Below, in pieces: positions 1 through 64,000 of a stretch of DNA of 64,000 nt. The stretch comes from an uncultured Acidimicrobiia bacterium. GTDB lineage: Bacteria > Actinomycetota > Acidimicrobiia > Spongiisociales > UBA5794. The DNA lies in the NCBI GenBank assembly GCA_963792895.1, contig CAWBYA010000004.1, positions 162,069 to 226,068 on the forward strand, read 5' to 3'. Within the stretch, counting starts at the first letter, position 1; the number at the start of each line of letters is the position of its first letter. Below the pieces are notes generated by a model. That model searched no databases. It was not told where the DNA came from and saw only the letters and a program-made list of their open reading frames with translations. Made by a program: the position numbers and the translations under genes.

Positions 1-1172
1 GGGAGGGTGGCGAGGCGGTTGACGATGGTCGCTGCCGCTCGCTGCCGGGCGGCAGCCACGCGGTGGGGACGGAGACTGGCGATGACCCGCTGGAGCTCCT
101 GGCGACGAACGGAGAACGCTTGCTCATCGTCCGCGACGACGTCGAGCGCATCCTTGGCGGCCTGCTGCACGGCGCCCTCCAAAATGGGCCTTTCGTCGGC
201 GGCGCGCAGCTCGAATGGCACCTCCGATGCTGTTTCGAGACGGCTTCGGTCGATCACGTGCACGAGCCCATGCCGCCACGCCGCCCGTGCAGCTTCCTCG
301 TCGGTCGATGGCGTGCCGGAGTCGACGGCTGCGAGGAGGTCGAGCACTCTCTTGGTTGGGACATCTGGGGCGTCCTCGGGCGCCGCCATGGTGTACTCGT
401 CGAGCTGAGGCAGCTCGTGTCCTGCGGGTTCGAGGGCGGTCATGTCGCCATCGATGAGCTCACGCCGGGTGCGCATGATGCCGCTACGTCGCCTGCGGCG
501 AGACGCAGTGATGGCTGCGCCGCCACCAATGAGCCCAATACCGGCGGCAAGTCCGAGGACGACGACCCCTACTCCGCCGCCACGTGGTGCGTCGACCGGT
601 TCGTCGACCCCTGGGGACTCCGGCGCAAGCGTCGTTGCCGGAGCGCCATCCTCGCCCGGAGCATCACCCTCGAGCGCCGCCAGTTCCTGCTCCAGGCTGC
701 CGACGATGGCGAGGAGCCCTCCTTCGAAATCGCCGACCCCGAAGAAGCTGTTTGCGGCGCCGGCGACGCGAGTCGCCGCATCGTCGCTCATCGGAAGGCC
801 GCTCGCGGGCTTCACCTCCGTTCGCCGAGCACCGATGTCGACGAGCACGACGACGCCGTCCTGGGCAGGCCCCCCGACCCCCCATGCGTTGCCGAGGGCT
901 GCAGCGAAGTCGGCAGGGTCTTCGCCCCTACTGTCCGTGACCGTGACGACGGCGATCTCCCTGCCGTAGCGGCCGACGAGGCGGTCGATGGCGTCCTCGA
1001 TTCGCTGGTCGTCGACCACCAGTTCGGCGTCGTCGCTGAACCACCCAGTGCAGACGACGCCCTCATACGGCTCGCACAGCGGCGGGCCGGACTCGTCGGC
1101 GGCGTGACTCGACGGTGCGACAGCCAGAATCGAAGCGGCGAGCAGGGCGGCAACCGGAAGAAAGCGTCTCAT
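1..1172 (-). CDS. TPM (DUF477) domain membrane protein, runs off the window start (partial)
   Basis: Hand translation from ATG 1172: signal peptide MRRFLPVAALLAASILAVAPSSHA, TPM-like IAVVTV...LGNAWGVGG...DGVVVLVD, TM VGVVVLGLAAGIGLIGGGAAI then RRRRR; open to base 1. Absent from ORF track because its stop is outside the window. Confidence 0.8.
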   Translation of the reverse strand, partial: MRRFLPVAALLAASILAVAPSSHAADESGPPLCEPYEGVVCTGWFSDDAELVVDDQRIEDAIDRLVGRYGREIAVVTVTDSRGEDPADFAAALGNAWGVGGPAQDGVVVLVDIGARRTEVKPASGLPMSDDAATRVAGAANSFFGVGDFEGGLLAIVGSLEQELAALEGDAPGEDGAPATTLAPESPGVDEPVDAPRGGGVGVVVLGLAAGIGLIGGGAAITASRRRRRSGIMRTRRELIDGDMTALEPAGHELPQLDEYTMAAPEDAPDVPTKRVLDLLAAVDSGTPSTDEEAARAAWRHGLVHVIDRSRLETASEVPFELRAADERPILEGAVQQAAKDALDVVADDEQAFSVRRQELQRVIASLRPHRVAAARQRAAATIVNRLATL

Positions 1173-1240
1173 GGAGAGAACGCTAGGAGAGTGCGGGAGA
1201 AGCGCAAAAGGTTCCGGTGAGCCAAGCCGTCGCACCGGGC

Positions 1241-2161
1241 TCAGCCGAAGCGAAGCGGCAGGTCGGTGGGTCGGTAGAACGAGGGCGGCAACTCCTCGCA
1301 GTGCTCCAATGCCATCACGATCTGCGCGGATGCCCCGAGATCGCCGTGGTAACCGCCTGGGATGTCGAGCTGGAGCGGAGGCTCGCCATCAACAACGATA
1401 CGATCGCCCGGCTCGGTGAGGCCCCAATCGACGACGATGTCGAGGTCGATCGTCTTCTCGCCCGCACGGAGGGTCACATGTTGGCGGAAGCCCGAGACCA
1501 CGTCGCCATGCGCGATGGCCGACAGGGTGTCGGTGACGTCCCGGTTCGGCCAGGCGAGGGCGTGGCCCAGGAGGTGGGCGCTCGGAACGAGGCCGCGGTG
1601 CCCGACGCTTCCCGCTGCCACCGCCGCATCCCACTCGGCGAGGCTGAGACCGCGACCGGTCTTCGGGATGAACGACTCGCGTCTCGCCGAGGAATCGATG
1701 CGGCGAGTGACCGTGAGGCTCTTGACGTTGCGGCATGCCGAGGCTGCCATGAGCGGCAGGCGATCCATGATGAAGCCCGGGTTGACGCCCGTCATGACGA
1801 TGACTCTTCGGTGGGTCCGCGCCGCCGTGTGCAACGCATTCCACATGTGGCGGGGAGGCCAGGCCAGCTCTTCGCATGTCGTGACCACGTCATAGCCGAG
1901 GGACACCAACCGCAGGATCTCGGGAGCGACGACGTCGACCTCCGGAGAAACGGCGACGAGCGCACGATCGCCTGTTCGCGCCTGGGGGACCTCGTGCGTG
2001 CTCGTGTACACGGGAGCACCATGGACCGTACCGAGCCGGGTTCCGGCGGCCGGATCGACGTCGACGACCCCTGCGACAGAATCGACCACGCCGTCCTGGA
2101 GCGCAGCGGCGGTCGCTGCAGCGCCGATCTGACCAGCGCCGACTACGAGGAGACGTGTCAT
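1241..2161 (-). CDS. NAD(P)-dependent DapB-like / diaminopentanoate (amine) dehydrogenase family protein
   Basis: Rossmann LLVVGAGQIG, VVTTCEEL, TGVNPGFIMD motifs; ATG at 2161. Confidence 0.75.
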   Translation of the reverse strand: MTRLLVVGAGQIGAAATAAALQDGVVDSVAGVVDVDPAAGTRLGTVHGAPVYTSTHEVPQARTGDRALVAVSPEVDVVAPEILRLVSLGYDVVTTCEELAWPPRHMWNALHTAARTHRRVIVMTGVNPGFIMDRLPLMAASACRNVKSLTVTRRIDSSARRESFIPKTGRGLSLAEWDAAVAAGSVGHRGLVPSAHLLGHALAWPNRDVTDTLSAIAHGDVVSGFRQHVTLRAGEKTIDLDIVVDWGLTEPGDRIVVDGEPPLQLDIPGGYHGDLGASAQIVMALEHCEELPPSFYRPTDLPLRFG

Positions 2162-2215
2162 GACGGCCGCATCATCGTCCGTACCCCCCCGGCGATGCAA
2201 TTGCCGCGGGTGTTC

Positions 2216-3281
2216 TCACCGCGGCAGACGAACCTTGCGAGTTGCGATCTCGTCGAGGTACGTGCGGTCGACGGTGATGCCGAAGCCCGAACCGGCACGC
2301 GGTGTCATCGCACCGTCGGTCACGGTCCACGCCGGGATGACGAGGTCATGGGCGAACCAGTGAGCCGAGCCTCCGAGGTCGCTCGGCAGCGAGACATGCG
2401 GGTGGGAGGCCAGCGCCACCGCAACCGTCTTTCCGATGCCGGTCTCTACGAGGCCGCCGATCTTCACATCGATGCGATGGCGCGGCAGCAAGCTCGATGG
2501 CTCGCCGCGTGAGGGTTGGCCCCAGGCGCCCAGGTTTGAGAACGACGGCATGGGCCGCGGACGATGCCGCAATCGTCACGATGTCGCCCAGCCGCTTCAC
2601 CGACTCGTCCAAGCAGACGGTTGTGGAGATTCGCGCCTGCAGCGTCGCATGGCCGGGCAGGTCGAGTGGGCCGAGGGGCTGCTCGATGTAGGTGAGCCCG
2701 AGCCGGTCGAGCGCGACGAGGTCGTCCATCTGCGTTCGCCGGAAGCTCCCGTTTGCGTCGACGGCGATCCCGATGTCGGGGAAATGGCGCCGAACGTCGC
2801 CGACAACGTCGAGTCGCCCTGGCATGATCTTCAGCTTGACCTGCGTGTGGCCAGCCTCGACCGCTCGGGCTACTGCGCCGATCACATCTGCGGGTGCGGC
2901 CCCGAGCCCGATCGCCGCCGATGCGGTGACCGGCTCTATCCCACCGCCGACCTCGGCGGCCAGCGACACGCCGTTGTGAGCCGCACGCAGCGAGGTGAGG
3001 GCTGCGTCCATGGCAGACGTTGCGCTCGAGCCCTCGATGAGCACCGGCTCATCGGCTCCGAGGATGCGGCCGGCTTCCCGTACGAGAAGCTCCCAGGCCT
3101 CGTCTGCATTGTCGCGGGTATGACCCGGGAATGGCGCAGCTTCGCCCCACCCTTCTGCCTCATTGCGGGAGACACGAACGATGACGGCGCGACGGGTCTC
3201 GAAGGTGCCGTCGCTCGTGACGAGGGGCCGCACCAACGGCAGCTCGACGTTCCATAGCTCGATGCGTTCCGGCCGGATCAT
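2216..3281 (-). CDS. menC: o-succinylbenzoate synthase / N-acylamino acid racemase-like enolase-superfamily enzyme, frameshifted near 2482
   Basis: EGWGEAAP, KLKI, DANG, YIEQP, LDES, LKPG in ORF 2346..3305; C-terminus (KIGGLVETGIG...SDL) continues in ORF 2216..2572 in another frame. Confidence 0.7.
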
Positions 3282-3400
3282 GGCAGGGGTTCGAGGCGTC
3301 GCCATTGCCCCAGGCAGAATGTGGTTGCGCGCACGGGTGAGATGTTACGCAGCGGCGAGGTGGTAGTGATCGTTGCTCTCGCTCGCGCAGCGCGGTTCGT

Positions 3401-4038
3401 CTACCTCGGTTCGGGCAGGGTCCAGAAGCTCGAGCGGAGCCCAACCGACGCAAGAAGGTGTTGCAGCGCCTCGCGGGCGCGGGGCTGTAGGTGCGGTCGA
3501 GGCGATCGCCGTACCACCGTCGGGTCAGCCGCCACATGATCTCGATCGGGACCGCTGCGCCCCGCCGTGTCGCGCGTTCCTCCGACCGGAGGAAGCGGAT
3601 GGTGCGTCACGTCTCGACGATGTCGTCCCACCACTGTCTGGCTGGAATCGCGAAGTGGATGAACCCGCCGGTCGACGTCAGGGTGCCGCCGGCGACGGCG
3701 AGCTCGATCGGCTCACCCGTGTCGTGCCATCGTGCGTCGATCGTGGCATCGATGCGGAGCACCGCCGGAATCGCAAGCGAGTCCCATGCACAGTTTGCCC
3801 ACCATTCGCGATCGTCGGCGACGACCCGATAGTCGGTCGGCACCGCCGAGAAGGGGAGCGCCATACGAATCTCGCCGCGTGCGTCGAGCACCAGTGCATG
3901 TGCGTCATGGAGCCGGCGCAGCGCCTGACGCCCCGCCGCATCCCCGCCAGCCCACGTTGCGATCGCTGCAGTGGTGGGAGGCCGCCCGGTGTCGGCAAAC
4001 GTTCGGTAGATCTCGTACCGGAGTTGTCCATCGTCCAC
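3401..4038 (-). CDS. MerB-like (alkylmercury lyase family) protein, probable selenoprotein (UGA 3607-3609), with a 1-nt deletion near 3481-3484
   Basis: MALPFS, WANCAWD, HFAIPARQWWDDIVET then TGA; in-frame continuation RTIRFLRSEE...MWRLTRRWYGDRLD, and with one more G at 3481-3484 the tail PRAREALQHLLASVGLRSSFWTL; hairpin 12 nt after the UGA. Confidence 0.8.
3577..3594 (-). promoter_or_regulatory. Putative bacterial SECIS element
   Basis: Minus strand TTCCTCC-GGTC-GGAGGAA: perfect 7-bp stem, GGUC loop, starts 12 nt 3' of the UGA. Confidence 0.7.
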
Positions 4039-4119
4039 TCGCTGAGGATGCCACAATCGGCCGGGCGCTGTGGCCGTTTGACGGCTGCAGCGCGCCGAGA
4101 CCAGCGCTAGCGTCGCCGG

Positions 4120-5013
4120 ATGCCACAGCGCCTTCTCACCTTCGCCGGCACGCTCGACCTGGCAGCCACGTTTGGAGCGATGGCCTCGAAGGCGGCGGGA
4201 CGCGTCCGTTCAGGTCGCGATGAGGTCTGGTGGGTGACCAACACGGCCGCCGGCCCAGCCACGCTCCACGTGCGGGCGGACGGCAGCGTGGTCCGCGGCG
4301 AGGCGTGGGGACCTGGGGCGACCTGGGCACTCGACCGACTGTCGCGCGTGTGCGGCCTCTCCGACGATCCCAGCCGGTTCGCCCCTTTGCCTGGCCTCGT
4401 CCGAGACCTGCATCGGCGCAATCCAGGATTGCGGCTCGGAGCCACCGGCCGGGTGTTCGAGATGCTGGTGCCGGTGATCCTGGGGCAGCGCGTGACGTCC
4501 GTCGAGGCGGAGCGCTCCTACCGGCGCGTCCTGGACACGTTCGGTACCCCGGCGCCGGGGCCGATCGAGGCGATGGTGCCGCCCGATGCGGCGACGCTCG
4601 CACGTCTGTCGTACGCGGACCTCCACCCGCTCGGGGTCGAGCGTTCGCGGGCGCAGATCGTCATCGAGGTGGCCCGCCGCGCCGCCAGGCTGGAAGAGAT
4701 CGTCGGCATGCCGCTTCCCGAGGCGCACGCTCGGCTGACGGCGGTCCGTGGTGTGGGTGATTGGACTGCGGCGATCGTCATGGGCGGGTCGCTGGGGGAT
4801 CCCGATGCCGTCCCGATCGGCGACTACCACCTGCCCAACATGGTGGCATGGGCGCTCGCAGGGGAGCCCCGCGGAACCGACGAGCGCATGCTGGAGCTCC
4901 TGGCGCCCTATGCGGGCCACCGGCGACGGGTCCTCATCCTCTTGAAGTCGGCGGGCATCCACGCACCGCGCTACGGACCGAAGCTGGGGCTGCGCGACTT
5001 CAGTCGATCGTGA
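4120..5013 (+). CDS. DNA-3-methyladenine glycosylase 2 (AlkA-like, HhH-GPD)
   Basis: ILGQRV, HhH VRGVGDWTA, PDAVPIGD. Confidence 0.8.
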   Translation: MPQRLLTFAGTLDLAATFGAMASKAAGRVRSGRDEVWWVTNTAAGPATLHVRADGSVVRGEAWGPGATWALDRLSRVCGLSDDPSRFAPLPGLVRDLHRRNPGLRLGATGRVFEMLVPVILGQRVTSVEAERSYRRVLDTFGTPAPGPIEAMVPPDAATLARLSYADLHPLGVERSRAQIVIEVARRAARLEEIVGMPLPEAHARLTAVRGVGDWTAAIVMGGSLGDPDAVPIGDYHLPNMVAWALAGEPRGTDERMLELLAPYAGHRRRVLILLKSAGIHAPRYGPKLGLRDFSRS

Positions 5014-5032
5014 GCCGACTCGCCCGGGTGGC

Positions 5033-6184
5033 TCAGTAGAGCTCGTACTGCCCGGCGACGAGCCTGTCTCGGACGCCTGCCCAGTCTTCGAAGCACTCCT
5101 CGACGACCGTGAGCACGGCAACGTCGTCGACAGGGCCGCCCGCAATCTCGATGTGCACTGCCTGCGGCGACGTGACGGGGGCGCCGATCGAGCTGAGCAG
5201 CCGGATGGTGACCTCTTCGATGCCAAGCTCGTTGATGAGGCGATCGGAGATGTCGGCGCCAACGGCGTGGTACGTCTTGCCAACGTGGGCTGCCGGGTTC
5301 TTGCCGGCCGCCGCTTCGAGGCTCATGGGCCGATACGGGGTGATGAGCCCACCGAACCGGTTGCCACGACCCACCTGACCGTCGTCGCCGGCTTCGGCAG
5401 AGGTGCCGGTGAGTGTCAGGTAGGGCGTGTCGGCTTCGTCACCCTGGTTGACGCCAACCTCCACCGGTCCGCCGAACGCCTCGGTGGCGACATCCATGGA
5501 CGTGCCTCGGATGGCCTGGACGACCTCGTCGTACTCGGGACGATTCGCGACGGCCTTGGCCATGACGGGAGCCGCCACCGTGAGCCTGGCCTCGAGGCCG
5601 ACGCGAGCACCCATCACCTTGATGTCACGGCCGACGGGAACCGCAGCGCGGTAGCCGTCCGAGTTGAGGTGTTTCTCGACGGCGTGAACGGTGCGTTCGA
5701 GCGGAGAGCGCGGCAGCGACACGGCAGCGAACGACGTGTCATTGGCGTGCGGCGCCTCGTCGCGTGGGCCTGCGACCGCGGCCAGGTCGATCGACGACTG
5801 GCTGAGCCAGATCTCGACGTCGAAGGCCTCGGGGGTTGCATCTGGGAGCAGTTCGAGGAGCTTCTGCTTGTATTCCGCAGCCAATTCCTCGACGTTTGGC
5901 TGCCAGTGCGTCGAGAAGTTCGCCTTGCCGACCAAGACCAGTTTGGCGGACTTCAAGTGGACGCCGCCGCCGAAACCGACGTCGACAGAGCCTGCGGCGA
6001 GGATCGCCTTGTCGACGTTGAAATGCTGGACCGCGCCGGTGTGGGTGATGTAGTCGGACGCAAGCCGCCTGGCCAAGTCCTCGGCGAGATGGTCGCAGAT
6101 CGTGTCCGGGTGGCCGAGCCCTTTGCGTTCGACGAACTCCACGGGCGGCGCGTAGCGGCCTCGGTGCGTGACGGAGAGATTCAT
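5033..6184 (-). CDS. S-adenosylmethionine synthetase, archaeal-type
   Basis: VERKGLGHPDTICD, NDTS, GDDGQVGRGNR..GLITPYRPMSLEAAAGKNP..HVGK; ATG at 6184. Confidence 0.85.
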   Translation of the reverse strand: MNLSVTHRGRYAPPVEFVERKGLGHPDTICDHLAEDLARRLASDYITHTGAVQHFNVDKAILAAGSVDVGFGGGVHLKSAKLVLVGKANFSTHWQPNVEELAAEYKQKLLELLPDATPEAFDVEIWLSQSSIDLAAVAGPRDEAPHANDTSFAAVSLPRSPLERTVHAVEKHLNSDGYRAAVPVGRDIKVMGARVGLEARLTVAAPVMAKAVANRPEYDEVVQAIRGTSMDVATEAFGGPVEVGVNQGDEADTPYLTLTGTSAEAGDDGQVGRGNRFGGLITPYRPMSLEAAAGKNPAAHVGKTYHAVGADISDRLINELGIEEVTIRLLSSIGAPVTSPQAVHIEIAGGPVDDVAVLTVVEECFEDWAGVRDRLVAGQYELY

Positions 6185-6259
6185 GGCATGCGCCCCCTGT
6201 GGCGTGAACAAACGGACATCGTAGTTGGCTGGCTGAGCATCGAGGATTTCGATCAGCGT

Positions 6260-7432
6260 TCAGCAGCGCGGAAGCGCTTCGCGGATCTTCACCTTTCCCC
6301 CTGTGCGGAGGAGCCCGCCGGAGTAGACCCGCCCGCCGATCCGGAGCATCAGTGCGATCGCCCCGATCATGAGGGCGATCGACACGATCACTTCCCAGTT
6401 CATCGCCGTGCCCGCAGCCATACGCAGGGGCATCGTCATCGGGGAGAAGGGTGGGACGAGCGACATGGCCCGGAGGATCGGGTTGTCGCCGCCTGTAAGC
6501 GACGAGGTGGCAGTGAAGTATCCGATGAGCATGACCATCGTGAGTGGGAAGGAGGCGTTCTGGGCTTCCTCCTGCCGGGACACGAGAGATCCGGCGACGG
6601 CAAAGCCCGATGCGAAGAAGGCGAAGCCGAGCAGGAACCATCCGATGACGATTGCCACGAGGCCGACACCAACGCTCGGAACGTCGAACGTGTCCGTCGT
6701 CCGTACGATGTAGACACCCAGACCCGCGATGAGGAGGAGTTGGGCGAGACCGAGAAGCCCGATCCCCAGCACCTTGCCGGCCAGGAGGTGGCGGGGACGC
6801 ACCGCACCGAGCACAACCTCGACCACGCGGCTCGACTTCTCCTCGACGACGCCGATGAGGATCCACTGCCCGTACGTGACGATGGAGATGAACAGGAGCA
6901 CGGTGCCGATGAACGCAACCACCGTCTTGCTCTCCTCATCCTCGATCCGCTCCAAAGGCTCCACCTGTACTGCGGTGTCGAGCAGCCGTGCGATGTCTCC
7001 CGGGGTGAGGCCCAGCTCGGCAGCCCTGTCTCGAACGCCGGCGGCGCCAACGCCCACGGACACGAGGGATATCAGCTCCGGGTCGGTGTTCGGGCCGGTG
7101 AGCACGACAGTCGCGTCGACGACACCGATGTCGACGTCGCCGTCGAGGACTGCGGTTTCGAGTTCCGCTCGGTCTCCGAACTCGGTGAACTCCGCCGTCG
7201 TGCCTTGTTGCGATGCGGTCGTCTCGATCACCGCCCCCAGGCCGACCGGGATCTCGCCCACGACACCGATCGAGTAGTTGGGAGGCTCGTCGAGACCGAA
7301 GATCGAGGGTGCCAGCAGCAGACCAAGCACGATGAGGACCGTGAGCGCCGTCGAGATCTGGAATGCCCGGCTGGCTACCCGCTCGCGCAGCTCCCGTGCG
7401 GCCACCAGCCAGATTGAGCGCATCCAGCTCAT
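6260..7432 (-). CDS. ABC-2 type transporter permease
   Basis: Multiple TMs, EEKSSRVVEVVL motif; ATG overlaps the ATPase stop. The last codons may be altered by an indel near 6275. Confidence 0.85.
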   Translation of the reverse strand: MSWMRSIWLVAARELRERVASRAFQISTALTVLIVLGLLLAPSIFGLDEPPNYSIGVVGEIPVGLGAVIETTASQQGTTAEFTEFGDRAELETAVLDGDVDIGVVDATVVLTGPNTDPELISLVSVGVGAAGVRDRAAELGLTPGDIARLLDTAVQVEPLERIEDEESKTVVAFIGTVLLFISIVTYGQWILIGVVEEKSSRVVEVVLGAVRPRHLLAGKVLGIGLLGLAQLLLIAGLGVYIVRTTDTFDVPSVGVGLVAIVIGWFLLGFAFFASGFAVAGSLVSRQEEAQNASFPLTMVMLIGYFTATSSLTGGDNPILRAMSLVPPFSPMTMPLRMAAGTAMNWEVIVSIALMIGAIALMLRIGGRVYSGGLLRTGGKVKIREALPRC

Positions 7433-8319
7433 TGGTCGACCGCCTCGCGGAACACCTGGCTCAGCGTCGGGGGCGAGAAGGCGAACTCCCGAACGGTCCC
7501 ATGCGCACGCGCCGCATCGAGCAGCGAGGTGGGATCGGTGTCGGCATCGACCCGGAGACGGACCACATCGCGACGCTTCGTGGTCTCCTCGATGCCGGGG
7601 AGCCCCGCATGCCAGCCGTCGGTTGCCCCTTCGACACGAATCTCGAGGTAGCGGTAGGGGGACCGGGCCCGCAGCTCGGCTACGGGTCCGGCGAGCACGA
7701 TGCGTCCGTTGTTGATGACCACCACCGACTCACACAAATCCTCGACGAGGTCGAGTTGGTGGCTCGAGAACACCACTGCGGCGCCGGCTTCCGCTCGCTC
7801 GGCGAGGATGTCCGCCATAGCCCGGACGCCGAGCGGATCGAGGCCGGAGAACGGCTCGTCGAGTACCAGGAGCTCCGGCTCGTGAACGAGGGCGGCGGCG
7901 AGTTGGACGCGCTGCTGGTTGCCGTGGGAGAGGGCCTCGAGGCGATCGCCGATCCTGTCGGTGAGACCCAGCTTCGTGAGCCACTGCTCCGCAGCCGTCT
8001 TCGCCCCAGCCGAGGACAGCCCATGGAGCCTGCCGAAGTAGGCGAGCTGGGCCCCGATCCGCATCCGGGGATAGAGGCCGCGTTGCTCCGGCATGTAGCC
8101 GAAACGCAGCCGCATGTCCTGATCGATCGATGCACCGTCCCACGTGACCGTGCCTTCGTCGGGTGACACGAGGCCGAACACGGATCGCATCGCCGTCGTC
8201 TTGCCGGCACCGTTGGGACCGAGGAACCCGAGCAAGGTCCGCCGCGGCACGTCGAACGAGCATCGGTCGAGGGCATTGATCTCGCCGTAGCGCTTGGTGA
8301 GGTTGTCGAGGCGAAGCAC
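7429..8319 (-). CDS. ABC transporter ATP-binding protein
   Basis: Walker A GPNGAGKT, signature LSHGNQQ, Walker B LLVLDE; GTG at 8319. Confidence 0.9.
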   Translation of the reverse strand: MLRLDNLTKRYGEINALDRCSFDVPRRTLLGFLGPNGAGKTTAMRSVFGLVSPDEGTVTWDGASIDQDMRLRFGYMPEQRGLYPRMRIGAQLAYFGRLHGLSSAGAKTAAEQWLTKLGLTDRIGDRLEALSHGNQQRVQLAAALVHEPELLVLDEPFSGLDPLGVRAMADILAERAEAGAAVVFSSHQLDLVEDLCESVVVINNGRIVLAGPVAELRARSPYRYLEIRVEGATDGWHAGLPGIEETTKRRDVVRLRVDADTDPTSLLDAARAHGTVREFAFSPPTLSQVFREAVDQ

Positions 8320-8392
8320 GGTGCTCGATGCTATCCGATGGCGGGGTGGGTCCATCCGGCGGCGCATCGGTCGGCGTTGTAGCGTCGCGTCC

Positions 8393-9484
8393 ATGCGCTG
8401 CAGCACCGTCCGCTTCACGACGCCAGACGGAGACCGCCTGACGCTGGGCATCAGCCGTTCAGGCAGATGGGCGGAGCCCGAATCTGGCTGGCCCGAGGTC
8501 GAGCTCGGCGACGGCATCGTCGTGCCCGGCCTCGTCGACGGTCACGCCCACCTCACGTCGAACGAGGTGCGGGACATGACCGGTGACGGCCGCAGCGAAG
8601 ACCTCGGTCACCGTATCGGACGGCATGCCGCCGCCCAACTCGAACGTGGCGTCCTCCTCGTTGCCGACAAGGGCACCCACGACCCCTCGACCGTCGGCCT
8701 CACGATGCGGATCCCCGAGGAGGCGCGTCCTGCGGCGCAGCTCGCGGGCCGATTCATCGCACCGCCCCAGGGCTACTACCCGGGCCTCGCAGACGAGGTC
8801 GAGCGCGGTGGCCTCACCGCAGCAGTTGCCGGAGCGGGGCCCGATCAGGCAACCTGGGTGAAGCTCATCGGTGACTGGCCGCGCCGTGGGGTGGGTGCAG
8901 TTTCCAACTTCAGCGAAGCGGAGCTGGCTGGTGCGGTCACGGCGGCACACGCAGTCGGGCGGCGGGTTGCGATCCACACTGCCGCCCCGGAGACACCAGG
9001 GATGGCCGTTCGGGCGGGGGTCGACTCGATCGAGCACGGGCTCTTCCTGACCGAGCGCGACCTCTCCCAGCTCGGCGAGCGTCGTGGGGCTTGGGTCCCG
9101 ACAGTCAAGGCCATGGAACTGCTTGCCCAGGCGCTCGGTGCCGAGTCGACCGGCGGTCGATTGCTCCAGGAAGGGCTCGACAACGTTCGCAGCCTCTTGC
9201 CGCACGCCGCCGGCGCCGGCGTGCACGTCATGGCTGGGACGGATCTGGCCCTCGCTCACGGGGAGGTGGCGAGAGAAGCTCGCCGTCTGCTCGCCTATGG
9301 CATGACCGCGTCAGACGTTTTCGCGGCGGTGACAACCGACGCTCGGGCCTTCCTCGGCGAGCCGGCGTACGAGTTCGGGGCGTGGGCCGATTTCGTCGTG
9401 TTGCCCGACCTCGAGGTCGCTTCGCTCGCAACGCCGCGCCTCGTGGTGCGGTGCGGGCGGGTAGTCCTCGATGCCCGTTCCTGA
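8393..9484 (+). CDS. Amidohydrolase family protein
   Basis: PGLVDGHAH, VAIH, IEHG, AGTD metal ligands; ATG at 8393. Confidence 0.85.
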   Translation: MRCSTVRFTTPDGDRLTLGISRSGRWAEPESGWPEVELGDGIVVPGLVDGHAHLTSNEVRDMTGDGRSEDLGHRIGRHAAAQLERGVLLVADKGTHDPSTVGLTMRIPEEARPAAQLAGRFIAPPQGYYPGLADEVERGGLTAAVAGAGPDQATWVKLIGDWPRRGVGAVSNFSEAELAGAVTAAHAVGRRVAIHTAAPETPGMAVRAGVDSIEHGLFLTERDLSQLGERRGAWVPTVKAMELLAQALGAESTGGRLLQEGLDNVRSLLPHAAGAGVHVMAGTDLALAHGEVAREARRLLAYGMTASDVFAAVTTDARAFLGEPAYEFGAWADFVVLPDLEVASLATPRLVVRCGRVVLDARS

Positions 9485-9526
9485 TGGTGAGGCGCAGCGC
9501 AGGGCTCCCGCACGCTGTTGCGCGGC

Positions 9527-11107
9527 CTACCCGAGCGCCCTGTGGAGGAAGGCGGCCATCTGGGCGCGGGTGACGGGTGCGTTCGGGCAGTAGTGGTCGT
9601 TGATGGGCGGGTTGCAGCCTTTGGTGACGCCTGCTGTGGCGAGTTTGTCGATGTCGGTTTCGAAGATGGAGGTGTTGTCGTCGACGAAGAGATTGCCGCC
9701 GCCGGTGTCGGTGTAGTCGAGGGCTCGCACCAAGAAGGCGGCCATCTGGGCGCGGGTGACGGGTGCGTTCGGGCAGTAGTGGTCGTTGATGGGCGGGTTG
9801 CAGCCTTTGGTGACGCCTGCTGTGGCGAGTTTGTCGATGTCGGTTTCGAAGATGGAGGTGTTGTCGTCGACGAAGAGATTGCCGCCGCCGGTGTCGGTGT
9901 AGTCGAGGGCTCGCACCAAGAACGCAGCCATCTGCGCACGAGACACCGGATCATCGGGACAGAAGAGATCGTTGGCGGGCGGGTTGCAGCCCTTCGTGAT
10001 CTCCTCCTGAGAGAGCCAGAGGATGTCTGCGTAGAAGAGGTCCGCCTCGTCGACGTCGGTGAAGCCGTCGATGCCGGGGTCGGGTGGGGTGCCCCCGCCC
10101 CCTCCTCCGAGACCACCGTAGAACGGGTCATCCGCCATCGCGACGAAAGCATCGAGGGCCGGCTCGCTGGTGTCGATCTTCCAGAAGCAATTCGGGTAGG
10201 AGGGGTCGTCGAAGTGAAACCACATGAGCGCAACGAACTGCTCCCAGCCTGGCTTCTTGAACAGCGCCGCGGCTTCGGCGATCCATGCCGCCTTGGCGGC
10301 ACCCCCGTCGCCGGCGATCTCGGTCGATGCCCACTCGCCGAGAACGAGCCCCTTGTCCGGATGCGCCTGGCCCCACACTCGTTGGGCATCGATGACGTCC
10401 TCGAGCGGCTGCCATGGGTCGGTATCGTTGCCCTTGCAGTTGTCCCAGTTGTAGGCATCGGAGGCGATGTGGTCGACGACGTCATCGCCCGGATACCAGT
10501 TGTCGACATGCCGCGGGTCCGACGGATCCGTCGCAAAGCTCCAGTAGGTCATCACCCACGTGTAGCTGACGTTGGAGAGCCCGCGCGCTTGGAACTCTCC
10601 GATGAAGCGCCGCCAGGCATCGATGAAGTCCTCGGAGGCGCCATGCACCGAGTTCGAGGACGACTCCGGCTCGTGGTGGAATGCGAACCAGACCTCGCCG
10701 TCGAATGCCTCGATGCGGTCCACCCATTCCGTCATCTCGTTCGCAAGCGTCGACCCGGGCGGGGCGTCTGCGATGTCGCGCCACGGGATGACGGTTCCGT
10801 CGGCCAGCTTTGGCTTCACCGAGATGAGCATCACACGGTCGCTGTCCTCGATCTCGTCGAGGTAGCGCGAAGACCAGTCCGAGTCCCACGGCTCGTAGAC
10901 GCGGACGATGTCGAGTGGACGTCCGAGCGTCTCTTCCATGTCGAGCAAGGGCCCGAGACTGCTGCCCGTCTCGTCGATGCCGGGGTTGGCCCCGAACATC
11001 ACCGAGCCGGCTGCCGAGCTCTGGGGCGAGCCGGTCAGCGTCGCCGCGACTACTCCCGCCGCAACGGCCACGAGCAGCATGCGCCATCGAGAAGTGAGGG
11101 GTGACAT
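9527..11107 (-). CDS. Secreted GH26-like glycoside hydrolase with three C-terminal SLH-like modules
   Basis: Signal peptide; FHHEPE and LGEWAS (GH26-like catalytic Glu); Gly/Pro linker; three modules ending VTRAQMAAFLxRAL. Confidence 0.8.
   Translation of the reverse strand: MSPLTSRWRMLLVAVAAGVVAATLTGSPQSSAAGSVMFGANPGIDETGSSLGPLLDMEETLGRPLDIVRVYEPWDSDWSSRYLDEIEDSDRVMLISVKPKLADGTVIPWRDIADAPPGSTLANEMTEWVDRIEAFDGEVWFAFHHEPESSSNSVHGASEDFIDAWRRFIGEFQARGLSNVSYTWVMTYWSFATDPSDPRHVDNWYPGDDVVDHIASDAYNWDNCKGNDTDPWQPLEDVIDAQRVWGQAHPDKGLVLGEWASTEIAGDGGAAKAAWIAEAAALFKKPGWEQFVALMWFHFDDPSYPNCFWKIDTSEPALDAFVAMADDPFYGGLGGGGGGTPPDPGIDGFTDVDEADLFYADILWLSQEEITKGCNPPANDLFCPDDPVSRAQMAAFLVRALDYTDTGGGNLFVDDNTSIFETDIDKLATAGVTKGCNPPINDHYCPNAPVTRAQMAAFLVRALDYTDTGGGNLFVDDNTSIFETDIDKLATAGVTKGCNPPINDHYCPNAPVTRAQMAAFLHRALG
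9548..9922. repeat. Perfect 186-bp tandem duplication (two identical 62-aa SLH-like modules)
   Basis: 9548-9733 and 9734-9919 read identical base by base. Confidence 0.95.
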
Positions 11108-11197
11108 CTGACGTCTCTCCCGCGTGGGCAGACCTGGGCCCCGGTCGAGGTTACGCCAGATCGGATTCTGTGCCACGTGGCGTCGCACACAGCACCG

Positions 11198-11797
11198 TCA
11201 CGATTCGGTGTCCCACCGTTCCTCGTGAACGACGTGGCGCTTCGGCCTCTTGCCGCGTGCCAGCGAACCGGAGCGCCGATCGGGCGCAGCGTGGCCGATC
11301 GTGACGATGCCGATGGCGCTGACATGCGTGGGTATGCGGAGGGCGGCCTCGACTTCGGGCATCGCGTGGGCGCCGAGGAAGCCGGCTGCCAGCCCTTCGT
11401 CGACGGCAGCGAGCAGGAGCACCATCATCGCTGCGCCTGCGTCGACCCACCAGTAGGGCACGGGCCATTCCATCTCCGTCCCATCTCCGCTCTTGTCCGG
11501 CTCCCGGTAGCGTTCGCGATAGAGCGACTCGCTGACGCACACGACCACGTGAACCGGCGCACGAGAGATCCACGGATCGAAGCCCTTGGCGATGTAGTCC
11601 TGCTCGCCTGCCAGGTCTGCGATACGGCGCCGCATGTCTGGGTCCCGAACGACGACGAACGACTGGCCTTGACTGAAGCCGGCGGATGGGGCACGCCGTG
11701 CGGCATCGAGCATGCGGTCAACGGCATCGGGGTCGACCGGCTCGTCGGTGTAGTTGCGCACCATACGCCTGCGGCGCACGACGTCACGGAACTCCAT
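11198..11797 (-). CDS. Nitroreductase family protein
   Basis: VRRRRMVRNY, APSAGFSQ, DAGAA, EGLAAGFLG; ATG 11797 overlaps the pntB stop (TGATG). Confidence 0.85.
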   Translation of the reverse strand: MEFRDVVRRRRMVRNYTDEPVDPDAVDRMLDAARRAPSAGFSQGQSFVVVRDPDMRRRIADLAGEQDYIAKGFDPWISRAPVHVVVCVSESLYRERYREPDKSGDGTEMEWPVPYWWVDAGAAMMVLLLAAVDEGLAAGFLGAHAMPEVEAALRIPTHVSAIGIVTIGHAAPDRRSGSLARGKRPKRHVVHEERWDTES

Positions 11798-13155
11798 CAG
11801 ACGTCGTCGAGTGCGGCAATGATCGATTCGACGGCGTCCTTGCCGTCGGCGAACAGCATCATCGTGTTGTCCTCGTAGAACAGCGGGTTGTCGATGCCGG
11901 CGAATCCGGGCGAGAGGGATCGCTTCACGACGACAACCGTTCGCGCCTTGTCGACTTCGAGAATCGGCATACCGTAGATCGGGCTCGTCGAGTCGTCGCG
12001 GGCCGAGGGGTTGACCACGTCGTTGGCGCCGATGATCAATACGACGTCGGTCCGCGGGAATTTCGGATTGGAGTGATCCAGATCGAAGAGCTGCTCGTAG
12101 GGCACATCGGCTTCTGCGAGCAGGACGTTCATGTGCCCTGGCATCCGTCCCGCCACGGGATGGATGGCATACCCCACCTCGACATCGCGCGCTTCCAACT
12201 CGTTGGCGAGCGCTCGTACTGCATGCTGGGCCTGCGCAACGGCAAGGCCATAGCCGGGTACGACGATCACCTTGCCGGCGTAGGCGAGGGCGATGGCGAC
12301 GTCGTCCGGGGTCGCACGATTCACCGGCCGGGTGCCGATCTCGCCCACGGGCCCGCCGCCGCCGCCAAACCGAGCGAAGAGCACGTTGCCGATGGAGCGG
12401 TTCATCGCTTCGGCCATCTGCAGGGTGAGGATGAGGCCCGCAGCGCCGACCAGCGCTCCACCGATGATCAGGGCCGAATTGGCGATGACGAATCCGGCCA
12501 TCGACGCAGCGACACCGGACAGCGAGTTGAGCAGAGAGATCACGACGGGCATGTCGGCGCCACCGATCGGAAGCACGGCGAGCACCCCGAGCACAGATGC
12601 GAGCAGGACGATCAGCCAGTACGGGAGCGCGGTCTCGGCCGCTACCGCCCAGACACCGACGACGACGATCGCACCGGCGAGCGCTGCGTTGAGCAGGTGT
12701 CCACCCGGCAGAGCGAGCGGCTTGCCCGAGATCAACCCTTGGAGCTTTCCGAAAGCGACGAAGCTGCCGGTGAACGTGATCACCCCAATCGCAATCGACA
12801 GCACCACGGTGACCGCCGTCTCGTTTGGGAAGGCGGCGCTCGTCAGGTCGAGCTCGGCGAGGGCCACGAGGGCAGAGGCGAGACCTCCGAACCCGTTGAA
12901 AGCAGCCACGAGCTGCGGCATCGCCGTCATCTGGACCCGGAGGGCGAGAAGGGCGCCGATCGCGCCGCCTGCGACCAAACCAGCCAGGATGGTGCCCCAC
13001 GTCAGCACCTCGGTATCGACGAGCGTGACGATCACGGCCAGCAGCATGCCGCTCGCGGCGATCGTGTTGCCGCGCCGAGCGGTGCGAGGCCCCGACAGCT
13101 GTTTGAGGCCGAGGATGAACATGACGGCCGCCGTCAGGTAGAGGAGCTCCGTCAC
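11797..13155 (-). CDS. pntB: NAD(P) transhydrogenase subunit beta
   Basis: MPQLVAAFN, GGADMPVVIS, AMNRS, VPGYGLAVAQAQ, HPVAGRMPGHMNVLLAEA; GTG at 13155. Confidence 0.95.
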   Translation of the reverse strand: MTELLYLTAAVMFILGLKQLSGPRTARRGNTIAASGMLLAVIVTLVDTEVLTWGTILAGLVAGGAIGALLALRVQMTAMPQLVAAFNGFGGLASALVALAELDLTSAAFPNETAVTVVLSIAIGVITFTGSFVAFGKLQGLISGKPLALPGGHLLNAALAGAIVVVGVWAVAAETALPYWLIVLLASVLGVLAVLPIGGADMPVVISLLNSLSGVAASMAGFVIANSALIIGGALVGAAGLILTLQMAEAMNRSIGNVLFARFGGGGGPVGEIGTRPVNRATPDDVAIALAYAGKVIVVPGYGLAVAQAQHAVRALANELEARDVEVGYAIHPVAGRMPGHMNVLLAEADVPYEQLFDLDHSNPKFPRTDVVLIIGANDVVNPSARDDSTSPIYGMPILEVDKARTVVVVKRSLSPGFAGIDNPLFYEDNTMMLFADGKDAVESIIAALDDV

Positions 13156-13460
13156 GGTTTGGGCTCCCGTTTCGGCGGCGGTTTGCGCTTGAACATCTCG
13201 AGCATGCGGTCGGTGACGAGGAACCCGCCGACGACGTTGATGGTGGCCGACGTGACTGCGAGGAAGCCGAGGATCGTTGCCGTGGCGCCCGACCCGATGC
13301 CTGCTGCGACGAGCGCCCCGACGATCGTGATGCCGGAGATCGCGTTGGCTCCTGACATCAGCGGTGTGTGGAGCGTCGGCGGCACCTTCGAGATCACCTC
13401 GAGGCCGACGAAGGCGGCGAGGACGAACACGACGATGCCGGAGATGAAGACGTCGCTCAC
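13152..13460 (-). CDS. pntAB: NAD(P) transhydrogenase subunit alpha part 2
   Basis: VPPTLHTPLMSGANAISG, NVVGGFLVTDRML. Confidence 0.93.
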   Translation of the reverse strand: MSDVFISGIVVFVLAAFVGLEVISKVPPTLHTPLMSGANAISGITIVGALVAAGIGSGATATILGFLAVTSATINVVGGFLVTDRMLEMFKRKPPPKREPKP

Positions 13461-14581
13461 GAGGCGCCTCCGATGAGGTCGATGGTCCGGGGGTGGCGGG
13501 CCTCGCCGCCGGCAACGACTGCGCACTCGCCGACGATCTCGTCCTCGAGATCCACCACGAGCTCACCCGACTCCTTGTCGCGCATCCGCTGGAGCAGGGA
13601 CATGAGATTGCGGGCGTACATGCGGCTGGCATCGGCCGGGAACATGCCCGCCAGGTTGGTGGGGCCGTGGATGGCCACACCGTCGACGTCGACGACCTCG
13701 TCGGGGCGGGAGAGGGCAACATTGCCTCCGGTGGCCGCCGCCATGTCGACGATGACCGACCCGGGGTGCATCGAACGCACCATCTCCTCGGTGACCAGCA
13801 GGGGAGCTTGCCGGCCGGGGATCTGTGCGGTGGTCACGATCATGTCGGCTTCTGCGACGAACGGGGCAAGAGCCGCGTGTTGTTGGGCCTGGGTGTCGGC
13901 GCCGACCTCTCGGGCATACCCTCCCTCATCCGCTGCAGTGGTCACCGCCTCGATGAACTTGGCGCCGAGACTCTCCACCTGCTCCCTCGTCTCGACCCGG
14001 ATGTCGTAGGCGTGGACAACGGCGCCGAGCCTCTTGGCCGTGGCGATTGCCTGCAGACCGGCGACACCGACGCCGAGGATCAGCGCCCGTGACGGCGGGA
14101 TGGTTCCCGCTGCCGTCACCATCATCGGCAGCAGCTTCGGCGTGGCCGTTGCCGCGAGCAGCACGGCGGCATAGCCGGCGATGTTCGCCTGCGACGAGAG
14201 AGCGTCCATGGCCTGGGCGAGGGTTGTTCTCGGGATGGCCTCAACGGCGAGTGCGGTCAGCTTGCGATCGAGCGCCGCCTGCATGATGTCTCGGGAGAGG
14301 AACGGGTCGAGGAAGCCGGCAACGATGGTGCCTTCCCCCATGGCGAGAAGCTCGGCAGGGTCGGGTGGGCCGACGCGCAGCACGAGATCGGCCGTTGCCG
14401 CACCGGCGTCGATTGTGGCTCCGGCTGCGGAGTAGAGGGAGTCCGGGTAGCCGGCCGCGGTGCCTGCATCCGGTTCTACTACGACGTCCCAGCCCCAGCC
14501 CACGTATGTCTTGACGACGTCGGGGACTGCAGCGACACGGTGTTCGCCGGCGGCCTGCTCACGTGGGATCCCAATCCGCAT
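13457..14581 (-). CDS. pntAA: NAD(P) transhydrogenase subunit alpha part 1
   Basis: MRIGIPRE, AMDALSSQANIAGY, GVGVAGLQAIATA, TAQIPGRQAP; ATG at 14581. Confidence 0.95.
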   Translation of the reverse strand: MRIGIPREQAAGEHRVAAVPDVVKTYVGWGWDVVVEPDAGTAAGYPDSLYSAAGATIDAGAATADLVLRVGPPDPAELLAMGEGTIVAGFLDPFLSRDIMQAALDRKLTALAVEAIPRTTLAQAMDALSSQANIAGYAAVLLAATATPKLLPMMVTAAGTIPPSRALILGVGVAGLQAIATAKRLGAVVHAYDIRVETREQVESLGAKFIEAVTTAADEGGYAREVGADTQAQQHAALAPFVAEADMIVTTAQIPGRQAPLLVTEEMVRSMHPGSVIVDMAAATGGNVALSRPDEVVDVDGVAIHGPTNLAGMFPADASRMYARNLMSLLQRMRDKESGELVVDLEDEIVGECAVVAGGEARHPRTIDLIGGAS

Positions 14582-14633
14582 CAGCGGCACGCTACCAGGG
14601 CGCAACAGGGCCTCGGTTTCGTAGACTCGACGT

Positions 14634-14905
14634 GTGGACCAGCCCGTCGTACCCGGGATCGAGAGCATCCGGGCTGTAGCCCTCGGGATCGCCGTTGCCC
14701 TCGCGCGATGGCGGAGCGTGTCGCCGAGGCCGAGAGGGTCAATGCCGCTGCGGCGCTCGGGGGAGCGCCGTTCGAGCAGCTCATGGAACTGCGGTCGGCG
14801 CTCGTCGCCACGCGTAACAGGTGGGAGCAGCTCGAGGACCGCACGCTCGTCCGCGACGGCGGGCGGGCGCTCTCCGCCGCCAAACGGCTCGCCATCGACA
14901 TCTGA
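14634..14905 (+). CDS. Small hypothetical protein, possibly frameshifted near 14706
   Basis: Hydrophobic start (AVALGIAVAL) in one frame, helical AERVAEAER...LAIDI in the next; weak support. Confidence 0.35.
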
Positions 14906-15096
14906 CGAGTCTGGCGCGGGACGGGGCGGCGGCGGCCACAGCGTCCATTGAGGGGGAATCGGACTTGGGGTCCATGGCCGCCGCCGGGGTCTGAGAGCCT
15001 TGCGAGCGTCCCGGACTCGCCCACCATTGAGACACAGTCGCCGACCGGGAGTTCCCGAGTTTTCCGCTACCTTCAGGGGAACTCGATGGGGGTTCG

Positions 15097-15648
15097 TTGG
15101 GTCGTACTGACACGAGGTGGCAGGATTTCTCCGACGCTGAGCTGGTCACGGCGTGCCGTGCGGATGTTGCAGCGTTTGGCGAGATCGTCCGCCGCCACCA
15201 GGACTTCGTGTACGGAGCTGCGCTGCGTGTGGTGAGAAACCCGACTATCGCTGAGGATCTTGCTCAAGAAGCCTTCGTTCGGGCGTACAAGGCGCTGCCC
15301 GAGTTTCGTCAGGAATCGCAGGTGCGCTCGTGGATCTATCGCATCGTCACCAACCTCGCCCTCAATTCGGTGACAAGGACCCGCGAGGTCGCTCACGTCG
15401 AGGTTCCCGAGCACCGCGCCGCGCCGAGCGCCGAGCATCGGGCGCATGACGCTCTCTTGCGCGAGGAGATCGACCGCGCCGTCGCCGAGCTGAAGGACGA
15501 GCTCCGGATCCCACTCGTGATGCGCGAGTACGACGGGATGTCGTACCAAGAGATCGCGGATGCGACGGGGCTGCCGCTCAACACGGTCCGCACCCGAATA
15601 CTGCGCGCCCGGCGCGCGCTGCGGTCCGTGATGGAGGCGTGGCGATGA
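15097..15648 (+). CDS. ECF RNA polymerase sigma factor
   Basis: AEDLAQEAF, SWIYRIVTN, region 4 SYQEIA..TGLPLNTVRTRILRAR. Confidence 0.92.
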   Translation: MGRTDTRWQDFSDAELVTACRADVAAFGEIVRRHQDFVYGAALRVVRNPTIAEDLAQEAFVRAYKALPEFRQESQVRSWIYRIVTNLALNSVTRTREVAHVEVPEHRAAPSAEHRAHDALLREEIDRAVAELKDELRIPLVMREYDGMSYQEIADATGLPLNTVRTRILRARRALRSVMEAWR

Positions 15649-15950
15649 GGGACTGCGGCATCAGCAACGACCGCCTTTTCGCATTCGTCGACGGCATCGA
15701 CGAGACGCTCGACGAGCACGTTGCGGGGTGCGAGGAGTGCCAAGCATTCCTCGCGGAGCTGTGGATCGGCGAAGCGCCCCGCGATCTCGCCGAACCGGTG
15801 ATGCGACAGATCCGCTTCGACGAGTTCCTGGTGGCCGCGGCCAAGCTGGGGGTGGATGTCGTTTCGGCAATGGGGAGGGCCCTGGTTGCGCTTGGATTCG
15901 ATGCGGAGGACCCAGGCGGTAGCCTGCCGCCGACTGGAGGGGAACGATGA
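15645..15950 (+). CDS. Putative zinc-binding anti-sigma factor
   Basis: HxxxCxxC (HVAGCEEC); ATGA overlap with the sigma gene stop. Confidence 0.7.
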   Translation: MRDCGISNDRLFAFVDGIDETLDEHVAGCEECQAFLAELWIGEAPRDLAEPVMRQIRFDEFLVAAAKLGVDVVSAMGRALVALGFDAEDPGGSLPPTGGER

Positions 15951-16645
15951 GCGACGACCTGATGAGCCGGCTGATCACCGCAGGAGCGGTCATCGCTGTT
16001 GCAGTGCTGGTGTGGGTGGCCGGTCGATTCCTGAAGCGCAAGCTGCCGGAGCAGTGGGGGAACCTCGTCGGACAGCTGGTGCCGGTTCTGGTCACCGCGG
16101 TGGTGGTCGTCGGCGCCCTGGTGGTGATCGACCCTGCACAGGCGGATCAGCTCCTCCAATCCGTGATTCAATCGGTTCCCAAGGTGATGATCGCGGTGGT
16201 CGTGGTGATCATCGCTCGCGCCCTCGGGCGTATCGTCGGTTTGTTCGCCGAGGCGGGGTTGCGACCGGTGTCCGCCGTCCTCGCCGGGAGGGCCAGGCTG
16301 CTCGTCTCGGGTCTCATCACCGGCGTGGGCCTCGTTATCGCCATGCAGCAACTCGGGGTGTCGGCGGACATCATCCTGATCCTCGTCGCCGCCCTCGCGT
16401 TCGGTACCGCCGTTGCGGCGGCGCTGGGCATCGGGCTCGGGAGCGTGCCGCTCGCCCGCCAGGTTGCAGCAGGCCGGCATGTCGCTGGCCGCTATTCGCC
16501 GGGCGAGCGGGTCCAGGTCGGCGACGTCACCGGTACCCTCGTCGAGATCGGCCTCGTCAGCTCGCGGATCGAAGTAGCAGATGGGCGCGCCGTCGACGTC
16601 CCGAACGCCGACTTCATCGAGGCCACGATCGCCGTCGACCGCTGA
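15947..16645 (+). CDS. Short MscS-family mechanosensitive channel domain protein
   Basis: Several TMs, LQQLG-like MQQLGV, AGRHV...PGERVQVGDVTG..VEIG, VDVPN. Confidence 0.75.
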   Translation: MSDDLMSRLITAGAVIAVAVLVWVAGRFLKRKLPEQWGNLVGQLVPVLVTAVVVVGALVVIDPAQADQLLQSVIQSVPKVMIAVVVVIIARALGRIVGLFAEAGLRPVSAVLAGRARLLVSGLITGVGLVIAMQQLGVSADIILILVAALAFGTAVAAALGIGLGSVPLARQVAAGRHVAGRYSPGERVQVGDVTGTLVEIGLVSSRIEVADGRAVDVPNADFIEATIAVDR

Positions 16646-16657
16646 GAACGACGGCGA

Positions 16658-17089
16658 TCAGTTGCCGACTGCGGCGGGGCTGGCCGCCCAGCCAACCCAC
16701 CGTGTGACGGTCATCCGGATCAGCGGTCCCGCCGGGTCCCGGCCCTCGTATTGGACGTAGCGGGCCCCCAGTGCGGCGGCGGCTGCAGCCATGAGCGCAG
16801 GATCCGACGTCACGTCGGCAGTGACGTCGGCTCGCACCCACCACAGGCGGTCCCAGTCATCGGTGTAGTGGTCGGCGAGCAGTGCCGCCCGGCGATCGTC
16901 CTCGAGGTTTGCCAGCCGTTGCAGGTCTCGGCTGCGCTTGGGCTTGTGGTCGACCATGGAGACGATCGCGTCGCCATCGAATGCGTACACGAGCGGCACG
17001 ATGTGGGGTCCGGTCGCACCTGTCGTCGCGAGGCGGGCTACCCGCGATTCGCCGAACAGGCGACGGCACGTCGCGTCATCGAGGTTCAC
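16658..17089 (-). CDS. PPOX-class F420-dependent oxidoreductase (TIGR03668-like)
   Basis: RVARLAT, PHIVP, VDHKPK, LQRLANL, DHYTDDWDRLWWVRADV; GTG at 17089. Confidence 0.85.
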   Translation of the reverse strand: MNLDDATCRRLFGESRVARLATTGATGPHIVPLVYAFDGDAIVSMVDHKPKRSRDLQRLANLEDDRRAALLADHYTDDWDRLWWVRADVTADVTSDPALMAAAAAALGARYVQYEGRDPAGPLIRMTVTRWVGWAASPAAVGN

Positions 17090-18540
17090 GCCTCGTACGA
17101 GCCGGCGGACGTTGCGCCGCCGGTCCCGGTCCAGTTCGTATGGAAGAACTCGCCACGCGGTCGATCGACACGCTCGTACGTGTGCGCTCCGAAGTAGTCG
17201 CGTTGTGCCTGGATGAGGTTGGCCGGGAGCCGCCCCGACCGGTAGGCGTCGTAGAACGCGAGCGCCGCCGAGTACGCCGGAGCTGGGATGCCTGCTCGAA
17301 CGGCCCGCACGACCGTACGACGCCATCCCGGTTCCGCCCGTGCGATCTCCTCGGCGAAGAAGGGGTCGAGCAAGAGGCTCGGCAAGTCGGGGGAGCGGCG
17401 GAACGCGGCGGTGATGTCGTTGAGGAAACGGGAGCGAATGATGCATCCGGCCCGCCACAGACCGGCGATCGTGCCGAGATCGAGCTGCCAGTCGTGGTCG
17501 TCCGAAGCCGCGGCCATCAGCATGAAACCCTGGGCGTACGAGACGATCTTGGATGCGTAGAGGGCATCGTGGAGGTCGGATATCACCTCATCGGACGGCT
17601 CGTCGAAGGGGACGACCGGAGAGCCGATCTGCTCGGCGGCCCGGTGACGCTGGTCGACGAGTGACGAGACGATCCTGGCGTACACGGCCTCGGCGATCAG
17701 CGATGTCGGCATCCCGATCAGCATCGACGAGATGACGGTCCACTTCCCGGTGCCCTTCTGGCCGGCCGCATCGAGGATCCGCTCTATCAGCGGGGTGCCG
17801 TCGTCGTCGGCGAATCCCATGATGTCCGCGGTGATCTCGATGAGGAACGAGTCGAGCGTGCCCTGGTTCCACTCGGTGAACACGGGCGCCAACTCCGGCG
17901 TCGCGATGCCCGCGCCGCGACGTAGCAGGTCGTAGGCCTCGGCAATGACTTGCATGTCGCCGTACTCGATGCCGTTGTGGACCATCTTGACGTAGTGGCC
18001 GGCGCCGTCGCTGCCGACCCACTCACAGCAGGGAGCGCCGTCTTCGGCCACGGCGGCGATGCCCTGGAGGATGGGGCGAACGTGGTCCCACGCCTCGTCG
18101 GAGCCCCCCGGCATGATGGAAGGTCCGTGGCGGGCACCTTCCTCTCCGCCCGAGATGCCCGTGCCGATGAACCGGAGACCTCGCTCCTCGAGCGCAGCCG
18201 ACCTGCGGATGGTGTCGGTGTACTCGGAGTTGCCGCCGTCGATGATGATGTCGCCGGGCTCGAGCAACGGTACGAGTTGGTCGATCGTGGCGTCGACCGG
18301 ATCGCCGGCCCGCACCATGAGCATGACACGCCGCGGGCGCTCGAGGGCGGCGACGAGCTCCTCGACAGAGCGGGTCCCGATGACGGAGGCGTCTGCCGCG
18401 TCGCCGGCGACGAACTCGTCGACTCGCTCCGTGGTGCGGTTGTAGGCCGCCACGGTGAAGCCGTGGTCGGCCATGTTGAGGATCAGGTTGCGGCCCATGA
18501 CGGCCAACCCGACGACGCCGATGTGTGCTTGCGGCTCCAT
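17086..18540 (-). CDS. gnd: 6-phosphogluconate dehydrogenase, decarboxylating
   Basis: GLAVMG, SGGEEGARHGPS, KMVHNGIEYGDMQ, GQKGTGKW, QAQRDYFGAHTY. Confidence 0.97.
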   Translation of the reverse strand: MEPQAHIGVVGLAVMGRNLILNMADHGFTVAAYNRTTERVDEFVAGDAADASVIGTRSVEELVAALERPRRVMLMVRAGDPVDATIDQLVPLLEPGDIIIDGGNSEYTDTIRRSAALEERGLRFIGTGISGGEEGARHGPSIMPGGSDEAWDHVRPILQGIAAVAEDGAPCCEWVGSDGAGHYVKMVHNGIEYGDMQVIAEAYDLLRRGAGIATPELAPVFTEWNQGTLDSFLIEITADIMGFADDDGTPLIERILDAAGQKGTGKWTVISSMLIGMPTSLIAEAVYARIVSSLVDQRHRAAEQIGSPVVPFDEPSDEVISDLHDALYASKIVSYAQGFMLMAAASDDHDWQLDLGTIAGLWRAGCIIRSRFLNDITAAFRRSPDLPSLLLDPFFAEEIARAEPGWRRTVVRAVRAGIPAPAYSAALAFYDAYRSGRLPANLIQAQRDYFGAHTYERVDRPRGEFFHTNWTGTGGATSAGSYEA

Positions 18541-18560
18541 GTGGTCCTCTCCGCCGGGGA

Positions 18561-20071
18561 TCAGAGCTCCGGCACCTCGTCACCGTACAGCCACGCATCG
18601 AAAAGGGTGTCGAGTGGTCGTCCGCCGACCTCTTCAGCAACCTCGATGAAGTCCGTGGTCCTGGCCGTCGCCCCTCCGTAGAGGTCGACGTAGGTGCGCA
18701 GTGTTGCGAAGAATGCGGCGTCGCCGATCTCCAAGCGCAGGGCGTGAAGCACCAGGCCGCCGCGGCGATATACGGAGGCATTGAAGAGGTTGTCCGCCGG
18801 TGGAGTCCCCGGCGGCGGGAGCGCCACGGACGCCATCTGCTCCCGGTTTGCCGCCGTGATCTCATCGAGCGCCGCCGGTCCGTCCGTGTGCTCGAGCCAG
18901 AGCCACTCGGCGTAGGTGGCGAAGCCTTCGTTGAGCCAGATGTCGCCCCAATCGGCAGGGGTGACGTGGTTGCCGAACCACTGGTGGGCGAGCTCATGGA
19001 CGAGCACGAACTCGAAAATGGGCTGCGCCAGGAATCCCTGCCCAAAGAGCGACAGGGTGGAGTTCTCCAGGGCCCCAGGGAACTCGGGTACCACGGCGAT
19101 GCCGTAGAGGTCGAACGGATATGGTCCGAACACGCTCTCCAGGAAGGCCAGCATCTCCCCCTGCTCGCCGAGCGCAGGCGGCGGTGCGGCGGCGACGTCT
19201 GGCGGCAACACGTTGCGGATGACCACGCCTGCCTCGGCCGTTGCGGTCGGGTCCTCGACGACCGCAAGCGTCCCGATGACCACGGTTGCGAGATACGTCG
19301 GCATTGGCTGCGCCATCTCATAGACCCGGGTGGTGGAGCCGATGTCGGTGATGGTGTCGGTCAACGTGCCGTTGGCGATCGCGAGCAGTGGGTTGGGTGC
19401 TGTGATCCGGAACGTGAACGTGGCCTTGTCGAGCGGGTGATCGTTGCAGGGGAACCAGGTCGCAGCACCGTCCGGTTCGGCTACGACATAGCTCGTGCCG
19501 TCCGTTGCCGTGCGCCACCCCACCGCAAAGGGGACCGCCTCGCTGGCGTTGGTCGCAGGGGTACCGGTGTACTCGACCGTGACGGTGAAGGCTTCGCCCG
19601 CAGGGAGGACGGGAGCGGGGTCGATCGTGAGCTCGCGCCCCGCTCGGCTGAAGGGGGCCGCTTGCCCATCGACGAGGAGGGTGGTGACCTCGTACCCGAC
19701 GAAATCGAGGTTGAACGCGTCGAGGTCGGCGACGGCGCCGGCGTCGATCGTGGCGATGCCGGTGAGGATGCCGGTCGCAGTTTCGAAGAACAAGTCGAGC
19801 GTGTAGTGGTCGACGTCGTATCCCCCGTTGCCGAGACCGGGGTAGCGGCTGTCACCGAGGCTTGCTTGATCGCCGATGCCGGTGAGGTTCGACGGCGGCA
19901 TGGTCGTGGTGGTGGTAGTCGAGGTCGTGGTGGTGGTCGTGGTGGTGGTCTCGGGCGGGGTCGACTCGGCGATCGCGGTGGTGGGCGCACGCGCCGCCTC
20001 CCGGGCGGCGCTGCAGGCGCCGGCCGCGAGGGCGACGACGACGAGCAGAGCGAGGGAGGAGCGGGCGGTCA
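18561..20071 (-). CDS. M1-family zinc aminopeptidase, lipoprotein
   Basis: Lipobox AGAC, poly-Thr linker, GALEN, HELAH-x18-E, YRRG; GTG at 20071. Confidence 0.88.
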
Positions 20072-20283
20072 CGGAGGGCAACCTACTGCAACGCGGACGG
20101 CAGGCGCGAACACGCCTTCGCGAGGTCCCGGCGTTGTCGTCTGCGCCGGAGCGGTGCTCTCGCCAAGTCGCGCATGATGACCCGTCTCCGTATCGTGCGA
20201 GGTGGCGGCTGGGTGTGACATGGATGGGCTGTATCCGTCTGCCGCTTCGCTGGGACCGGAAGGTGGGGCTACGCTCCGCGCCC

Positions 20284-21063
20284 ATGGTCGGCGACACAGT
20301 GCGCATCAGGCGCGAGCCCCCTCGGTTTCGCAGGGTGGAGGTGGCGTCGATCGACGCCGTGACTCCGCGCATGGCCGCCGTGCGTTTCCGCGGTGGCGAG
20401 CTGGCGGGGCTCACGGTGAACGAGCCCGCGGCGAGCGTCCGGCTCCTCGTTCCAACCCCGGGGGACGAGCACCTCGTCATTCCGACGTGGAGCGGCAACG
20501 AGTTCCTTCGTCCCGACGGATCTCGGCCGATCATCCGCACCTTCACCCCGCGCCGGCTCGAGGGCGGCGTCCTGACCCTCGAGATCGTCCTCCACGAGGG
20601 CGGCGTCGTGTCCGAATGGGTGGAGCGGGCCGACGTCGGCGATCCCGCCGCCGTCTCCGGGACGGGCCGCGGCTATGCCATCGACCCCGCGGCGCGCGCC
20701 TTCTTCCTCGCCGGCGACGAATCGGCCATCCCGGCAATCAGCCAGCTGCTCGAAGCGCTGCCGGACGAGACGCCGGTGCAGGTGATCATCGAGATCGCCG
20801 ACGCAGCTCGCGTATCGCTACCGCACCACCCCCACGCCGGCGTCACCTGGGTCGAGCGCGAGGCGGGCGCCCCGCCGGGTGACGGTCTCGCCGCAGCTGT
20901 CACGACGGCGGAGATCTCAGACGGCACCAAGGTGTGGGTGGCGGGGGAGGCGGCCGCCATGCACCGTGTCCGCAAGCACCTCTTCGACGAGCGGGGCACG
21001 AGCAGGCGGGATGCCAACGTGCGGGGGTACTGGAAGCACGGACGGGCGGGCAGCGACGACTGA
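20284..21063 (+). CDS. Siderophore-interacting protein (FAD-binding, ViuB-like)
   Basis: RTFTPR, AGDESAIPAI, WVAGEA, GYWKHG. Confidence 0.85.
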   Translation: MVGDTVRIRREPPRFRRVEVASIDAVTPRMAAVRFRGGELAGLTVNEPAASVRLLVPTPGDEHLVIPTWSGNEFLRPDGSRPIIRTFTPRRLEGGVLTLEIVLHEGGVVSEWVERADVGDPAAVSGTGRGYAIDPAARAFFLAGDESAIPAISQLLEALPDETPVQVIIEIADAARVSLPHHPHAGVTWVEREAGAPPGDGLAAAVTTAEISDGTKVWVAGEAAAMHRVRKHLFDERGTSRRDANVRGYWKHGRAGSDD

Positions 21064-21154
21064 GCCCGCGGGACCCCGGTCCTCGCTGGCGCCCCGACCC
21101 GCTTTGGCTCCTCGCCGTGCGGCTCACCGAGTGCGTGTGTGTCGGTGCACCATC

Positions 21155-22225
21155 TCAAGAACGTCCCGCAGCAGCCGCTACCGCATCGCCCATCTCGCTC
21201 GTGCTCACGGCCTGGCCGCCGGCGGCGATGTCTGGCGTGCGGAGACCGGCGTCGAGCGCAGTATCGACGGCGGCCTCGATCCTCGCCGCCTCGTCCTCGA
21301 GGCCGAGGGAGTGCCGCAGCGCCATCGCGGCGGCGAGGATCGTCGCCAGTGGGTTGGCGATGCCCTTGCCGGCGATATCCGGCGCGGAGCCGTGGATCGG
21401 CTCGTAGAGACCGGGCGGCTCTTCGCCGATGGATGCGGAGGGGAGCAGTCCGAGTGAGCCGGGGAGCATCGAGCCCTCGTCGGTCAAGATGTCGCCGAAC
21501 ATGTTCCCCGTGACCACCACGTCGAAGTCCGCCGGCCGCGACAGCAAGTGCATCGCCATGGCGTCGACGAGGACGACCTCGTAGTCGAGGTCGTCGAACT
21601 CCGCAGCTACGACCTCGGCTGCCACGCGACGCCAGAGCCGGGATACCTCGAGGACATTGGCCTTGTCGACCGACGTCAGCTTGCCTCGGCGAGTCCGCGC
21701 CGCCTCGGCAGCGATACGGACGATGCGGCGGACCTCGGCCTCCGAGTACACCATTGTCGAGTACGCCGATGTCCCGTCGTCGCTGACGCCGGACGGGCCG
21801 AAGTAGATGCCGCCCGTGAGTTCACGGACGAACAGGATGTCCACGCCCTCGATGAGCTCCGTACGCAGTGGTGACGCGCCGATGAGCTGACGCTGGGTGC
21901 GGATCGGGCGCAGGTTGGCAAACAGGCCGAGTTCCTTGCGGAGCCCGAGCAAGCCGGCCTCCGGACGGGTCTTTGCGGTCGGATCGTCCCACCTGGGGCC
22001 ACCGACGGCGCCGAGGATCACTGCGTCGGCGATCCGGCAGGCTTCCAGCGTGCTCGCCGGTAGCGGGTCGCCATACTCGTCGATGGCGACGCCGCCCATC
22101 GGACGCTCCTCGAAGGCGAAGGCGTGTCCGAATCGGGCTGCCACGGCGTCGAGGACCTTGCGCGCCTCGGCAACCACCTCGGGCCCGATCCCATCGCCGG
22201 GCAGCAGGACGATGGAAGCGTTCAT
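21155..22225 (-). CDS. leuB: 3-isopropylmalate dehydrogenase
   Basis: [46 protein letters not shown]. Confidence 0.97.
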
Positions 22226-23751
22226 CAGGCGTCGGGGAAGGCGCCGCGGTCGACCGCTGCCTTGTTGAGGGCGGAGACGAAGGCGCGCGCCGAACCTTCG
22301 ACGACGTCGGTCGACACCCCTCTGCCCGAGTACGTCTCGGCGGCGACCTGGACGACGACGTTGACCTCTGCCATCGCATCGGCGCCGGTCGTCAAAGGGC
22401 TGACCCGGTAGTCGATGAGAGTTGCGGGGAGTGAGAACGCATCTTGGAGGGCGACGAAGGTGGCGTTCACCATCCCGTCGCCGCCGGCCGAGTACTCGAG
22501 CACCTCGTCGCCACGCTGCACCTTCACGACCGCTGCGGGGACCTCGTCATCGCCGCCCGATACCCTGAGACCGATGAGGTGGAGCTGCTCGGTACGCTGT
22601 CCGGCCTCCTCGTTGACGATGGCGCGTATGCCTTCCTCGTGAATCTCACCCTTCCGATCGGCGAGGATCTTGAACCGGGCGAACGCTCGTGAGAAGTCCT
22701 CGTCTTCGAGGGTGATGCCCATCTTCCGCAGCGCATCGGCAAAGGCTGCACGGCCGGAGTGCTTGCCGAGGACGATCACGCTCTTCTGTCCGACGCTGGC
22801 TGCGTCCATGATCTCGTACGTCTCTCGAGCCCGCAGCACGCCATGCTGGTGGATGCCCGATTCGTGGGCGAAGGCGTTGCGCCCCACGACGGCCTTGTTG
22901 TACTGGATCGGGTACCCGGTGAGGCTCGATACCAGTCGCGATGTCTCGAAGATCTGGGTCGTGTCGGCTCCGATCTCGACGCCGAAGTAGTCCTCCCGGG
23001 TCTTGACGGCCATGATGATCTCCTCCGTGGAGGTATTGCCCGCCCGCTCACCGATCCCGTTGATGGCTCCCTCGATCTGGCGAGCGCCGGCATGGATCGC
23101 CGAGAGCGAGTTCGCCACCGCAAGCCCAAGGTCGTTGTGACAGTGCGTCGAGATGATCACATCCTCGTTGCCGTTGCGTACCTCGCCGTAGACCCTGGTG
23201 AGCATGTCGGCGAACTCGCTCGGCGTGGCGTACCCAACCGTGTCGGGGATGTTGATCGTGGTGGCCCCGGCCTCGACTGCCGCTCGGCAGATGTCGATGA
23301 TGAACTGCGGGTCCGAACGGGTGGCGTCCTGAGGGGAGAACTCCACGTCGTCGGTGTAGCGGCGCGCTCGCTCGACACCGTCGACGGCAGCCGCAAACAC
23401 CTCTTTGGGGGTCATTCGCAGCATCTGCTCCATGTGGATGGGCGATGTCGAGATGAAGACGTGGATGCGTTTGCGTTCCGCATCCTTCAGTGCGTCGGCT
23501 GCCCTGTCGATGTCGTCCGGATGGGTGCGAGCCAGGCTGGCGATGACCGGTCCTTCGACCTCTGCGGCGATGCGCGCCACTGCCTCGAAGTCGCCCGGCG
23601 ACGATGCGGCGAAGCCGGCTTCGATGACGTCGACCTTCAGTCGGGCCAGCTGGGTGGCGATGGCCACCTTGTCGTCGGGGGAGAGCGCGATGCCGGGCGC
23701 TTGCTCGCCGTCGCGCAGCGTGGTGTCGAAGATGATCAGTCGGTCGGACAT
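22225..23751 (-). CDS. leuA: 2-isopropylmalate synthase
   Basis: [31 protein letters not shown]; ATG at 23751 with AGGAG SD. Confidence 0.97.
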
Positions 23752-23756
23752 GAGGG

Positions 23757-23858
23757 GCTCCTGCTTGATGAGTCGTGGGGGAGAACGCAGCACGCCCGCT
23801 GCGGCAGGCCGCAGCGGGCTACGTAAGGAGCAGAGGCCACGTGGGGGGGAGTGGCCAC
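23757..23858 (-). promoter_or_regulatory. Putative LEU-element-like leader of leuA
   Basis: CTG-CTC-CTT-ACG-TAG; 12-bp inverted repeat 23794-23819; GCTCCT within the Leu codons (23826-23831) is complementary to the leuA SD AGGAGC (23757-23762). Confidence 0.55.
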
Positions 23859-23925
23859 TTGGCCCGTGGTGCGGATGCCAGGTCCTGAGTGCCTGGCGCC
23901 GAGTGCGGCGAGCGGAGCGAGCCCT

Positions 23926-24946
23926 TCATACGTCTTCCGTCTCCGGGCTCTTGTCGGAAAGGAAGGGCATCATCTCGCGCAGACCCTTGCCGACACGCTC
24001 GATCTCGTGCTCGGCCACTGAGCGCCGTGCGGCGAGCAGCGTCGGCGTGCCGGCGGCGTTCTCTGCCATCCACTCGCGGGCGAATGCGCCGGATTGGATC
24101 TCGCCGAGGATCTCGCGCATTCGTGTTCGCGTCTCCTCGGTCACGATGCGGGGGCCGCGGGTGATGTCACCGTACTCTGCGGTGTCCGACACCGAGTGCC
24201 GCATCCACGTGATGCCGCCTTCGTAGAGGAGGTCGACGATGAGCTTCAGCTCGTGAAGCACCTCGAAGTAGGCCATCTCGGCCGGATATCCGGCTTCGGT
24301 GAGCGTCTCGAAGGCGGCGCGGATCATCTCGTCGACGCCGCCGCACAAGATCACTTGTTCGCCGAAGAGGTCGGTCTCGGCCTCGTCCCGGAAGGTCGTT
24401 TCGATGACGCCTGCTCGCGTCCCGCCGATGCCGTGGGCATACGAGAGGGCGAGGTCCCTCGCGTCGCCCGTTGCGTCTTGGTGGACGGCGACGAGGCAGG
24501 GCACGCCGCTGCCCTCGATGTACTGGCGGCGCACGAGGTGGCCCGGGCCCTTGGGGGCGACCATGGCCACATCGATCTCCGCGGGCGGCGTGATGTAGCC
24601 GAAGTGGATGGAGAAGCCGTGGGCAAACAGCAGCGCATCGCCGGGTCGCAGGTTGGGTGCGATCTGGGCTTCGTACAACTCAGGCTGGTGCTGGTCGGGG
24701 ACGAGCACCATCACGACGTCTGCCCAGTCGGCGGCCTCATCGGGGGCGACGACCTTGAGACCGGCGTTCGAGGCAACGGCGGTACGACGGCTGCCCTCGC
24801 GGAGGCCGACGACGACGTCGACGCCGGATTCCTTGAGGTTGAGCGCGTGAGCGTGGCCCTTGACTGCCGAAGCCGATGACTGCGACCTTGCGCAGGGCGA
24901 TCAGATTCGGGTTGACGTCCTCGGCGTACAGGATCTGTGGTGGCAT
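23926..24946 (-). CDS. ilvC: Ketol-acid reductoisomerase, frameshifted near 24857
   Basis: [11 protein letters not shown] in one frame, [11 protein letters not shown]...APKGPG...ETDLFGEQ in the next; one extra G in a GGG run. Confidence 0.95.
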
Positions 24947-24972
24947 GGCGTGCTCCTCGGGGGGACGGACAT

Positions 24973-25482
24973 TCAAGCGGATCGGAGTGTCGCCTTTGCG
25001 GCATCCTTGGTCTTGGCGTCCTTGGCGAGGGCGATCCGGCCGGACTTGACGAGGTCGATGATCCCGTAAGGTCGCATCAACTCGAGGAAATCGCCGAGCC
25101 GGTGCGGCTCTCCCGACATCTCGAACGTGACCGATGCCACGCCGACGTCGACCGGCTCGGCACGGAAGATCCGGGCCGCATCGAGGACCTCGTGGCGCCG
25201 CTTCGGGTCGGCGCTCACTCGCACCAGCATGATCTCGCGCTCGATGCTGTCGCCGCTGGACATCTCCGTCACTTTCACGACGTGAACGAGCTTGTAGAGC
25301 TGCTTGATGATCTGCTCCATCTCAGGCCCATCGACCACAACCGTCATGCGCGAGACGGTCGGATCCGACGTCGGCCCGACGGCGAGCGAGTGGATGTTGA
25401 ACCCGCGCCGGGCGAACATCGACGACACCCTGGCGAGGACGCCGGGCTTGTTCTCGGTGAGCACGGAGATGACGTGGCTCAT
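24973..25482 (-). CDS. ilvN: Acetolactate synthase small subunit
   Basis: [30 protein letters not shown] (ACT domain). Confidence 0.95.
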
Positions 25483-27197
25483 GCCAGATCCTCGGCACGC
25501 TCGATCACGTTGTCGTTGGAGCCACCTGCGGGCACCATGGGGAACACCATCGCATCCGGGTCGCAGCGGAACTCGACGACAACCGGCCGATCGTCGATGG
25601 AGAGGGCCTTCTCGAGCGTTGGGGCCACGTCGTCGGCGTCGGCGGCGCGGAGCCCGACGCAGCCCATAGCCTCCGCGAGCTTGACGTAGTCGGGGGTGTG
25701 ATCCGACAAATCGACCGCTGAATAGCGCTCGTTGTAGAACAGGCGTTGCCACTGCTTGACCATGCCCAGTGAGTTGTTGTTCATCACAGCGATCTTCACC
25801 GGGATCCGTTCGATCGAAGCGGTGATCAGCTCCTGAAAGGTCATCTGGAAGCACCCGTCGCCATCGATGGCGAACACCGTCTCGTTTGGCATCGCCACCT
25901 TTGCGCCGATGGCCGCCGGCACGGCGTACCCCATGGTGCCGAGCCCTCCCGAGTTGATCCACGTGTTGGGGCGCTCGAAGCCCCAGAACTGCGATGCCCA
26001 CATCTGGTGTTGGCCGACGCCGGCCACGACGATTGCGTCCCCGCCGGTGAGGCGATGGAGCTCCTCGATCACGTACTGCTGCTGGATCGGGCCGTCGGGC
26101 TCCTGCGTGTAGCGCAGCGGATGGTCGGCCTGCCACTGGCGCAGCGTGTCGAACCACGCGGTGCGCTGCGGTGCCGCCGACCCGTCGAGCTTCTTGCGCA
26201 TCGCGAGGAGCAGCTGTTCGATGACCGCGGCGGCGTCGCCGACGATCGGCACCTCGGGGTCGCGCACCTTTCCGATCTCTGCGGGGTCGACGTCGATGTG
26301 AATCACTTTGGCGAGCGGGGCGAACGTCGACGGGTCACCCGTCACCCGGTCGTCGAAGCGAGCGCCGATGGCGATCAACAGGTCGGCGCGTTGCATCGCC
26401 GTGATGGCGGTGTACATGCCGTGCATGCCCGGCATCCCGAGGGTCAGGGGGTGGGAGTCGGGGATGGCGCCCCGCCCCATCAACGTGGTCACGGCAGGGA
26501 GGTTGGCGAGCTCGGCGAACTCACGCAGCGCATCCGAAGCACCAGCCCGAATGACCCCGCCGCCAACGTAGAGAACCGGCCGCTCGCTGCGATGAATCAA
26601 CTCCACGGCTGCTTTCACCTGCTTCGGGTGACCCTTCACAGAGGGCTTGTACCCGGGCAAGTTGAGCTGTGCGGGACGGTGCCAGGTCATCTCTGCGTTG
26701 AGAACGTTCTTTGGCAGGTCGACGAGCACGGGCCCCGGACGCCCCGTCGACGCGAGGTGAAATGCCTCATGGATGACATCGGGAATGTCGGCGACGTCGG
26801 TGACGAGGTAGTTGTGCTTGGTGCACGGCATCGAGATCCCCCAGGTGTGCGCCTCCTGGAATGCGTCGTTGCCGATGGCCGTAGTGGGGACCTGGCCTGT
26901 GATTGCGACGACGGGAATCGAGTCCATGTGGGCATCCTGGAGCGGGGTGATGAGGTTGGTCGCTCCCGGGCCTGATGTAGCCATCATCACACCGACCCGA
27001 CCGGACGCGTGGGCGAAACCTGATGCCATGTGCCCGGCACCCTGTTCGTGGCGAGCGAGGACGTGGCGAATGGGACTGTCGAGGATGGGGTCGTAGACGG
27101 GCAGGATCGCTCCACCTGGTACACCGAAGATCACGTCTACGCCCTCGTGCTCCAGCGCTCGGATGAGGGCTGCTGCTCCGCTGAGGGTGGGGGTCAT
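25479..27197 (-). CDS. ilvB: Acetolactate synthase large subunit
   Basis: [48 protein letters not shown]; ATG at 27197. Confidence 0.97.
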
Positions 27198-27226
27198 GGT
27201 TGATGCTCCTGGATGGGCCTGATACG

Positions 27227-27251
27227 AAAAAGACCCTCCGCGAGGAGGGTC
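27227..27251 (-). terminator. Intrinsic terminator of the ilvB attenuator
   Basis: Minus strand GACCCTCC-TCGC-GGAGGGTC-TTTTT. Confidence 0.85.
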
Positions 27252-27273
27252 GGGCGCACAACGACGGGCGTCG

Positions 27274-27318
27274 CTATGCGCCGCTGCGAATAAGTACGAG
27301 GAGATCGCTGCCGTACAT
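27274..27318 (-). CDS. ilvB leader peptide [14 protein letters not shown]
   Basis: 14-codon ORF with consecutive Leu-Leu-Val-Leu-Ile, just upstream of the terminator. Confidence 0.85.
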
Positions 27319-27475
27319 CGGAGGTCGAGTATGCCACCCACGCGCATCAAGTCAAGACGGCACGTCGGCATCCGAGCGCACCGGCTGCCCACCAGAGGCC
27401 GCCGCCGCACCGCGCTGCCCCATGGCTGGGGCCGGCCGATCGCACATGTCGGCGCCAATCGGCGAATATGGCGCC

Positions 27476-28691
27476 ATGGCTGGACCCTCACCTGAGCTCG
27501 CAGCTGCGCTCGACGCAATCGTTGCGCAGCTGCGACGCGTCTTGAGGGAGCTCGAAGAAGACGACATTCCCGTGCCGCTTCGCAAGGTGGCGAAGTCGAC
27601 GGGCAAGCGGCTTCCCCCGCCCCTGCTGCGGAGTCTTCTGGTTGAGGTCGACCGCAACGAGTGGTTCCGTGAGAAGGCAAGGGAAGAGATAGACGCGGAG
27701 GCGCACCCCGATGCCGCTGCCTTCCTCTCCCGCGATCCAGGTTGGTGGATCGACCTCGCCGATCAGGCGGTCGCTTCGGCCGGTGTGTCGTCCAGAGCAG
27801 AAGAGGCGCAACGGATCGCCCTGGCGCGCAATGAAGAGGCGCTGGGCGAAGCCAAGCGGCGCGCAAGAGAGCTTCGGGCCGAGAACGCCACACTCACCGC
27901 TGAGGTGAAGACGCTCAAGGCCGCCCTGCGCTCCGCACCTCCTGGGGCGAAGGCGAGCGCCCGGCGAGACGGGCTCGCGGCGCAGCTGCGGGCGGCAGAG
28001 GCGCAGCTCGAGCGGGAGCGACGACAGCGTCTCGAGGCGGATGCACGCGTGAGCGAGCTGCTCCGCAGACGCACCGAGCGGCATCGGCGCAGTGAGGCGG
28101 CTGCCGCGGCGCTCGGGCGGTCTCGACGACCCTGTCGCCGTGGGGCGGCGGCTCGATCTCGAGGTGGCGGCACTTGCTGCGGCTGCCCGGGGCGAGCAAC
28201 CAGCACCGCACGCCGACGATGAGGGCGTGGCTGAGGAAGGCGTGCGGCTCCCCGCAGGCGTCCTGCCCGACTCGGCGGACGCCATCACATGGCTTCTGGG
28301 TCTGCCCACCCAGGTCACGCTCATCGTCGACGGCTACAACGCGGGTTTCCTGCTCAACAAGGACGACCGGCGAGTGCCCGCCGCTCGGCGTCGAGTACTC
28401 GAGCAGCTCGATCGTCTCGACCGGCTGGCGATGGCACCGCACCGCATCGTCGTCGTCTTCGATTCGCCACACGGGGGCGCCGACGCTCCGGCGATCGATC
28501 CCGGTGGTATCGAGGTGCGGTTTGCCACGGAGGCTGCAACCGCAGATGACGACATCGTCGATCTCGTCGCCGCGTTGACGTCTCCCGCCATCGTCGTCAC
28601 CAACGACCGCGAGCTGCGGGATCGGGTGGAAGCCCGCGGGGCGTTGGCTCTGTGGGCGACGGCACTCGCCGAGTGGGTCAGGGCTGCGTGA
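27476..28691 (+). CDS. Coiled-coil protein with C-terminal NYN (YacP-like) nuclease domain, frameshifted near 28116
   Basis: [27 protein letters not shown] in the second frame; helical N-terminal part in the first; one extra G in CGGGC. Confidence 0.75.
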
Positions 28692-29520
28692 AGCCCTCGT
28701 CGGGGAGTGGCGTCTCGACCGTGATGCTGCGTTCCCGGTGCACATGGCGTCCCGGCACCGGGCGGTGCGCCGGATCGTCGACCAACACATGGCCGCTGTC
28801 GACGTGGAGCACGCTCGGGCCGTAGGCCGCGGTCAGCCACTCCGCCGTCAGCACATCTCGTGGCGAGCCGGATGACACCACCCGTCCCGCAAGGAGCACC
28901 ACGTGGTCGGCGACGCGGGCCTCGGCGAGGTCGTGCGTGGTGAGCACCACAGTGCAGCCGTGAGCATTCTCATCGTGGATCACGTCGTCGATTGCCTGTG
29001 CCGACGTGAGGTCGAGCCCGGTGACCGGCTCGTCGAGCAGGAGCACGTCGTGGTCCTGGGCGAGTCCCTGGGCGACGAACACCCGCTGCCGCTGGCCGCC
29101 GGAAAGCTCGTGGAGGTGATGGTCGCCGAGGTGTGCCACGTCCATACGGTCCATGGCTTCCTGAATCGCCGTGCGATCCTCGGCGCGCAGCCAGCGGTAT
29201 GCCCCCTTGCCGGCGTACCGGCCCATCGCTATCACCTCGTAGACCGTGATGGGGAGTGCGTCGTTGACCTTCGTCGCCTGGAGCACATAGGCGATCCGGC
29301 GTGCCCTCCCGGCGATCGGCGTGACTTCGAGCTCTCCCTCCGCCGGCCTGATCAGGCCGGCGATACCGCTCAGCAGCGTGGACTTCCCCGAGCCGTTTGG
29401 CCCGATGAGCGCGGTTATCTCCCCAGCCGGGATGGTGAAGGTCGATCGGGCGACGGCAATGCCCTCGCCGTACCGGAAGGCAACGTCACGGGCGCGCACG
29501 GCTGGGTCGCTCACTCGCAC
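28678..29520 (-). CDS. Zn/Mn ABC transporter ATP-binding protein
   Basis: GPNGSGKS, LSGGQRQR, LLLDEP, His-rich tail. Confidence 0.88.
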   Translation of the reverse strand: MRVSDPAVRARDVAFRYGEGIAVARSTFTIPAGEITALIGPNGSGKSTLLSGIAGLIRPAEGELEVTPIAGRARRIAYVLQATKVNDALPITVYEVIAMGRYAGKGAYRWLRAEDRTAIQEAMDRMDVAHLGDHHLHELSGGQRQRVFVAQGLAQDHDVLLLDEPVTGLDLTSAQAIDDVIHDENAHGCTVVLTTHDLAEARVADHVVLLAGRVVSSGSPRDVLTAEWLTAAYGPSVLHVDSGHVLVDDPAHRPVPGRHVHRERSITVETPLPDEGFTQP

Positions 29521-29951
29521 CTCCTACACGTGCCTTCGATCTCCAGAGAGTGCCCAACCGCGGCGAAGCCGACCGCATCCGTGATGTCGGCCACGAGGCC
29601 CTGGAGGGACGCTTCGAGGACGTCGGGAAGACGAACATCGTCCACTGCGCCGCAGGCGACGCATACGAGGTGATGGTGGTGACCGCTCAACCATTCGGCC
29701 AGCTCGTAGCGCGTGATGCCTCGGGTCCCATGGTGCGGCTCGAGGATGCCCGCCTCCTCGAGCACGCCGAGCGAGCGGTAGAGCGAGGAGAGCGGGACGT
29801 GCCCGTCGAGGTCCTCGGAGAGCTCGGCAGCCGACCGTGGCCCGTCTGCGCTGCCGAGGCATCGGATGATGGCGGCCCGAGCCACGGTGAAGCGCAGCCC
29901 GTCGTCGGCGAGCCGCGCCACGATCTGGCGCTCCAGCTTGGTGTTGGACAT
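29511..29951 (-). CDS. Fur-family regulator (probably Zur)
   Basis: SSLYRSL, HHHHLVCVACG, GTCRRC; ATG at 29951; flanked by metal ABC genes. Confidence 0.88.
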   Translation of the reverse strand: MSNTKLERQIVARLADDGLRFTVARAAIIRCLGSADGPRSAAELSEDLDGHVPLSSLYRSLGVLEEAGILEPHHGTRGITRYELAEWLSGHHHHLVCVACGAVDDVRLPDVLEASLQGLVADITDAVGFAAVGHSLEIEGTCRRCE

Positions 29952-30065
29952 GAGACGATTCCTCAGGGTTTCGCTGGAAGGTCGTCGGAGAGAGCGTGGT
30001 CCGAGGCGCCGGCCGATGGCGAGCCGTCCCCATTGCTGTGCCGGATCACCTGTGGTCGCCCTCCT

Positions 30066-30107
30066 GGTAATGTTGATCCTCAACATAGGAACGATTCTCA
30101 TTTTCAG
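30066..30107. promoter_or_regulatory. AT-rich putative operator between divergent metal-uptake genes
   Basis: Perfect ATGTTGA-TCC-TCAACAT (30070-30086) plus Fur-box-like AACGATTCTCATTTTCA (30090-30106). Confidence 0.55.
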
Positions 30108-30121
30108 CAAGGAGCAGGGGA

Positions 30122-31066
30122 ATGCAGCGGCCCGGGGCCAGGACGATGCGGATGCTCGTGGCGCTGGTAGCCGTCGTATTCGCTGCACCGGCCTGCAGCG
30201 CCGGTGACAGCGGCGACGGGTCGGCGGTCGGGCCCATCCGCATCGTCGCGACCACCAGCGTCGTGGGTGATCTCGTCGCCAACGTCGTTGGAGATGCGAC
30301 GTCGGTCGAGGTGCTGATCCCCGTTGGTGCCGATCCGCATGAATTCCAGGCGTCGGCGCAGCAGGCGGCTGCCGTGCAGGAGGCAGATCTCGTCGTGTCC
30401 ATCGGGCTCGGGCTGGAGGAGGGCCTCACGGACGTTCTCGATGCCGCCGTCGCAGACGGTGTCGAGCTCCTCGAGATCGGCCCTGCCGTAGAGCCGCTCC
30501 CGTTCAGCGCAACCGTTGGGGAGTCGGCTGACGCAGGCGCGCTGGATCCACACGTATGGATGGACCCGTTGCGCATGGCCGATGCAGCAAGGCTCATCAG
30601 CGCCGCTCTCGAGAAGATCGACCCCGGGACAGACTGGACCGCTCGCGCCGCCTCCTATGCGGCCGATCTCGAAGCCGCCGACCGTGAGATCGCGAGTCTC
30701 GTGGCGACTCTCCCCGAGGCGACCCGCAAGCTCGTGACCAACCACGACGCGCTCGGCTACTTTGCGCGCCGCTACGGGTTCACGGTTGTCGGCGTCGTCG
30801 TGCCCGGGGGTTCGACCCTGGCCAACCCCAGCTCGGCGGCGCTTGCTGCGTTGGTCGCCACCGTGAGGGTCGAGCAGGTGCCTGCGATATTCGCAGAGAC
30901 CATCGAGCCGACGACACTGGCCGACGCGGTTGCCGGCGAGGTCGGTGCGTCGGTCGCGGTGGTGGAGCTCTACACAGGCTCGCTCGGCGAGCCGGGCTCC
31001 GGGGCCGACAGCCTCGTCGGGATGCTCTTGACCGACGCCCGCCGCATCGTCGAGGCGCTGTCGTGA
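30122..31066 (+). CDS. Zn/Mn ABC transporter substrate-binding lipoprotein
   Basis: Lipobox-like PAC, ADPHEF, DPHVWMDP, TNHDALGYF. Confidence 0.9.
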   Translation: MQRPGARTMRMLVALVAVVFAAPACSAGDSGDGSAVGPIRIVATTSVVGDLVANVVGDATSVEVLIPVGADPHEFQASAQQAAAVQEADLVVSIGLGLEEGLTDVLDAAVADGVELLEIGPAVEPLPFSATVGESADAGALDPHVWMDPLRMADAARLISAALEKIDPGTDWTARAASYAADLEAADREIASLVATLPEATRKLVTNHDALGYFARRYGFTVVGVVVPGGSTLANPSSAALAALVATVRVEQVPAIFAETIEPTTLADAVAGEVGASVAVVELYTGSLGEPGSGADSLVGMLLTDARRIVEALS

Positions 31067-31103
31067 GCCGGCCCGCACCGAGCGGAGGTACGGTGAGTGA
31101 CGC

Positions 31104-31955
31104 ATGGACTGGTTGATCGAGCCTTTCCAGTTCGCCTTCCAGCAACGGGCTCTCGTCGGCGGGGCGCTGGCGGCGGTAGCCACCGCGGTCGTGGGCACCT
31201 GGGTGGTCATCCGGGGGATGACGTTCCTCGGTGATGCGCTGGTGCACGGCGTCGTACCCGGCGTGGCCCTTGCAGTGATCTTCGGCTTCAACGTTCTGAT
31301 CGGAGCTGCTGTCGCTGCGATCGTCATGATCGGCGGCATCAACCTCGTGCATCGCCAGACCACGTTCTCGGAGGACACGAGCATCGGCCTCCTGTTTGCC
31401 GGGATGCTCGGCCTCGGCGTCATCTTGATATCCCGCACCCCTGCCTATACGGGCAGTCTCACGAGCATCCTGTTCGGCGATGCGCTCGGCGTCACGACCG
31501 GTGACCTCGTGGTGCTCACCGTTGTCGCCGTCGCCGCCGTTGTGATGTCGGTCTTGTTCTACCGCCCGTTCCTCGTGCTGTGCTTCAACGAGCAGAAGGC
31601 GCAGTTGTTCGGGCTCCGGCCGAATCTGGCGCACGTCCTCCTCCTGGCTCTGGTGACGGCGGCAATCGTCGGCTCGTTCCAGACGGTCGGGGCGCTTCTC
31701 GTCTTCGGGCTGCTCGTCGGGCCACCGGCGACGGCAGCGCTCATCGTGCGGCGGGTGCCGGCGATGATGGCGACCGCTGCGCTGATCGGTGTGATCTCGG
31801 TCGCCGTCGGGCTGGTCATCAGCTATCACGCGGCGACGTCGGGCTCGGCGACCATGGCGGTGGTCCCCGTCGTGCTGTTCTTCGGCGTCCTGTCCGGGAA
31901 GTCCTTGGTGCGGGCGCTCAGAGCGCGATCTCGGCGAGCGCCCGCAGCGTCGTGA
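31104..31955 (+). CDS. Zn/Mn ABC transporter permease
   Basis: [29 protein letters not shown]. Confidence 0.92.
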
Positions 31956-32949
31956 TGTCGGGTGCGGACACGCTGAGCGTGGTGACGCCCGCTTCACGCC
32001 ACGCTTCGAGGCGGTCGGCGACACGGGCCCGCGGGCCGACGAGGGCGACTTCGTCGACGAGCGCGTCGGGCACTGCTGCAATGGCGTCCCGCCGCTTGCC
32101 ATCGAGGTACAAGTCTTGGATTCGCTCGGCTTCGGCTTCGAACCCGTAGCGGCGGGCGAGATCGTTGTAGAAGTTTCGACCTCTCGCCCCCATGCCCCCG
32201 ACATAGAAGGCGATGCCCGGCTTCACGAGTGCCCTGGCAGCGTCGACATCGTCGGAGACGACAACACTCGCCGCAGGGGCGACGTCGAAGCGTGTGGCCT
32301 TGTCCGGCTCGCCGGAGGCGGCGAAACCGGCGGCCATCGCAGGGCCGAACACCTCCCCGGCACGATACGGCGAGTAGAACACGGGCAGCCATCCATCGGC
32401 GATCTCTGCGGTGAGCTGCACGTTCTTGGGCCCGATGGATGCGAGGTAGATCGGGACGGCGTACGTCGGATGCGTGATCAGCTTGAGTGGCTTGCCGAGC
32501 CCGGTGGCGTCCTCGCCTCGATATGGCAGCTGGTAGTACTCGCCGGCAAACCGGGCCGGGTGGCGCCGTTCCGTGATCATGCGCACCACTGCCACGTATT
32601 CGCGGGTGCGGCGGAGCGGCTTGCCGTAGGGGACGCCATGCCAGCCTTCCACCACCTGTGGGCCGCTGAGGCCGAGCCCCAGGAGGAATCTGCCGTCCGA
32701 GAGCTCGTTGAGGGTGACGGCGGTCATCGCCGTCATCGCGGGCGTTCTGGCCGGCATCTGGAGGATGGCCGACCCGACCTTGATCCGCTCCGTGCGCGCT
32801 GCGATCCAGCTCAGCACGGTGACGGCGTCGGAGCCCCACGCTTCGGCCGCCCATACGGAGTCGTAGCCGAGCCGCTCGGCCTCGGCGATGAGTTCCATGT
32901 CGAGCGCCGCCTTGGGGCCCCAATACCCGATGTTGATGGCGAGTCGCAT
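31918..32949 (-). CDS. LLM-class F420-dependent oxidoreductase
   Basis: [43 protein letters not shown]. Confidence 0.92.
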
Positions 32950-33101
32950 GCTCTCCTCCCTTGCGCGTGCGAGCGTAGACCCGACCGGTCGTGTGCGCCC
33001 TCACTCGTGCGCGCCGACCGCACGTGCGTAGCGGGGGCGACCGCCGAATCTGTCACACCCCGGCCGTAACGTCTCCCCCATCACGAGGAGAGGAGGACGC
33101 C

Positions 33102-33308
33102 ATGCTCATCGATTGCGACCAGTGCGTCATGCAGCACACGAACGCATGCGACGACTGCATCGTCACGGCGCTGCTTGCGCCCACCGAGGGTGCTGTCGAC
33201 CTGATCGATGCCGAGGCCGTGGCGCTGCGCAACCTGGCCGATGCCGGCATGGTCGCTCCATTGCGTCTCGTGCGCCGGCCGGACGATCGTGACGTCGCCT
33301 CAGGCTGA
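33102..33308 (+). CDS. Small Cys-rich conserved hypothetical protein
   Basis: MLIDCDQCVMQHTNACDDCIVTALL; AGGAGGA SD upstream. Confidence 0.8.
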   Translation: MLIDCDQCVMQHTNACDDCIVTALLAPTEGAVDLIDAEAVALRNLADAGMVAPLRLVRRPDDRDVASG

Positions 33309-33383
33309 GAAGCTCGGCTGGAAGAATGGCGTCCGCAGCCACACGCAGTGTCTACTCTGCCGTGGTCGGAGGGATCGGGTCCC

Positions 33384-34049
33384 ATGACCGGGGTCATATT
33401 CACCATCGTTCTGGTCAATATGCTGCTGTTCACCAGCGTCGGCGTATGGGCGTCTGCAGACCGCTCGGCGCGACCCGGCGCCACGCATCAGAGCCTTGGC
33501 ATGGGCGCTCACCGCCGTGGCGGTGGCCCTTGTTCTCGGTGCCGCGACCCGCTTGGTCCTGCTGGCCGTATCTGTGGGTCGGGTCTCAGGCAGGGTCGGC
33601 GAGTTCCTCGGCTCAGGATGGCATCTCGTTCGATCTCTATCGGCAACTGCGCTCGGGCTCGGCGGCGTTGTGCTCATCCGCAAGATCGGCCCCCCTCTCC
33701 GGCGCTCGGAGCGGATCCTGCAAGCGCTCGGTGAGCGTTTCAGCACATCGGAGATCTCCGACTTCGACCTCACCGTGCGGGAATTGCAGGTGCTCGCCGT
33801 CATTGGAGCCGGATCGATCTCGGACCGCGCCATCGCTGACGAGCTGTTCATCGCGCCGGCGACCGCAGCCACCACGTCAAGAACATCTTGCGCAAGACCG
33901 GGCTCGCGAATCGTCGCGACCTGGTCCTGCTCATCGCCGCCAGCCCTGGTGAGGAAGGCAACGACCAAGTCGCACCGATGAGAGCGCGCCTGCTCGGGAC
34001 GTTGGCGACACGGAGAGCCGACGTCAGGCGCCCTACCGGATTCGGGTAG
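33384..34049 (+). CDS. Membrane-anchored LuxR-family regulator, frameshifted near 33482 and 33872
   Basis: Three hydrophobic segments, then LTVRELQVL...IADELFIAPATAA|HVKNILRKTG..NRRDL across frames. Confidence 0.7.
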
Positions 34050-34094
34050 CCAGGTTTACCGGCTTCCCGGTAGGCGAATACCTGGTTCCCGGTA
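34034..34094. promoter_or_regulatory. Three phased TACC-N7/8-GGTA inverted repeats
   Basis: Starts at 34034, 34057, 34079 (23 and 22 nt apart). Confidence 0.7.
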
Positions 34095-34123
34095 TCGACA
34101 GGGGCCGCCGAGCCCCGTCTAAT
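34095..34123 (+). promoter_or_regulatory. Putative sigma70-type promoter
   Basis: TCGACA (34095-34100), 17 nt, TCTAAT (34118-34123): one mismatch each to TTGACA/TATAAT. Confidence 0.6.
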
Positions 34124-34173
34124 ACGCACGGTCAGCCATCTTCGTGGTGGACACGGTCGGAGAGGAGATATCC

Positions 34174-34302
34174 ATGTCCAGGTTGAGGAGTGCGAGGTTC
34201 ACCGCCGTGTGGTTCGCATTGGGGCTTGTCGGCACACTCATATTGAGTTTGCAGCCGGCCCACGGCGTCGAGTTGGAGATTGCCCGGCTGACCGGGACGT
34301 GA
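34174..34302 (+). CDS. 42-aa small ORF resembling a signal peptide
   Basis: MSRLRSARFTAVWFALGLVGTLILSLQPAHGVELEIARLTGT; AGAGGAG SD upstream; below the ORF-track cutoff. Confidence 0.55.
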   Translation: MSRLRSARFTAVWFALGLVGTLILSLQPAHGVELEIARLTGT

Positions 34303-34388
34303 GTGCCTCCTCCGCTCGGCGGCGGAAGAGGCGCAATCGAATCGGTGGACGGGTGACGGCCAGAAGTACGCGCCACATGGGCAGGTGG

Positions 34389-34499
34389 CGGATGGGTAGG
34401 ACACGGATGGGTGGGACACGGATGGGTGGGACACGGATGGGTGGGAGACGGATGGGTGGGAGACGGATGGGTGGGGCACGGATGGGTGGGGCACGGATG
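34389..34499. repeat. 15-nt G-rich minisatellite, 7 full copies plus a partial
   Basis: Unit CGGATGGGT[A/G]GG[A/G][C/G]A at 34389, 34404, 34419, 34434, 34449, 34464, 34479. Confidence 0.95.
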
Positions 34500-35374
34500 A
34501 ACACGGTCATTCCAATGGCCTTGACGGGTGTGCTGGTCTCGATGGTGGCGTTCTCGCCGGCGGCCGTTGCCGCACCTCTGTCGGCGCCCGAGGTGTGGGT
34601 CGACTGCAGCCACGGCGGTGGAGGATGTGTCGGTCTGGCGGGCGACTTCGCCGCAGCCGATGGCTATGCGGCGACGCCGGCACACGTCACGGTTGTCGAC
34701 GTGGGCACCGGGGTCGCCACGGATGTCACGAGCGCGGCGTGCCGGGTTCGGAACACTGTCGACGGTGGGTCGAGCGTCCGGGTCCGCTGCATGCTCGATG
34801 GCCTCGCCATGGGTATCAGCGGTCCCGTGGTGCTTTCCGTGCTGCTCGATGGCGTGGTGGTGTGGACATCGCCGGAGGTTGCCGTGAAGTGCGCCGACGG
34901 TGTCGATGACGAGGCAGTGACGACCACGACCGTCGTCGAGTCCGATACGAGTCTTCCAGTCGGAGACGACACTCTTTTCAGCACTGAAGCGCCGGTCTCC
35001 GGAGGCGACGACGAGTCGCCGTCGGGCGGTGAGGACATCGTGACAGGTGAGGACGTCGTGACACTCGAGCTCCCGGATCCTGAGAGCCCAGTCGTGGAGT
35101 CGACCCCTGTTGGAAACGAGGCCGCCGACGCGGTGGAGGTCCCGGCCGAGCAGGTACCTGCTGTCATGCAACGATCCTGAGCTCGTCGATCAACGGCGCC
35201 ATTCGCCCTGCGGTGGCTGGGGCCGTGACGTCGGCCGAAACGAGTGTGCAGGTCGAGACGCTGCCGGTCACAGGGTTCTCGAGTGTCGTGGTTCTCATGG
35301 CGGGGGCAGGGATGCTCATTGCCGGCATCGCGCGTCAGATGGCAATCCGGCGGTGGGCCAACGCGCGGCCGTAG
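34497..35374 (+). CDS. LPXTG cell-wall-anchored surface protein, frameshifted near 35166
   Basis: Signal-like MALTGVLVSMVAFSPAAVA; 4-Cys domain; acidic Thr/Pro stalk; next frame gives LPVTG, hydrophobic stretch and IRRWANARP stop. Start uncertain. Confidence 0.7.
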
Positions 35375-35424
35375 CTGCACGTACCAACTTCTGCGGTGTG
35401 GCAGCGGCGCCGTATCCTCGTTCG

Positions 35425-36507
35425 ATGACTCTCGATGCCCGTCTCGAAGCGGCCGCGGCGACGGCGGGCGCCGCAGGGTTCGGTATCTGCACCGTCGAAC
35501 CGTTCGATGACGTGCGGGATGACCTGGAGCGCCGGAAGGATGCCGGCTCCCATGCGGCGCTCACGTTCACCTACAACGATCCGGCACGATCCACGGACAT
35601 CAGGCGCTCGTTTCCTTGGGCGGAGCGCCTGGTCGTCGCTGCATGGCCGTACCTGATGGATGCGGGCTCACCGGAGCCCGCAGCGCCGGCGACGGGCAGA
35701 GTCGCCAGGTTCGCCACGGCCGACCACTACCGGGGACTCCGCAAGTTGCTCGGCGACCTCGCTGCAATCCTCGTCGGCGCGGGTCACCATGCCGAGCCGG
35801 TGGCCGACGACAATCGGCTGGTCGACCGAGCCGCCGCCGTCCGCGCCGGTGTCGGCTGGTGGGGCAAGAGCTCCATGGTGCTCGTCCCTGCGGCGGGGCC
35901 ATGGGTGCTCCTCGGTAGCGTCGTGACAGATGCCGGGATGGACCCGACGACGCCGATGCGGCGCGATTGCGGGACATGCACAGCGTGCCTGCCCGCCTGC
36001 CCGACGGGCGCCCTCATCGCCCCAGGCGTTCTGGATGCCCGCCGGTGTCTCGCACGGTGGGCGCAGGCGCCCGGTGAGATCCCGGTCGAGTACCGGGAGG
36101 TCATGGGTGACCGCATCTACGGCTGCGACGACTGCCTGGAGGCATGCCCGCCGGGTTGGCGTGCGGTCGAGCGCTCGCCCCTGCGTACTCGCCGTGTCGA
36201 CCTCATCGCCTTGCTCGCTGCCCCCGATGACGAATTGCTCGCAGAATACGGCCACTTCTACCTCCCACGTCGGCGTCCGAACGTTCTGCGTCGCAATGCG
36301 TTGGTCGCCCTCGGCAACACCGGTGGTCTGGATGCGGTCGAGACGGCATCGCGCTATCTGGGCGACCCGGATTGGGTGTTGCGCAGCCACGCAGCGTGGG
36401 CGCTCGGGGCTCTGGGCGGCGACGCGGCGCGGAGCGAGCTCGCTGCTGCCCTCGACGCTGAGGTCGACGGCAGGGTGCGCATGGAGATCGAGGCGGCTCT
36501 ACGCTGA
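35425..36507 (+). CDS. queG: tRNA epoxyqueuosine reductase
   Basis: RFATADHY, DRAAAVRAGVGWWGK, CGTCTACLPACPTGA, YGCDDCLEACP, RRNALVALGN. Confidence 0.92.
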   Translation: MTLDARLEAAAATAGAAGFGICTVEPFDDVRDDLERRKDAGSHAALTFTYNDPARSTDIRRSFPWAERLVVAAWPYLMDAGSPEPAAPATGRVARFATADHYRGLRKLLGDLAAILVGAGHHAEPVADDNRLVDRAAAVRAGVGWWGKSSMVLVPAAGPWVLLGSVVTDAGMDPTTPMRRDCGTCTACLPACPTGALIAPGVLDARRCLARWAQAPGEIPVEYREVMGDRIYGCDDCLEACPPGWRAVERSPLRTRRVDLIALLAAPDDELLAEYGHFYLPRRRPNVLRRNALVALGNTGGLDAVETASRYLGDPDWVLRSHAAWALGALGGDAARSELAAALDAEVDGRVRMEIEAALR

Positions 36508-36511
36508 CCGC

Positions 36512-36802
36512 ATGGTCGCCGTCTACGCCGTGTCAGTCATCGTCGGCGCCCTCAGCCTCGCTGCATGGGTGGTTGTGGGCATCGTGGCCGAGCGCCCTGG
36601 ATCGGTCGCCCGAGATCCGGAGTCCCGTTTTGGGGAGCGAGGACGATCGATCGTCGTCGCCGTGCTGGGATTCGGTTTGGGGGGAATGTCGGCCTCCTAT
36701 GCCGGATGGCCCGGCGGGCTCGCATTCGCCGGGGCGCTCGCCGGCGCCGCGTTCCTGGTGGTCTCAGGTCGATTGCTCGGCGTCGGAGACGGCGAAGCCT
36801 GA
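36512..36802 (+). CDS. Small membrane protein
   Basis: Three hydrophobic Gly/Ala-rich segments; sits between coupled genes. Confidence 0.65.
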   Translation: MVAVYAVSVIVGALSLAAWVVVGIVAERPGSVARDPESRFGERGRSIVVAVLGFGLGGMSASYAGWPGGLAFAGALAGAAFLVVSGRLLGVGDGEA

Positions 36803-37584
36803 TGCTGCTGGTCGCCGACGTTCACGGCGCCGCCGATGCCTTGCGTCGCGTGGCCGCTGCCGGTGAGCCCCTCCTGGTGCTCGGCGATCTCATCAACTTC
36901 ATCGACTACCGATCGAACGAGGGCATCCTCGCCGACGTTGCGGGTCGTGAGCTGGTCACCGAGTTGGTGGGACTCCGCACCACCGGCGACTTCGGCGGGG
37001 CCTCGGCCCTGTGGCGGCGTTTTGCGGCTGGGCGGGAGACGGAGCTCCAATCCGTATTCGATCATCACGTGAGGCAGGCATACGACGAGATCTGCGCAGC
37101 GCTCGATGGCGCCGAAGCGTATGTGACCTACGGCAATGTCGACCGGCCCGACCTCCTCGCCGACATGCTGCCGCCCGGTTGCCGTTTTGTCGACGCCGAG
37201 GTGCTGGAGATCTCCGGATTGCGTATCGGGTTCGCAGGAGGCGGCGCGCCGTCGCTCGGAACTCCGGGTGAGGTGTCCGAGGTGGCGATGGCGGACAAGC
37301 TCGCTTCGCTTGGCCCGGTGGATGTCCTGTGCACCCATGTGCCGCCTGCGGTGTCGTCGCTCGCCAAGGACGTGATCGGTGGGCGGGAGAAGAGCTTCCA
37401 GGCCATCCTCGACTACGTCGTGCGCCAGCAACCCGCCTACCACTACTTCGGGGACATTCACCAGCCGCAAGCCGTCAGCTGGCGCATCGGCCGGACGGTG
37501 TGCCGCAACGTCGGCTACTTCAGGGCCACCGGGCGGGCGATGCGTCACGAGTTCACGGTGGTCGAGCGGGACTCGTCGCCTTGA
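36802..37584 (+). CDS. Metallophosphoesterase
   Basis: ADVHG, LGDL, YGNVD, THVPP, GDIHQ. Confidence 0.85.
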   Translation: MLLVADVHGAADALRRVAAAGEPLLVLGDLINFIDYRSNEGILADVAGRELVTELVGLRTTGDFGGASALWRRFAAGRETELQSVFDHHVRQAYDEICAALDGAEAYVTYGNVDRPDLLADMLPPGCRFVDAEVLEISGLRIGFAGGGAPSLGTPGEVSEVAMADKLASLGPVDVLCTHVPPAVSSLAKDVIGGREKSFQAILDYVVRQQPAYHYFGDIHQPQAVSWRIGRTVCRNVGYFRATGRAMRHEFTVVERDSSP

Positions 37585-37645
37585 ACGCAGCGTATCGGGT
37601 GCCACTAGCCTGGCACGCATCGCACCGACGCAACGAGGATCCGGC

Positions 37646-38089
37646 ATGAGCATCAAGGGCACCGTCCAGAGCATCGAGGTTTCGGCGTCGCCGCAACTCG
37701 TGTACGAGGTTGCGTTGGATCTCGAGGCCTACCCCGACTGGATAACCGGGGTGAGAGAGGTCGAGGTCCACGACGAGGACGAGCACGGCCGGCCCGTTCG
37801 TGCCTCCTTCGTCGCCGATGCCATGATCAAGGAGATCTCCTACACACTGCTGTACCGCTACGACCTCGAAAACGGGTTCTCATGGTCTGCGGAGCCCGGA
37901 GATGACATCAAGGGCATGGATGGCAGCTACGAGTTCAACGAGCTCGACGACGGTGGCACCGAGGTCTTGTATGCACTCAAAGTCGAGCCGGCATTCACGG
38001 TGCCCGGCTTCCTTCGCCGCCAGGCCGAGAAGCAGATCGTCTCGAGTGCGCTCCGCGGTTTGAAGAGGCGGGCTGAGGGCGCTGCATGA
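37646..38089 (+). CDS. SRPBCC (polyketide cyclase/dehydrase) family protein
   Basis: DLEAYPDW, MDGSYEF, PGFLRRQAEK. Confidence 0.85.
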   Translation: MSIKGTVQSIEVSASPQLVYEVALDLEAYPDWITGVREVEVHDEDEHGRPVRASFVADAMIKEISYTLLYRYDLENGFSWSAEPGDDIKGMDGSYEFNELDDGGTEVLYALKVEPAFTVPGFLRRQAEKQIVSSALRGLKRRAEGAA

Positions 38090-39255
38090 GAGTGCTCCTC
38101 ATCACCGGAAAGGGCGGTGTCGGCAAGACGACGGTGGCGGCCGCGACGGCCGTGCGGGCGGCGGACATCGGTCACCGCACCCTCGTCATGTCGACGGACC
38201 CTGCGCACTCGTTGGCGGATGCCTTCGGGCTCGAGTTCGGTGACCAACCGGTGAGCGTCACCCCCACACTCGCCGCACAGCAGATCGACTCTCAGCGGCG
38301 CCTCGAGGACACATGGGGTGCTGTTCGCGACCACCTCACCGAGCTGTTCGACTGGTCGGGTCTCAAGGGGGTCGAGGCCGAGGAGCTGACGGTGTTCCCG
38401 GGGATGGACGAGATCTTCGCCCTGGCGACGGTGCGGGACCATGTTCGCTCCGGCGAGTACGACACGCTCGTGGTGGACTGCGCTCCCACGGCTGAGACCT
38501 TGCGCCTCCTCTCACTTCCCGAGGTGCTGTCGTGGTACATGGAGAAGATCTTCCCCGTCGGGCGCAGAGTCGCAAAGGTCGTGCGTCCGGTCATCAATCG
38601 GGTCACGGCAATGCCGCTGATCGGCGATGACAGGGTGTTCGAGGCCGTTGCATCGTTCTACGAGCGGCTCGACGGCGTCAGGGACATCCTGAGCGACCCC
38701 GAGATCACGAGCGCCCGGCTCGTGATGAACCCGGAGCGTATGGTGATCTCGGAGGCTCGGCGCACGTTCACCTATCTCGGGCTCTTCGGCTACGCCGTCG
38801 ACATCGCCGTCGTCAACCGGGTCTTGCCGGAATCCGTTACCGACGCCTACTTCAAGCGCTGGCACGAGATCCAAGAGGAGCATTTGGCGACGGTCGAGGA
38901 GGGCTTTGCCGATGTCGCCATACGGCGCCTGCGTCTCTTCGACGAGGAGATGGTCGGCATCGACAAACTGCGCCTGGTCGGCGAGGAGCTGTACGGCGAC
39001 GACGACCCCACGATGCACTTCTCCACGGGCAGGCCATTCCGGGTCGAGGATGACGAAGACAACGTCGTTCTCGTGATCGGCATCCCTGGCGCAGCCAACG
39101 GAGAGGTCGATGTGCTGCGACACGCCGACGAGCTCTTCGTGACGGTTGGGCCGTACCGGCGCTCGCTCGTGCTGCCCGACTCGCTGAAGCGACGCGAGGT
39201 GCGACGTGCCCAGCTCATGAACGGTGAGTTGCGGGTGACCTTCGGCCTCGACTGA
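38086..39255 (+). CDS. ArsA/Get3-family ATPase with C-terminal HSP20-like domain
   Basis: GKGGVGKTT, STDPAHSLAD, DCAPTAETLRLL, C-terminal ELFVTVGPYRR...L.V.F. Confidence 0.9.
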   Translation: MRVLLITGKGGVGKTTVAAATAVRAADIGHRTLVMSTDPAHSLADAFGLEFGDQPVSVTPTLAAQQIDSQRRLEDTWGAVRDHLTELFDWSGLKGVEAEELTVFPGMDEIFALATVRDHVRSGEYDTLVVDCAPTAETLRLLSLPEVLSWYMEKIFPVGRRVAKVVRPVINRVTAMPLIGDDRVFEAVASFYERLDGVRDILSDPEITSARLVMNPERMVISEARRTFTYLGLFGYAVDIAVVNRVLPESVTDAYFKRWHEIQEEHLATVEEGFADVAIRRLRLFDEEMVGIDKLRLVGEELYGDDDPTMHFSTGRPFRVEDDEDNVVLVIGIPGAANGEVDVLRHADELFVTVGPYRRSLVLPDSLKRREVRRAQLMNGELRVTFGLD

Positions 39256-39299
39256 TACGCTCCCGTACGAGGCGAGAGGAGCCAGCCATCAGCGCCACC

Positions 39300-40238
39300 G
39301 TGGGCATCGATCTCGGAGGGACGAAACTCCTTGCGCTTCGCCTCGAGGACGGCGTCATCACCGAGCAACGGCGGTTCTCGAACCCGGAAGCAGGCGGGCA
39401 ACTGTCAAAGGCGGTGATCGAAGCAGTTCGCGAGGTCATCAGCCCGGACACGACGGCCATCGGCGTAGGCGTTGCCGGGCTGGTGCAATGGCCCGAGGGC
39501 GTCTTCGTGTGGGGCCCGCATGTCGTCGACACGCAGGTACCGCTGCGCGCCGACCTGGAACAGGAGTTCGGGCTGCCCGTCCTCGTCGACAACGACGCCA
39601 ATGCGGCCGCCTGGGCAGAGCATCAGATCGGCTCGGGTCGCGGCTATCAGGACATGCTGCTGATCACGCTCGGTACCGGCATCGGCGGTTCCGTCATCAT
39701 GGGCGGCGAGGTGCGACGCGGTCGGTCGTTTGCGGGCGAGTGGGGGCACATGATGTTCGAGCGGAACGGCGAGCGCTGTGCCTGTGGGAAACGAGGATGC
39801 TGGGAGACCGTTGCGTCCGGTCCCGCCCTGGTGCGTCTCGCCCGCGAGTTCATCTTCCAGAATCCGGACGGGCGGCTCGCCCATCGACTGCTCGAGCCGT
39901 TCACCGGCGAGGACGTCACCGAGGCCGCCGACGAGGGTGACGAGACGGCACGCGGGCTCGTTGCGCAAGTGGGCGCCGATCTCGGGCGAGGGCTGTGCAG
40001 CCTCATCGCCATCCTCGACCCAGAGATCATCGTTGTCGGGGGTGGGCTCGGCTCCGTTGGGGAGGCGCTGCTGGGACCTGCGAGGCGGGTCGCAGCCGAT
40101 GCGCTCCATGGCGGCGCTCATCGGCGGCTGCCGCCAATCGTCGTGGCCGAGCTCGGCCCCGCAGCGGGTGCCGCCGGTGCCGCGATGCTCGCCTCCGATC
40201 TCGCATCCGGCCGCACGTCCGTGGACACGAAGGCGTGA
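39300..40238 (+). CDS. ROK-family kinase (probable glucokinase)
   Basis: GIDLGGTK, DNDANAA, GTGIGG, GEWGH, CACGKRGCWE. Confidence 0.9.
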   Translation: MGIDLGGTKLLALRLEDGVITEQRRFSNPEAGGQLSKAVIEAVREVISPDTTAIGVGVAGLVQWPEGVFVWGPHVVDTQVPLRADLEQEFGLPVLVDNDANAAAWAEHQIGSGRGYQDMLLITLGTGIGGSVIMGGEVRRGRSFAGEWGHMMFERNGERCACGKRGCWETVASGPALVRLAREFIFQNPDGRLAHRLLEPFTGEDVTEAADEGDETARGLVAQVGADLGRGLCSLIAILDPEIIVVGGGLGSVGEALLGPARRVAADALHGGAHRRLPPIVVAELGPAAGAAGAAMLASDLASGRTSVDTKA

Positions 40239-40242
40239 ACCG

Positions 40243-40698
40243 TTGAGCGCAGGAGACACCCCAGAAGTGCCGCCGGGCGAGCGGCCCGCTGTGCCGCACT
40301 CCATCGACTTGCGGGTGCCGGTTCCTCCCCGATCGCTGGGGCAGCTCGTCGGTGAAGCCGTGCTGGTGGTCCCGCAACTGTTCGTGCTGTTGGCTCGACT
40401 CCTCGCCGATCCGCGGGTTCAGCTGCGCCGCAAGCTCGTCGTGATTGCCGCTACGGCGTATCTGGCGTCGCCGATCGATCTCGTTCCCGACTTCATCCCG
40501 ATCGTCGGGCAGGTCGACGACGCAGTCATCGTCGCCTTTTCCGTCCATCATCTCCTGAGCGGGGTGCCGGAGGAGCTGCGAGGCGACTATTGGCTCGGAA
40601 GCCAAGACGCGCTCGATCTGGTGGAGGCGCTGGTGGCGTGGGGGGCAGAAATGGTGCCTGGGCCGCTACGGCGCCTTGTTGGCGGCTCGCATGCGTAG
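40243..40698 (+). CDS. YkvA/DUF1232 family membrane protein
   Basis: YLASPIDLVPDFIPIVGQVDD; start uncertain. Confidence 0.8.
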   Translation: MSAGDTPEVPPGERPAVPHSIDLRVPVPPRSLGQLVGEAVLVVPQLFVLLARLLADPRVQLRRKLVVIAATAYLASPIDLVPDFIPIVGQVDDAVIVAFSVHHLLSGVPEELRGDYWLGSQDALDLVEALVAWGAEMVPGPLRRLVGGSHA

Positions 40699-41365
40699 CG
40701 GGCGGATCGTGGTTGGGCTCAGCCTCGTGGCTGTCGGCGTGCTCTACCTGATCGGGGCGAGCACAGACGTCGACGCAGGCGGCATCGTCTCAGCATGGTG
40801 GCCGCTCGTGCTCGTCGGACTGGGCGTTGCCCAATACGGCATCGACCACAGCGCCAAGTTGGGGTCTGCGGTGCTGATCATCTTCGGTGTCCTGCTCCTT
40901 GGCTTCACCACCGGTCTCGTCGAGGGCTCGGTGTGGTCGGTGCTGTGGCCCTCTGCGGTCATCCTGGCCGGCATCGGCGTGATGCTGCCCCGGCTGGAGC
41001 GCACCCCAGAGACGACCGGCAACACCGCCAATGGCTTCGCAGCGATCGGCAGCCGGGTGCTGACCTCGCGGTCGCAGAGCTTCGAAGGGGGCGAGCTCAC
41101 CGTCATCCTCGGCAGCCTCACGCTCGACCTGACTCAGGTCCGCCTCGCCCCGGGCGCAAAACTCTCCGTGACGGCCGTGCTCGGAGGCTGTGAGATTCTC
41201 GTGCCCCCCGGGTGGGACGTGCGCCTCGGCGGGGTACCGGTGCTCGGCGGCTGGGACGACACCACGTTGCGGGGAAAGACAACGGCTGATGCCCCGGTGC
41301 TGACCGTGCGGGCAGTTGCCGTGCTCGCCGGTGTGGAGGTCCGCCACCCCGCCCGCTGGAGCTGA
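40691..41365 (+). CDS. LiaF-like membrane protein
   Basis: WWPLVLV TM region, LGSLTLDL, LGGCEILVP. Confidence 0.8.
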   Translation: MRSGRIVVGLSLVAVGVLYLIGASTDVDAGGIVSAWWPLVLVGLGVAQYGIDHSAKLGSAVLIIFGVLLLGFTTGLVEGSVWSVLWPSAVILAGIGVMLPRLERTPETTGNTANGFAAIGSRVLTSRSQSFEGGELTVILGSLTLDLTQVRLAPGAKLSVTAVLGGCEILVPPGWDVRLGGVPVLGGWDDTTLRGKTTADAPVLTVRAVAVLAGVEVRHPARWS

Positions 41366-41462
41366 GTGCGTTCGGCCGCGCCTCGCTTCGACATGTCAGA
41401 TCGCTGAGGTCTGAGGTCTGAGGTGGACGTCCCTCCGGCGAGACCCGCACTACCGTTGCGGT

Positions 41463-42635
41463 ATGGAATTCCGGCGGATCAACAATCTCCCTCCGTATGT
41501 CTTCGCCCAGGTGAACCAGCTCAAGCTGGAGGCACGCCGAGCGGGGGAGGACATCGTCGATCTGGGATTCGGCAACCCCGACATCCCCACGGCGCCATTC
41601 GTCGTCGACAAGCTCGTCGAGGCGGCCCGTTCTCCGCGCAATCACCGGTATTCGGCGTCGCGTGGCTTGCCGAATCTGCGCAAGGCAGTCGCCGATCGCT
41701 ACATGCGACGCTTTGGCGTCGAGCTGGACCCGGAACGTGAGGTCATCAACACGATCGGGGCAAAGGAGGGGCTGTCCCACCTGATGTGGACGCTCGTACA
41801 GCCGGGCGACGTTGCGCTGGTTCCGGAGCCGTCGTATCCGATCCACATCTATGCGGCCGCTCTGGCAGGCGCCGAAGCGCGACGGGTCCCGATCGGGTTG
41901 AGCAGCGACTTCTTCGACCACCTCGAGGAAGCGTTCCACGATTCGTGGCCGAGGCCGCGAGTCATCGTGACGTCGTTCCCCCACAACCCCACCACCAAGT
42001 GCATCGACCTCGCATTCTTCGAGAAGCTCGTGGCCTTCGCCCATCAGTACGAGGTGATGCTCGTGCACGACTTCGCGTACGCCGACATCACGTTCGACGG
42101 CTACCGGCCGCCCTCTTTGCTCGAGGTGCCGGGGGCCAAGGACGTCGGGGTCGAGATCTACAGCCTCTCGAAGAGCCACTCGATGGCCGGTTGGCGGGTT
42201 GGCTTCGTGGTCGGCAACGCCGAGATGGTCTCGGCGCTCGCGCAGCTCAAGTCGTATCTCGACTACGGGACGTTCCAACCCATCCAGATCGCAGCGATCA
42301 TCGCACTCAACGAGGGCGACGACCACATCTCGTCGGTGAACGCCGTGTACAAGGCACGTCGTGACGTCCTCGTCGACGGGCTCAACCGGGCCGGATGGAA
42401 GGTGCCCAAGCCCCAGGGCACCATGTTCGTGTGGGCCGAGATCCCCGGTCCCTATGTCGACATGGGATCCCTCGAGTTCGCCAAGCACCTGATCAGGGAG
42501 GCGCGGGTCGCCGTCAGCCCTGGGGTCGGCTTCGGGTCGAGTGGCGATGGACACGTGCGGTTTGCTCTCGTCGAGAACGAACACCGTACTCAGCAAGCCG
42601 TGCGCGGTATCCGACGCACACTCGACAAGCTCTGA
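41463..42635 (+). CDS. alaC: Class I/II aminotransferase, AlaC-like
   Basis: LPPYVF...[34 protein letters not shown]. Confidence 0.8.
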
Positions 42636-42679
42636 GCCGCCCGTAACCCGACTCCGACTGCGAAGGTCTGATCCCCCAC

Positions 42680-43600
42680 ATGCCGTACGCCGTGTTGTTC
42701 CCCGGACAGGGAAGCCAGTTCGTGGGGATGGGTGCCGACGTCTTCGCCGCCCATCCCGATCTCCTCGTGGACATCGCCGACGAAGTGCTCGGGTGGTCGC
42801 TGCGCGAAATCTGCGCGATGGGCCCTGAGGACGAGCTCATGCGCACCGATCGCGCCCAGCCCGCCCTCTACGCGGTCGCGTACGCACTGTGGGACGAATT
42901 TCGCCGCCAAGCGACCACCGGACCCATCGCCGCCGCAGGGCACTCGCTGGGCGAGTACACCGCCCTCGCCGCTGCGGGCGCCATCGGGTTCGCCGAGGGG
43001 CTCCGGTTGGTTGCCGCGCGGGGTCGCGCGATGGCTCACGCTGCAGCGCAAGACGAAGGCGGCATGGCCGCCCTGCTCGGGGCAGATGCCGAATCGGCGG
43101 AAGCGATGTCGGCAGCATGCCGGGCAGGCGGGGGCGCGCTGTGGGTGGCGAACATCAACGCCCCTGGGCAAGTCGTCGTTGCGGGGACCGCCGCTGCGAT
43201 CGAGTGGGCGGGCCGGCACACCCGCGACTTCGGCATCCGACGAGTCATCCCGTTGAAGGTCGCAGGAGCGTTTCATTCACCGCTCATGGAGCCGGCAGCG
43301 GCGGATCTCGCCTCGTCCCTCGAGATGGTCGAGTTCGCAGCCGCCGAGTTCGCCGTGTGGGCGAATGCCGATGCGGCGCCCGTGTCTGACCCTGTCGATG
43401 CCCTGCACCGTCAACTCACCAGCCCGGTGCGCTTCGCCGAGAGCCTCGAGGCGATGGCGGCCGCCGGTGTCGACACCTTTGTCCACATCGGTCCGGGCGA
43501 TGTGACGGCCGGACTTGCCAAGCGAACAGTGCCAGAGGCGACGGTTCATGTTGTCGCCTCACTCGACGCCGTGGCCGCGACGGCCGCCGTCGTACAATGA
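42680..43600 (+). CDS. fabD: Malonyl-CoA:ACP transacylase
   Basis: FPGQGSQ, GHSLGEY, VAGAFHS. Confidence 0.95.
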   Translation: MPYAVLFPGQGSQFVGMGADVFAAHPDLLVDIADEVLGWSLREICAMGPEDELMRTDRAQPALYAVAYALWDEFRRQATTGPIAAAGHSLGEYTALAAAGAIGFAEGLRLVAARGRAMAHAAAQDEGGMAALLGADAESAEAMSAACRAGGGALWVANINAPGQVVVAGTAAAIEWAGRHTRDFGIRRVIPLKVAGAFHSPLMEPAAADLASSLEMVEFAAAEFAVWANADAAPVSDPVDALHRQLTSPVRFAESLEAMAAAGVDTFVHIGPGDVTAGLAKRTVPEATVHVVASLDAVAATAAVVQ

Positions 43601-43620
43601 TCGGCGAGGAAGGGAGACCA

Positions 43621-44700
43621 ATGCGCCGCGCCACCATCACGGGTTGGGGCAAGTGCACGCCGCCCGCAGTACTCACAAACGAGGACCTCGAAGCCGTGAT
43701 GGACACGAGCGACGAGTGGATCACGACGCGAACGGGCATCAAAGAACGGCGGATCACCCATACCGAGACGTCGGACATGGCTGCCGTCGCCGGCCTTCAC
43801 GCCCTTGCAGCAGCCGGGATCGAGCCTGCCGACATCGACCTGCTGATCCTTGCCACGTGCACCCCCGACCGGCTGATTCCCTCAGCGGCGAGCTTCGTGC
43901 AGGCGAAAGTCGGCGCAGTCAACGCAGCGTGCCTCGACGTGAATGCGGCGTGCAGCGGATTCGTCTACGGCCTGAGCCTCGCCAACGGGATGATCGCCAC
44001 TGGGGCGGCCAACAGAGTGCTGCTCATCGGCGCCGAGAAGCTTTCGACACTGCTCGACGTCGCAGATCGCTCGACGGCAGTGCTGTTCGGCGATGGTGCG
44101 GGGGCCGTGGTCCTCGAGGCCGCTGGCGACGGGGAGGGTGTGCTCGCCCTCAACCTTGGCACCGACGGCCGCTTGGCCAACATCCTGACCGTCACGGGCT
44201 TCGGCACTGAGGAGCTCGGCGAGATCGCGTCCGAGTACACGCTCTTCATGGACGGCGCCGAAGTGTTCCGCAACGCGGTGAAGCAGATGGGGGAGGCCGC
44301 CGCCCGAGCCGTCGCCGATGCAGGGCTCACGCTCGACGAGGTCGATCTCCTCATCCCTCATCAGGCCAACACCCGCATCATCGATGCGACAGCACGGCGA
44401 ATGAAGATGCCGCCCGAGAAGGTGTTCGTCAACATCACCGGCTACGGCAACACGTCGGCTGCGAGCATTCCCATCGCGCTCGCCGAAGCCCTCGAGTCGA
44501 ACCTCGTCCGTCCCGGTGCCGTGATCGTGTTCGTCGCGTTCGGCGGCGGTCTCACCTGGGGGGCCGCCTGCCTCCGATTTGGCGAACGAGTGACGCCGTC
44601 GGGCACGAGCGATGCCCGCCTGCCCGCAACCGACAAGACCGGCCTCGAGCTCCTCATCGAACGTCAGGTCGAGCGCGACAAGCGGCGGGGAGTGGCGTGA
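43621..44700 (+). CDS. fabH: Beta-ketoacyl-ACP synthase III
   Basis: AACSGF, FGDGAGA, PHQAN, GNTSAAS, FGGGLTW. Confidence 0.95.
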   Translation: MRRATITGWGKCTPPAVLTNEDLEAVMDTSDEWITTRTGIKERRITHTETSDMAAVAGLHALAAAGIEPADIDLLILATCTPDRLIPSAASFVQAKVGAVNAACLDVNAACSGFVYGLSLANGMIATGAANRVLLIGAEKLSTLLDVADRSTAVLFGDGAGAVVLEAAGDGEGVLALNLGTDGRLANILTVTGFGTEELGEIASEYTLFMDGAEVFRNAVKQMGEAAARAVADAGLTLDEVDLLIPHQANTRIIDATARRMKMPPEKVFVNITGYGNTSAASIPIALAEALESNLVRPGAVIVFVAFGGGLTWGAACLRFGERVTPSGTSDARLPATDKTGLELLIERQVERDKRRGVA

Positions 44701-45431
44701 GCCGGGTCGCCCTGGTCACGGGTGCCTCGCGCGGCATCGGGCGCGCAATCGCAGCGCGGCTCGCCGCCGATGGCCATCACGTCGCCGTCAACTACGCCCA
44801 CCATGCCGAGGCCGCCGACGAAGTGGTCGGCAAGATCACCGCCGGGGGAGGCAGGGCGTTCGCCGTACCGGGCAACGTCGGTGTCGCCGCCGATGTCGAG
44901 GCGATCTTCGCCGCCGTCGAGGCGGAGGCCGGGCCGGTTGAGATCCTGGTCAACAACGCCGGCATCACCCGAGACGATCTGCTGCTGCGGATGAAGCCCG
45001 AGGACTGGGACGAGGTGGTCGCAACGAACCTCACCTCGAACTTCCTGTGCTCGAAGGCGGCGCTGCGGGCCATGATTCGGGCTCGGTGGGGGCGCATCAT
45101 CAGCGTCGGGTCGGTGTCGGGTATCTACGGCAATGCCGGCCAGACCAACTATGCGGCGACCAAAGCGGGCGTGATCGGCTTCGTGAAATCGCTCGCCAAA
45201 GAGATCGGCTCGCGTAACGTCACCGTCAACGTGGTCGCACCGGGGTTCATCGTCACCGACCTCACCGCCGAGCTCGGAGAAGACGCCGCGGTGGCGATCA
45301 AGGACCGTATCGCGCTCGGGCGGCTCGGCCGACCCGAGGAGATCGCGTCGGCCGTCGGCTATCTTGCCTCGGACGATGCGTCGTACATAACGGGGCAGAC
45401 CATCGTCGTCGATGGTGGCATGTCCCTGTGA
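44697..45431 (+). CDS. fabG: 3-oxoacyl-ACP reductase
   Basis: TGASRGIG, NNAGITRD, YAATK. Confidence 0.95.
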   Translation: MSRVALVTGASRGIGRAIAARLAADGHHVAVNYAHHAEAADEVVGKITAGGGRAFAVPGNVGVAADVEAIFAAVEAEAGPVEILVNNAGITRDDLLLRMKPEDWDEVVATNLTSNFLCSKAALRAMIRARWGRIISVGSVSGIYGNAGQTNYAATKAGVIGFVKSLAKEIGSRNVTVNVVAPGFIVTDLTAELGEDAAVAIKDRIALGRLGRPEEIASAVGYLASDDASYITGQTIVVDGGMSL

Positions 45432-45461
45432 TTCTCCCCAACGCCAAGGAGGCGTCGCCCA

Positions 45462-45707
45462 ATGGATCGTTCTGAGATCGAGGCAAAGCTCGTCGATCTC
45501 CTCGTCGACGAACTCGGCCTGGAGCGCGACAACATCAAGATGGAAGCCAGGTTCGAGGAGGACCTCGAGGTCGACTCGCTAGGGGTCGTCGAGCTGCTCA
45601 TGGCGCTCGAGGACAACTTCGACGTGAAGATCCCGGACGACGAGGCCGAGAAGATCACCACGGTCGGAGAGGCGGTCTCTGTCGTCGCCGCCAAGGTCAA
45701 CGCCTGA
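45462..45707 (+). CDS. acpP: Acyl carrier protein
   Basis: DSLGVVEL phosphopantetheine site; acidic. Confidence 0.95.
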   Translation: MDRSEIEAKLVDLLVDELGLERDNIKMEARFEEDLEVDSLGVVELLMALEDNFDVKIPDDEAEKITTVGEAVSVVAAKVNA

Positions 45708-45726
45708 CGCGTATCGAGGAGCTGCT

Positions 45727-46971
45727 ATGTCTCGACGCCGCGTCGTCGTCACGGGTCTCGGCACCGTCAACCCCATCGGGCTCGGTGTAGACGACACCTG
45801 GAAGCACGCCATCGAAGGGGTGTCGGGTGTTGGCCGTATCACCGCGTTCGACCCGAGCCCATTCAGCACGCAGATAGCCGCGGAGGTCACGGATTTCGAT
45901 CCAGATGCGTACATGCCGCGAAAGGCGTGGCGCCGCATGGACCGGAGTGCGCAGTTCTTCTGGGCCGCCACCCATCAGGCGCTGGGTGACGCCGGCATCT
46001 CCTACGAGGTCGATGCGCCGGAGGCCGAGCGCGCCGGAGTCGTCGTCGGCTGTGGCATCGGCGGGCTGATCACGACACAAGAGGAGATCGACGTTCTGCG
46101 CACCCGTGGTCCCGATCGGGTGTCGCCGCTCGCCATCACGAAGATCATCTCGAATATGGCCGCCGGCCTCGTCTCCATCGACTTCCACCTCTACGGACCC
46201 AACACCTGCACGGTGACCGCGTGTGCGGCATCCGCCAACGCGATCGGTGACGCCGCCGAGATCATTCGCCGTGGCGATGCGGACGTGATGGTGGCCGGGG
46301 GTACCGAGGCGGGGATCTGCGAGTTCGCGCTTGCTGGGTTCGCCTCGGCGAGGGCCATCTCCCGCCGCAACGACGACCCGGCTGCGGCCAGCCGGCCGTT
46401 CGATGCCGATCGCGACGGTTTCGTGATGGGCGAGGGCGCGGCAACGCTGATCCTCGAGGATTACGACCACGCATCGGCTCGGGGAGCGAAAGTCTATGCG
46501 GAGGTCCTCGGCTACGGCATGTCTGCCGACGGCTACCACATCACACTGCCTCGACCTGGGGGAGGGGGAGCGGCCCGAGCGATGGCGCACTCCCTGGCCG
46601 ACGCCCAACTGACCCCGTCCCACATCGACTACATCAACGCACACGGCACGTCGACGGAGGCGAACGACGCAACCGAGACCGCGGCGATCAAGACCGTGTT
46701 CGGCGACGGCGCGTATCGGGTGCCCGTGTCGTCCACCAAGTCGATGACAGGCCACCTGCTGGGCGGAGCGGGGGCGCTCGAGTCGATCTTCTGCATCCTG
46801 GCAATTCGGGACGGAGTCGTGCCGCCGACGATCAACTACACGACACCCGATCCTGAGTGTGACCTCGACTACGTCCCCAACGAGGCGCGCAACGTGACGG
46901 TGGACCGGGTCATGACCAATTCCTTTGGTTTCGGGGGGCACAACGTCGCCCTCATCTTCGGGCGCGTCTGA
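45727..46971 (+). CDS. fabF: Beta-ketoacyl-ACP synthase II
   Basis: TACAAS, NAHGTST, GHLLG, NSFGFGG. Confidence 0.96.
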   Translation: MSRRRVVVTGLGTVNPIGLGVDDTWKHAIEGVSGVGRITAFDPSPFSTQIAAEVTDFDPDAYMPRKAWRRMDRSAQFFWAATHQALGDAGISYEVDAPEAERAGVVVGCGIGGLITTQEEIDVLRTRGPDRVSPLAITKIISNMAAGLVSIDFHLYGPNTCTVTACAASANAIGDAAEIIRRGDADVMVAGGTEAGICEFALAGFASARAISRRNDDPAAASRPFDADRDGFVMGEGAATLILEDYDHASARGAKVYAEVLGYGMSADGYHITLPRPGGGGAARAMAHSLADAQLTPSHIDYINAHGTSTEANDATETAAIKTVFGDGAYRVPVSSTKSMTGHLLGGAGALESIFCILAIRDGVVPPTINYTTPDPECDLDYVPNEARNVTVDRVMTNSFGFGGHNVALIFGRV

Positions 46972-46982
46972 TCGGCCCAACC

Positions 46983-47192
46983 TCAGCGGCGACGAATGTC
47001 GTCGGTCATGTACAGCGCCGCCGACAGGGCGGTCGTTGCAAGGGCGAGGACGAAGATGACCGCTATGGCGGGTGGTACTCCCCGCGGGATCGTGGCGAAC
47101 GTCACCAACCCGCTGAGCAGCGATACCGGGCCTGCAACGGCAAGCCCGAGCGTCGCCGCTGTGCGGAGACCGGCCTTGGGCTGCGCGGTCAT
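46983..47192 (-). CDS. Small two-TM hypothetical protein
   Basis: 69 aa, two hydrophobic helices, ATG overlaps upstream stop. Confidence 0.6.
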   Translation of the reverse strand: MTAQPKAGLRTAATLGLAVAGPVSLLSGLVTFATIPRGVPPAIAVIFVLALATTALSAALYMTDDIRRR

Positions 47193-47599
47193 GCGGGGTC
47201 GTCGCCCGTCTCGCATCCTGGCGTCGGGGGCGGCCGGTTGTCGGCCAACGCCTCGCGATATTCGTCGAACGACCTGGTGACGAGCGCCACGACGAGCCCA
47301 ACGCCTACGAACGCCCCGGCGCCGGTGAAGACCGCAGCGGCGGCTTCGGACCCCGGGCACGACCCCGGCAGGCACAGTGCCTGCACAATGCCCTGCCCCA
47401 CGAGAGCTCCCCCGCCTGTCCCTGCGGCAACCGTCAACGCCACCGCCGGCCGAAGGTCGAGGAGAGACGCGACCAGCCCGAACGCCGCACCAGCCGCGCC
47501 ACCAATCGCGATGCCGAACCAGCCACCGAGGAGCCACCCGCTTCCCGCACCAACGGCAGCTGTCGCGGCGAGCAGCGCGAGGCTGTGCCGGCCCCTCAT
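47189..47599 (-). CDS. Hypothetical membrane protein
   Basis: Gly/Ala-rich TMs, CLPGSC; coupled on both sides. Confidence 0.65.
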   Translation of the reverse strand: MRGRHSLALLAATAAVGAGSGWLLGGWFGIAIGGAAGAAFGLVASLLDLRPAVALTVAAGTGGGALVGQGIVQALCLPGSCPGSEAAAAVFTGAGAFVGVGLVVALVTRSFDEYREALADNRPPPTPGCETGDDPA

Positions 47600-48312
47600 G
47601 CCGGCTCTCCTGGCTCAGGGCGCGCCCTTCCCTGACGTGGGCCCGGAAGACTGGTCATGAGTGGCTGTACCGCAAGCAACGCTTCCCGAGTCCACGCGAG
47701 GCCGACGAGTACGGCCGCGAACGATGCGAGCGCAACAGCCCCCGGCCACGGCGATGAGCCCACCGCCGGAAGCGCAATGAAGGGCAGAGCCAATCTCGTC
47801 GCCCACAGGCTCCACAGCTGGGCTTTGCTGTACGACCACGCGAGGAGCACCCCGGCCGCACCGAGGACGCCATGAGCGGTGGCGAGCCCGTTCGGCGCGG
47901 CGAAGCCAACGCCGGGGACCAAGGCGCCGAGCCCGAGGAGCAAGACGACGGCGCGCGGGTCGGGTCCGGTCGCCGACGGTCGTAGCCGAAACCAGCCGTC
48001 GAGCCACCGGCTGACGAGGCCGCCGAGCGCTCCCATTCCGGCTACGAGCGATATCCATCCGAGCGCATCGAGGGTGCCGGTGGCGACCACGACAAGATCG
48101 GTGCAGACGACGACGATCGCCAGGCGGCGCGCCCATCTGCCCCTGACGAGGGCAACGCCTGTGACTGCGATGATCGTGTACACGACGATTCCCGTGGCGA
48201 TCACGGCGCCCGAAGACGGGGAGAAGGGGTCGGGGCTCACCGCCAAGTGAGCTGCTGCGGCGACGCCTGCGAAGGCCGTCAGGACGGCGACGAGTGTCGG
48301 GATGGGCGCCAT
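47596..48312 (-). CDS. Hypothetical multi-TM protein
   Basis: About 8 hydrophobic segments. Confidence 0.7.
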   Translation of the reverse strand: MAPIPTLVAVLTAFAGVAAAAHLAVSPDPFSPSSGAVIATGIVVYTIIAVTGVALVRGRWARRLAIVVVCTDLVVVATGTLDALGWISLVAGMGALGGLVSRWLDGWFRLRPSATGPDPRAVVLLLGLGALVPGVGFAAPNGLATAHGVLGAAGVLLAWSYSKAQLWSLWATRLALPFIALPAVGSSPWPGAVALASFAAVLVGLAWTREALLAVQPLMTSLPGPRQGRARPEPGEPA

Positions 48313-48350
48313 GCGCCCATTATCGACCATGTTGGGCGTTGCCCGGGGAG

Positions 48351-48764
48351 CTACTGATCGGGTCGGCTGTCGATGGACCCTGGGATGCGCGTCCTGCCGA
48401 TGACGGCGAAGTAGCGGAAGATGCCCGGCTCGAAGTCACAGACCGGGAACTGGAACGTATCGCCCGTCGTGAGGACCGGACTGATGAACTCGCCGCTCCG
48501 GGCCTCGAGCACGTACTCGCGGTCAGAGCTGTCTTCTTGGCGCCACTCGACGATGGAGTCGACAGCGCAATCGACCTTGAGATTGGAGGGGCGGAACGAG
48601 CCGTTGGTGATCCGCACGATGACGACACCCTCAGGAGGAGCCTCGGTCGTGGTCGTCGTCTGCGGCGTCCTGTTCGAAGCCAGTGCAGCCTCGGAGGGGC
48701 CGCTCCCACAGCCTGCGGCTACGAGACACACCGCCAGCAGCAAGATCGCGATTGGCCCCCGCAC
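48351..48764 (-). CDS. Lipoprotein with cupredoxin-like pattern
   Basis: Lipobox AAGC, Thr linker, I.NGSFRP..L.V...V.W...G.F...PG.FRY. Confidence 0.6.
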   Translation of the reverse strand: MRGPIAILLLAVCLVAAGCGSGPSEAALASNRTPQTTTTTEAPPEGVVIVRITNGSFRPSNLKVDCAVDSIVEWRQEDSSDREYVLEARSGEFISPVLTTGDTFQFPVCDFEPGIFRYFAVIGRTRIPGSIDSRPDQ

Positions 48765-48855
48765 AGTCCTCCTCGGTCGGGCTGAGGGCAGTGTAGTGCC
48801 CCGCCTCGCCACCTTCACGGCGCTCGAGACGGCGTCTACCGGCCGGCCGGCGAGC

Positions 48856-49488
48856 TCACACCGCTCCACGTGACGGCGGCGCCCACGTCGCCACCTCTCG
48901 CCAGGCGTCGCCGTCGACGACGAGCGTCACTACGGCGGCATGACCCGGCTTGTCGGCGTGAAAGTCATCGAACGGCCGCCCACACAAGGTGCGGCGCAGC
49001 GCCTCGACGGGATCCTGGTGGCTGACGAGAACGAGATCACCTGGGCCCGGCCGAGCCGACCACACGTCTGCCACCGCGGCTGCAGCCCGCTCGGCCACGT
49101 CGCTGAGCTGCTCGGGTGAGAAGGCGAGATCGGACGGGTCGGCGAGGTATGCCTCGAGCTCGCCCGGAAACTGGTCCGGTAGGTCTTCCCAGCGGTTCCC
49201 GGCCCAGCGGTCGCCGAGTTCCCACTCTCGGAGCCGGTCGTCGGTGGTGACCGGCACCTGATGGGCGGCAGCGATGACCGCGGCCGTCTCGACGGCTCGC
49301 TGAAGCGGTGATGCCACCACTGTGACGACGTCGAATCCGGCGAGGTGGTCCGCCGTCGCTTCCGCTTCGCTCCAGCCAACCTCGCTGAGACCAAAGCCGG
49401 ACAGCGAGGCGTAGACGAGGTGTTGCGGGTTGTCGACCTCGCCGTGGCGAACGAGGTGCAATGCGGCGGCCGGTCGATCGGTGGACAC
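48856..49488 (-). CDS. Histidine phosphatase family protein
   Basis: LVRHGE, SPLQRA.ETA, LVSHQDP. Confidence 0.88.
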   Translation of the reverse strand: MSTDRPAAALHLVRHGEVDNPQHLVYASLSGFGLSEVGWSEAEATADHLAGFDVVTVVASPLQRAVETAAVIAAAHQVPVTTDDRLREWELGDRWAGNRWEDLPDQFPGELEAYLADPSDLAFSPEQLSDVAERAAAAVADVWSARPGPGDLVLVSHQDPVEALRRTLCGRPFDDFHADKPGHAAVVTLVVDGDAWREVATWAPPSRGAV

Positions 49489-49534
49489 GGGCGCAGTGTA
49501 TGGCACGGAGGAGTGCGCGCAGTACCGTGGCGGC

Positions 49535-50749
49535 GTGGAGCGATTCGCAGAGCCCATCCTGCATGTCGACATGGATGCGTTCTTCGTGGAGGTCGAGCGA
49601 CTGCGCGAACCGAAGCTGCGCGGCCGGCCCGTGATCGTCGGCGGCCTCGGCAACCGTGGTGTGGTTGCGTCGGCGAGCTACGAGGCCCGCCGGTTCGGCG
49701 TGCGGTCGGCGATGCCCATGGTGGAGGCACGGCGGCGATGCCCGCGTGGTGCGTTCGTCGCACCCGACCACCGGCGGTACGGCGAGGTCTCGGGTATGGT
49801 CTTCGACGTTTTCGAGTCGTTCACGCCCTACATCGAGCCGCTCTCGGTCGACGAGGCGTTCCTCGACGTGGGCGGGCTGCGCCGCCACTTCCCGACGCCG
49901 GAAGCGGTCGCGATGTCGGTCAGGCAGCGGATCCGCAGCGATCTGGCGTTGCCGGCCTCCGTGGGTATCGCCAGCACCAAGTTCATCGCCAAGATGGCCT
50001 CTGAGGACGCCAAGCCCGACGGTTGGTTGAAAGTGCCTGCCGGCGCTGAGCTCGACTTCCTCCATCCGCTCCCGGTGCGACGACTGTGGGGCGTTGGGGA
50101 AGCGACGCATGCCTCCCTGGAGGGATTGGGGGTGATCACGATCGGCGATCTCGCCGCACTGGGTCCAACAACCCTCGTGGCGCGGCTCGGCACCGCAGTG
50201 GGTGGCCACTTGAGTGCCCTCGCCCACGGGATCGACGAGCGTCCCGTCACAATTGCCCGGGCGACCAAGTCCGTCTCCGTCGAGGAGACGTTTGCACGCG
50301 ATCTCACATCTGATGCGCTGCTCGACGCCGAGCTCGTGGCGCTCTGTGATCGGCTGTCGTCCCGGTTGCGCAGGTCAGGACATCGGGGCCATACGGTGAC
50401 CCTCAAAGTCCGGTACGGCGACTTCTCGACGGTCACGAGGTCGTCGACCCTTGCGGCGCCCGTCGGCGGCACCGATGACCTGCGACCCGTTGCCCGGGAC
50501 CTGTGGCGGCGAATCGCACGAGCGGGGCGCGAGATCCGGCTCCTCGGTGTAGCGGTCTCGGGTCTCGTCTCCCGAGACATCCCTGCCCAGCTCGCACTCG
50601 ATGGGGGGCAACGACATGCAGCTGCCGCCGTTGTCGACGAGATCAGGGACCGCTTCGGCGACACCGCCGTGGTCCCGGCCCGGCTTGCCGCGAGGCCGGA
50701 GCAGTCGTCGGAAAACCGTCCGAGCAACGAAACTCCGCAAGGTCTGTAG
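49535..50749 (+). CDS. dinB: DNA polymerase IV
   Basis: HVDMDAFF, ASYEAR.FGVRSAMP, SVDEAFL, AKMASEDAKPDG. Confidence 0.95.
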   Translation: MERFAEPILHVDMDAFFVEVERLREPKLRGRPVIVGGLGNRGVVASASYEARRFGVRSAMPMVEARRRCPRGAFVAPDHRRYGEVSGMVFDVFESFTPYIEPLSVDEAFLDVGGLRRHFPTPEAVAMSVRQRIRSDLALPASVGIASTKFIAKMASEDAKPDGWLKVPAGAELDFLHPLPVRRLWGVGEATHASLEGLGVITIGDLAALGPTTLVARLGTAVGGHLSALAHGIDERPVTIARATKSVSVEETFARDLTSDALLDAELVALCDRLSSRLRRSGHRGHTVTLKVRYGDFSTVTRSSTLAAPVGGTDDLRPVARDLWRRIARAGREIRLLGVAVSGLVSRDIPAQLALDGGQRHAAAAVVDEIRDRFGDTAVVPARLAARPEQSSENRPSNETPQGL

Positions 50750-50805
50750 CTACGGGCGACGGTATACTGACGGCGCCGAGGCCCCTGGGTGAAGGAACAG
50801 AAGGC

Positions 50806-51147
50806 ATGCCGCTCAACGAGCGAGAACAGCGCATCCTCGAAGAGATCGAGCGACAGTTCTACCAAGAGGACCCCAAGCTGGCGCAGACCGTCGCCAACAC
50901 GACGCTGGAGTCGCTGACTCGCAGGTGGAACCGGCTCGCCGTTCTCGGATTCGTCGTAGGTCTCGTCGTGATGCTCGCATCGTTCACCCAGTGGACGGCA
51001 GTGGCGCTTGGGGGCTTTCTCTTGATGGTCGTGTCCGCCGGTTGGATCGCCATGAACGTGCGACGCCGCCGCGGCGACGGCAGCGGTTCCGGGCCGCTTT
51101 CCGGGTGGCTGGAGCAGGCTCGGCAGAGGTGGCAGCGCGACCGCTAG
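50806..51147 (+). CDS. DUF3040 domain protein
   Basis: MPLNEREQRILEEIERQFYQEDPKLA plus two TMs. Confidence 0.9.
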   Translation: MPLNEREQRILEEIERQFYQEDPKLAQTVANTTLESLTRRWNRLAVLGFVVGLVVMLASFTQWTAVALGGFLLMVVSAGWIAMNVRRRRGDGSGSGPLSGWLEQARQRWQRDR

Positions 51148-51249
51148 AGTGCTCCACCCTCGCCCTTCCGCAGCGAGGTTTACATGGAGCTGATCGTGGG
51201 TTGCCGCATGCCGAGCGGCGCAGCTCACGAGAACGCGTAGGGAGGATCG

Positions 51250-51741
51250 TTGGAAGGTTTCACGGCCCAGCAGGCCTCAAAGCTCACGGACTGTACGGCT
51301 CACCAGCTGCGCTACTGGGACAAGGTGAGCCTGGTCCAGCCGTCGCTTCAACAAACCGGTGGTCGCCCGGGCCGCCGCCGGCTGTATTCGTTTCGCGACC
51401 TCGTGGCGTTACGAGTCGTCAAGAGCCTGCTCGACAACGGGATGTCCGTGCAGCGGGTGAGGCGGGCGTGGGACTACCTGCGCCGAACCGCCGACATGGA
51501 ACAACACCTCGCCGAGGTGAAGCTCGTTACGGATGGGCAGAGCATCTTCCGGATCGCCAGTGACGACGACGAGTTGCTGGACGCCTTGCGGCAAGGCCAG
51601 CTGGCCTTCTTCGTCGCCATCAACGAGATCGCTCGCTCCGTCGAGGACGACGTGACGAGGTTCGAGCTCGACCGCGAGCGATTCCTCGAGCTCCTCCGCC
51701 GTGTCGAAGACGACGTCCTGAGCGAAGTCGAGCACGGGTAG
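51250..51741 (+). CDS. MerR-family transcriptional regulator
   Basis: QLRYWDK...GRRRLYSFRDL; GQL motif. Confidence 0.88.
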   Translation: MEGFTAQQASKLTDCTAHQLRYWDKVSLVQPSLQQTGGRPGRRRLYSFRDLVALRVVKSLLDNGMSVQRVRRAWDYLRRTADMEQHLAEVKLVTDGQSIFRIASDDDELLDALRQGQLAFFVAINEIARSVEDDVTRFELDRERFLELLRRVEDDVLSEVEHG

Positions 51742-51878
51742 CCGGTCACTCCCCGTAGCTGGTGGCTCGCGCGTCGCGCTCCTGGCTGCGGACGACGATC
51801 TGCCGCGTTCGATTGCCCCTGTGCCGCCGCTTCGTGCCGCCGTGCGTTCGTTCGCCGAGGCGGGGCATGGCCGTACGG

Positions 51879-54303
51879 TCAGCGGCGGGTCCGCAGCTTC
51901 CGGAGCCACATGGGGACGAGGGTTGCGGGGCGGTACCAGGCGATGATGCGCTCGACCCGCGAGTAGCGACCCATGAGCCGGTTGGTCGTCTGCGCGAGTG
52001 AGATTGTCGCTGTGGCGACGTGGGTGTCCTCCACGGACCCGGGCGGCCCGTACACGGCCCGGCCGTAGACGGCGGCGAGCGGCTGCATCGCAGGGTCGAC
52101 CCGTGCCGCCAGCTCGTCTGGCGTGAGCGATGTGACCGGATCCTCACCGAAGTCGGTGAGCCGGGCCACGATCTCCTCCCACGCAGCCGAGATGTCCCCG
52201 TCCCGAAGACGAGCGAGCCGGCGCCGGCTGCGGAGCAGCTTGATCAGTGGGAGGCCACCGCCGAGCAGCACCACCAACCCGATGGCGATCGCAAGTGGCT
52301 GGAGCCAGCTCGGGAGGGGGAAACGCCCGCCGCCTCCCAGGGGAGCGTCGAACGCAGCCGGATCGATGGCCAGGTCTTCCTCCGGGATGGCGCCGGGGTC
52401 GAAGAACCGGGGTGGGGTCTGGCCGGGGGTGAGCACCACCTCCGGGATCTGGTCGAAGTAGGCGACCAGGTCGTAGCCGAGTTCGTCGGCGACGTCGGCA
52501 GCGGTCGTCGGGTTGATGCGGTCGGGACGCGGCGTGGGGTCGAAGCGCACCCAACCTTGCGACGGCATCCAGAGCTCGACCCAGGCATGGGCGTTGCGGT
52601 CTCGGACGACCACAACGTCCTCATTGGCCGTGCGCTCACCCGGAGTGAAGCCGAGGATGACCCGCGAGGGGATACCGAGCGTGCGCGCCATGACCGCCAT
52701 CGATGTCGCAAAGTTCTCGCAATAGCCGGCCCGATGGAATGGCGTGTCGGCGTACTCATCGAGCAGCCACTCGGCGAGGTCGGTTGCCCCGTGGCCCGGA
52801 GTGATGTCGGTCGTGTATTGGAAGTCGCTCGACCGCAACCACGCCTCGAGGGCGAGCCCCACTTCGAAGGGCGTGTCGAGGTTCGAGGTCTTCGATCGAG
52901 CCAGTGCCCGAATGCCGGGGTCGAGGTCGTCGGGGAGCTGGAGGTATCGCTCGACGGAGGGTGGTTCCTCACGAGCCGGAGCTGCGGCTGGGTCCGGCAC
53001 GGGGAGGCCGTCTTCTGCCGGCGCCTCGAAGAGGGGTGACAGCTCTCCGTTCTGTCCGGCCGCCAGCACGTCGAGGTCTGGTTGGGGGATCTCGGAGGTG
53101 ACCGAGTAGAAGAGCTCGGGATAGCTGAGGCCCCCGTCCAGAATCAGCGAACCGTCGTCTTTGCGCACCCGAAGCGATCCGGTGAGCGTCTCTGCGCCGC
53201 GCACAGCCGTCGGTGTGTAGGCCGCGGGGAGCCAGGCCATCTGGAGCCTGTCGATGATGATGTCGGTGATCACCTGCGCCGTAGGGCCGGCGAAGGTGTG
53301 TCCGCCTTCCTCCCACTCCTCGGTGTCGAGCGGCTCGACCTCGGGCCGGTCGGCGAAGAACTGCCCGCTCTCGTACGTTTCCAAGCGTCAGCAGCCGGAA
53401 GTAGACGCGATCGGGGGTGATGTCGCCCCTGATCCTGGCGCTGAAGAGTGGGGCATTGCTCTGGGTGACCAATGACTGCTGGATGCCGACGAACGGGTTG
53501 TATGAGACGCTGCCGTAGAAGCCTCCGGATAGCCCGGTTGCCGCTCGCCACTGCACGACGCCGTCGTAGGGGACCGACGAGCCGAGAGCGCCGACGGCGA
53601 ACATGCTGCCCACGAGGGTGACGGCGAGGGCGAAGACGGTCGCAGGTCCCACCAGGCTCCGGCTGGGACGCCATCCCGAAGCGTGCGCCATTCGTCCGGC
53701 CGTTGCGGCCCTCTGATCCCACGTCACGGCGAGCGCAGCACCGGCGAGCAGCACCACGAATGCCATCACCAGCCACATCGACGTGGGGGAACGGTCCATC
53801 GTCGCAAACTGCAGCGACAGCACCAGCCCGGGGACGACGGCGAGCGCGGGCCGTCTGCGCACCAGCGCATAGGCCGTCACGGCACCAACCACCCAGAACA
53901 CGGCGGCGACGATGACGACGAGGCCGCTGACCGGGATGACGGGCTCGATCCCGTTGCGGATGATCGCCATGGCCTGGCTGAGCTGCTCGCCCATCTCCGT
54001 GAAGCTCGCCGAGCTCGGCACGACGAACGCCAAGGTGTCCGGGGTTGCGATGCGGAATGCGACGAGCGTGAGCGCGATGAGATTGACGAGGCCGACCAGC
54101 CATGCGGGGAGACGGTACGTGAGACCGGTCCATGTGATCACCGCACCGAGGGCGAGACCGGCGAGTATCACGAACTGCCACGGCGGCCCGGACACCGTCG
54201 GCCGCAGCAGGCTGGTGAGTTGCGAGAACGCCAGGGCGAGGATTGCCCCTGCGGCTATGCCGGTGTAGCGGTAGACCACGTGCGCTCCATTGCTTCCTGC
54301 CAT
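51879..54303 (-). CDS. Transglutaminase-like membrane protein (DUF3488/TgpA-like), frameshifted near 53385
   Basis: Multi-TM N-terminus to YFRLLT, next frame ETYE...GYCENFA...HAWVE...FDPTP (Cys-His-Asp). Confidence 0.85.
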
Positions 54304-55439
54304 GCCGCCGACCATCTCGTCCCACCTGGGGCGAGGATCGTGACCACGGCCGCCTGCCTGAACCGAAGTATCGCTTCGTTCTGTTCATCCGCAACAGCCA
54401 TCACCAGCGTCCTCGTGTAGTCGCGGCCCAGGGTCCTGTAGACGGCGAGATGGCTGTCTCCGACCTCGCCGGTGACCATGAACAACGCACCGCCGGCGAG
54501 GCCGCGCTGGCGAAGCCGTGACAACGCGTTGCGGAGGTCGGCGCCCGCGCTGGGCATGACGATCGCCAGCTCTTCCATGGCCAGCCGGTAGGTCTCAATC
54601 GACGTGACCGTGGTCGCTTCCGTGCGCCCCGTCCACAGCGTCGGGCTGAACCCGGTCGCAAACAGGTGGTGGAGCGTCGATGCGGCCCCGCGCACCGCGT
54701 GTTCGAACGTGTCCGGCGTCGGGTAGCTCGCGGCGTTCGGGTCGAGGACGACCAGGGCACGGGACTGCCAGGGCATCTCCAGCTGGCGGATCATCAACTC
54801 GTCGCGCTTGGCCGAAGTCGGCCAGTGGACACGGCGGAGATCGTCGCCCTGCTGGTATTCGCGCATGGTGAAGAAGTCCTCGCCGCCGGTCTGCGAGAAG
54901 CGGGCACGCGACGTCGCGACGTTCGGGTCTTGGCCCCGTACGACAGGGAGTCCGTCCAGCCGCTCTACCGCCGGATAGACGACGAGGCGGTCGATGCGCC
55001 CCGCGCGACCTCCCGACTCGGCCATGCCGAAGGGATCGCGGATGTGCACCTCTGTTGGTCCGACGCGGTAGACGCCGCGGGGTCGGCACACGACCTCGTA
55101 GCGGCCGACGAGCGGGTCGCGCGGCGCCACCCGGTCGGCGATGAACTCGGCGGCCCCGAGACCCTCGACGGTATCGGTGATGTGCGTTTGCGAGAGCTGC
55201 CGGTGGGCGATGAGCGTCACGGTCACCAGGGCACGGTCGCCGTCGTGCACCTGCTCGGGGAGCAACTCCCGGCTTATGCCGACTTGGGGTGCGATCCGGC
55301 GGACGTAGACCGTCCCGAACACGACTGCGATGAGGAGGAACGCCGACGCTGCGAGCAGGAGCAGCTCGCCGAAGGCCACCCACAGCACGGCGAGCGCAGC
55401 TGCGGCGCCGAGAGCCGCCCAGCCGCGCAAGGTGGGCAT
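54255..55439 (-). CDS. DUF58 domain protein
   Basis: RGVYRVGP..DPFG, MREYQQGDDLRRVHWPTSA. Confidence 0.9.
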   Translation of the reverse strand: MPTLRGWAALGAAAALAVLWVAFGELLLLAASAFLLIAVVFGTVYVRRIAPQVGISRELLPEQVHDGDRALVTVTLIAHRQLSQTHITDTVEGLGAAEFIADRVAPRDPLVGRYEVVCRPRGVYRVGPTEVHIRDPFGMAESGGRAGRIDRLVVYPAVERLDGLPVVRGQDPNVATSRARFSQTGGEDFFTMREYQQGDDLRRVHWPTSAKRDELMIRQLEMPWQSRALVVLDPNAASYPTPDTFEHAVRGAASTLHHLFATGFSPTLWTGRTEATTVTSIETYRLAMEELAIVMPSAGADLRNALSRLRQRGLAGGALFMVTGEVGDSHLAVYRTLGRDYTRTLVMAVADEQNEAILRFRQAAVVTILAPGGTRWSAAWQEAMERTWSTATPA

Positions 55440-56410
55440 CAGGCGGACGGCCTCAGCCCGGGGACGGGAACACTTTGCCCCAGCCCTTCGATGACGGAGC
55501 TCATGTCGATGCCCCGCATCTGCGCCTCGGGTCGCAAGATGAGACGGTGGTTGAGCACGGGCGTCAGCATTGCCTTGATGTCGTCCGGTGCGACGTAGTC
55601 TCGACCGGCAACGGCGGCGTGGGTGCGTGCGGCCCGCATCATGTAGAGCGTCGCCCGTGGTGAGATGCCGAGGAGGAGGTCGGGGTCGTTGCGCGAAGCA
55701 TCTGCGAGGTCCACGAGGTACGACTTGATGACGTCTGCCACGTGGACCCGCCGCGCGATCAGCACCATCTCCTGCACCTGATCGGCGTGCACGACCGGTT
55801 GCAGCTCGTCGTACGTCGAGTGGTCGCCGTGCGTGTCGAGCATCTGCAGCTCCTTCTCACGGTTTGGGTAGCCCATGGCGAGCCGCATCATGAAGCGGTC
55901 GAGCTGGGCTTCAGGGAGCGGGTACGTGCCTTCGTGCTCGATCGGGTTTTGTGTTGCCACGACCAGGAATGGAGCGGCAAGCGCCCGCGTCACGCCGTCT
56001 ACGGTCACCTGACGCTCTTCCATCGCCTCGAGCAGCGCCGACTGCGTCTTGGGGCTGGCCCTGTTGATCTCGTCGCCGAGCACGACGTTGGCGAACACGG
56101 GCCCGGCCCGGAACACGAACTCACCTTTGTCGCGGTCCCACACCGAGACACCGGTCACGTCGGATGGCAAGAGGTCCGGGGTGAACTGGATGCGAGAGAA
56201 CGTGCAGTCGATCGAACGAGCAAGCGACTTGGCGAGCAGCGTCTTCCCCACACCGGGAACATCCTCGATGAGGGCGTGCCCCCCGGAGATCAGACACACC
56301 GCCATGAGCTCGATGACATCGCGCTTGCCCTGGATGACATGTTCGATGTTGTCGGTGATCGCCGCGAAGTAGCTCCTGAAGACGCGGAGTTCTTCAGCGG
56401 TCACGGTCAC
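55439..56410 (-). CDS. moxR: MoxR-family AAA+ ATPase
   Basis: EDVPGVGKT, RIQFTPDLLPSD, DEINRA, ATQNP, LPEAQLDRF. Confidence 0.95.
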   Translation of the reverse strand: MTVTAEELRVFRSYFAAITDNIEHVIQGKRDVIELMAVCLISGGHALIEDVPGVGKTLLAKSLARSIDCTFSRIQFTPDLLPSDVTGVSVWDRDKGEFVFRAGPVFANVVLGDEINRASPKTQSALLEAMEERQVTVDGVTRALAAPFLVVATQNPIEHEGTYPLPEAQLDRFMMRLAMGYPNREKELQMLDTHGDHSTYDELQPVVHADQVQEMVLIARRVHVADVIKSYLVDLADASRNDPDLLLGISPRATLYMMRAARTHAAVAGRDYVAPDDIKAMLTPVLNHRLILRPEAQMRGIDMSSVIEGLGQSVPVPGLRPSA

Positions 56411-56522
56411 GGGCGGGCTCCTTCCGGCGGCAGAGTGCTGAGGATATCAAAGGGTGGATACCTAACACGCGGGGCGCCGCGGCACTCACTGCGTTGCCCT
56501 CGTGTGGTAGAACGGCATCCGG

Positions 56523-56780
56523 ATGTCGCAGGTTCCCCTCACGTCGCTCGCAGTCACCGTGGCGAAACGTCCCCGACTGTGGGGCGAGGCGTTGCGCGCT
56601 GTTCCGGCTCTCGCCAGGAAGGACTGGTGGCGGACGCCGCCATTCCTTCCGCTTCCCGACCGTGACTACCTCTCGTGGCGCATTGCGACTGCGTACGGCT
56701 CATCGGGGGCAGCCATCGCACCTGAGGATGTCGTGGCCTACCTCGAGTGGCGCCGCCGGCAACGCAGGTCGCTGACCTGA
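56523..56780 (+). CDS. Hypothetical protein
   Basis: 85 aa, protein-like (WWRTPPFLPLPD..YL.WR..TAYG). Confidence 0.65.
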   Translation: MSQVPLTSLAVTVAKRPRLWGEALRAVPALARKDWWRTPPFLPLPDRDYLSWRIATAYGSSGAAIAPEDVVAYLEWRRRQRRSLT

Positions 56781-56913
56781 AGGGTCGACAGGCCGCCGCC
56801 CCGGCCGGGGCCGTGGCTGCACCGCGATGAAGCGTGGCCGAGAGCCCATGGGCATCAGAGGGGGCGAGCACAGACGCGGCGTGCTCTCAGCCCGGGGTGC
56901 GCCCCCAGCCGCA

Positions 56914-57333
56914 TCACCCGATGAGGCGCGACGAGACCTCGTTCACCCGATCGAGCACTCGCCGTGCGGTGCGGCGAACGCCGTCCGGCGTATCGTCCTC
57001 GAGCAGGCGTTGGTCGGCGTTCCTCGTCGATACGACGTCAGCGCCGAGGCGGCGCAGCTCCCACGCCGTCACTTCTTGCGTCTCTGCATCGTCCCCGAGC
57101 GCATCCAACGAGGCGACGACAACCGTCTCGACCGCCCCGGACGCCACCACAGCCAGCAGGGCGCGAAACCCGGCCGAGGTGTCCGTGCGCCCTGGGTGCG
57201 CTGCGTCCTGGCACACGGTGATGAGGTCGTGCGAGTGGTCAGCCGCATGGCGGCGGATGCGCTCGGCCTGGGCGAAGGCCGGCTCTCCACCTTCCGCAGG
57301 AGGGCGTTCTCGTATGTAGCCGGCGATGCGCAA
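56914..57333 (-). CDS. Serine-recombinase catalytic-domain-like protein lacking catalytic residues
   Basis: AGYIRE...AQAERIR...QD...GFRALL...VETVVVASLDALG...LRRLGADVVS follows the resolvase pattern; start uncertain (TTG 57333). Confidence 0.6.
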   Translation of the reverse strand: MRIAGYIRERPPAEGGEPAFAQAERIRRHAADHSHDLITVCQDAAHPGRTDTSAGFRALLAVVASGAVETVVVASLDALGDDAETQEVTAWELRRLGADVVSTRNADQRLLEDDTPDGVRRTARRVLDRVNEVSSRLIG

Positions 57334-57442
57334 GGTGTCCCGTCGTGTCGCGTGGCCTGAAGTCTGGCACGACCGACCGTCGTCCGGCAACGCCGCTCGC
57401 AGCGTGCCGATCTGGCAATCAGCCGCTGGTACGCTGCCGCAC

Positions 57443-57940
57443 ATGCCGCGTGCTCTGGTGCTCAACGCCACGTACGAGCCGCTGTCGGTGGTCCCCGTCC
57501 GGCGGGCGCTCGTGCTCGTCATGCACGAGCGCGCCGACGTCGTCGAGAGCAACGGCCACATCTATCGCTCCGAGCATCTCGCACTCTCTGCCCCGTCGGT
57601 CATCAAGCTGCGGCGCTACGTGAAGGTGCGGTTCGACAGGAGAGTGCCGCTCAACCGGCGGTCGATCTTCTTGCGAGACGACTTCTCGTGCCAGTACTGC
57701 GAACGGCCCGCAGAGAACGTCGACCACGTGGTGCCGCGGTCGCAGGGCGGGAGCCATGAGTGGGACAACGTCGTTGCTGCGTGCCGTCGCTGCAACACGA
57801 AGAAGGGCGGTCGCACCCCCGAGCAAGCCGGGCTCACACTGCGCCGGCCACCGCAAGTGCCGCCGCGTCAGGCATGGGTAGCGTTTGGGAACGGCGTCAG
57901 ACCGGACCCGACATGGGAGCAGTACCTGGCCCGTCGGTAG
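57443..57940 (+). CDS. HNH endonuclease
   Basis: LVLNATYEPL, RDDFSCQYC, VDHVVPRSQGG, NVVAACRRCNTKKG. Confidence 0.92.
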   Translation: MPRALVLNATYEPLSVVPVRRALVLVMHERADVVESNGHIYRSEHLALSAPSVIKLRRYVKVRFDRRVPLNRRSIFLRDDFSCQYCERPAENVDHVVPRSQGGSHEWDNVVAACRRCNTKKGGRTPEQAGLTLRRPPQVPPRQAWVAFGNGVRPDPTWEQYLARR

Positions 57941-58039
57941 CGGCACGGCGGGTTGCGGTGTAACTCCCTGTGGGGGTGAGTGCGCGTAGGCTGGGATGCC
58001 TCGTCGTAGGGTGGGCCTGCAGTTGACCGGACGTACATC

Positions 58040-60052
58040 ATGACTCAGCCGACGGGCGCGTCTGCACACACAATCTTCGATCGTCGGGGACCCGCCGCCT
58101 TCATGGTCGCGTCCCTCGCCATCGGCGTGCTGGTCGGTCTCGGAGCATCCGCCCTCGTCATCGGCGCCCACTTCATCGCGGACGTCGTCGGCAGTGTCGA
58201 TGACGACGGGGTGGGGCGGCTGATGCCGCTCTTTGCCGTGCCGCTCGGCCTCGTCGTTGCGTGGCTCATCGCACGGCGGTGGGGCCCGGGAATCGAAGGC
58301 GACGGCGTTCCCGAGACGATGGTCGGGATCTCGCTGCGAGGCGGATACCTGCCCGGCCGCATCGTCGGCGCCAAGCTCTCGGCAACGATGGCGACGCTGG
58401 GATTCGGGGGCTCGGCGGGACGGGAGGGCCCCATCGTGCAGATCGGGGGCACGATCGGTTCGGTGCTTGCCCGTCGCACGCGCTTCGGAGAGGATCAGGT
58501 GCGCAGCCTGATCGCGGCCGGTGCGGGTGCAGGCATTGGTGCGAGCTTCAATGCTCCCATCGCCGGGATGCTCTTTGCGCTCGAGGTGATCCTCGGCAAT
58601 TTCGCGATCCGGCACCTCAACGCAGTGGTCGTGGCCTCGGTGGCGGCGGCCGTCACAACGCGGCTGGCGATCGGCGAGGAACGGATCCTCTCGGCGCCGG
58701 CGCACACGCTTGGTTCTCCGACCGAGCTCATCTTGTACGCGGCGCTCGGCGTGCTCGCGGGGGTGGTCGCCGTCACGTTCCTTCGGTTTCTCGAGGCGCC
58801 TGAGCGAGCCGCCGCCCGGCTGGGAGGCGTGAGCCGCCCGCTGGTCGCCGGGCTGTTGATCGGAGCCGCCGGCATCATCGAGCCACGGGTGCTTGGCACG
58901 GGTCAGGACGTCGTGGCCCACCTGCTGCAGTTGCCGGCGGACAGTACCGAGCTCTGGTACGTGCTCCTTGCTCTCGTTGGCCTCAAGATCCTCGCTGTGA
59001 CGCTCACGCTCAATGGCGGCGGGTCCGGCGGCGCGTTCATGCCGAGCCTCTTCCTCGGTGCCAACCTCGGTGCTGCCCTCGCCCTCGTCGTTCAGCCACT
59101 GTGGGGGCTGTCGACGCTGCAGCCCGGGGCGTTTGCCGTCGTCGGTATGGCGGCGGCCTTCGCCGGTGTTGCCCGAGCTCCGCTCACGTCCATCATCATC
59201 GTGTTCGAAATCACGGGCGACTACGGGCTCGTGCTGCCGCTGATGCTCGCAACGTCCGTCGCAACGATGCTCGCCGAGCGGCTGGAGCCGAACAGCGCCT
59301 ACACGGCGCCACTGCGGAGGCGGGGTATCCACCTGCCGACCCGGGAAGATGTCGACCTGCTCGACACGGTGACCGTTGCCGATGTGATGTCCGGACCGGA
59401 CACGGTGTGTTCTCCCGACGTCACCGCAGCCGAGGCGAGCGCTCTCCTCGAGCGCACCCGGCACCACGGTATGCCGGTCGTGGAGGCCGGACACCTCGTC
59501 GGCATAGTGACCCTGTCCGATCTGGCGAAGGAGGGGGCGACAACGGTTGGCGACGTCATGACCCTCCGACCCATCACCGTGTCGCCCAGCCTCCCGGTGT
59601 CGGAGGCACTGGCGAGGATGGCCGCGCTCGACGTGGGGAGGTTGCCGGTCGTTGCTGAAGATCGGCCGGATGTCCTCCTCGGCATGTTTCGCAGGGACAG
59701 CGCCGTTGTTGCGTACGAGCGGGCCCTCGGTGCAACAACCGATCGCCGCCTGTCACGTGAGCGTCACGATGTTCGCGCTGCACCGAGGACGGCGTTCTTC
59801 GAGATCTGGATACCGCATGGCTCGCCGGTCAAGGGACGCAACGTGCGAAGCGTGGTGTGGCCCGACGACGTGACGCTCGTGTCGATTCGCCGTGGCTCCT
59901 CAGTTCTCATCCCGCACGGCGATACGACCCTCGAACCGGGCGACACGGTCACTGCCTATGGCTCGGCAGGAGCGAAGGCGCGAATGGAGGCGATTCTCGG
60001 GGTCGGCGGCGGGGGGCGGCAGCCAAACGATGCGCACGCCGCCGGTCGCTGA
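58040..60052 (+). CDS. CLC-family chloride channel/transporter with CBS pair and RCK_C domain
   Basis: GDGVP, GREGP, NAPIAG, GGAFMP; CBS HHGMPVV / GRLPVV; IRRG..LIPHGDT.L.PGD. Confidence 0.92.
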   Translation: MTQPTGASAHTIFDRRGPAAFMVASLAIGVLVGLGASALVIGAHFIADVVGSVDDDGVGRLMPLFAVPLGLVVAWLIARRWGPGIEGDGVPETMVGISLRGGYLPGRIVGAKLSATMATLGFGGSAGREGPIVQIGGTIGSVLARRTRFGEDQVRSLIAAGAGAGIGASFNAPIAGMLFALEVILGNFAIRHLNAVVVASVAAAVTTRLAIGEERILSAPAHTLGSPTELILYAALGVLAGVVAVTFLRFLEAPERAAARLGGVSRPLVAGLLIGAAGIIEPRVLGTGQDVVAHLLQLPADSTELWYVLLALVGLKILAVTLTLNGGGSGGAFMPSLFLGANLGAALALVVQPLWGLSTLQPGAFAVVGMAAAFAGVARAPLTSIIIVFEITGDYGLVLPLMLATSVATMLAERLEPNSAYTAPLRRRGIHLPTREDVDLLDTVTVADVMSGPDTVCSPDVTAAEASALLERTRHHGMPVVEAGHLVGIVTLSDLAKEGATTVGDVMTLRPITVSPSLPVSEALARMAALDVGRLPVVAEDRPDVLLGMFRRDSAVVAYERALGATTDRRLSRERHDVRAAPRTAFFEIWIPHGSPVKGRNVRSVVWPDDVTLVSIRRGSSVLIPHGDTTLEPGDTVTAYGSAGAKARMEAILGVGGGGRQPNDAHAAGR

Positions 60053-60070
60053 CGGAGGTCGACGCCCGCC

Positions 60071-60292
60071 TCAGCGTGGGTGATCGACGGCGTGTGATGC
60101 GTGCGGGCGTCGCTCTTGTGATCCGCGGAGCGTGAGGAACGCACCAGCGGCGACGAGCAGTCCCCGGATGACCCAGCCCATCGTGACTCCCCACGAGTCG
60201 ATCCACATCAGGATCGTGAACTCGCGGCCAAACATCGACAGCAGGGCAGAGCCTGCGCCGAACATCAACAGATACCACCCGACTCTGGCCAT
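60071..60292 (-). CDS. Small membrane protein
   Basis: 73 aa, two TMs, AGGAG SD upstream. Confidence 0.7.
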   Translation of the reverse strand: MARVGWYLLMFGAGSALLSMFGREFTILMWIDSWGVTMGWVIRGLLVAAGAFLTLRGSQERRPHASHAVDHPR

Positions 60293-60734
60293 CTTCTACT
60301 CCTACCACCGGTCCTACCAGATCTTGCCCGGGGAGAATACGGCGATTGCCGCATGCCGTGAATAGGACGGGCGTCTCTGTTTGGTGCGCTCCGGTTCCTG
60401 CGAGCGCGGCACGCCACCATCGTGTCCCAAAGCGGATGATCGCGCCGACGTACATCCGTCCGTCGAGACGACGGCGCCTGGCACGCTCGTGCGTCTGGTG
60501 GATGGACGGTTGCTGCCGGGCGGTTGGTCCGACGACGAGACGCAGGGTCCGCCTACGGACCTCCTGCGCCGGCGTGGCGAGATCCGAGGTCGAGGTCGCA
60601 CGATCGAGTGACATCCCATGACCGAATCGGCGACACGTTCGTGAAGTGGTGACGAAACCGTGACGCCTCACTGCTGGGTCGATCGCCTCATTCGGTGGCT
60701 GAGTGTGAGGAAGTGGGTCGAAGAGATTGACAGG

Positions 60735-60777
60735 TGGCACGGAATGGGGCAAAGTGGGGCGCTGTGGGAGATGATGG
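60735..60777 (+). promoter_or_regulatory. MraZ-binding direct repeats
   Basis: TGG(G) at 60735, 60745, 60755, 60765, 60775 (exact 10-nt period); TTGACA at 60727-60732. Confidence 0.8.
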
Positions 60778-60797
60778 CGTAACGGGGACCGTGTGGC

Positions 60798-61235
60798 GTG
60801 TTTCTTGGAGAGTTCGAACACTCGTTGGATGCGAAGGGACGGCTGGTGCTGCCCCGGAAGTTCCGCGACGAGCTCGAAGAGGATGGCTGCGTGCTCACCA
60901 AGGGGCAGGAGAGCTGCCTCTACGTCTTTTCGATGGAGCAGTGGGAGGAGGAGGTTGCCCGCTTGCGCAGGCTGCCTCGCACCGACCGCCGCAACCGCAA
61001 GTACCAACGGTCGTTCTTCGCATCGGCGCTCGACCAGACCCTCGACCGGCAAGGCCGCGTCCAGCTCCCCGACCGGCACCGAGAGTATGCCGGGCTGGGG
61101 AAGGACGTCACGGTGGTCGGTGCTCTGGACCGGATCGAGATCTGGTCCAGGGAAGCCTGGGCCGCCGAGGCGACCGAGGCAGACGAGTACTACAGCGGTA
61201 TCGAGGAAGTGCTCAGCGAGGACGGTGGCATCTGA
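60798..61235 (+). CDS. mraZ: Division/cell wall cluster repressor MraZ
   Basis: FLGEFEHSLDAKGRLVLP, DRQGRV, GALDRIEIW. Confidence 0.97.
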   Translation: MFLGEFEHSLDAKGRLVLPRKFRDELEEDGCVLTKGQESCLYVFSMEQWEEEVARLRRLPRTDRRNRKYQRSFFASALDQTLDRQGRVQLPDRHREYAGLGKDVTVVGALDRIEIWSREAWAAEATEADEYYSGIEEVLSEDGGI

Positions 61236-61358
61236 TGTCGCTCGTTCCCGCACTCGCGACGACGATGTCTGGCCCATGGTCAGCCTCCCGGATGCCAATT
61301 GGGAGGCCCCTTACTCCGCCCGCTTCCAGGTTGGCGCCAGCGCTCCGGGAGGCTGACC

Positions 61359-62342
61359 ATGGCTCAGACACCACCATCGACGACGCCCTCCGGCCCCTAT
61401 CACCTCCCCGTGATGGTGGCCGAAGTGGTGGAGCAGCTCGCCCCGATCAGGTCCGGACTGGTGATCGATGCGACCTTTGGCGGGGGCGGGCACACCGCAG
61501 CGTTGCTCGCAGCGCTCCCGGACGTGTACGTCCTCGCACTCGACCGGGACCCCGACGCGACGTCACGGGTCCCGGTCGGGACCAGGACGCGTCTCGTGAC
61601 GGCCAACTTCGGCGAAATGGCTCGGGTGCTCGACGACCCGGCAGTGGTTCGGTGGCTCTATGAACATGGTGCACACGATCAGGACGGCAGCGACGTGGCT
61701 GGCGTGCTATTCGACCTTGGCGTTTCGTCCCACCAGTTGGATGAGGCCGGGCGAGGATTCTCGTATCGCCAGGCAGGTCCGCTCGATATGCGCATGGGGC
61801 CGGACGCGGCGCACAGCGCTGCGGACATCGTCAATGGATTCGACGTCGGCGAACTCACTCGCATCTTCCGGCGCTACGGCGAGGAGCCGCTGGCGCACCG
61901 CATCGCCGAGCACCTCGTGCGACGTCGCCCGTTCACGACGACCGATGAGCTCGCTGCGGTCGTTGCCGAGGCCGTACCCGCTGCGGCGCGCCGTCGCCGC
62001 CATCCGGCACGCCGCGTCTTCCAGGCCATCCGGATCGCCGTCAACGACGAGCTCACCGCTGTCGCCGATGGTCTCGACGCTGCCATCGCACGACTTCGAC
62101 CCGGCGGGAGAGTCGTCGTGATCGCGTACCACTCGCTCGAGGACAGGATCGTGAAGCGTCGCTTCGTCGCAGGCGCAACCGGCTGTGTGTGCCCGCCCGA
62201 GCTTCCCGTCTGTGCATGCGATCACGTCGCCGAGCTGCGCCGTCTCACCCGCTCTCCGCTGCGCCCCACCGAGCTCGAAGTGGCGGAGAACCCCCGAGCG
62301 CGCAGTGCACGGCTCCGGGCCGCCGAGAAGGTGAGGGCATGA
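61359..62342 (+). CDS. rsmH: 16S rRNA m4C1402 methyltransferase
   Basis: HLPVM, DATFGGGGH, DLGVSS.QLD, LDMRMG, YHSLEDR, NPRARSA. Confidence 0.97.
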   Translation: MAQTPPSTTPSGPYHLPVMVAEVVEQLAPIRSGLVIDATFGGGGHTAALLAALPDVYVLALDRDPDATSRVPVGTRTRLVTANFGEMARVLDDPAVVRWLYEHGAHDQDGSDVAGVLFDLGVSSHQLDEAGRGFSYRQAGPLDMRMGPDAAHSAADIVNGFDVGELTRIFRRYGEEPLAHRIAEHLVRRRPFTTTDELAAVVAEAVPAAARRRRHPARRVFQAIRIAVNDELTAVADGLDAAIARLRPGGRVVVIAYHSLEDRIVKRRFVAGATGCVCPPELPVCACDHVAELRRLTRSPLRPTELEVAENPRARSARLRAAEKVRA

Positions 62343-62752
62343 CAGCAACGGCGCACCCATCCCCGCTGCGCTCGCTGCCGCTGTCTGCGGCGACTCCGCA
62401 ACGCCGCGCCCAGCCGCACCGCGGCCGGCTTCGGCCCTGGGCGCTGTTCGTGGCGATTGTCGTCCTGGCGTTCTTCGGACTCACGTACAGCCGCATCTCG
62501 CTCGACCGCTCGGCGTTCGTCCTCGACACGCTGGACGAACAGATCGCCGTCGCGGAGGCCGCTCACTTCGATCTGCGCGTCCAGGTTGCCGAGTTGCGGG
62601 ATCCGCAGCGGATCGCCGAGGCGGCGGCCGATCTCGGCATGGTCTTCCCCGGGCGCCGAGTCGACCTCGCCGTAGAACGCGTGGGCGGAGCGGACCTCGA
62701 CCCGGAGTACCGATGGGCACAGCTCCGCGCCTTGCTCGGAGCACAGCCATGA
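62339..62752 (+). CDS. ftsL: FtsL-like cell division protein
   Basis: One TM plus coiled coil ending LRDPQRIAEAAADLGMV; between rsmH and ftsI. Confidence 0.75.
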   Translation: MTATAHPSPLRSLPLSAATPQRRAQPHRGRLRPWALFVAIVVLAFFGLTYSRISLDRSAFVLDTLDEQIAVAEAAHFDLRVQVAELRDPQRIAEAAADLGMVFPGRRVDLAVERVGGADLDPEYRWAQLRALLGAQP

Positions 62753-62809
62753 GCCGGCGCATGGCGGGGCGGCGACGTCACCCTTCAGTGCGTCCGCCCG
62801 GAGGCTGAC

Positions 62810-64000
62810 ATGCGGCGGCGGCAAGGCAGGGGCCGCAACGCCAGAGTGCTCGTGGTAGGCGCCGTCCTCGTGGTCGGCTGGTTCGGTCTCGGCTACCGGC
62901 TCTTCCAGGTCCAGGCGATCGATGCGGAAACATATGCCGCCGACGGTCTCGACCAACGCGTCCGTCACGAAGACCTCCCAGCGGATCGGGGCACGATCTA
63001 CGACCGTGACGGCGTTGAACTTGCTGTGACCGTTGATGCAGTGACCATCACCGCCAACCCCAGCCAGGTGGAGGACCCCACGATCGCCGCGTCGGTCCTC
63101 GCCCCGGTCCTTGGGGTCGACATGGACACCCTGCGAGAGCGTCTCTCCGGTGACGGGCAATTCGCCTACGTTGCACGAGCCGTCGACTCGGAGGTCGGCG
63201 ATCGCGCCGCCGCCCTGGTGGACCAGCTCGGGCTCACGGGCATCTCCTTCGGCACCGAGCCGCGCCGCACGTACCCCGCGGGTTCGCTCGCCGCACAGCT
63301 CGTCGGGTTCGTCAGGTCGGACGACACCCAGGAGGGTCTCGAAGGGCTCGAGTTTGCGTTCGATGATGCCCTCACCGGCACGCCGGGCACGCAGATCGTG
63401 GAACGCGACCACTACGGCACGCCCATCCCGCAGGGCGAGCTGCTGATCGAGCCCGCCGTTCCGGGCGCAGACATCGTGCTGACGATCGACCGCAGCATCC
63501 AGTACGCGGCGGAGCAGGCGCTTGCGGCGGCGCTCCCCGCAACGGGGGCGGCAGGCGGCACCGTCATCGTGCTCGACGTCGACACCGGAGAAGTGCTCGC
63601 CATGGCCACGGCTCCGGGCTTCGACCCGAACGACCGCAGTGGGGCCTCACCGGAGCTGTATCGCAACCGTGCGATCACGGACCTGTACGAGCCGGGCTCG
63701 ACACTCAAGGTCGTCACGATCGCTGCTGCGCTCGACATGGGCATCGTTGCCCCGTCGACGCGTCTCGACGTCCCGCCCGACCTGCTGATCCACGACAAGA
63801 CGTACACGGATGTGGGTCGAGAACGGACCGAAGAGATGAGTGTCGCCGAGATCGTCGCCAAGTCGTCGAATGTCGGCACGATCATGGTGCAGAGCCTCCT
63901 CGGCAACGCCGATCACTACGAGTACCTGCGTCGGTTCGGTCTTGGCTCTTCGACGGGCACGGGGCTGCCGGGCGAGGCAGGCGGAACGCTCCACCCCGCC
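62810..64000 (+). CDS. ftsI: Septal transpeptidase (class B PBP), runs off the window end (partial)
   Basis: Hand translation: TM, RGTIYDRDG, YEPGSTLK (SxxK), KSSNVG (SxN). Start uncertain. Confidence 0.93.
   Translation, partial: MRRRQGRGRNARVLVVGAVLVVGWFGLGYRLFQVQAIDAETYAADGLDQRVRHEDLPADRGTIYDRDGVELAVTVDAVTITANPSQVEDPTIAASVLAPVLGVDMDTLRERLSGDGQFAYVARAVDSEVGDRAAALVDQLGLTGISFGTEPRRTYPAGSLAAQLVGFVRSDDTQEGLEGLEFAFDDALTGTPGTQIVERDHYGTPIPQGELLIEPAVPGADIVLTIDRSIQYAAEQALAAALPATGAAGGTVIVLDVDTGEVLAMATAPGFDPNDRSGASPELYRNRAITDLYEPGSTLKVVTIAAALDMGIVAPSTRLDVPPDLLIHDKTYTDVGRERTEEMSVAEIVAKSSNVGTIMVQSLLGNADHYEYLRRFGLGSSTGTGLPGEAGGTLHPA

What the first reader, a model, noticed from the sequence alone, without database searches (positions are those of the whole stretch)
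3401..4038. Hidden selenoprotein: MerB-like lyase with UGA at the second catalytic Cys position
Seen: the ORF stops at WWDDIVET-TGA (3607-3609), but the same frame continues RTIRFLRSEE...IMWRLTRRWYGDRLDRTYSP, and restoring one G at 3481-3484 adds RAREALQHLLASVGLRSSFWTLPEPR-stop, giving about 212 aa with the UGA at residue 144. The N-terminal half has NCAWD. Known: MerB uses Cys96/Asp99 (CxxD) plus Cys159, and MerB-like proteins with Sec have been described. Inference: UGA encodes Sec as the second metal ligand. There is no mer operon here, so the substrate may not be organomercury. Automated annotation would call a truncated gene.
Basis: partly seen in the sequence, partly recalled or inferred. 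Interest (0 to 1): 0.9.

Follow-up and report, generated by a model that had tools for sequence, protein, structure and literature searches.

The report
Selenocysteine MerB-like lyase gene, mis-assembled
This is a real gene for a relative of the mercury-carbon bond-cleaving enzyme MerB in which one metal-binding cysteine is replaced by selenocysteine. It belongs to a large, widespread clade that databases cut short at that codon and that differs from the one MerB-like selenoprotein already described (SaoL).

Summary
On the minus strand a MerB-family ORF (GTG 4038) runs into TGA at 3607-3609, and the same frame carries the rest of the MerB domain.

- **Relatives:** in 77 of 80 species-representative loci from about ten phyla the same column is an in-frame TGA. 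Two loci have Cys and one has TAG. The 65-78 codons after it are conserved in the same frame.
- **Recoding signal:** a 7-bp hairpin with a GGUC loop sits 12 nt after the UGA, one base off the E. coli fdhF SECIS spacing. It shows compensatory changes and is absent from the two Cys loci.
- **Active site:** Cys83 and Asp86 (NCAWD) align with MerB Cys96/Asp99, and the UGA aligns with the Cys159-equivalent Cys of MerB2. AlphaFold gives pLDDT 96.7, and only MerB structures match the model.
- **Frameshift:** it is real in the window, but contigs from four public runs carry one more G at 3475-3477, not 3481-3484. This restores a 212-aa ORF, so it is most likely an assembly error.
- **Classification:** the protein fails the SaoL and MerB NCBIfam cut-offs, has T-U rather than C-U, and has no SAO or mer neighbours.

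Verdict: a genuine selenoprotein and a new variant of a known kind. Its substrate is unknown.

The parts
3401..4038 (-). MerB-like selenoprotein gene. It starts at GTG 4036-4038, has Sec codon 144 and ends at TAG 3401-3403. With the missing base restored it encodes 212 aa; as assembled, the frame breaks at 3475-3477.
   Evidence: ORF and translation. Pfam PF03243 1-126/126 at 83 bits with read-through. Homologues begin MDDxxLR. Full-length in-frame relatives. AlphaFold pLDDT 96.7 and MerB-only fold matches.
3607..3609 (-). In-frame UGA read as selenocysteine (residue 144). It is the equivalent of MerB Cys159.
   Evidence: The same column is TGA in 77/80 loci, Cys in 2 and TAG in 1. It aligns with Cys in MerB2 5c17 and in the Cys-type homologues P0090/P0097/P0114/P0121. 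The TGA is reproduced in contigs of four public runs.
3577..3594 (-). SECIS-type hairpin UUCCUCC-GGUC-GGAGGAA. The stem is nt 16-22 and 27-33 and the loop is nt 23-26, counted from the U of UGA. Weaker lower pairs extend it to about 3568-3600.
   Evidence: Fold. The GGUC loop is at the same place in 71/78 loci, with 92.9% of cells paired against 49-66% when slid, and 4 of 7 pairs show compensatory changes. It is absent in the two Cys loci. In E. coli fdhF the GGUC is at nt 22-25.
3781..3795 (-). N-C-A-W-D motif: Cys83 (3790-3792) and Asp86 (3781-3783). These are the equivalents of MerB Cys96 and Asp99.
   Evidence: C83, W85 and D86 are invariant in 42 sequences. The phmmer alignment to E. coli MerB 3f2g pairs anCawD with awCalD.
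3475..3477 (.). GGG run (CCC on the coding strand) where the window lacks one base relative to public contigs. This causes the apparent frameshift in the last 24 codons.
   Evidence: One G is 'put in behind 3474' in contigs of X1, X2 and X5 and in a metatranscriptome contig of X6. All 76 relatives that hold the whole gene keep one frame to ...GLxxxFWxL. A second ORF-breaking 1-nt indel lies at 2484 in the neighbouring gene.

Best explanation
The gene at 3401-4038 (minus strand) encodes a 212-residue MerB-fold protein. Its UGA at codon 144 is decoded as selenocysteine.

**Recoding (inferred).** The hairpin 12 nt downstream, with its GGUC loop, would recruit SelB carrying Sec-tRNA(Sec) to the ribosome, as the fdhF SECIS does in E. 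coli. The ribosome then reads on for 68 more codons to TAG 3401-3403.

**Active site (shown by alignment).** The product has the MerB-type site Cys83 / Asp86 / Sec144.

**Chemistry (inferred).** By analogy with MerB, the thiolate and the selenolate bind the metal of an organometallic substrate, most plausibly an organomercurial such as methylmercury. The aspartate then protonates the carbon and cleaves the carbon-metal bond. The selenolate would give higher nucleophilicity and metal affinity than Cys.

**Context (shown).** The gene stands alone, with no mer or SAO partners nearby.

**Frameshift.** The frameshift in the window is an error of this assembly or, at most, a variant of this strain. 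It is not a feature of the gene in the population.

In short, the gene structure, the conservation, the hairpin and the fold are shown. Sec insertion, the substrate and catalysis are inferred.
For: 1. **Sec/Cys pairing.** 77 of 80 species-representative loci from Actinomycetota, Chloroflexota, Gemmatimonadota, Acidobacteriota, Planctomycetota, NC10, KSB1, Calditrichota and others have TGA at exactly this column, and two have Cys. The true terminators of the same genes are a mix of TGA, TAG and TAA, so TGA is not a general sense codon.
2. **Downstream coding.**
   - The 65-78 codons after the UGA stay in frame and are conserved (WYGDRL, GLTxxFW).
   - In close pairs the ratio of synonymous to non-synonymous codon differences is 159:159 downstream and 368:317 upstream.
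   - Pfam coverage rises from profile positions 1-80 to 1-126 of 126 with read-through.
3. **Hairpin.** It is conserved in position and shows compensatory pairs: 45 cells changed on both sides, matched by 0 of 500 shuffles. Cells paired are 92.9%, against at most 66% in slid controls. It is missing in the Cys forms. Its loop and spacing match E. coli fdhF within one base.
4. **Catalytic residues and fold.**
   - C83, D86 and U144 are invariant and align with MerB Cys96/Asp99 and with the MerB2 Cys.
   - AlphaFold gives pLDDT 96.7 and pTM 0.92, with 93-98 in the 40 residues after the Sec position.
   - The 11 significant PDB matches are all MerB or MerB2, with TM 0.65-0.72 for the crystal structures.
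5. **Sequence checks against public runs.** The TGA is confirmed in contigs of four public runs, and contigs of four runs from three studies restore the reading frame.
6. **Sec machinery elsewhere.** Two carriers encode it within 10 kb: selA in L054 and selD in L053. A preprint reports selA, selC, selD and a divergent selB in all 84 complete genomes of Actinomarina, another Acidimicrobiia lineage (10.64898/2026.04.03.716425).
7. **Tree.** The window sits in an 18-row, all-Sec Acidimicrobiia clade with 100/99 support. Sec and Cys forms are interleaved across the family.
Against: - None lies in the 64-kb window or, apart from L053 and L054, in the fetched flanks.
- As assembled, the window's copy carries a frameshift. 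If that is real in this strain, its last 24 residues would be wrong.
- For the window's hairpin alone the folding energy is not exceptional for this G+C-rich sequence (z = -0.75). The case for the hairpin rests on comparative data.
- No experiment shows selenium in any member of this clade, or any enzymatic activity.
- There is no MerA or other mer gene to take over the Hg(II), and a Hg-Se bond might hinder product release. Organomercurial lyase activity is therefore only the most likely guess.
Confidence: 0.87

Rival explanations
1. The protein is a genuine selenoprotein with the MerB fold, but it is not an organomercurial lyase. It acts on another organometal or organometalloid, or it serves as a high-affinity metal-binding or metal-transfer protein for Hg(II), Cu or similar.
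For: - There are no mer genes in the window and no conserved neighbourhood across the family.
- The protein scores far below the MerB equivalog cut-offs: 46.7 against 193 and 40.9 against 200.
- Haft & Gwadz make the same reservation for SaoL and note that MerB binds other metals.
- The family is spread through ordinary soil, sediment and marine bacteria.
Against: - The full Cys/Asp/(Se)Cys triad is invariant. In MerB the Asp is the proton donor for C-Hg cleavage (established knowledge of MerB). Simple metal binding would not obviously need it.
- The whole fold superposes on MerB.
Confidence: 0.35
2. The window's copy is a dead gene in this particular strain. The 1-nt deletion at 3475-3477 is real, so the protein has a scrambled C-terminus even though the family is functional elsewhere.
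For: The frameshift is present in the window as given. The origin and read support of the window's assembly are unknown to me.
Against: - Five contigs from four public runs in three studies are identical, or 99% identical, over 240-425 bases. All carry the extra G.
- A second single-base indel 1 kb away, at 2484, also breaks a conserved gene (the MenC-like gene) and is also contradicted by three runs. This is the pattern of consensus errors.
- The rest of the gene shows no decay.
Confidence: 0.1
3. There is no recoding. The gene ends at the TGA as a 143-residue truncated MerB-like protein. The conserved downstream stretch is then a separate small gene, a remnant, or a regulatory RNA.
For: Every gene caller and database entry seen ends at this codon.
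Against: - The downstream part is always in the same frame and directly abuts the TGA, with conservation starting at the very next codon.
- It completes the Pfam domain and folds with the N-terminal part at pLDDT 93-98.
- It is under the same purifying selection as the upstream part.
- Cys-type relatives are single continuous proteins.
- The truncated form would lack one of the two metal ligands.
- A 'lesion' shared by 77 species across about ten phyla cannot be decay.
Confidence: 0.03

Closest known systems
SaoL, the MerB-like 'selenocysteine-assisted organometallic lyase' (NCBIfam NF040728; Haft & Gwadz 2022, bioRxiv 10.1101/2022.07.06.499078)
   Same: - Both have the MerB fold (PF03243).
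- In both, Sec is encoded by UGA at the position of MerB Cys159, and the Cys96/Asp99 equivalents are kept.
[quoted passage not shown]
   Different: - The window protein scores 42 bits against a cut-off of 140.
- Its motif is T-U, not C-U.
- It has no nine-gene SAO locus. Its neighbours are MenC-like, HhH-GPD, SAM synthetase and ABC transporter genes.
- Its carriers are Acidimicrobiia, Gaiellales, Chloroflexota, Gemmatimonadota and others, not the exclusively anaerobic Firmicutes, Deltaproteobacteria and spirochaetes of SaoL.
- Two selenoprotein catalogues list only the SaoL form (PMC9312934 and PMC13188914).
Canonical organomercurial lyase MerB / MerB2 (EC 4.99.1.2; PDB 3F0P, 3F2G, 5C17)
   Same: - The overall fold matches (TM 0.65-0.72 over about 195 columns).
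- The Cys-x-x-Asp motif aligns with Cys96/Asp99, and the third ligand sits at the Cys159 position.
   Different: - The third ligand is Sec, not Cys.
- Sequence identity is only 21-23%.
- The protein scores below the NCBIfam MerB cut-offs.
- It is not part of a mer operon and is not on a plasmid or transposon.
Cys-type 'alkylmercury lyase family proteins' of the same clade (for example Sinosporangium siamense, L020/P0097)
   Same: - Identity is 43-46% over the full length, with the same C-terminal WYGDRL...GLTGxFWxL tail.
- They are interleaved with Sec forms in the tree.
   Different: - They have Cys (TGC/TGT) at the column and no GGUC hairpin after it.
- Their function is also uncharacterised.
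E. coli fdhF SECIS element
   Same: - Both are hairpins immediately 3' of the UGA with a GGUC apical loop.
- The loop is at nt 22-25 in fdhF and nt 23-26 here.
   Different: - The stem sequence differs.
- The window's hairpin has no match to any Rfam family at gathering score.
- Binding to SelB has not been tested.

Membership tests
Bacterial selenoprotein gene (UGA recoded to Sec) | The in-frame UGA aligns with Cys in homologues (a Sec/Cys pair) | tested here: met
   The column is TGA in 77/80 loci and Cys in L020 and L044. Cys also appears there in P0090, P0097, P0114 and P0121.
Bacterial selenoprotein gene (UGA recoded to Sec) | Coding conservation continues 3' of the UGA in the same frame | tested here: met
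   tblastn matches span query residues about 9-214 in one frame. The synonymous to non-synonymous ratio downstream resembles that upstream. The Pfam domain is completed.
Bacterial selenoprotein gene (UGA recoded to Sec) | A SECIS hairpin lies directly downstream of the UGA, with G/U in the apical loop at the right distance | tested here: met
   There is a 7-bp stem with a GGUC loop at nt 23-26. It is conserved with compensatory changes, absent in the Cys forms, and its spacing matches fdhF.
Bacterial selenoprotein gene (UGA recoded to Sec) | The genome encodes selA, selB, selD and tRNA-Sec | not testable with these tools
None of these genes is in the window. Indirect evidence only: selA lies near the gene in L054 and selD in L053, and Sec machinery is reported in Actinomarinales.
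Bacterial selenoprotein gene (UGA recoded to Sec) | Selenium is incorporated into the protein | not testable with these tools
   This needs 75Se labelling or mass spectrometry.
SaoL (NF040728) | Score at or above the curated HMM cut-off | tested here: not met
   42.1 bits against a cut-off of 140.
SaoL (NF040728) | C-U dipeptide at the metal site | tested here: not met
   The motif is T-U in the window. Across the 77 TGA loci it is T-U in 75 and A-U in 2 (L051, L056).
SaoL (NF040728) | Lies in the nine-gene SAO locus | tested here: not met
   The flanking genes are MenC-like, HhH-GPD glycosylase, SAM synthetase and ABC ATPase. No neighbour is conserved across the family.
MerB family (Pfam PF03243) | Pfam domain match above the gathering score | tested here: met
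   83.1 bits against 27, covering profile positions 1-126 of 126 with read-through.
Organomercurial lyase MerB (EC 4.99.1.2) | NCBIfam equivalog or exception model cut-off | tested here: not met
   NF009710 scores 46.7 against 193. NF033555 scores 40.9 against 200.
Organomercurial lyase MerB (EC 4.99.1.2) | Catalytic Cys96 / Asp99 / Cys159 | tested here: inconclusive
   The Cys and Asp equivalents are present and invariant. The third position is Sec instead of Cys. The geometry in the model could not be measured with the tools.
Organomercurial lyase MerB (EC 4.99.1.2) | mer operon context (merR, merT, merP, merA) | tested here: not met
   tblastn with the R100 MerR, T, P, C, A, D and E proteins gives no hit in the window at E <= 1e-4.
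Organomercurial lyase MerB (EC 4.99.1.2) | Cleaves C-Hg bonds | not testable with these tools
   This needs an enzyme assay.

The most novel reading that the evidence does not exclude
This T-U clade is a stand-alone, selenium-dependent methylmercury/organomercurial lyase that works without a mer operon. It is carried by hundreds of species of ordinary aerobic or facultative soil, sediment and marine bacteria (Acidimicrobiia, Gaiellales, Chloroflexota, Gemmatimonadota, Acidobacteriota). If so, it would be a major unrecognised route of mer-independent methylmercury demethylation in nature. Surveys that count merB genes would miss it, because every database entry is truncated.
Probability: 0.25. 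Interest if true: 0.85.

Novelty: new variant of a known kind. Interest (0 to 1): 0.6.

Why it matters
**Annotation.** A whole clade is stored in public databases only as about 143-residue fragments that lack one of the two metal ligands.
- The clade has at least 584 matching stretches in species-representative genomes.
- Its protein clusters number in the hundreds.
- No NCBIfam model reaches its cut-off for this protein.

**Selenium biology.** The clade adds a large family, found outside the anaerobes, to the catalogue of bacterial selenoproteins. It gives a second, independent example of Sec at the MerB metal site.

**Mercury cycling.** If the enzyme cleaves methylmercury, it offers a testable candidate for demethylation in environments where mer operons are rare.

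**This window.** The finding also shows that the assembly carries single-base indel errors that break real genes.

Tried and rejected
- **tRNA and Rfam scans of the window:** nothing found.
- **tRNA-Sec in the fetched loci:** ARAGORN found none in L001-L060. A grep of ARAGORN output over all fetched loci also gave nothing.
- **Other selenoprotein genes in the window:** a crude scan looked for an in-frame TGA followed by a GU-loop hairpin. It recovered the MerB-like site, and I translated two other candidates, at 59423 and 24019. Both translate as low-complexity, non-coding-looking frames, so I rejected them.
- **Conserved gene neighbourhood as a clue to function:** synteny appears only within one group of related Chloroflexota, and it involves unrelated genes (amino-acid kinase, glycosyltransferase, GNAT, TPR). 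Nothing is shared family-wide.
- **Plasmid search:** it returned only distant (<35%) Cys-type homologues, mostly on Ralstonia megaplasmids, and no mer context.
- **Literature:**
  - The GOS paper (PMC2398784) and Peng et al. 2016 (PMC5029168) are cited in a review for a 'MerB-like' selenoprotein, but neither mentions MerB in its main text.
  - No paper in the library describes this non-SaoL clade.
- **Folding energy of the hairpin alone:** not significant (z = -0.75), so I did not use it as evidence.

Full report
**1. What is in the sequence**

The window has 64-71% G+C in its first 12 kb. On the minus strand an ORF runs from 4056 to a TGA at 3607-3609. Its likely start is GTG 4036-4038, because homologues begin MDDxxLR. 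It ends ...PARQWWDDIVET.

Reading through the TGA, the same frame continues RTIRFLRSEERATRRGAAVPIEIMWRLTRRWYGDRLDRTYSP.... About 35 codons later the expected C-terminus...GLRSSFWTLPEPR*, appears in the +1 frame.

Pfam MerB (PF03243) matches profile positions 1-80 of 126 in the ORF as called (63 bits). It matches 1-126 of 126 with read-through (83 bits).

**2. Comparative evidence that the UGA is a sense codon**

*Truncated database entries.* A protein search returned 436 relatives. The 120 listed are almost all 139-150 residues long, 54-71% identical, and cover only the first 66% of the query. They come mostly from Acidimicrobiia MAGs. Aligned, they all end at ...DIVET. The few full-length relatives of 224-227 aa have Cys at the next column (...DVVYTCKTIL...) and end in ...GLTGSFWKL.

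The best 80 loci were fetched. Translating them in the matched frame gives the following picture:
- 77 have TGA at exactly this column, 2 have Cys (L020 Sinosporangium siamense and L044), and 1 has TAG (L060 Blastococcus capsensis).
- In every locus that holds the whole gene, the frame continues for 65-78 conserved codons.
- The true terminators are a mix of TGA, TAG and TAA, so TGA is not a general sense codon in these organisms.
- The carriers span Actinomycetota (Acidimicrobiia, Gaiellales/Thermoleophilia), Chloroflexota, Thermomicrobiota, Gemmatimonadota, Acidobacteriota, Planctomycetota, NC10, KSB1, Calditrichota and Marinimicrobia.

*Selection on the downstream part.* In eleven close pairs, synonymous to non-synonymous codon differences are 368:317 upstream of the UGA and 159:159 downstream. 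The second part is therefore under comparable purifying selection in that frame.

*Extent of truncation.* In an exhaustive search of 1.84 billion representatives, 1441 proteins match at E <= 1e-3 and 586 at E <= 1e-10. By my count, about 129 of the 150 best stop at query residue 140-143, and about 21 run past it.

*Tree.* A maximum-likelihood tree places the window in an 18-row, all-Sec Acidimicrobiia clade (support 100/99). Sec and Cys forms are interleaved, with about six changes by parsimony and at least three forced by well-supported branches. This is the usual pattern for Sec/Cys families.

**3. The recoding signal**

Twelve nucleotides after the UGA lies UUCCUCC-GGUC-GGAGGAA (3577-3594, minus strand). 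Counted from the U of UGA, the loop is at nt 23-26.

*Position across relatives.* The same hairpin at the same position is present in nearly all TGA-bearing loci, and the loop is GGUC in 71 of 78.

*Pairing on the 78-sequence alignment.*
- 92.9% of cells form standard pairs, against 49-66% when the 3' arm is slid by 1-3 columns.
- Four of seven pairs show changes on both sides. For example, pair 19:30 is U-A in 39 sequences, C-G in 20 and U-G in 18. Pair 21:28 is C-G in 64 and U-A in 12.
- In total 45 cells have a change on both sides, a value reached by 0 of 500 shuffles.
- Several of these changes couple a synonymous change in one arm to an amino-acid change in the other: FLRSE(E) against FLRSK(D).

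*Controls and comparison.* The two Cys-type loci have no such hairpin. In E. coli fdhF, fetched and checked here, the SECIS loop is also GGUC, at nt 22-25.

*Limits.* For the window's hairpin alone the folding energy is not unusual for this base composition (z = -0.75), so the evidence is comparative. No Rfam family matches at gathering score. A recent preprint notes that bacterial SECIS elements are poorly represented in Rfam.

**4. The frameshift**

Logan contigs from sediment-metagenome runs X1 and X2 (one study) and marine-metagenome run X5 (another study) are identical to the window over 310-425 bases, apart from one indel described below. The identical stretch includes the TGA.

A contig from X3 also covers the TGA. 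A contig from X4 breaks at 3475.

The indel: all three contigs that cross the site carry one extra G in the GGG run at 3475-3477. An estuary metatranscriptome contig (X6, a third study) shows the same. With that base the gene reads ...DRLDRTYSPAPREALQHLLASVGLRSSFWTLPEPR*, 212 aa in all. This tail has the same 13-residue spacing between YxP and GL as in the closest relative, L001.

One kilobase away, at 2484, the window has one base more than the contigs of three runs. That also splits a conserved gene, the MenC-like gene, whose real C-terminus lies in ORF 2216-2572. Two ORF-breaking single-base indels within 12 kb, both contradicted by independent data, point to consensus errors in the assembly rather than to gene decay. 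A genuine strain variant cannot be excluded without the original reads.

**5. What the protein is**

*Family scores.* NCBIfam gives only sub-threshold hits:

| Model | Score (bits) | Cut-off (bits) |
|---|---|---|
| MerB equivalog NF009710 | 46.7 | 193 |
| SaoL NF040728 | 42.1 | 140 |
| NF033555 | 40.9 | 200 |

*Catalytic residues.* Against solved structures, the protein aligns with MerB2 (5c17, E = 2.5e-7) so that ...ETC(U)RTIRFLRSE pairs with ...GGTCKQIHYFSS. It aligns with E. coli MerB (3f2g) so that anCawD pairs with awCalD, that is, Cys96 and Asp99. In a 42-sequence alignment C83, W85, D86 and the Sec/Cys column are invariant.

*Fold.* I ran AlphaFold2 on the window's own 188 residues up to the frameshift, with TGA read as Cys. 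It gives mean pLDDT 96.7 and pTM 0.92, with pLDDT 93-98 in the 40 residues after the Sec position. The 11 significant PDB matches are all MerB or MerB2. The crystal structures give TM 0.65-0.72 over about 195 columns, and the next hit has E = 0.2.

The protein is thus a MerB-fold enzyme with a Cys/Asp/Sec site.

**6. Context**

The flanking genes encode a MenC-like enolase-superfamily protein, an HhH-GPD glycosylase, an archaeal-type SAM synthetase, an ABC ATPase, an amidohydrolase and an SLH protein.

tblastn with the R100 MerR, T, P, C, A, D and E proteins finds nothing in the window. No neighbour is conserved across the family. The gene stands alone.

**7. Selenocysteine machinery**

The indirect support is as follows:
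- selA lies 8 kb from the gene in L054, and selD 6 kb from it in L053.
- A preprint reports selA, selC, selD and a divergent selB in all 84 complete genomes of Actinomarina, another Acidimicrobiia lineage.
- Earlier, unchecked AI notes of this scan report two other candidate selenoprotein genes in this same genome.

**8. Comparison with what is known**

MerB-like selenoproteins are known as SaoL (Haft & Gwadz 2022). SaoL has a C-U motif, sits in a nine-gene SAO locus, and occurs in strict anaerobes. The 2022 and 2026 selenoprotein catalogues list only that form.

The window's protein shares the principle of Sec at the Cys159 position. It fails all three tested defining features of SaoL: the HMM cut-off, the C-U motif and the SAO locus. 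I found no description of this T-U clade in the searchable literature. Earlier notes of this scan had come across the same clade in other genomes. Those are not independent evidence, but they agree with this reading.

**9. Verdict**

This is a genuine selenoprotein gene, with about 0.87 confidence. It is a new variant of a known kind. The substrate is unknown. Organomercurial protonolysis is the most likely chemistry, with metal binding or another organometal as the main alternative.

Noticed in passing
window 2216-3305 (minus), indel at 2484: The MenC-like enolase-superfamily gene is split into two ORFs, 2346-3305 and 2216-2572. Public contigs of three runs lack one base at 2484, so this is a second probable single-base assembly error in the window.
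   Followed up: partly
L060 10001-10666 (Blastococcus capsensis BMG 804): The Sec column is TAG instead of TGA. The GGUC hairpin and the downstream frame are intact, and the sequence nests among Sec forms in the tree. It may be a recent inactivating mutation or a sequencing error in a cultured strain.
   Followed up: no
L054 1075-2269; L053 16335-17321 and 15893-16111: selA lies 8 kb upstream of the MerB-like gene in a Solibacteraceae MAG. There it is split into two frames, probably by a long-read error. In a Thermoleophilia MAG, selD lies 6 kb downstream, with a MerR-family hit beside it.
   Followed up: partly
window 5033-6211 (minus): An archaeal-type S-adenosylmethionine synthetase (PF01941, 331 bits) is present rather than bacterial MetK.
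   Followed up: no
proteins P0124 (308 aa), P0130 (334 aa), P0145 (291 aa): In these representatives the MerB-like part sits at the C-terminal end of a longer protein and still ends at the Sec column. They may be N-terminal fusions or over-extended starts.
   Followed up: no
L041 10001-10790: After ...WYGDRLEHS the C-terminal tail diverges completely from the family (DDVRVSILRRHLERLG...) before the locus ends. This may be a rearranged or frameshifted copy.
   Followed up: no
window 5153-7417 (plus): This 754-aa ORF has no Pfam match. It lies antisense to the SAM synthetase gene and to a further long minus-strand ORF, so it is probably a spurious high-GC open frame.
   Followed up: no

Follow-up and report, generated by a model that had tools for sequence, protein, structure and literature searches.

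A candidate SECIS hairpin with a GGUC loop within a MerB-like lyase gene from an uncultured bacterium of the class Acidimicrobiia

The window, that is, the whole 64-kb stretch of DNA analysed here, carries on its minus strand a gene for a MerB-like lyase of about 212 aa, in which an in-frame UGA, predicted to encode selenocysteine (Sec) at residue 144, is followed by a short stem-loop that lies entirely within the coding sequence (Table 1). The start codon was assigned from homologs that begin at an equivalent M-D-D. The product matches the Pfam MerB family PF03243 with 83.5 bits, against a cut-off of 27, and the match spans the UGA. The genes around it encode a member of the MenC/enolase superfamily (2346-3305, minus strand), an HhH-GPD (AlkA-like) glycosylase (4120-5013, plus strand) and an archaeal-type SAM synthetase (5033-6211, minus strand; PF01941, 331 bits). 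No mer genes were found near the MerB-like gene in the window.

Table 1. Coordinates of the MerB-like gene and of the elements of the hairpin (positions in the window)
Feature	Position	Strand	Basis or remark
MerB-like lyase gene	3401..4038	minus	likely start GTG at 4038, stop TAG 3403-3401
Cys83-Ala-Trp-Asp86 codons (NCAWD)	3781..3792	minus	counterpart of MerB Cys96/Asp99
In-frame UGA	3609-3607	minus	candidate Sec codon, residue 144, read from sequence
Spacer UGA-to-stem, 12 nt, codons Arg-Thr-Ile-Arg	3606-3595	minus	length same in 139/139 aligned sequences, gap-free
Stem 5' arm UUCCUCC (codons Phe-Leu and first base of Arg)	3594-3588	minus	sequence and fold
Apical tetraloop GGUC, G +24 / U +25, presumed SelB contact	3587-3584	minus	loop conservation
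Stem 3' arm GGAGGAA (last base of Ser, then Glu-Glu)	3583-3577	minus	sequence and covariation
Lower extension, window-specific	CGC 3597-3595 pairs GCG 3575-3573, C3576 bulged	minus	predicted fold

As assembled, the gene lacks one base near 3474/3475, so that its last ~25 codons are out of frame. Near-identical contigs from three DNA runs (X1, X2 and X3) and from a metatranscriptome run (X6) carry an extra G behind 3474, and with this G restored the frame reads ...SPAPREALQHLLASVGLRSSFWTLPEPR*, in agreement with the conserved C-terminus of the relatives. Public contigs that span the UGA show no change at the TGA, and their frame is intact. On this comparison of contigs, the 3474-3475 deletion is an assembly consensus error and lies outside the biology of the gene. 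The RNA contig from run X6 spans 3318-3559, which corresponds to the post-UGA part of the gene, and can be taken as a weak sign that the MerB-like gene is transcribed.

Around the UGA, the minus strand reads GAG ACG UGA CGC ACC AUC CGC UUC CUC CGG UCG GAG GAA CGC GCG. The arrangement put forward in the original prediction, namely, a UGA, 12 nt and the hairpin UUCCUCC-GGUC-GGAGGAA, matches this sequence exactly, and the coordinates agree with a loop GU at +24/+25 when the U of UGA is counted as +1. The additional CGC/GCG pairing that had been proposed below a bulge survives only in part: it is present in the predicted minimum-energy fold of the window sequence but is not conserved among the relatives, the two pairs concerned being open in 94 and 107 of the 136 sequences, and the lower helix was rejected as a conserved feature. 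The upper helix is continuous in the predicted fold, with no bulged U in the stem.

Taken by itself, the window sequence says little about the significance of this structure. The 39 nt that begin at the UGA fold with -15.1 kcal/mol (z = -2.15; 4 of 200 shuffles are as stable; ViennaRNA), and a 61-nt stretch reaches a folding z of just -1.24; the energy of the hairpin in a single sequence is modestly, indeed marginally, unusual compared to chance. The 64-kb window contains a single UGA in an open frame that is followed, at this distance, by a GGUC-loop hairpin with 5 bp or more. Comparison of the hairpin and the window with the Rfam covariance models gave no SECIS match at the gathering threshold or at E <= 10; bacterial SECIS elements are poorly covered by the Rfam SECIS models. 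No terminator-like site or U-tract was found at the hairpin. We consider the comparative evidence presented below decisive for regarding the hairpin, as far as aligned sequences can tell, as more than a chance structure.

The family alignments place the UGA at a catalytic position. C83 and D86 are invariant in two alignments of the family (A1 and A3) and align with the 'CA..L' motif of MerB2, and a family profile search against the PDB aligns the UGA column with the 'GTC' Cys of MerB2 (5c17). This column is that of the second catalytic Cys of MerB, the metal ligand Cys159 of R831b MerB. When the gene of an intact relative (L003) is read through its UGA, the AF2 model of the product has a mean pLDDT of 97.2 and the MerB fold, with MerB2 and MerB as the top structural matches in Foldseek. 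Given the pLDDT of 97 and the MerB fold of this read-through model, the post-UGA segment is an integral part of the domain.

Almost all of the 120 best database homologs are annotated as proteins of ~143 aa that end, with ...WWDDIVET, exactly at the UGA. We examined the codon at this column in two sets of loci. The first comprises 80 loci on contigs from one genome per species, 79 of them scorable at the UGA column, from Acidimicrobiia, Longimicrobiales and other Gemmatimonadota, Acidobacteriota, Gammaproteobacteria, Phycisphaerae and Clostridia; the second comprises 80 more distant loci from Chloroflexota, Gaiellales, Rubrobacter, NC10, Planctomycetota, Myxococcota and others. In the first set, all 79 scorable loci have TGA, and the second set contains 60 TGA, 19 TGC or TGT and 1 TAG. 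Altogether, TGA is found in 139 of the 160 loci, and the 138 homologs with TGA cover at least 8 phyla. Behind the TGA, the frame encodes a conserved protein for 63-78 codons (RTIRFLRSE...MW.LS..WYGDRL...FWQL), and the true terminator of most genes of the family is a second TGA. Since this second TGA serves as an ordinary stop in most of these genes, the recoding would be local and specific to the first site. An exhaustive profile search against 1.8 billion cluster representatives yielded 4663 matches; among the best 150 of these, 72 end at profile position 142/143 and the others are mostly full-length proteins of ~225 aa, and the aligned full-length forms have Cys at the UGA column in nearly all cases. 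Three loci with a perfect GGUC hairpin depart from the rule: TAG occupies the Sec site in L153 (at ~1939), TGG (Trp) occupies it in L165, and L040 has an extra in-frame stop upstream. These exceptions are recent inactivations or sequencing errors.

If a hairpin is counted as present when five or more of the 6 stem pairs form and the loop fits NGUN, 132 of the 138 TGA forms possess it, with a stem of 5-7 bp, a GGUC loop and the same distance from the UGA. The stems of the TGA forms are continuous G+C-rich helices of 5-8 bp, and RNAalifold independently predicts a 6-bp stem with the GGUC loop. Across the alignment (139 sequences, 136 of them distinct), which is free of gaps from the UGA to the end of the hairpin, 89.9% of the cells of the 7-bp stem are paired, and in 6 of the 7 pairs both partners vary. 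The stem has a covariation score of 0.316, compared to 0.194 for shuffled alignments; none of 500 shuffles reaches 0.316, and every slid register scores lower. The individual compensations include a synonymous change in Leu (CUC to CUU) that accompanies a Glu to Lys replacement (GAG to AAG) in the partner, a Leu to Phe replacement (CUC to UUC) that accompanies a synonymous change of GAG to GAA in the partner and, in four sequences, conversion of the closing C-G pair to A-U through a double-synonymous change, CGG to AGG in Arg and UCG to UCU in Ser. These compensations are informative because the changes cross codon roles. The two loop codons are similarly constrained, with Arg encoded by CGG in 78 of 78 cases and Ser by TCG in 76 of 76; elsewhere in the same genes, CGG accounts for 32% of the Arg codons and TCG for 37% of the Ser codons, and the loop codons show synonymous entropies of 0.33 and 0.20 bits, versus 1.5-2.0 bits at other nearby Arg codons. 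Thus, the covariation that had been named as a check of the hairpin is borne out, with compensatory changes in the stem and a loop frozen at its synonymous sites. Some of the complementarity of the stem comes free from the protein motif, in which Phe UUC pairs with Glu GAA. The six TGA forms that lack GGUC (L057, L113, L115, L121, L128 and L055) keep the stem and have GGGA, GUGA or GGGC in the loop, and their proteins read F-R-D-E or F-R-A-E. The SelB of the Chloroflexota and Acidobacteriota lineages may accept GGGA, GUGA and GGGC as variants of the SECIS loop.

The Cys-encoding homologs are the natural counterpart to the TGA forms, and equal occurrence of the hairpin in these would speak against its role in recoding. 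It is present in 1 of the 19 Cys forms of the locus sets (L145) and in none of 8 further Cys forms, all with TGC, which are most closely related to the Sec clade; that is, in 1 of 27 Cys forms overall. The closest Cys forms that keep F-R-S or F-R-T/D encode the Arg with CGC and have a broken stem, and the usual sequence of the Cys forms is of the type F-E-N-E or F-D-S-E. Because the Cys forms generally have other residues at this place, it appears that the RNA loop imposes Arg-Ser on the Sec forms. A Fisher test of hairpin against codon gives p = 1e-17 on phylogenetically non-independent sequences, and this value is inflated because there were few independent Sec/Cys events: at least 5 changes of state are seen on the FastTree tree, and the two independent contrasts on supported branches are both in the expected direction, with a sign test that is not significant. 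The single Cys form with a hairpin, which has TGT, retains F-R-S-E, the GGUC sequence and five of the six stem pairs, and lies on a contig of a Candidatus Hermodarchaeota metagenome-assembled genome (MAG), binned as an Asgard archaeon. It is possibly a remnant left by a recent Sec-to-Cys conversion, or the contig could be bacterial and mis-binned.

The hairpin had been likened to the SECIS of E. coli fdhF, described as having a GGUC loop with GU at +23/+24. This description is confirmed by the fdhF sequence, UGA CAC GGC CCA UCG GUU GCA GGU CUG CAC C, in which the GGUC loop occupies +22 to +25, and by a review that places the minimal E. coli SECIS at nt 15-31, at a distance of 11 nt from the UGA, and names U17, G23 and U24 as conserved positions and U17 and G23 as binding sites of SelB (PMC8659212). 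Both elements lie within the ORF directly 3' of the UGA, consist of a short stem with an identical GGUC tetraloop and are separated from the UGA by a spacer of 11-12 nt to the minimal helix. In the MerB-like element, the loop lies one nucleotide farther from the UGA (+23 to +26), the stem is continuous and G+C-rich, the lower helix is not conserved, and there is no bulged U17, which E. coli SelB requires. A bulged U17 is a feature of SECIS elements of the E. coli type and is not universal. Furthermore, the host genes are unrelated, and the cognate SelB of the element studied here would be actinobacterial. Given that the bulged U17 is absent, the description 'fdhF-like' holds for the loop and, within one nucleotide, for the spacing alone.

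We propose, with a probability of about 0.88, that this hairpin, embedded in the coding sequence of the MerB-like lyase, is a bacterial SECIS that works as such. According to this proposal, a ribosome would arrive at UGA-144 while the stem-loop 13-30 nt downstream stays folded, and the C-terminal winged-helix domains of SelB would bind the apical GGUC loop, contacting G+24 and U+25. SelB with GTP and Sec-tRNA(Sec) would then bring selenocysteine to the A site, and translation would go on; the ribosome would melt the hairpin, read Phe-Leu-Arg-Ser-Glu-Glu and complete the protein of ~212 aa, in which Cys83, Asp86 and Sec144 would form the catalytic triad. In this scheme, SelB binding, the actual insertion of Sec and the substrate of the enzyme are what we infer. 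A tblastn search with E. coli SelA, SelB and SelD gave no match in the window and the 160 loci, and neither ARAGORN nor Rfam found a tRNA-Sec in the 64-kb window. In Actinomarinales, an order of Acidimicrobiia, selA, selB, selC and selD are reported to be all present in 84 of 84 complete genomes (bioRxiv 10.64898/2026.04.03.716425).

The same layout recurs in a neighboring gene at one of the loci. In L050, an Acidimicrobiales MAG, a two-domain rhodanese gene (1247-2122, plus strand) lies directly upstream of the MerB-like gene, with a TGA (2000-2002) at the catalytic Cys (AY-U-GGGIAAS) followed by the hairpin GGCGUC-GGUC-GACGCC, whose loop is at +24 to +27. The rhodanese of L050 is likely a second selenoprotein with a GGUC loop. 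Sec-type rhodanese-like sulfurtransferases are a known marine family of selenoproteins. The L050 gene shares with the MerB-like gene the UGA at the catalytic Cys, the GGUC loop and a nearly identical spacing; it belongs to a different protein family and has no counterpart in the window.

Several alternative accounts of the hairpin and the UGA have to be weighed against a SECIS. The hairpin could be a by-product of protein-level constraint on F-(L/F)-R-S-E-E, with read-through or truncation proceeding independently of it. Indeed, an FxxS/E motif is conserved in canonical MerB too, and the codons for Phe (UUC) and Glu (GAA or GAG) are inherently complementary, with 4-5 of 6 'pairs' present even in the Cys forms. 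Protein constraint does not, however, explain the frozen synonymous positions (CGG 78/78 and TCG 76/76), the wobble changes that accompany an amino-acid replacement on the opposite side of the pair or the double-synonymous AGG/UCU variant that retains the closing pair; furthermore, the Cys forms have E-N, D-S, R-T or R-D in place of R-S, and those that do have R-S use CGC and lose the stem. We regard this explanation as very improbable. A similarly slim chance is left for read-through that is stimulated by the hairpin, independent of SelB and free of selenium, with a near-cognate or suppressor tRNA (for Trp, Cys or Arg) decoding the UGA. The locus with TGG and a perfect hairpin (L165) is what one might expect under such a mechanism, but the column is that of the catalytic metal-binding Cys, of which Sec is the only functional analogue, the GGUC loop is the loop of the E. 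coli fdhF SECIS, the neighboring gene in L050 repeats the combination of a UGA at a Cys position with GGUC, and Sec machinery is documented in Acidimicrobiia (bioRxiv 10.64898/2026.04.03.716425).

The two remaining alternatives, which deny read-through altogether, appear still more remote. If the gene of the window were a pseudogene, with a nonsense mutation at the catalytic Cys codon, a frameshift and a coincidental hairpin, one would see what the assembled window offers, an in-frame TGA and a shift of frame near 3474, and the TAG in L153, the TGG in L165 and the extra stop in L040 would also fall into place. Such decay is hard to reconcile with a TGA shared by 138 orthologs from many phyla, with conserved coding downstream, and with contigs from four public runs that lack the frameshift and in which the restored base leads into the conserved C-terminus. 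Nor is it probable that the UGA is a true stop, the hairpin a terminator or a device for translational coupling, and the downstream segment a separate polypeptide. Gene callers give 143-aa products everywhere, as this account would have it, but there is neither a U-tract nor a terminator-like site, no conserved start codon or Shine-Dalgarno sequence follows the UGA, and the frame is constant and gap-free; moreover, the MerB fold (pLDDT 97) is made complete by the post-UGA segment, to which the FxxSE strand belongs, and the Cys homologs are single chains of ~225 aa.

If the hairpin is a SECIS, the family joins one previously described selenoprotein lineage of MerB-like proteins, SaoL (NCBIfam NF040728), an organometallic lyase with a C-U motif that is encoded in a nine-gene SAO locus of strict anaerobes (Haft and Gwadz, bioRxiv 10.1101/2022.07.06.499078; J Bacteriol 2023). 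The two share the PF03243 fold and Sec in place of the metal-binding residue equivalent to Cys159. Unlike SaoL, the proteins analysed here have E/F-T-U in the active site and score 35-45 bits on NF040728, against a cut-off of 140, their genes are not surrounded by the nine-gene SAO neighborhood, and their hosts are Acidimicrobiia, Gemmatimonadota, Chloroflexota, Acidobacteriota, Gaiellales and others rather than the strict anaerobes reported for SaoL. Given the low NF040728 score, the T-U motif and the lack of a conserved neighborhood, the T-U family is, by these criteria, a putative Sec lineage of the MerB superfamily separate from SaoL. In the literature, including reviews of 2022 and May 2026, SaoL is the only MerB-like selenoprotein that we found, and the BSepDB and deep-Sep papers make no mention of MerB; the T-U family thus appears to be uncatalogued. 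To MerB and MerB2 (PDB 3f0p, 3f2g and 5c17), the family is linked by a Foldseek probability of 1.00 and TM scores of 0.6-0.68, by the Cys/Asp pair of NCAWD and by a third ligand at the Cys159 column. The differences are that this third ligand would be Sec, that sequence identity is ~20%, that the family scores 37-62 bits on the canonical MerB models NF033555 and NF009710, with cut-offs of 193-200, and that its genes lie outside mer operons.

Putting these observations together, we favor, with somewhat more confidence than doubt, the following picture. The MerB-like lyases that combine a Cys/Asp/Sec triad with a T-U motif would form a large and ancient family that spans phyla, differs from SaoL and has no entry in the current selenoprotein catalogues. 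Its hosts would mostly be lineages of soils, the sea and sediments that are not known to be strict anaerobes (Acidimicrobiia, Gemmatimonadota, Chloroflexota and Gaiellales, for example), the GGUC loop would dictate the Arg-Ser dipeptide while the Cys forms are free at these positions, and the substrates would be organometal(loid)s outside classical mercury resistance. Selenoproteins have been thought to be rare in the lineages concerned. Hundreds of metagenomic assemblies contain 143-aa entries annotated as "organomercurial lyase" or as "hypothetical protein", which would then be truncated selenoproteins, and a corrected annotation would add one more family to the bacterial selenoproteome. Furthermore, a SECIS that can be aligned across phyla and has a near-invariant GGUC tetraloop should be useful for building better models of bacterial SECIS elements. 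The question raised by the family is what a MerB-type active site with Cys, Asp and Sec cleaves when there is no mer operon. The genomic context offers no operon partner common to the family, with the best-shared neighbor present in at most 12 of 79 loci. The only recurrent close neighbor, which is lineage-specific, is a gene for a small multi-pass membrane protein, by eye DoxX-like, that lies directly upstream, ~650 nt from the MerB-like gene and on the same strand, at 12 loci of Longimicrobiales and their allies (within L058-L079).

Follow-up and report, generated by a model that had tools for sequence, protein, structure and literature searches.

A phased array of inverted repeats associated with a family of predicted membrane-anchored LuxR-type regulators stands beside a regulator pseudogene in an uncultured Acidimicrobiia bacterium

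Which protein reads three closely spaced inverted repeats that lie directly upstream of a promoter, when a continuous reading of the neighbouring regulator gene requires three frames to be joined? The question arises in a 64-kb stretch of DNA (hereafter, the window) from an uncultured Acidimicrobiia bacterium of marine or sediment metagenomes, in which boxes of the form TACC-N7/8-GGTA stand between a LuxR-type gene and the genes for a short ORF and an LPXTG surface protein (Table 1). A preliminary description of this DNA had reported the three boxes, with start-to-start spacings of 23 nt (box 1 to box 2) and 22 nt (box 2 to box 3), and had placed the end of the third at 34094, immediately before TCGACA-N17-TCTAAT; both observations were confirmed in the sequence. 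The motif is found four times in the window against 0.19 expected, a number that none of 100 shuffles reached, and three of the four matches form the array at 34034–34094. The fourth, a TACC-N7-GGTA match (TACCGAGCTCTGGTA, 58945–58959), is single, lacks a phased partner, lies within a long ORF and is most likely due to chance. A REP, a MITE or another repeated or mobile element was ruled out, that one intragenic match being the sole other copy in the window.

Table 1. Features of the regulator–array–target locus (positions in the window).
Feature	Position	Strand	Remarks
Membrane-anchored (3-TM) LuxR/NarL-type one-component regulator, pseudogene	33384..34049	+	68% identical to intact P0002
Extra G, frame shift after TM1	33452..33452	+	window-specific; L152 in frame; L153 and L154 carry a different indel
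Loss of one C (ACCCAC to ACCAC)	33871..33875	+	recognition helix THVKNILRKTGL out of frame; common to all strains and assemblies of the species
Box 1, promoter-distal	34034..34048	+	TACCGGATTCGGGTA, 15 bp (7-1-7, N7); predicted centre about -89
Box 2	34057..34072	+	TACCGGCTTCCCGGTA, 16 bp (7-2-7, N8); predicted centre about -65.5
Box 3, promoter-proximal	34079..34094	+	TACCTGGTTCCCGGTA, 16 bp (N8); predicted centre about -43.5; abuts -35
-35 element TCGACA	34095..34100	+	directly after box 3; register kept in 20 arrays
-10 element TCTAAT	34118..34123	+	17-nt spacer from -35; predicted TSS near 34130
sORF, 42 aa, signal-peptide-like	34174..34302	+	GAGGAG Shine-Dalgarno; first ORF after promoter; gene call in L152–L154
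15-nt G-rich minisatellite	34377..34496	+	between sORF and LPXTG gene; 7 copies in window, 8 in L152 and L153
LPXTG (LPVTG) surface-protein gene	34497..35374	+	frameshifted after 35168 in window; intact in L152 (332 aa as called)

The outline of the boxes is that of a site for a NarL-type protein. As a dimer, the output domain of NarL recognises two inverted heptamers (TACYYMT) with 2 bp between them, the engineered site being TACCCCTAAAGGGGTA (PMC4549865); boxes 2 and 3 are 16 bp long with TACC/GGTA ends like those of this site, with an inner (G/C)G-N rather than YMT, and box 1 is a 7-1-7 variant. Across all boxes associated with the family described below, the half-site consensus is TACC-(G/C)-G. 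Perfect 6+6 palindromes account for only 15 of the 49 distinct boxes, and the two half-sites vary independently of one another, a pattern that fits the operator of a dimeric protein and not a conserved RNA stem.

A read-through translation of the window regulator led us to a family of proteins whose intact members, from MAGs of Acidimicrobiia and Actinomycetota, are about 190 residues long, at 38–68% identity. All carry PF00196, and both this profile and the predicted fold place them in the LuxR/GerE HTH superfamily; the recognition helix is nearly invariant (P-(A/S/T)-T-A-(A/G/R)-T-H-V-K-N-I-L-R-K-T-G-L). An AF2 model (pLDDT 86) has transmembrane (TM) helices at residues 2–29, 33–63 and 79–~105, with a short conserved outer loop (GW...F..S.W) of ~15 residues, and continues from TM3 through a linker helix into a four-helix GerE domain. 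Basic residues both in the TM1–TM2 loop and in the stretch following TM3 predict that the HTH lies on the cytoplasmic side, which would make these proteins members of the membrane-integrated one-component class, with TM helices and a cytoplasmic DNA-binding domain in one polypeptide. The family has no REC domain with a phospho-acceptor Asp, its residues 1–~105 being predicted as three TM helices, and no autoinducer-binding domain, PF00196 alone having been detected and the rest of the model being a TM bundle.

By sequence, the closest solved relatives of the HTH are LiaR, VraR, ChrA and NarL (4WT0, E = 3.5e-12; VraR 5HEV and 4GVP), and the profile also matches GerE structures; the family HTH superposes on the NarL–DNA complex 1JE8 at 1.0–1.3 Å with 36–40% identity. 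For the TM domain the fold search gave no match; solved relatives exist for the HTH only. The family is small, with 80 representatives (clusters at 50% identity) at E ≤ 1e-30 among 1.84 billion, compared with 127,982 generic LuxR-HTH matches at E ≤ 0.001. A literature search, which is not exhaustive proof, returned no characterised membrane-anchored LuxR-type regulator, and transmembrane forms go unmentioned in a census of LuxR proteins from actinobacteria (PMC3466318). Paralogues are not rare: three MAGs each hold two members of the family on different contigs (L005 and L026, L009 and L029, L022 and L025).

If the boxes belong to this family, they should accompany its genes. We compared 148 loci (labelled L001 onwards); those that encode the family number 52 after removal of redundancy. 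Exact boxes number 79 in the 394 kb of loci with near-full-length family members and 10 in 420–430 kb around HTH-only genes of other LuxR families. Within the 52 non-redundant loci, the 32.6 kb near the regulator gene contain 44 boxes and the other 216.7 kb contain 11, so that boxes are enriched 27-fold by the gene (Poisson P ~3e-46), this co-localisation being correlative. Of the spacings between neighbouring boxes, 23 are of 22 nt, 5 more of 21–24 nt and a further 5 of 44–46 nt, the last being those in which the middle box is degenerate. The preliminary description had named conservation of the motif next to LuxR homologues in relatives as a check, and this enrichment, with its dominant 22-nt spacing, bears the expectation out. 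At least one exact box lies within -450 to +250 of the gene in 29 of the 44 well-flanked loci; the other 15 have no exact box near the gene, 5 of them having boxes further out.

The arrangement of the boxes is conserved along with their sequence. In the clade nearest the window, the regulator stop codon is followed by box 1 (15 bp), 7 nt, box 2, 7 nt and box 3; in the window itself the stop codon (34047–34049) overlaps box 1. Among relatives the distal box is usually a 15-mer and the left half of box 2 is often degenerate (TTCC or TCCC). The full layout of stop codon, box 1, box 2, box 3, -35, N17 and -10 recurs with homologues that are 38–83% identical, and three boxes at 22 nt are kept in two loci whose regulators are 38–40% identical (L028 and L032). 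Two loci, L010 and L017, separate the array from the end of the regulator gene: there the gene for the secreted protein has the inverse orientation at a distance of 1.5–2 kb from the regulator, and the array and promoter still precede that gene in the same orientation. The array thus moves with the secreted-protein gene, which indicates that it is part of the target promoter. The regulator gene itself is preceded by two boxes with 22-nt spacing in a different clade (L021, L088 and L091), which suggests autoregulation.

Single boxes occur as well. Many loci of a soil clade (L095, L096, L103, L110, L116, L128, L146 and others) have one exact 16-mer, TACCGGATGGCCGGTA, upstream of the regulator, set within a longer conserved stretch (..CAGTAC..GTGAA..) and not part of an array; a second soil clade likewise has a single box, TACCGGGCAGCCGGTA, and no array.

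What follows box 3 is equally regular. An alignment of 20 independent arrays by the final base of their proximal boxes shows just two downstream peaks of information, one spanning +1 to +5 and the other +22 to +29. The first peak (T in 20/20, G in 15/20, A in 13/20 or C in 7/20, C in 14/20) corresponds to a -35 element and the second, with A at +25 and at +28 in 15/20 each, to a -10 element after a 17-nt spacer. This shared register supports a promoter in the window, with a predicted TSS near 34130 and boxes centred at about -43.5, -65.5 and -89. NarL activates napF and yeaR from 7-2-7 sites at -40 to -49 and -38 to -47 (PMC4549865). With the predicted centre of box 3 at -43.5 and the -35 and -10 in register across the 20 arrays, the locus would be a candidate class II-type, activator-dependent sigma-70 promoter, a kind in which the activator site is centred about -41 to -45; the -10 of the window, TCTAAT, has C at position 2, where 15 of 20 relatives have A. 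Because this normally invariant A is missing, a consensus promoter scan of the window did not call TCGACA-N17-TCTAAT. The description of this promoter as near-consensus was therefore overstated, while its position is backed by the 20 related arrays. A perfect 10-nt inverted repeat (GCCGCCGAGC at 34104–34113 and GCTCGGCGGC at 34314–34323, 200 nt apart) links the promoter spacer with a hairpin region after the sORF and may be a chance occurrence.

The regulator gene of the window is itself dead. Where relatives read gccACCCACgtc, encoding A-T-H-V of the recognition helix, the window reads gccACCACgtc (33868–33878) and has lost one C; the frameshift explains why the window copy matches Pfam GerE (PF00196) only over HTH positions 3–33 of 57, with 19.9 bits against a cut-off of 23.5. 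The sequence at this site is intact in relatives L001 and L012. Within the species, two other long contigs carry the identical HTH frameshift, and short-read contigs X1 and X2, which derive from a marine run of 2017 and a sediment run of 2024, show no indel relative to the window there. Assembly error as the source of the HTH frameshift is ruled out by this agreement between independent short-read contigs of different studies and the two long contigs. Further lesions differ between strains: the regulator of L152 has the HTH lesion only, and L153 and L154 carry a different indel around 33451–33453 together with a deletion at 33664 that is also present in X1–X3. The indels confined to the window, at 33452 and 35168, could themselves be assembly errors.

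A loss of C throughout the species, with strain-specific indels added to it, points to a pseudogene that was recently inactivated and is decaying neutrally, and not to assembly error or recoding. With its recognition helix out of frame, the adjacent gene cannot supply the protein that binds the boxes in this species, and the array in this organism is probably an orphan. The proposal that the adjacent membrane LuxR protein binds the boxes and activates the sORF/LPXTG transcript is thus right in kind for the family, as co-occurrence, phasing, promoter and surface-protein genes attest, and wrong for this genome, where the neighbouring regulator is dead across the species. The window contains no paralogue of the regulator within its 64 kb, and an intact paralogue elsewhere might possibly serve the array in trans; we prefer to regard the orphan array as the recent relic of a decaying regulon.

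Taken together, these patterns make it probable, in our judgement, that the array is the cognate operator of a family of LuxR/NarL-type proteins which lack a receiver domain, are anchored in the membrane and activate a surface-protein promoter, and that the copy in the window has been orphaned. We infer that each box, an inverted repeat of TACC(G/C)G in 7-1-7 or 7-2-7 form, would bind one HTH dimer in the manner of NarL 7-2-7 sites, and that the dimers would bind cooperatively. A repeat of 22–23 bp, about two helical turns, would set three membrane-tethered dimers on roughly one face of the DNA, an arrangement that proteins embedded in a membrane would naturally need. The proximal dimer may then contact RNA polymerase at -35; with box 3 ending where the -35 begins and the predicted centres lying at intervals upstream of it, activation is the most likely mode of action. 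The product would be a secreted or cell-surface (adhesin-like) protein, here represented by the sORF and the LPXTG gene, the latter the likely regulated target.

We also entertain, tentatively and as a rather doubtful extension, that the 22-bp phasing is itself a geometric need of a membrane-tethered activator: three membrane-embedded dimers would dock the adhesin-gene promoter onto the membrane, the TM bundle and its ~15-residue outer loop would convert a signal into transcription at the site of export, and the window would catch such a regulon just after the death of its regulator. Such a design, if true, would amount to a LuxR signalling architecture that lacks a receiver, has a defined operator code and has not been described before, seen here with its operator intact while regulator and target gather strain-specific indels.

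The same proteins at the same sites might instead act as repressors, three dimers beside the -35 blocking RNA polymerase until a signal arrives. Repression from 7-2-7 sites is known for NarL-type proteins, as at frdA (PMC4549865), box 3 directly adjoins the -35, and in many arrays the -35 is fairly good (T-G-A-C), so that an activator might be unneeded; yet none of the 20 arrays has a box over the -35/-10 spacer, the -10 or the predicted TSS, the sites reach upstream to about -96 in the usual layout of an activator, and the -35 hexamers of some arrays are poor (TTTCCC, TTGCTC), as is typical of activator-dependent promoters. Loss of a repressor should moreover de-repress its target, which in this species is instead also gaining frameshifts, and we consider repression unlikely. 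An objection to the family as binder might seem to lie in the array itself: all three boxes are perfect, and the 34034–34123 region is identical across the four assemblies of the species, despite the dead neighbouring gene. This could mean that another protein uses the boxes, such as a different NarL/LiaR-type response regulator encoded elsewhere, for which the membrane LuxR would be merely a frequent neighbour and the array here still in use, and the box outline is indeed that of a generic NarL 7-2-7 site. Overall strain divergence is only ~1%, however, so that identity of the region across strains says nothing about selection; the boxes track the membrane LuxR gene whether they lie downstream of it, upstream of it (L021, L088 and L091) or as single sites in the soil clades, and they are rare at the loci of other LuxR families. 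We regard this reading as quite improbable.

Two further readings would do without a DNA-binding partner or without a dead gene. Were the palindromes to act as RNA hairpins, as a stabiliser or terminator at the 3' end of the regulator mRNA or within a leader, one might point to the small hairpin that each box could form and to the folding of the region at -46 kcal/mol; the z-score of that fold is only -1.8, however, and 11 of 200 shuffles fold as well. A search of the region against Rfam gave no match, there is no T-tract, and half-sites change without compensation, it being the TACC/GGTA sequence that is constant and not the pairing. The array moreover lies upstream of a conserved promoter and in L010 and L017 goes with the target promoter, not with the regulator 3' end. 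On the fold statistics and the absence of compensatory change we rejected this reading, to which we give very little credence. Programmed -1 ribosomal frameshifting at ACC-ACG, by which the regulator would still be made and the adjacent gene would supply the binder, deserves scarcely any. The recognition helix, though out of frame, has kept its family character perfectly (HVKNILRKTGLANRRDL), and the species is fixed for the frameshift, but a recent inactivation would likewise leave downstream sequence intact, the site has no slippery heptamer, and the further indels at 33451–33453 and 33664 by which strains differ break the frame elsewhere, as expected of neutral decay. A family-specific operator array that has outlived its local regulator remains the reading we prefer.

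Set against known systems, the family combines known kinds, namely NarL-type operators and membrane-integrated one-component regulators. With Escherichia coli NarL it shares the four-helix GerE/LuxR-type HTH and a 16-bp inverted repeat with TACC...GGTA ends. Unlike NarL, it has neither receiver domain nor phosphorylation and begins with three TM helices, and its sites differ in an inner half-site of (G/C)G rather than YYMT, in a 7-1-7 distal box and in a fixed triple array with 22-bp phasing; its recognition-helix residues (TAATHVKN) presumably also differ from those of NarL. LiaR and VraR, response regulators of cell-envelope stress in Firmicutes, provide the closest solved HTHs by sequence and resemble the family in their envelope and surface functions; they also bind extended multi-site operators. 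Unlike the family, they are REC-domain response regulators under a separate kinase and are not membrane-integrated. LuxR and TraR place an HTH dimer on an inverted repeat that abuts or overlaps the -35 in a class II-like position, the lux box being centred near -42.5; the family differs in having no autoinducer-binding domain, a site of 15–16 bp rather than 18–20 bp, and three phased sites.

The likeness to ToxR and CadC, and also to BcrR, is one of functional class and not of homology, the DNA-binding fold being different from that of ToxR and CadC. In ToxR- and CadC-type activators, as predicted for the family, sensor, membrane anchor and DNA-binding domain are joined in one polypeptide and several sites upstream of the promoter tether the DNA to the membrane (PMC10629549, PMC5430869). 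ToxR and CadC differ from the family in having an N-terminal OmpR-type winged helix, one TM helix and a periplasmic sensor domain; the order in the family is reversed, with an N-terminal TM bundle, a C-terminal LuxR-type HTH and only the ~15-residue loop outside. Membrane-integrated one-component signalling, known mainly from ToxR and CadC, would in this way be extended to the LuxR/NarL HTH class. For an uncharacterised family in uncultured Acidimicrobiia, the comparison yields a testable operator—TACC(G/C)G half-sites in 7-1-7 or 7-2-7 form, three boxes with 22-bp phasing, the last ending at -36—and names a class of targets, surface and adhesin-like proteins. It also counsels caution in annotation: a perfect operator here accompanies a dead regulator, so that the cis-element alone does not imply active regulation.

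The proteins encoded downstream of family arrays have a basic N-terminus and a signal peptide, and several carry Ig-like (Big_13, Big_3_3) or HYR domains; in L005, the array is followed by an LPETG homologue of the window LPXTG protein at 32% identity. In the window, the LPXTG gene is followed by queG. A sister species (Acidimicrobiia UBA6912; L004, 4593–5170) has an intact regulator, the three-box array and the promoter, and is without the LPXTG gene, a short signal-peptide-like ORF standing alone between promoter and queG; similarity between this ORF and the window sORF, its positional analogue, is not significant. Units of the minisatellite vary between strains, and gene callers extend the LPXTG ORF through it, producing an N-terminal RMGG(T/A) repeat. 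Indels within the LPXTG gene are scattered among strains: an added C after 34801 in X3 only, a missing C after 35168 in the window only, and an added G after 35331 in L153, which fuses the LPXTG ORF to queG. Possible causes are decay once the regulator was lost, switching akin to phase variation and, in part, assembly error. The sorting signal is likewise polymorphic, an A/G difference at 35270 giving LPVTG in the window and LPVAG in L152, L153 and X1.
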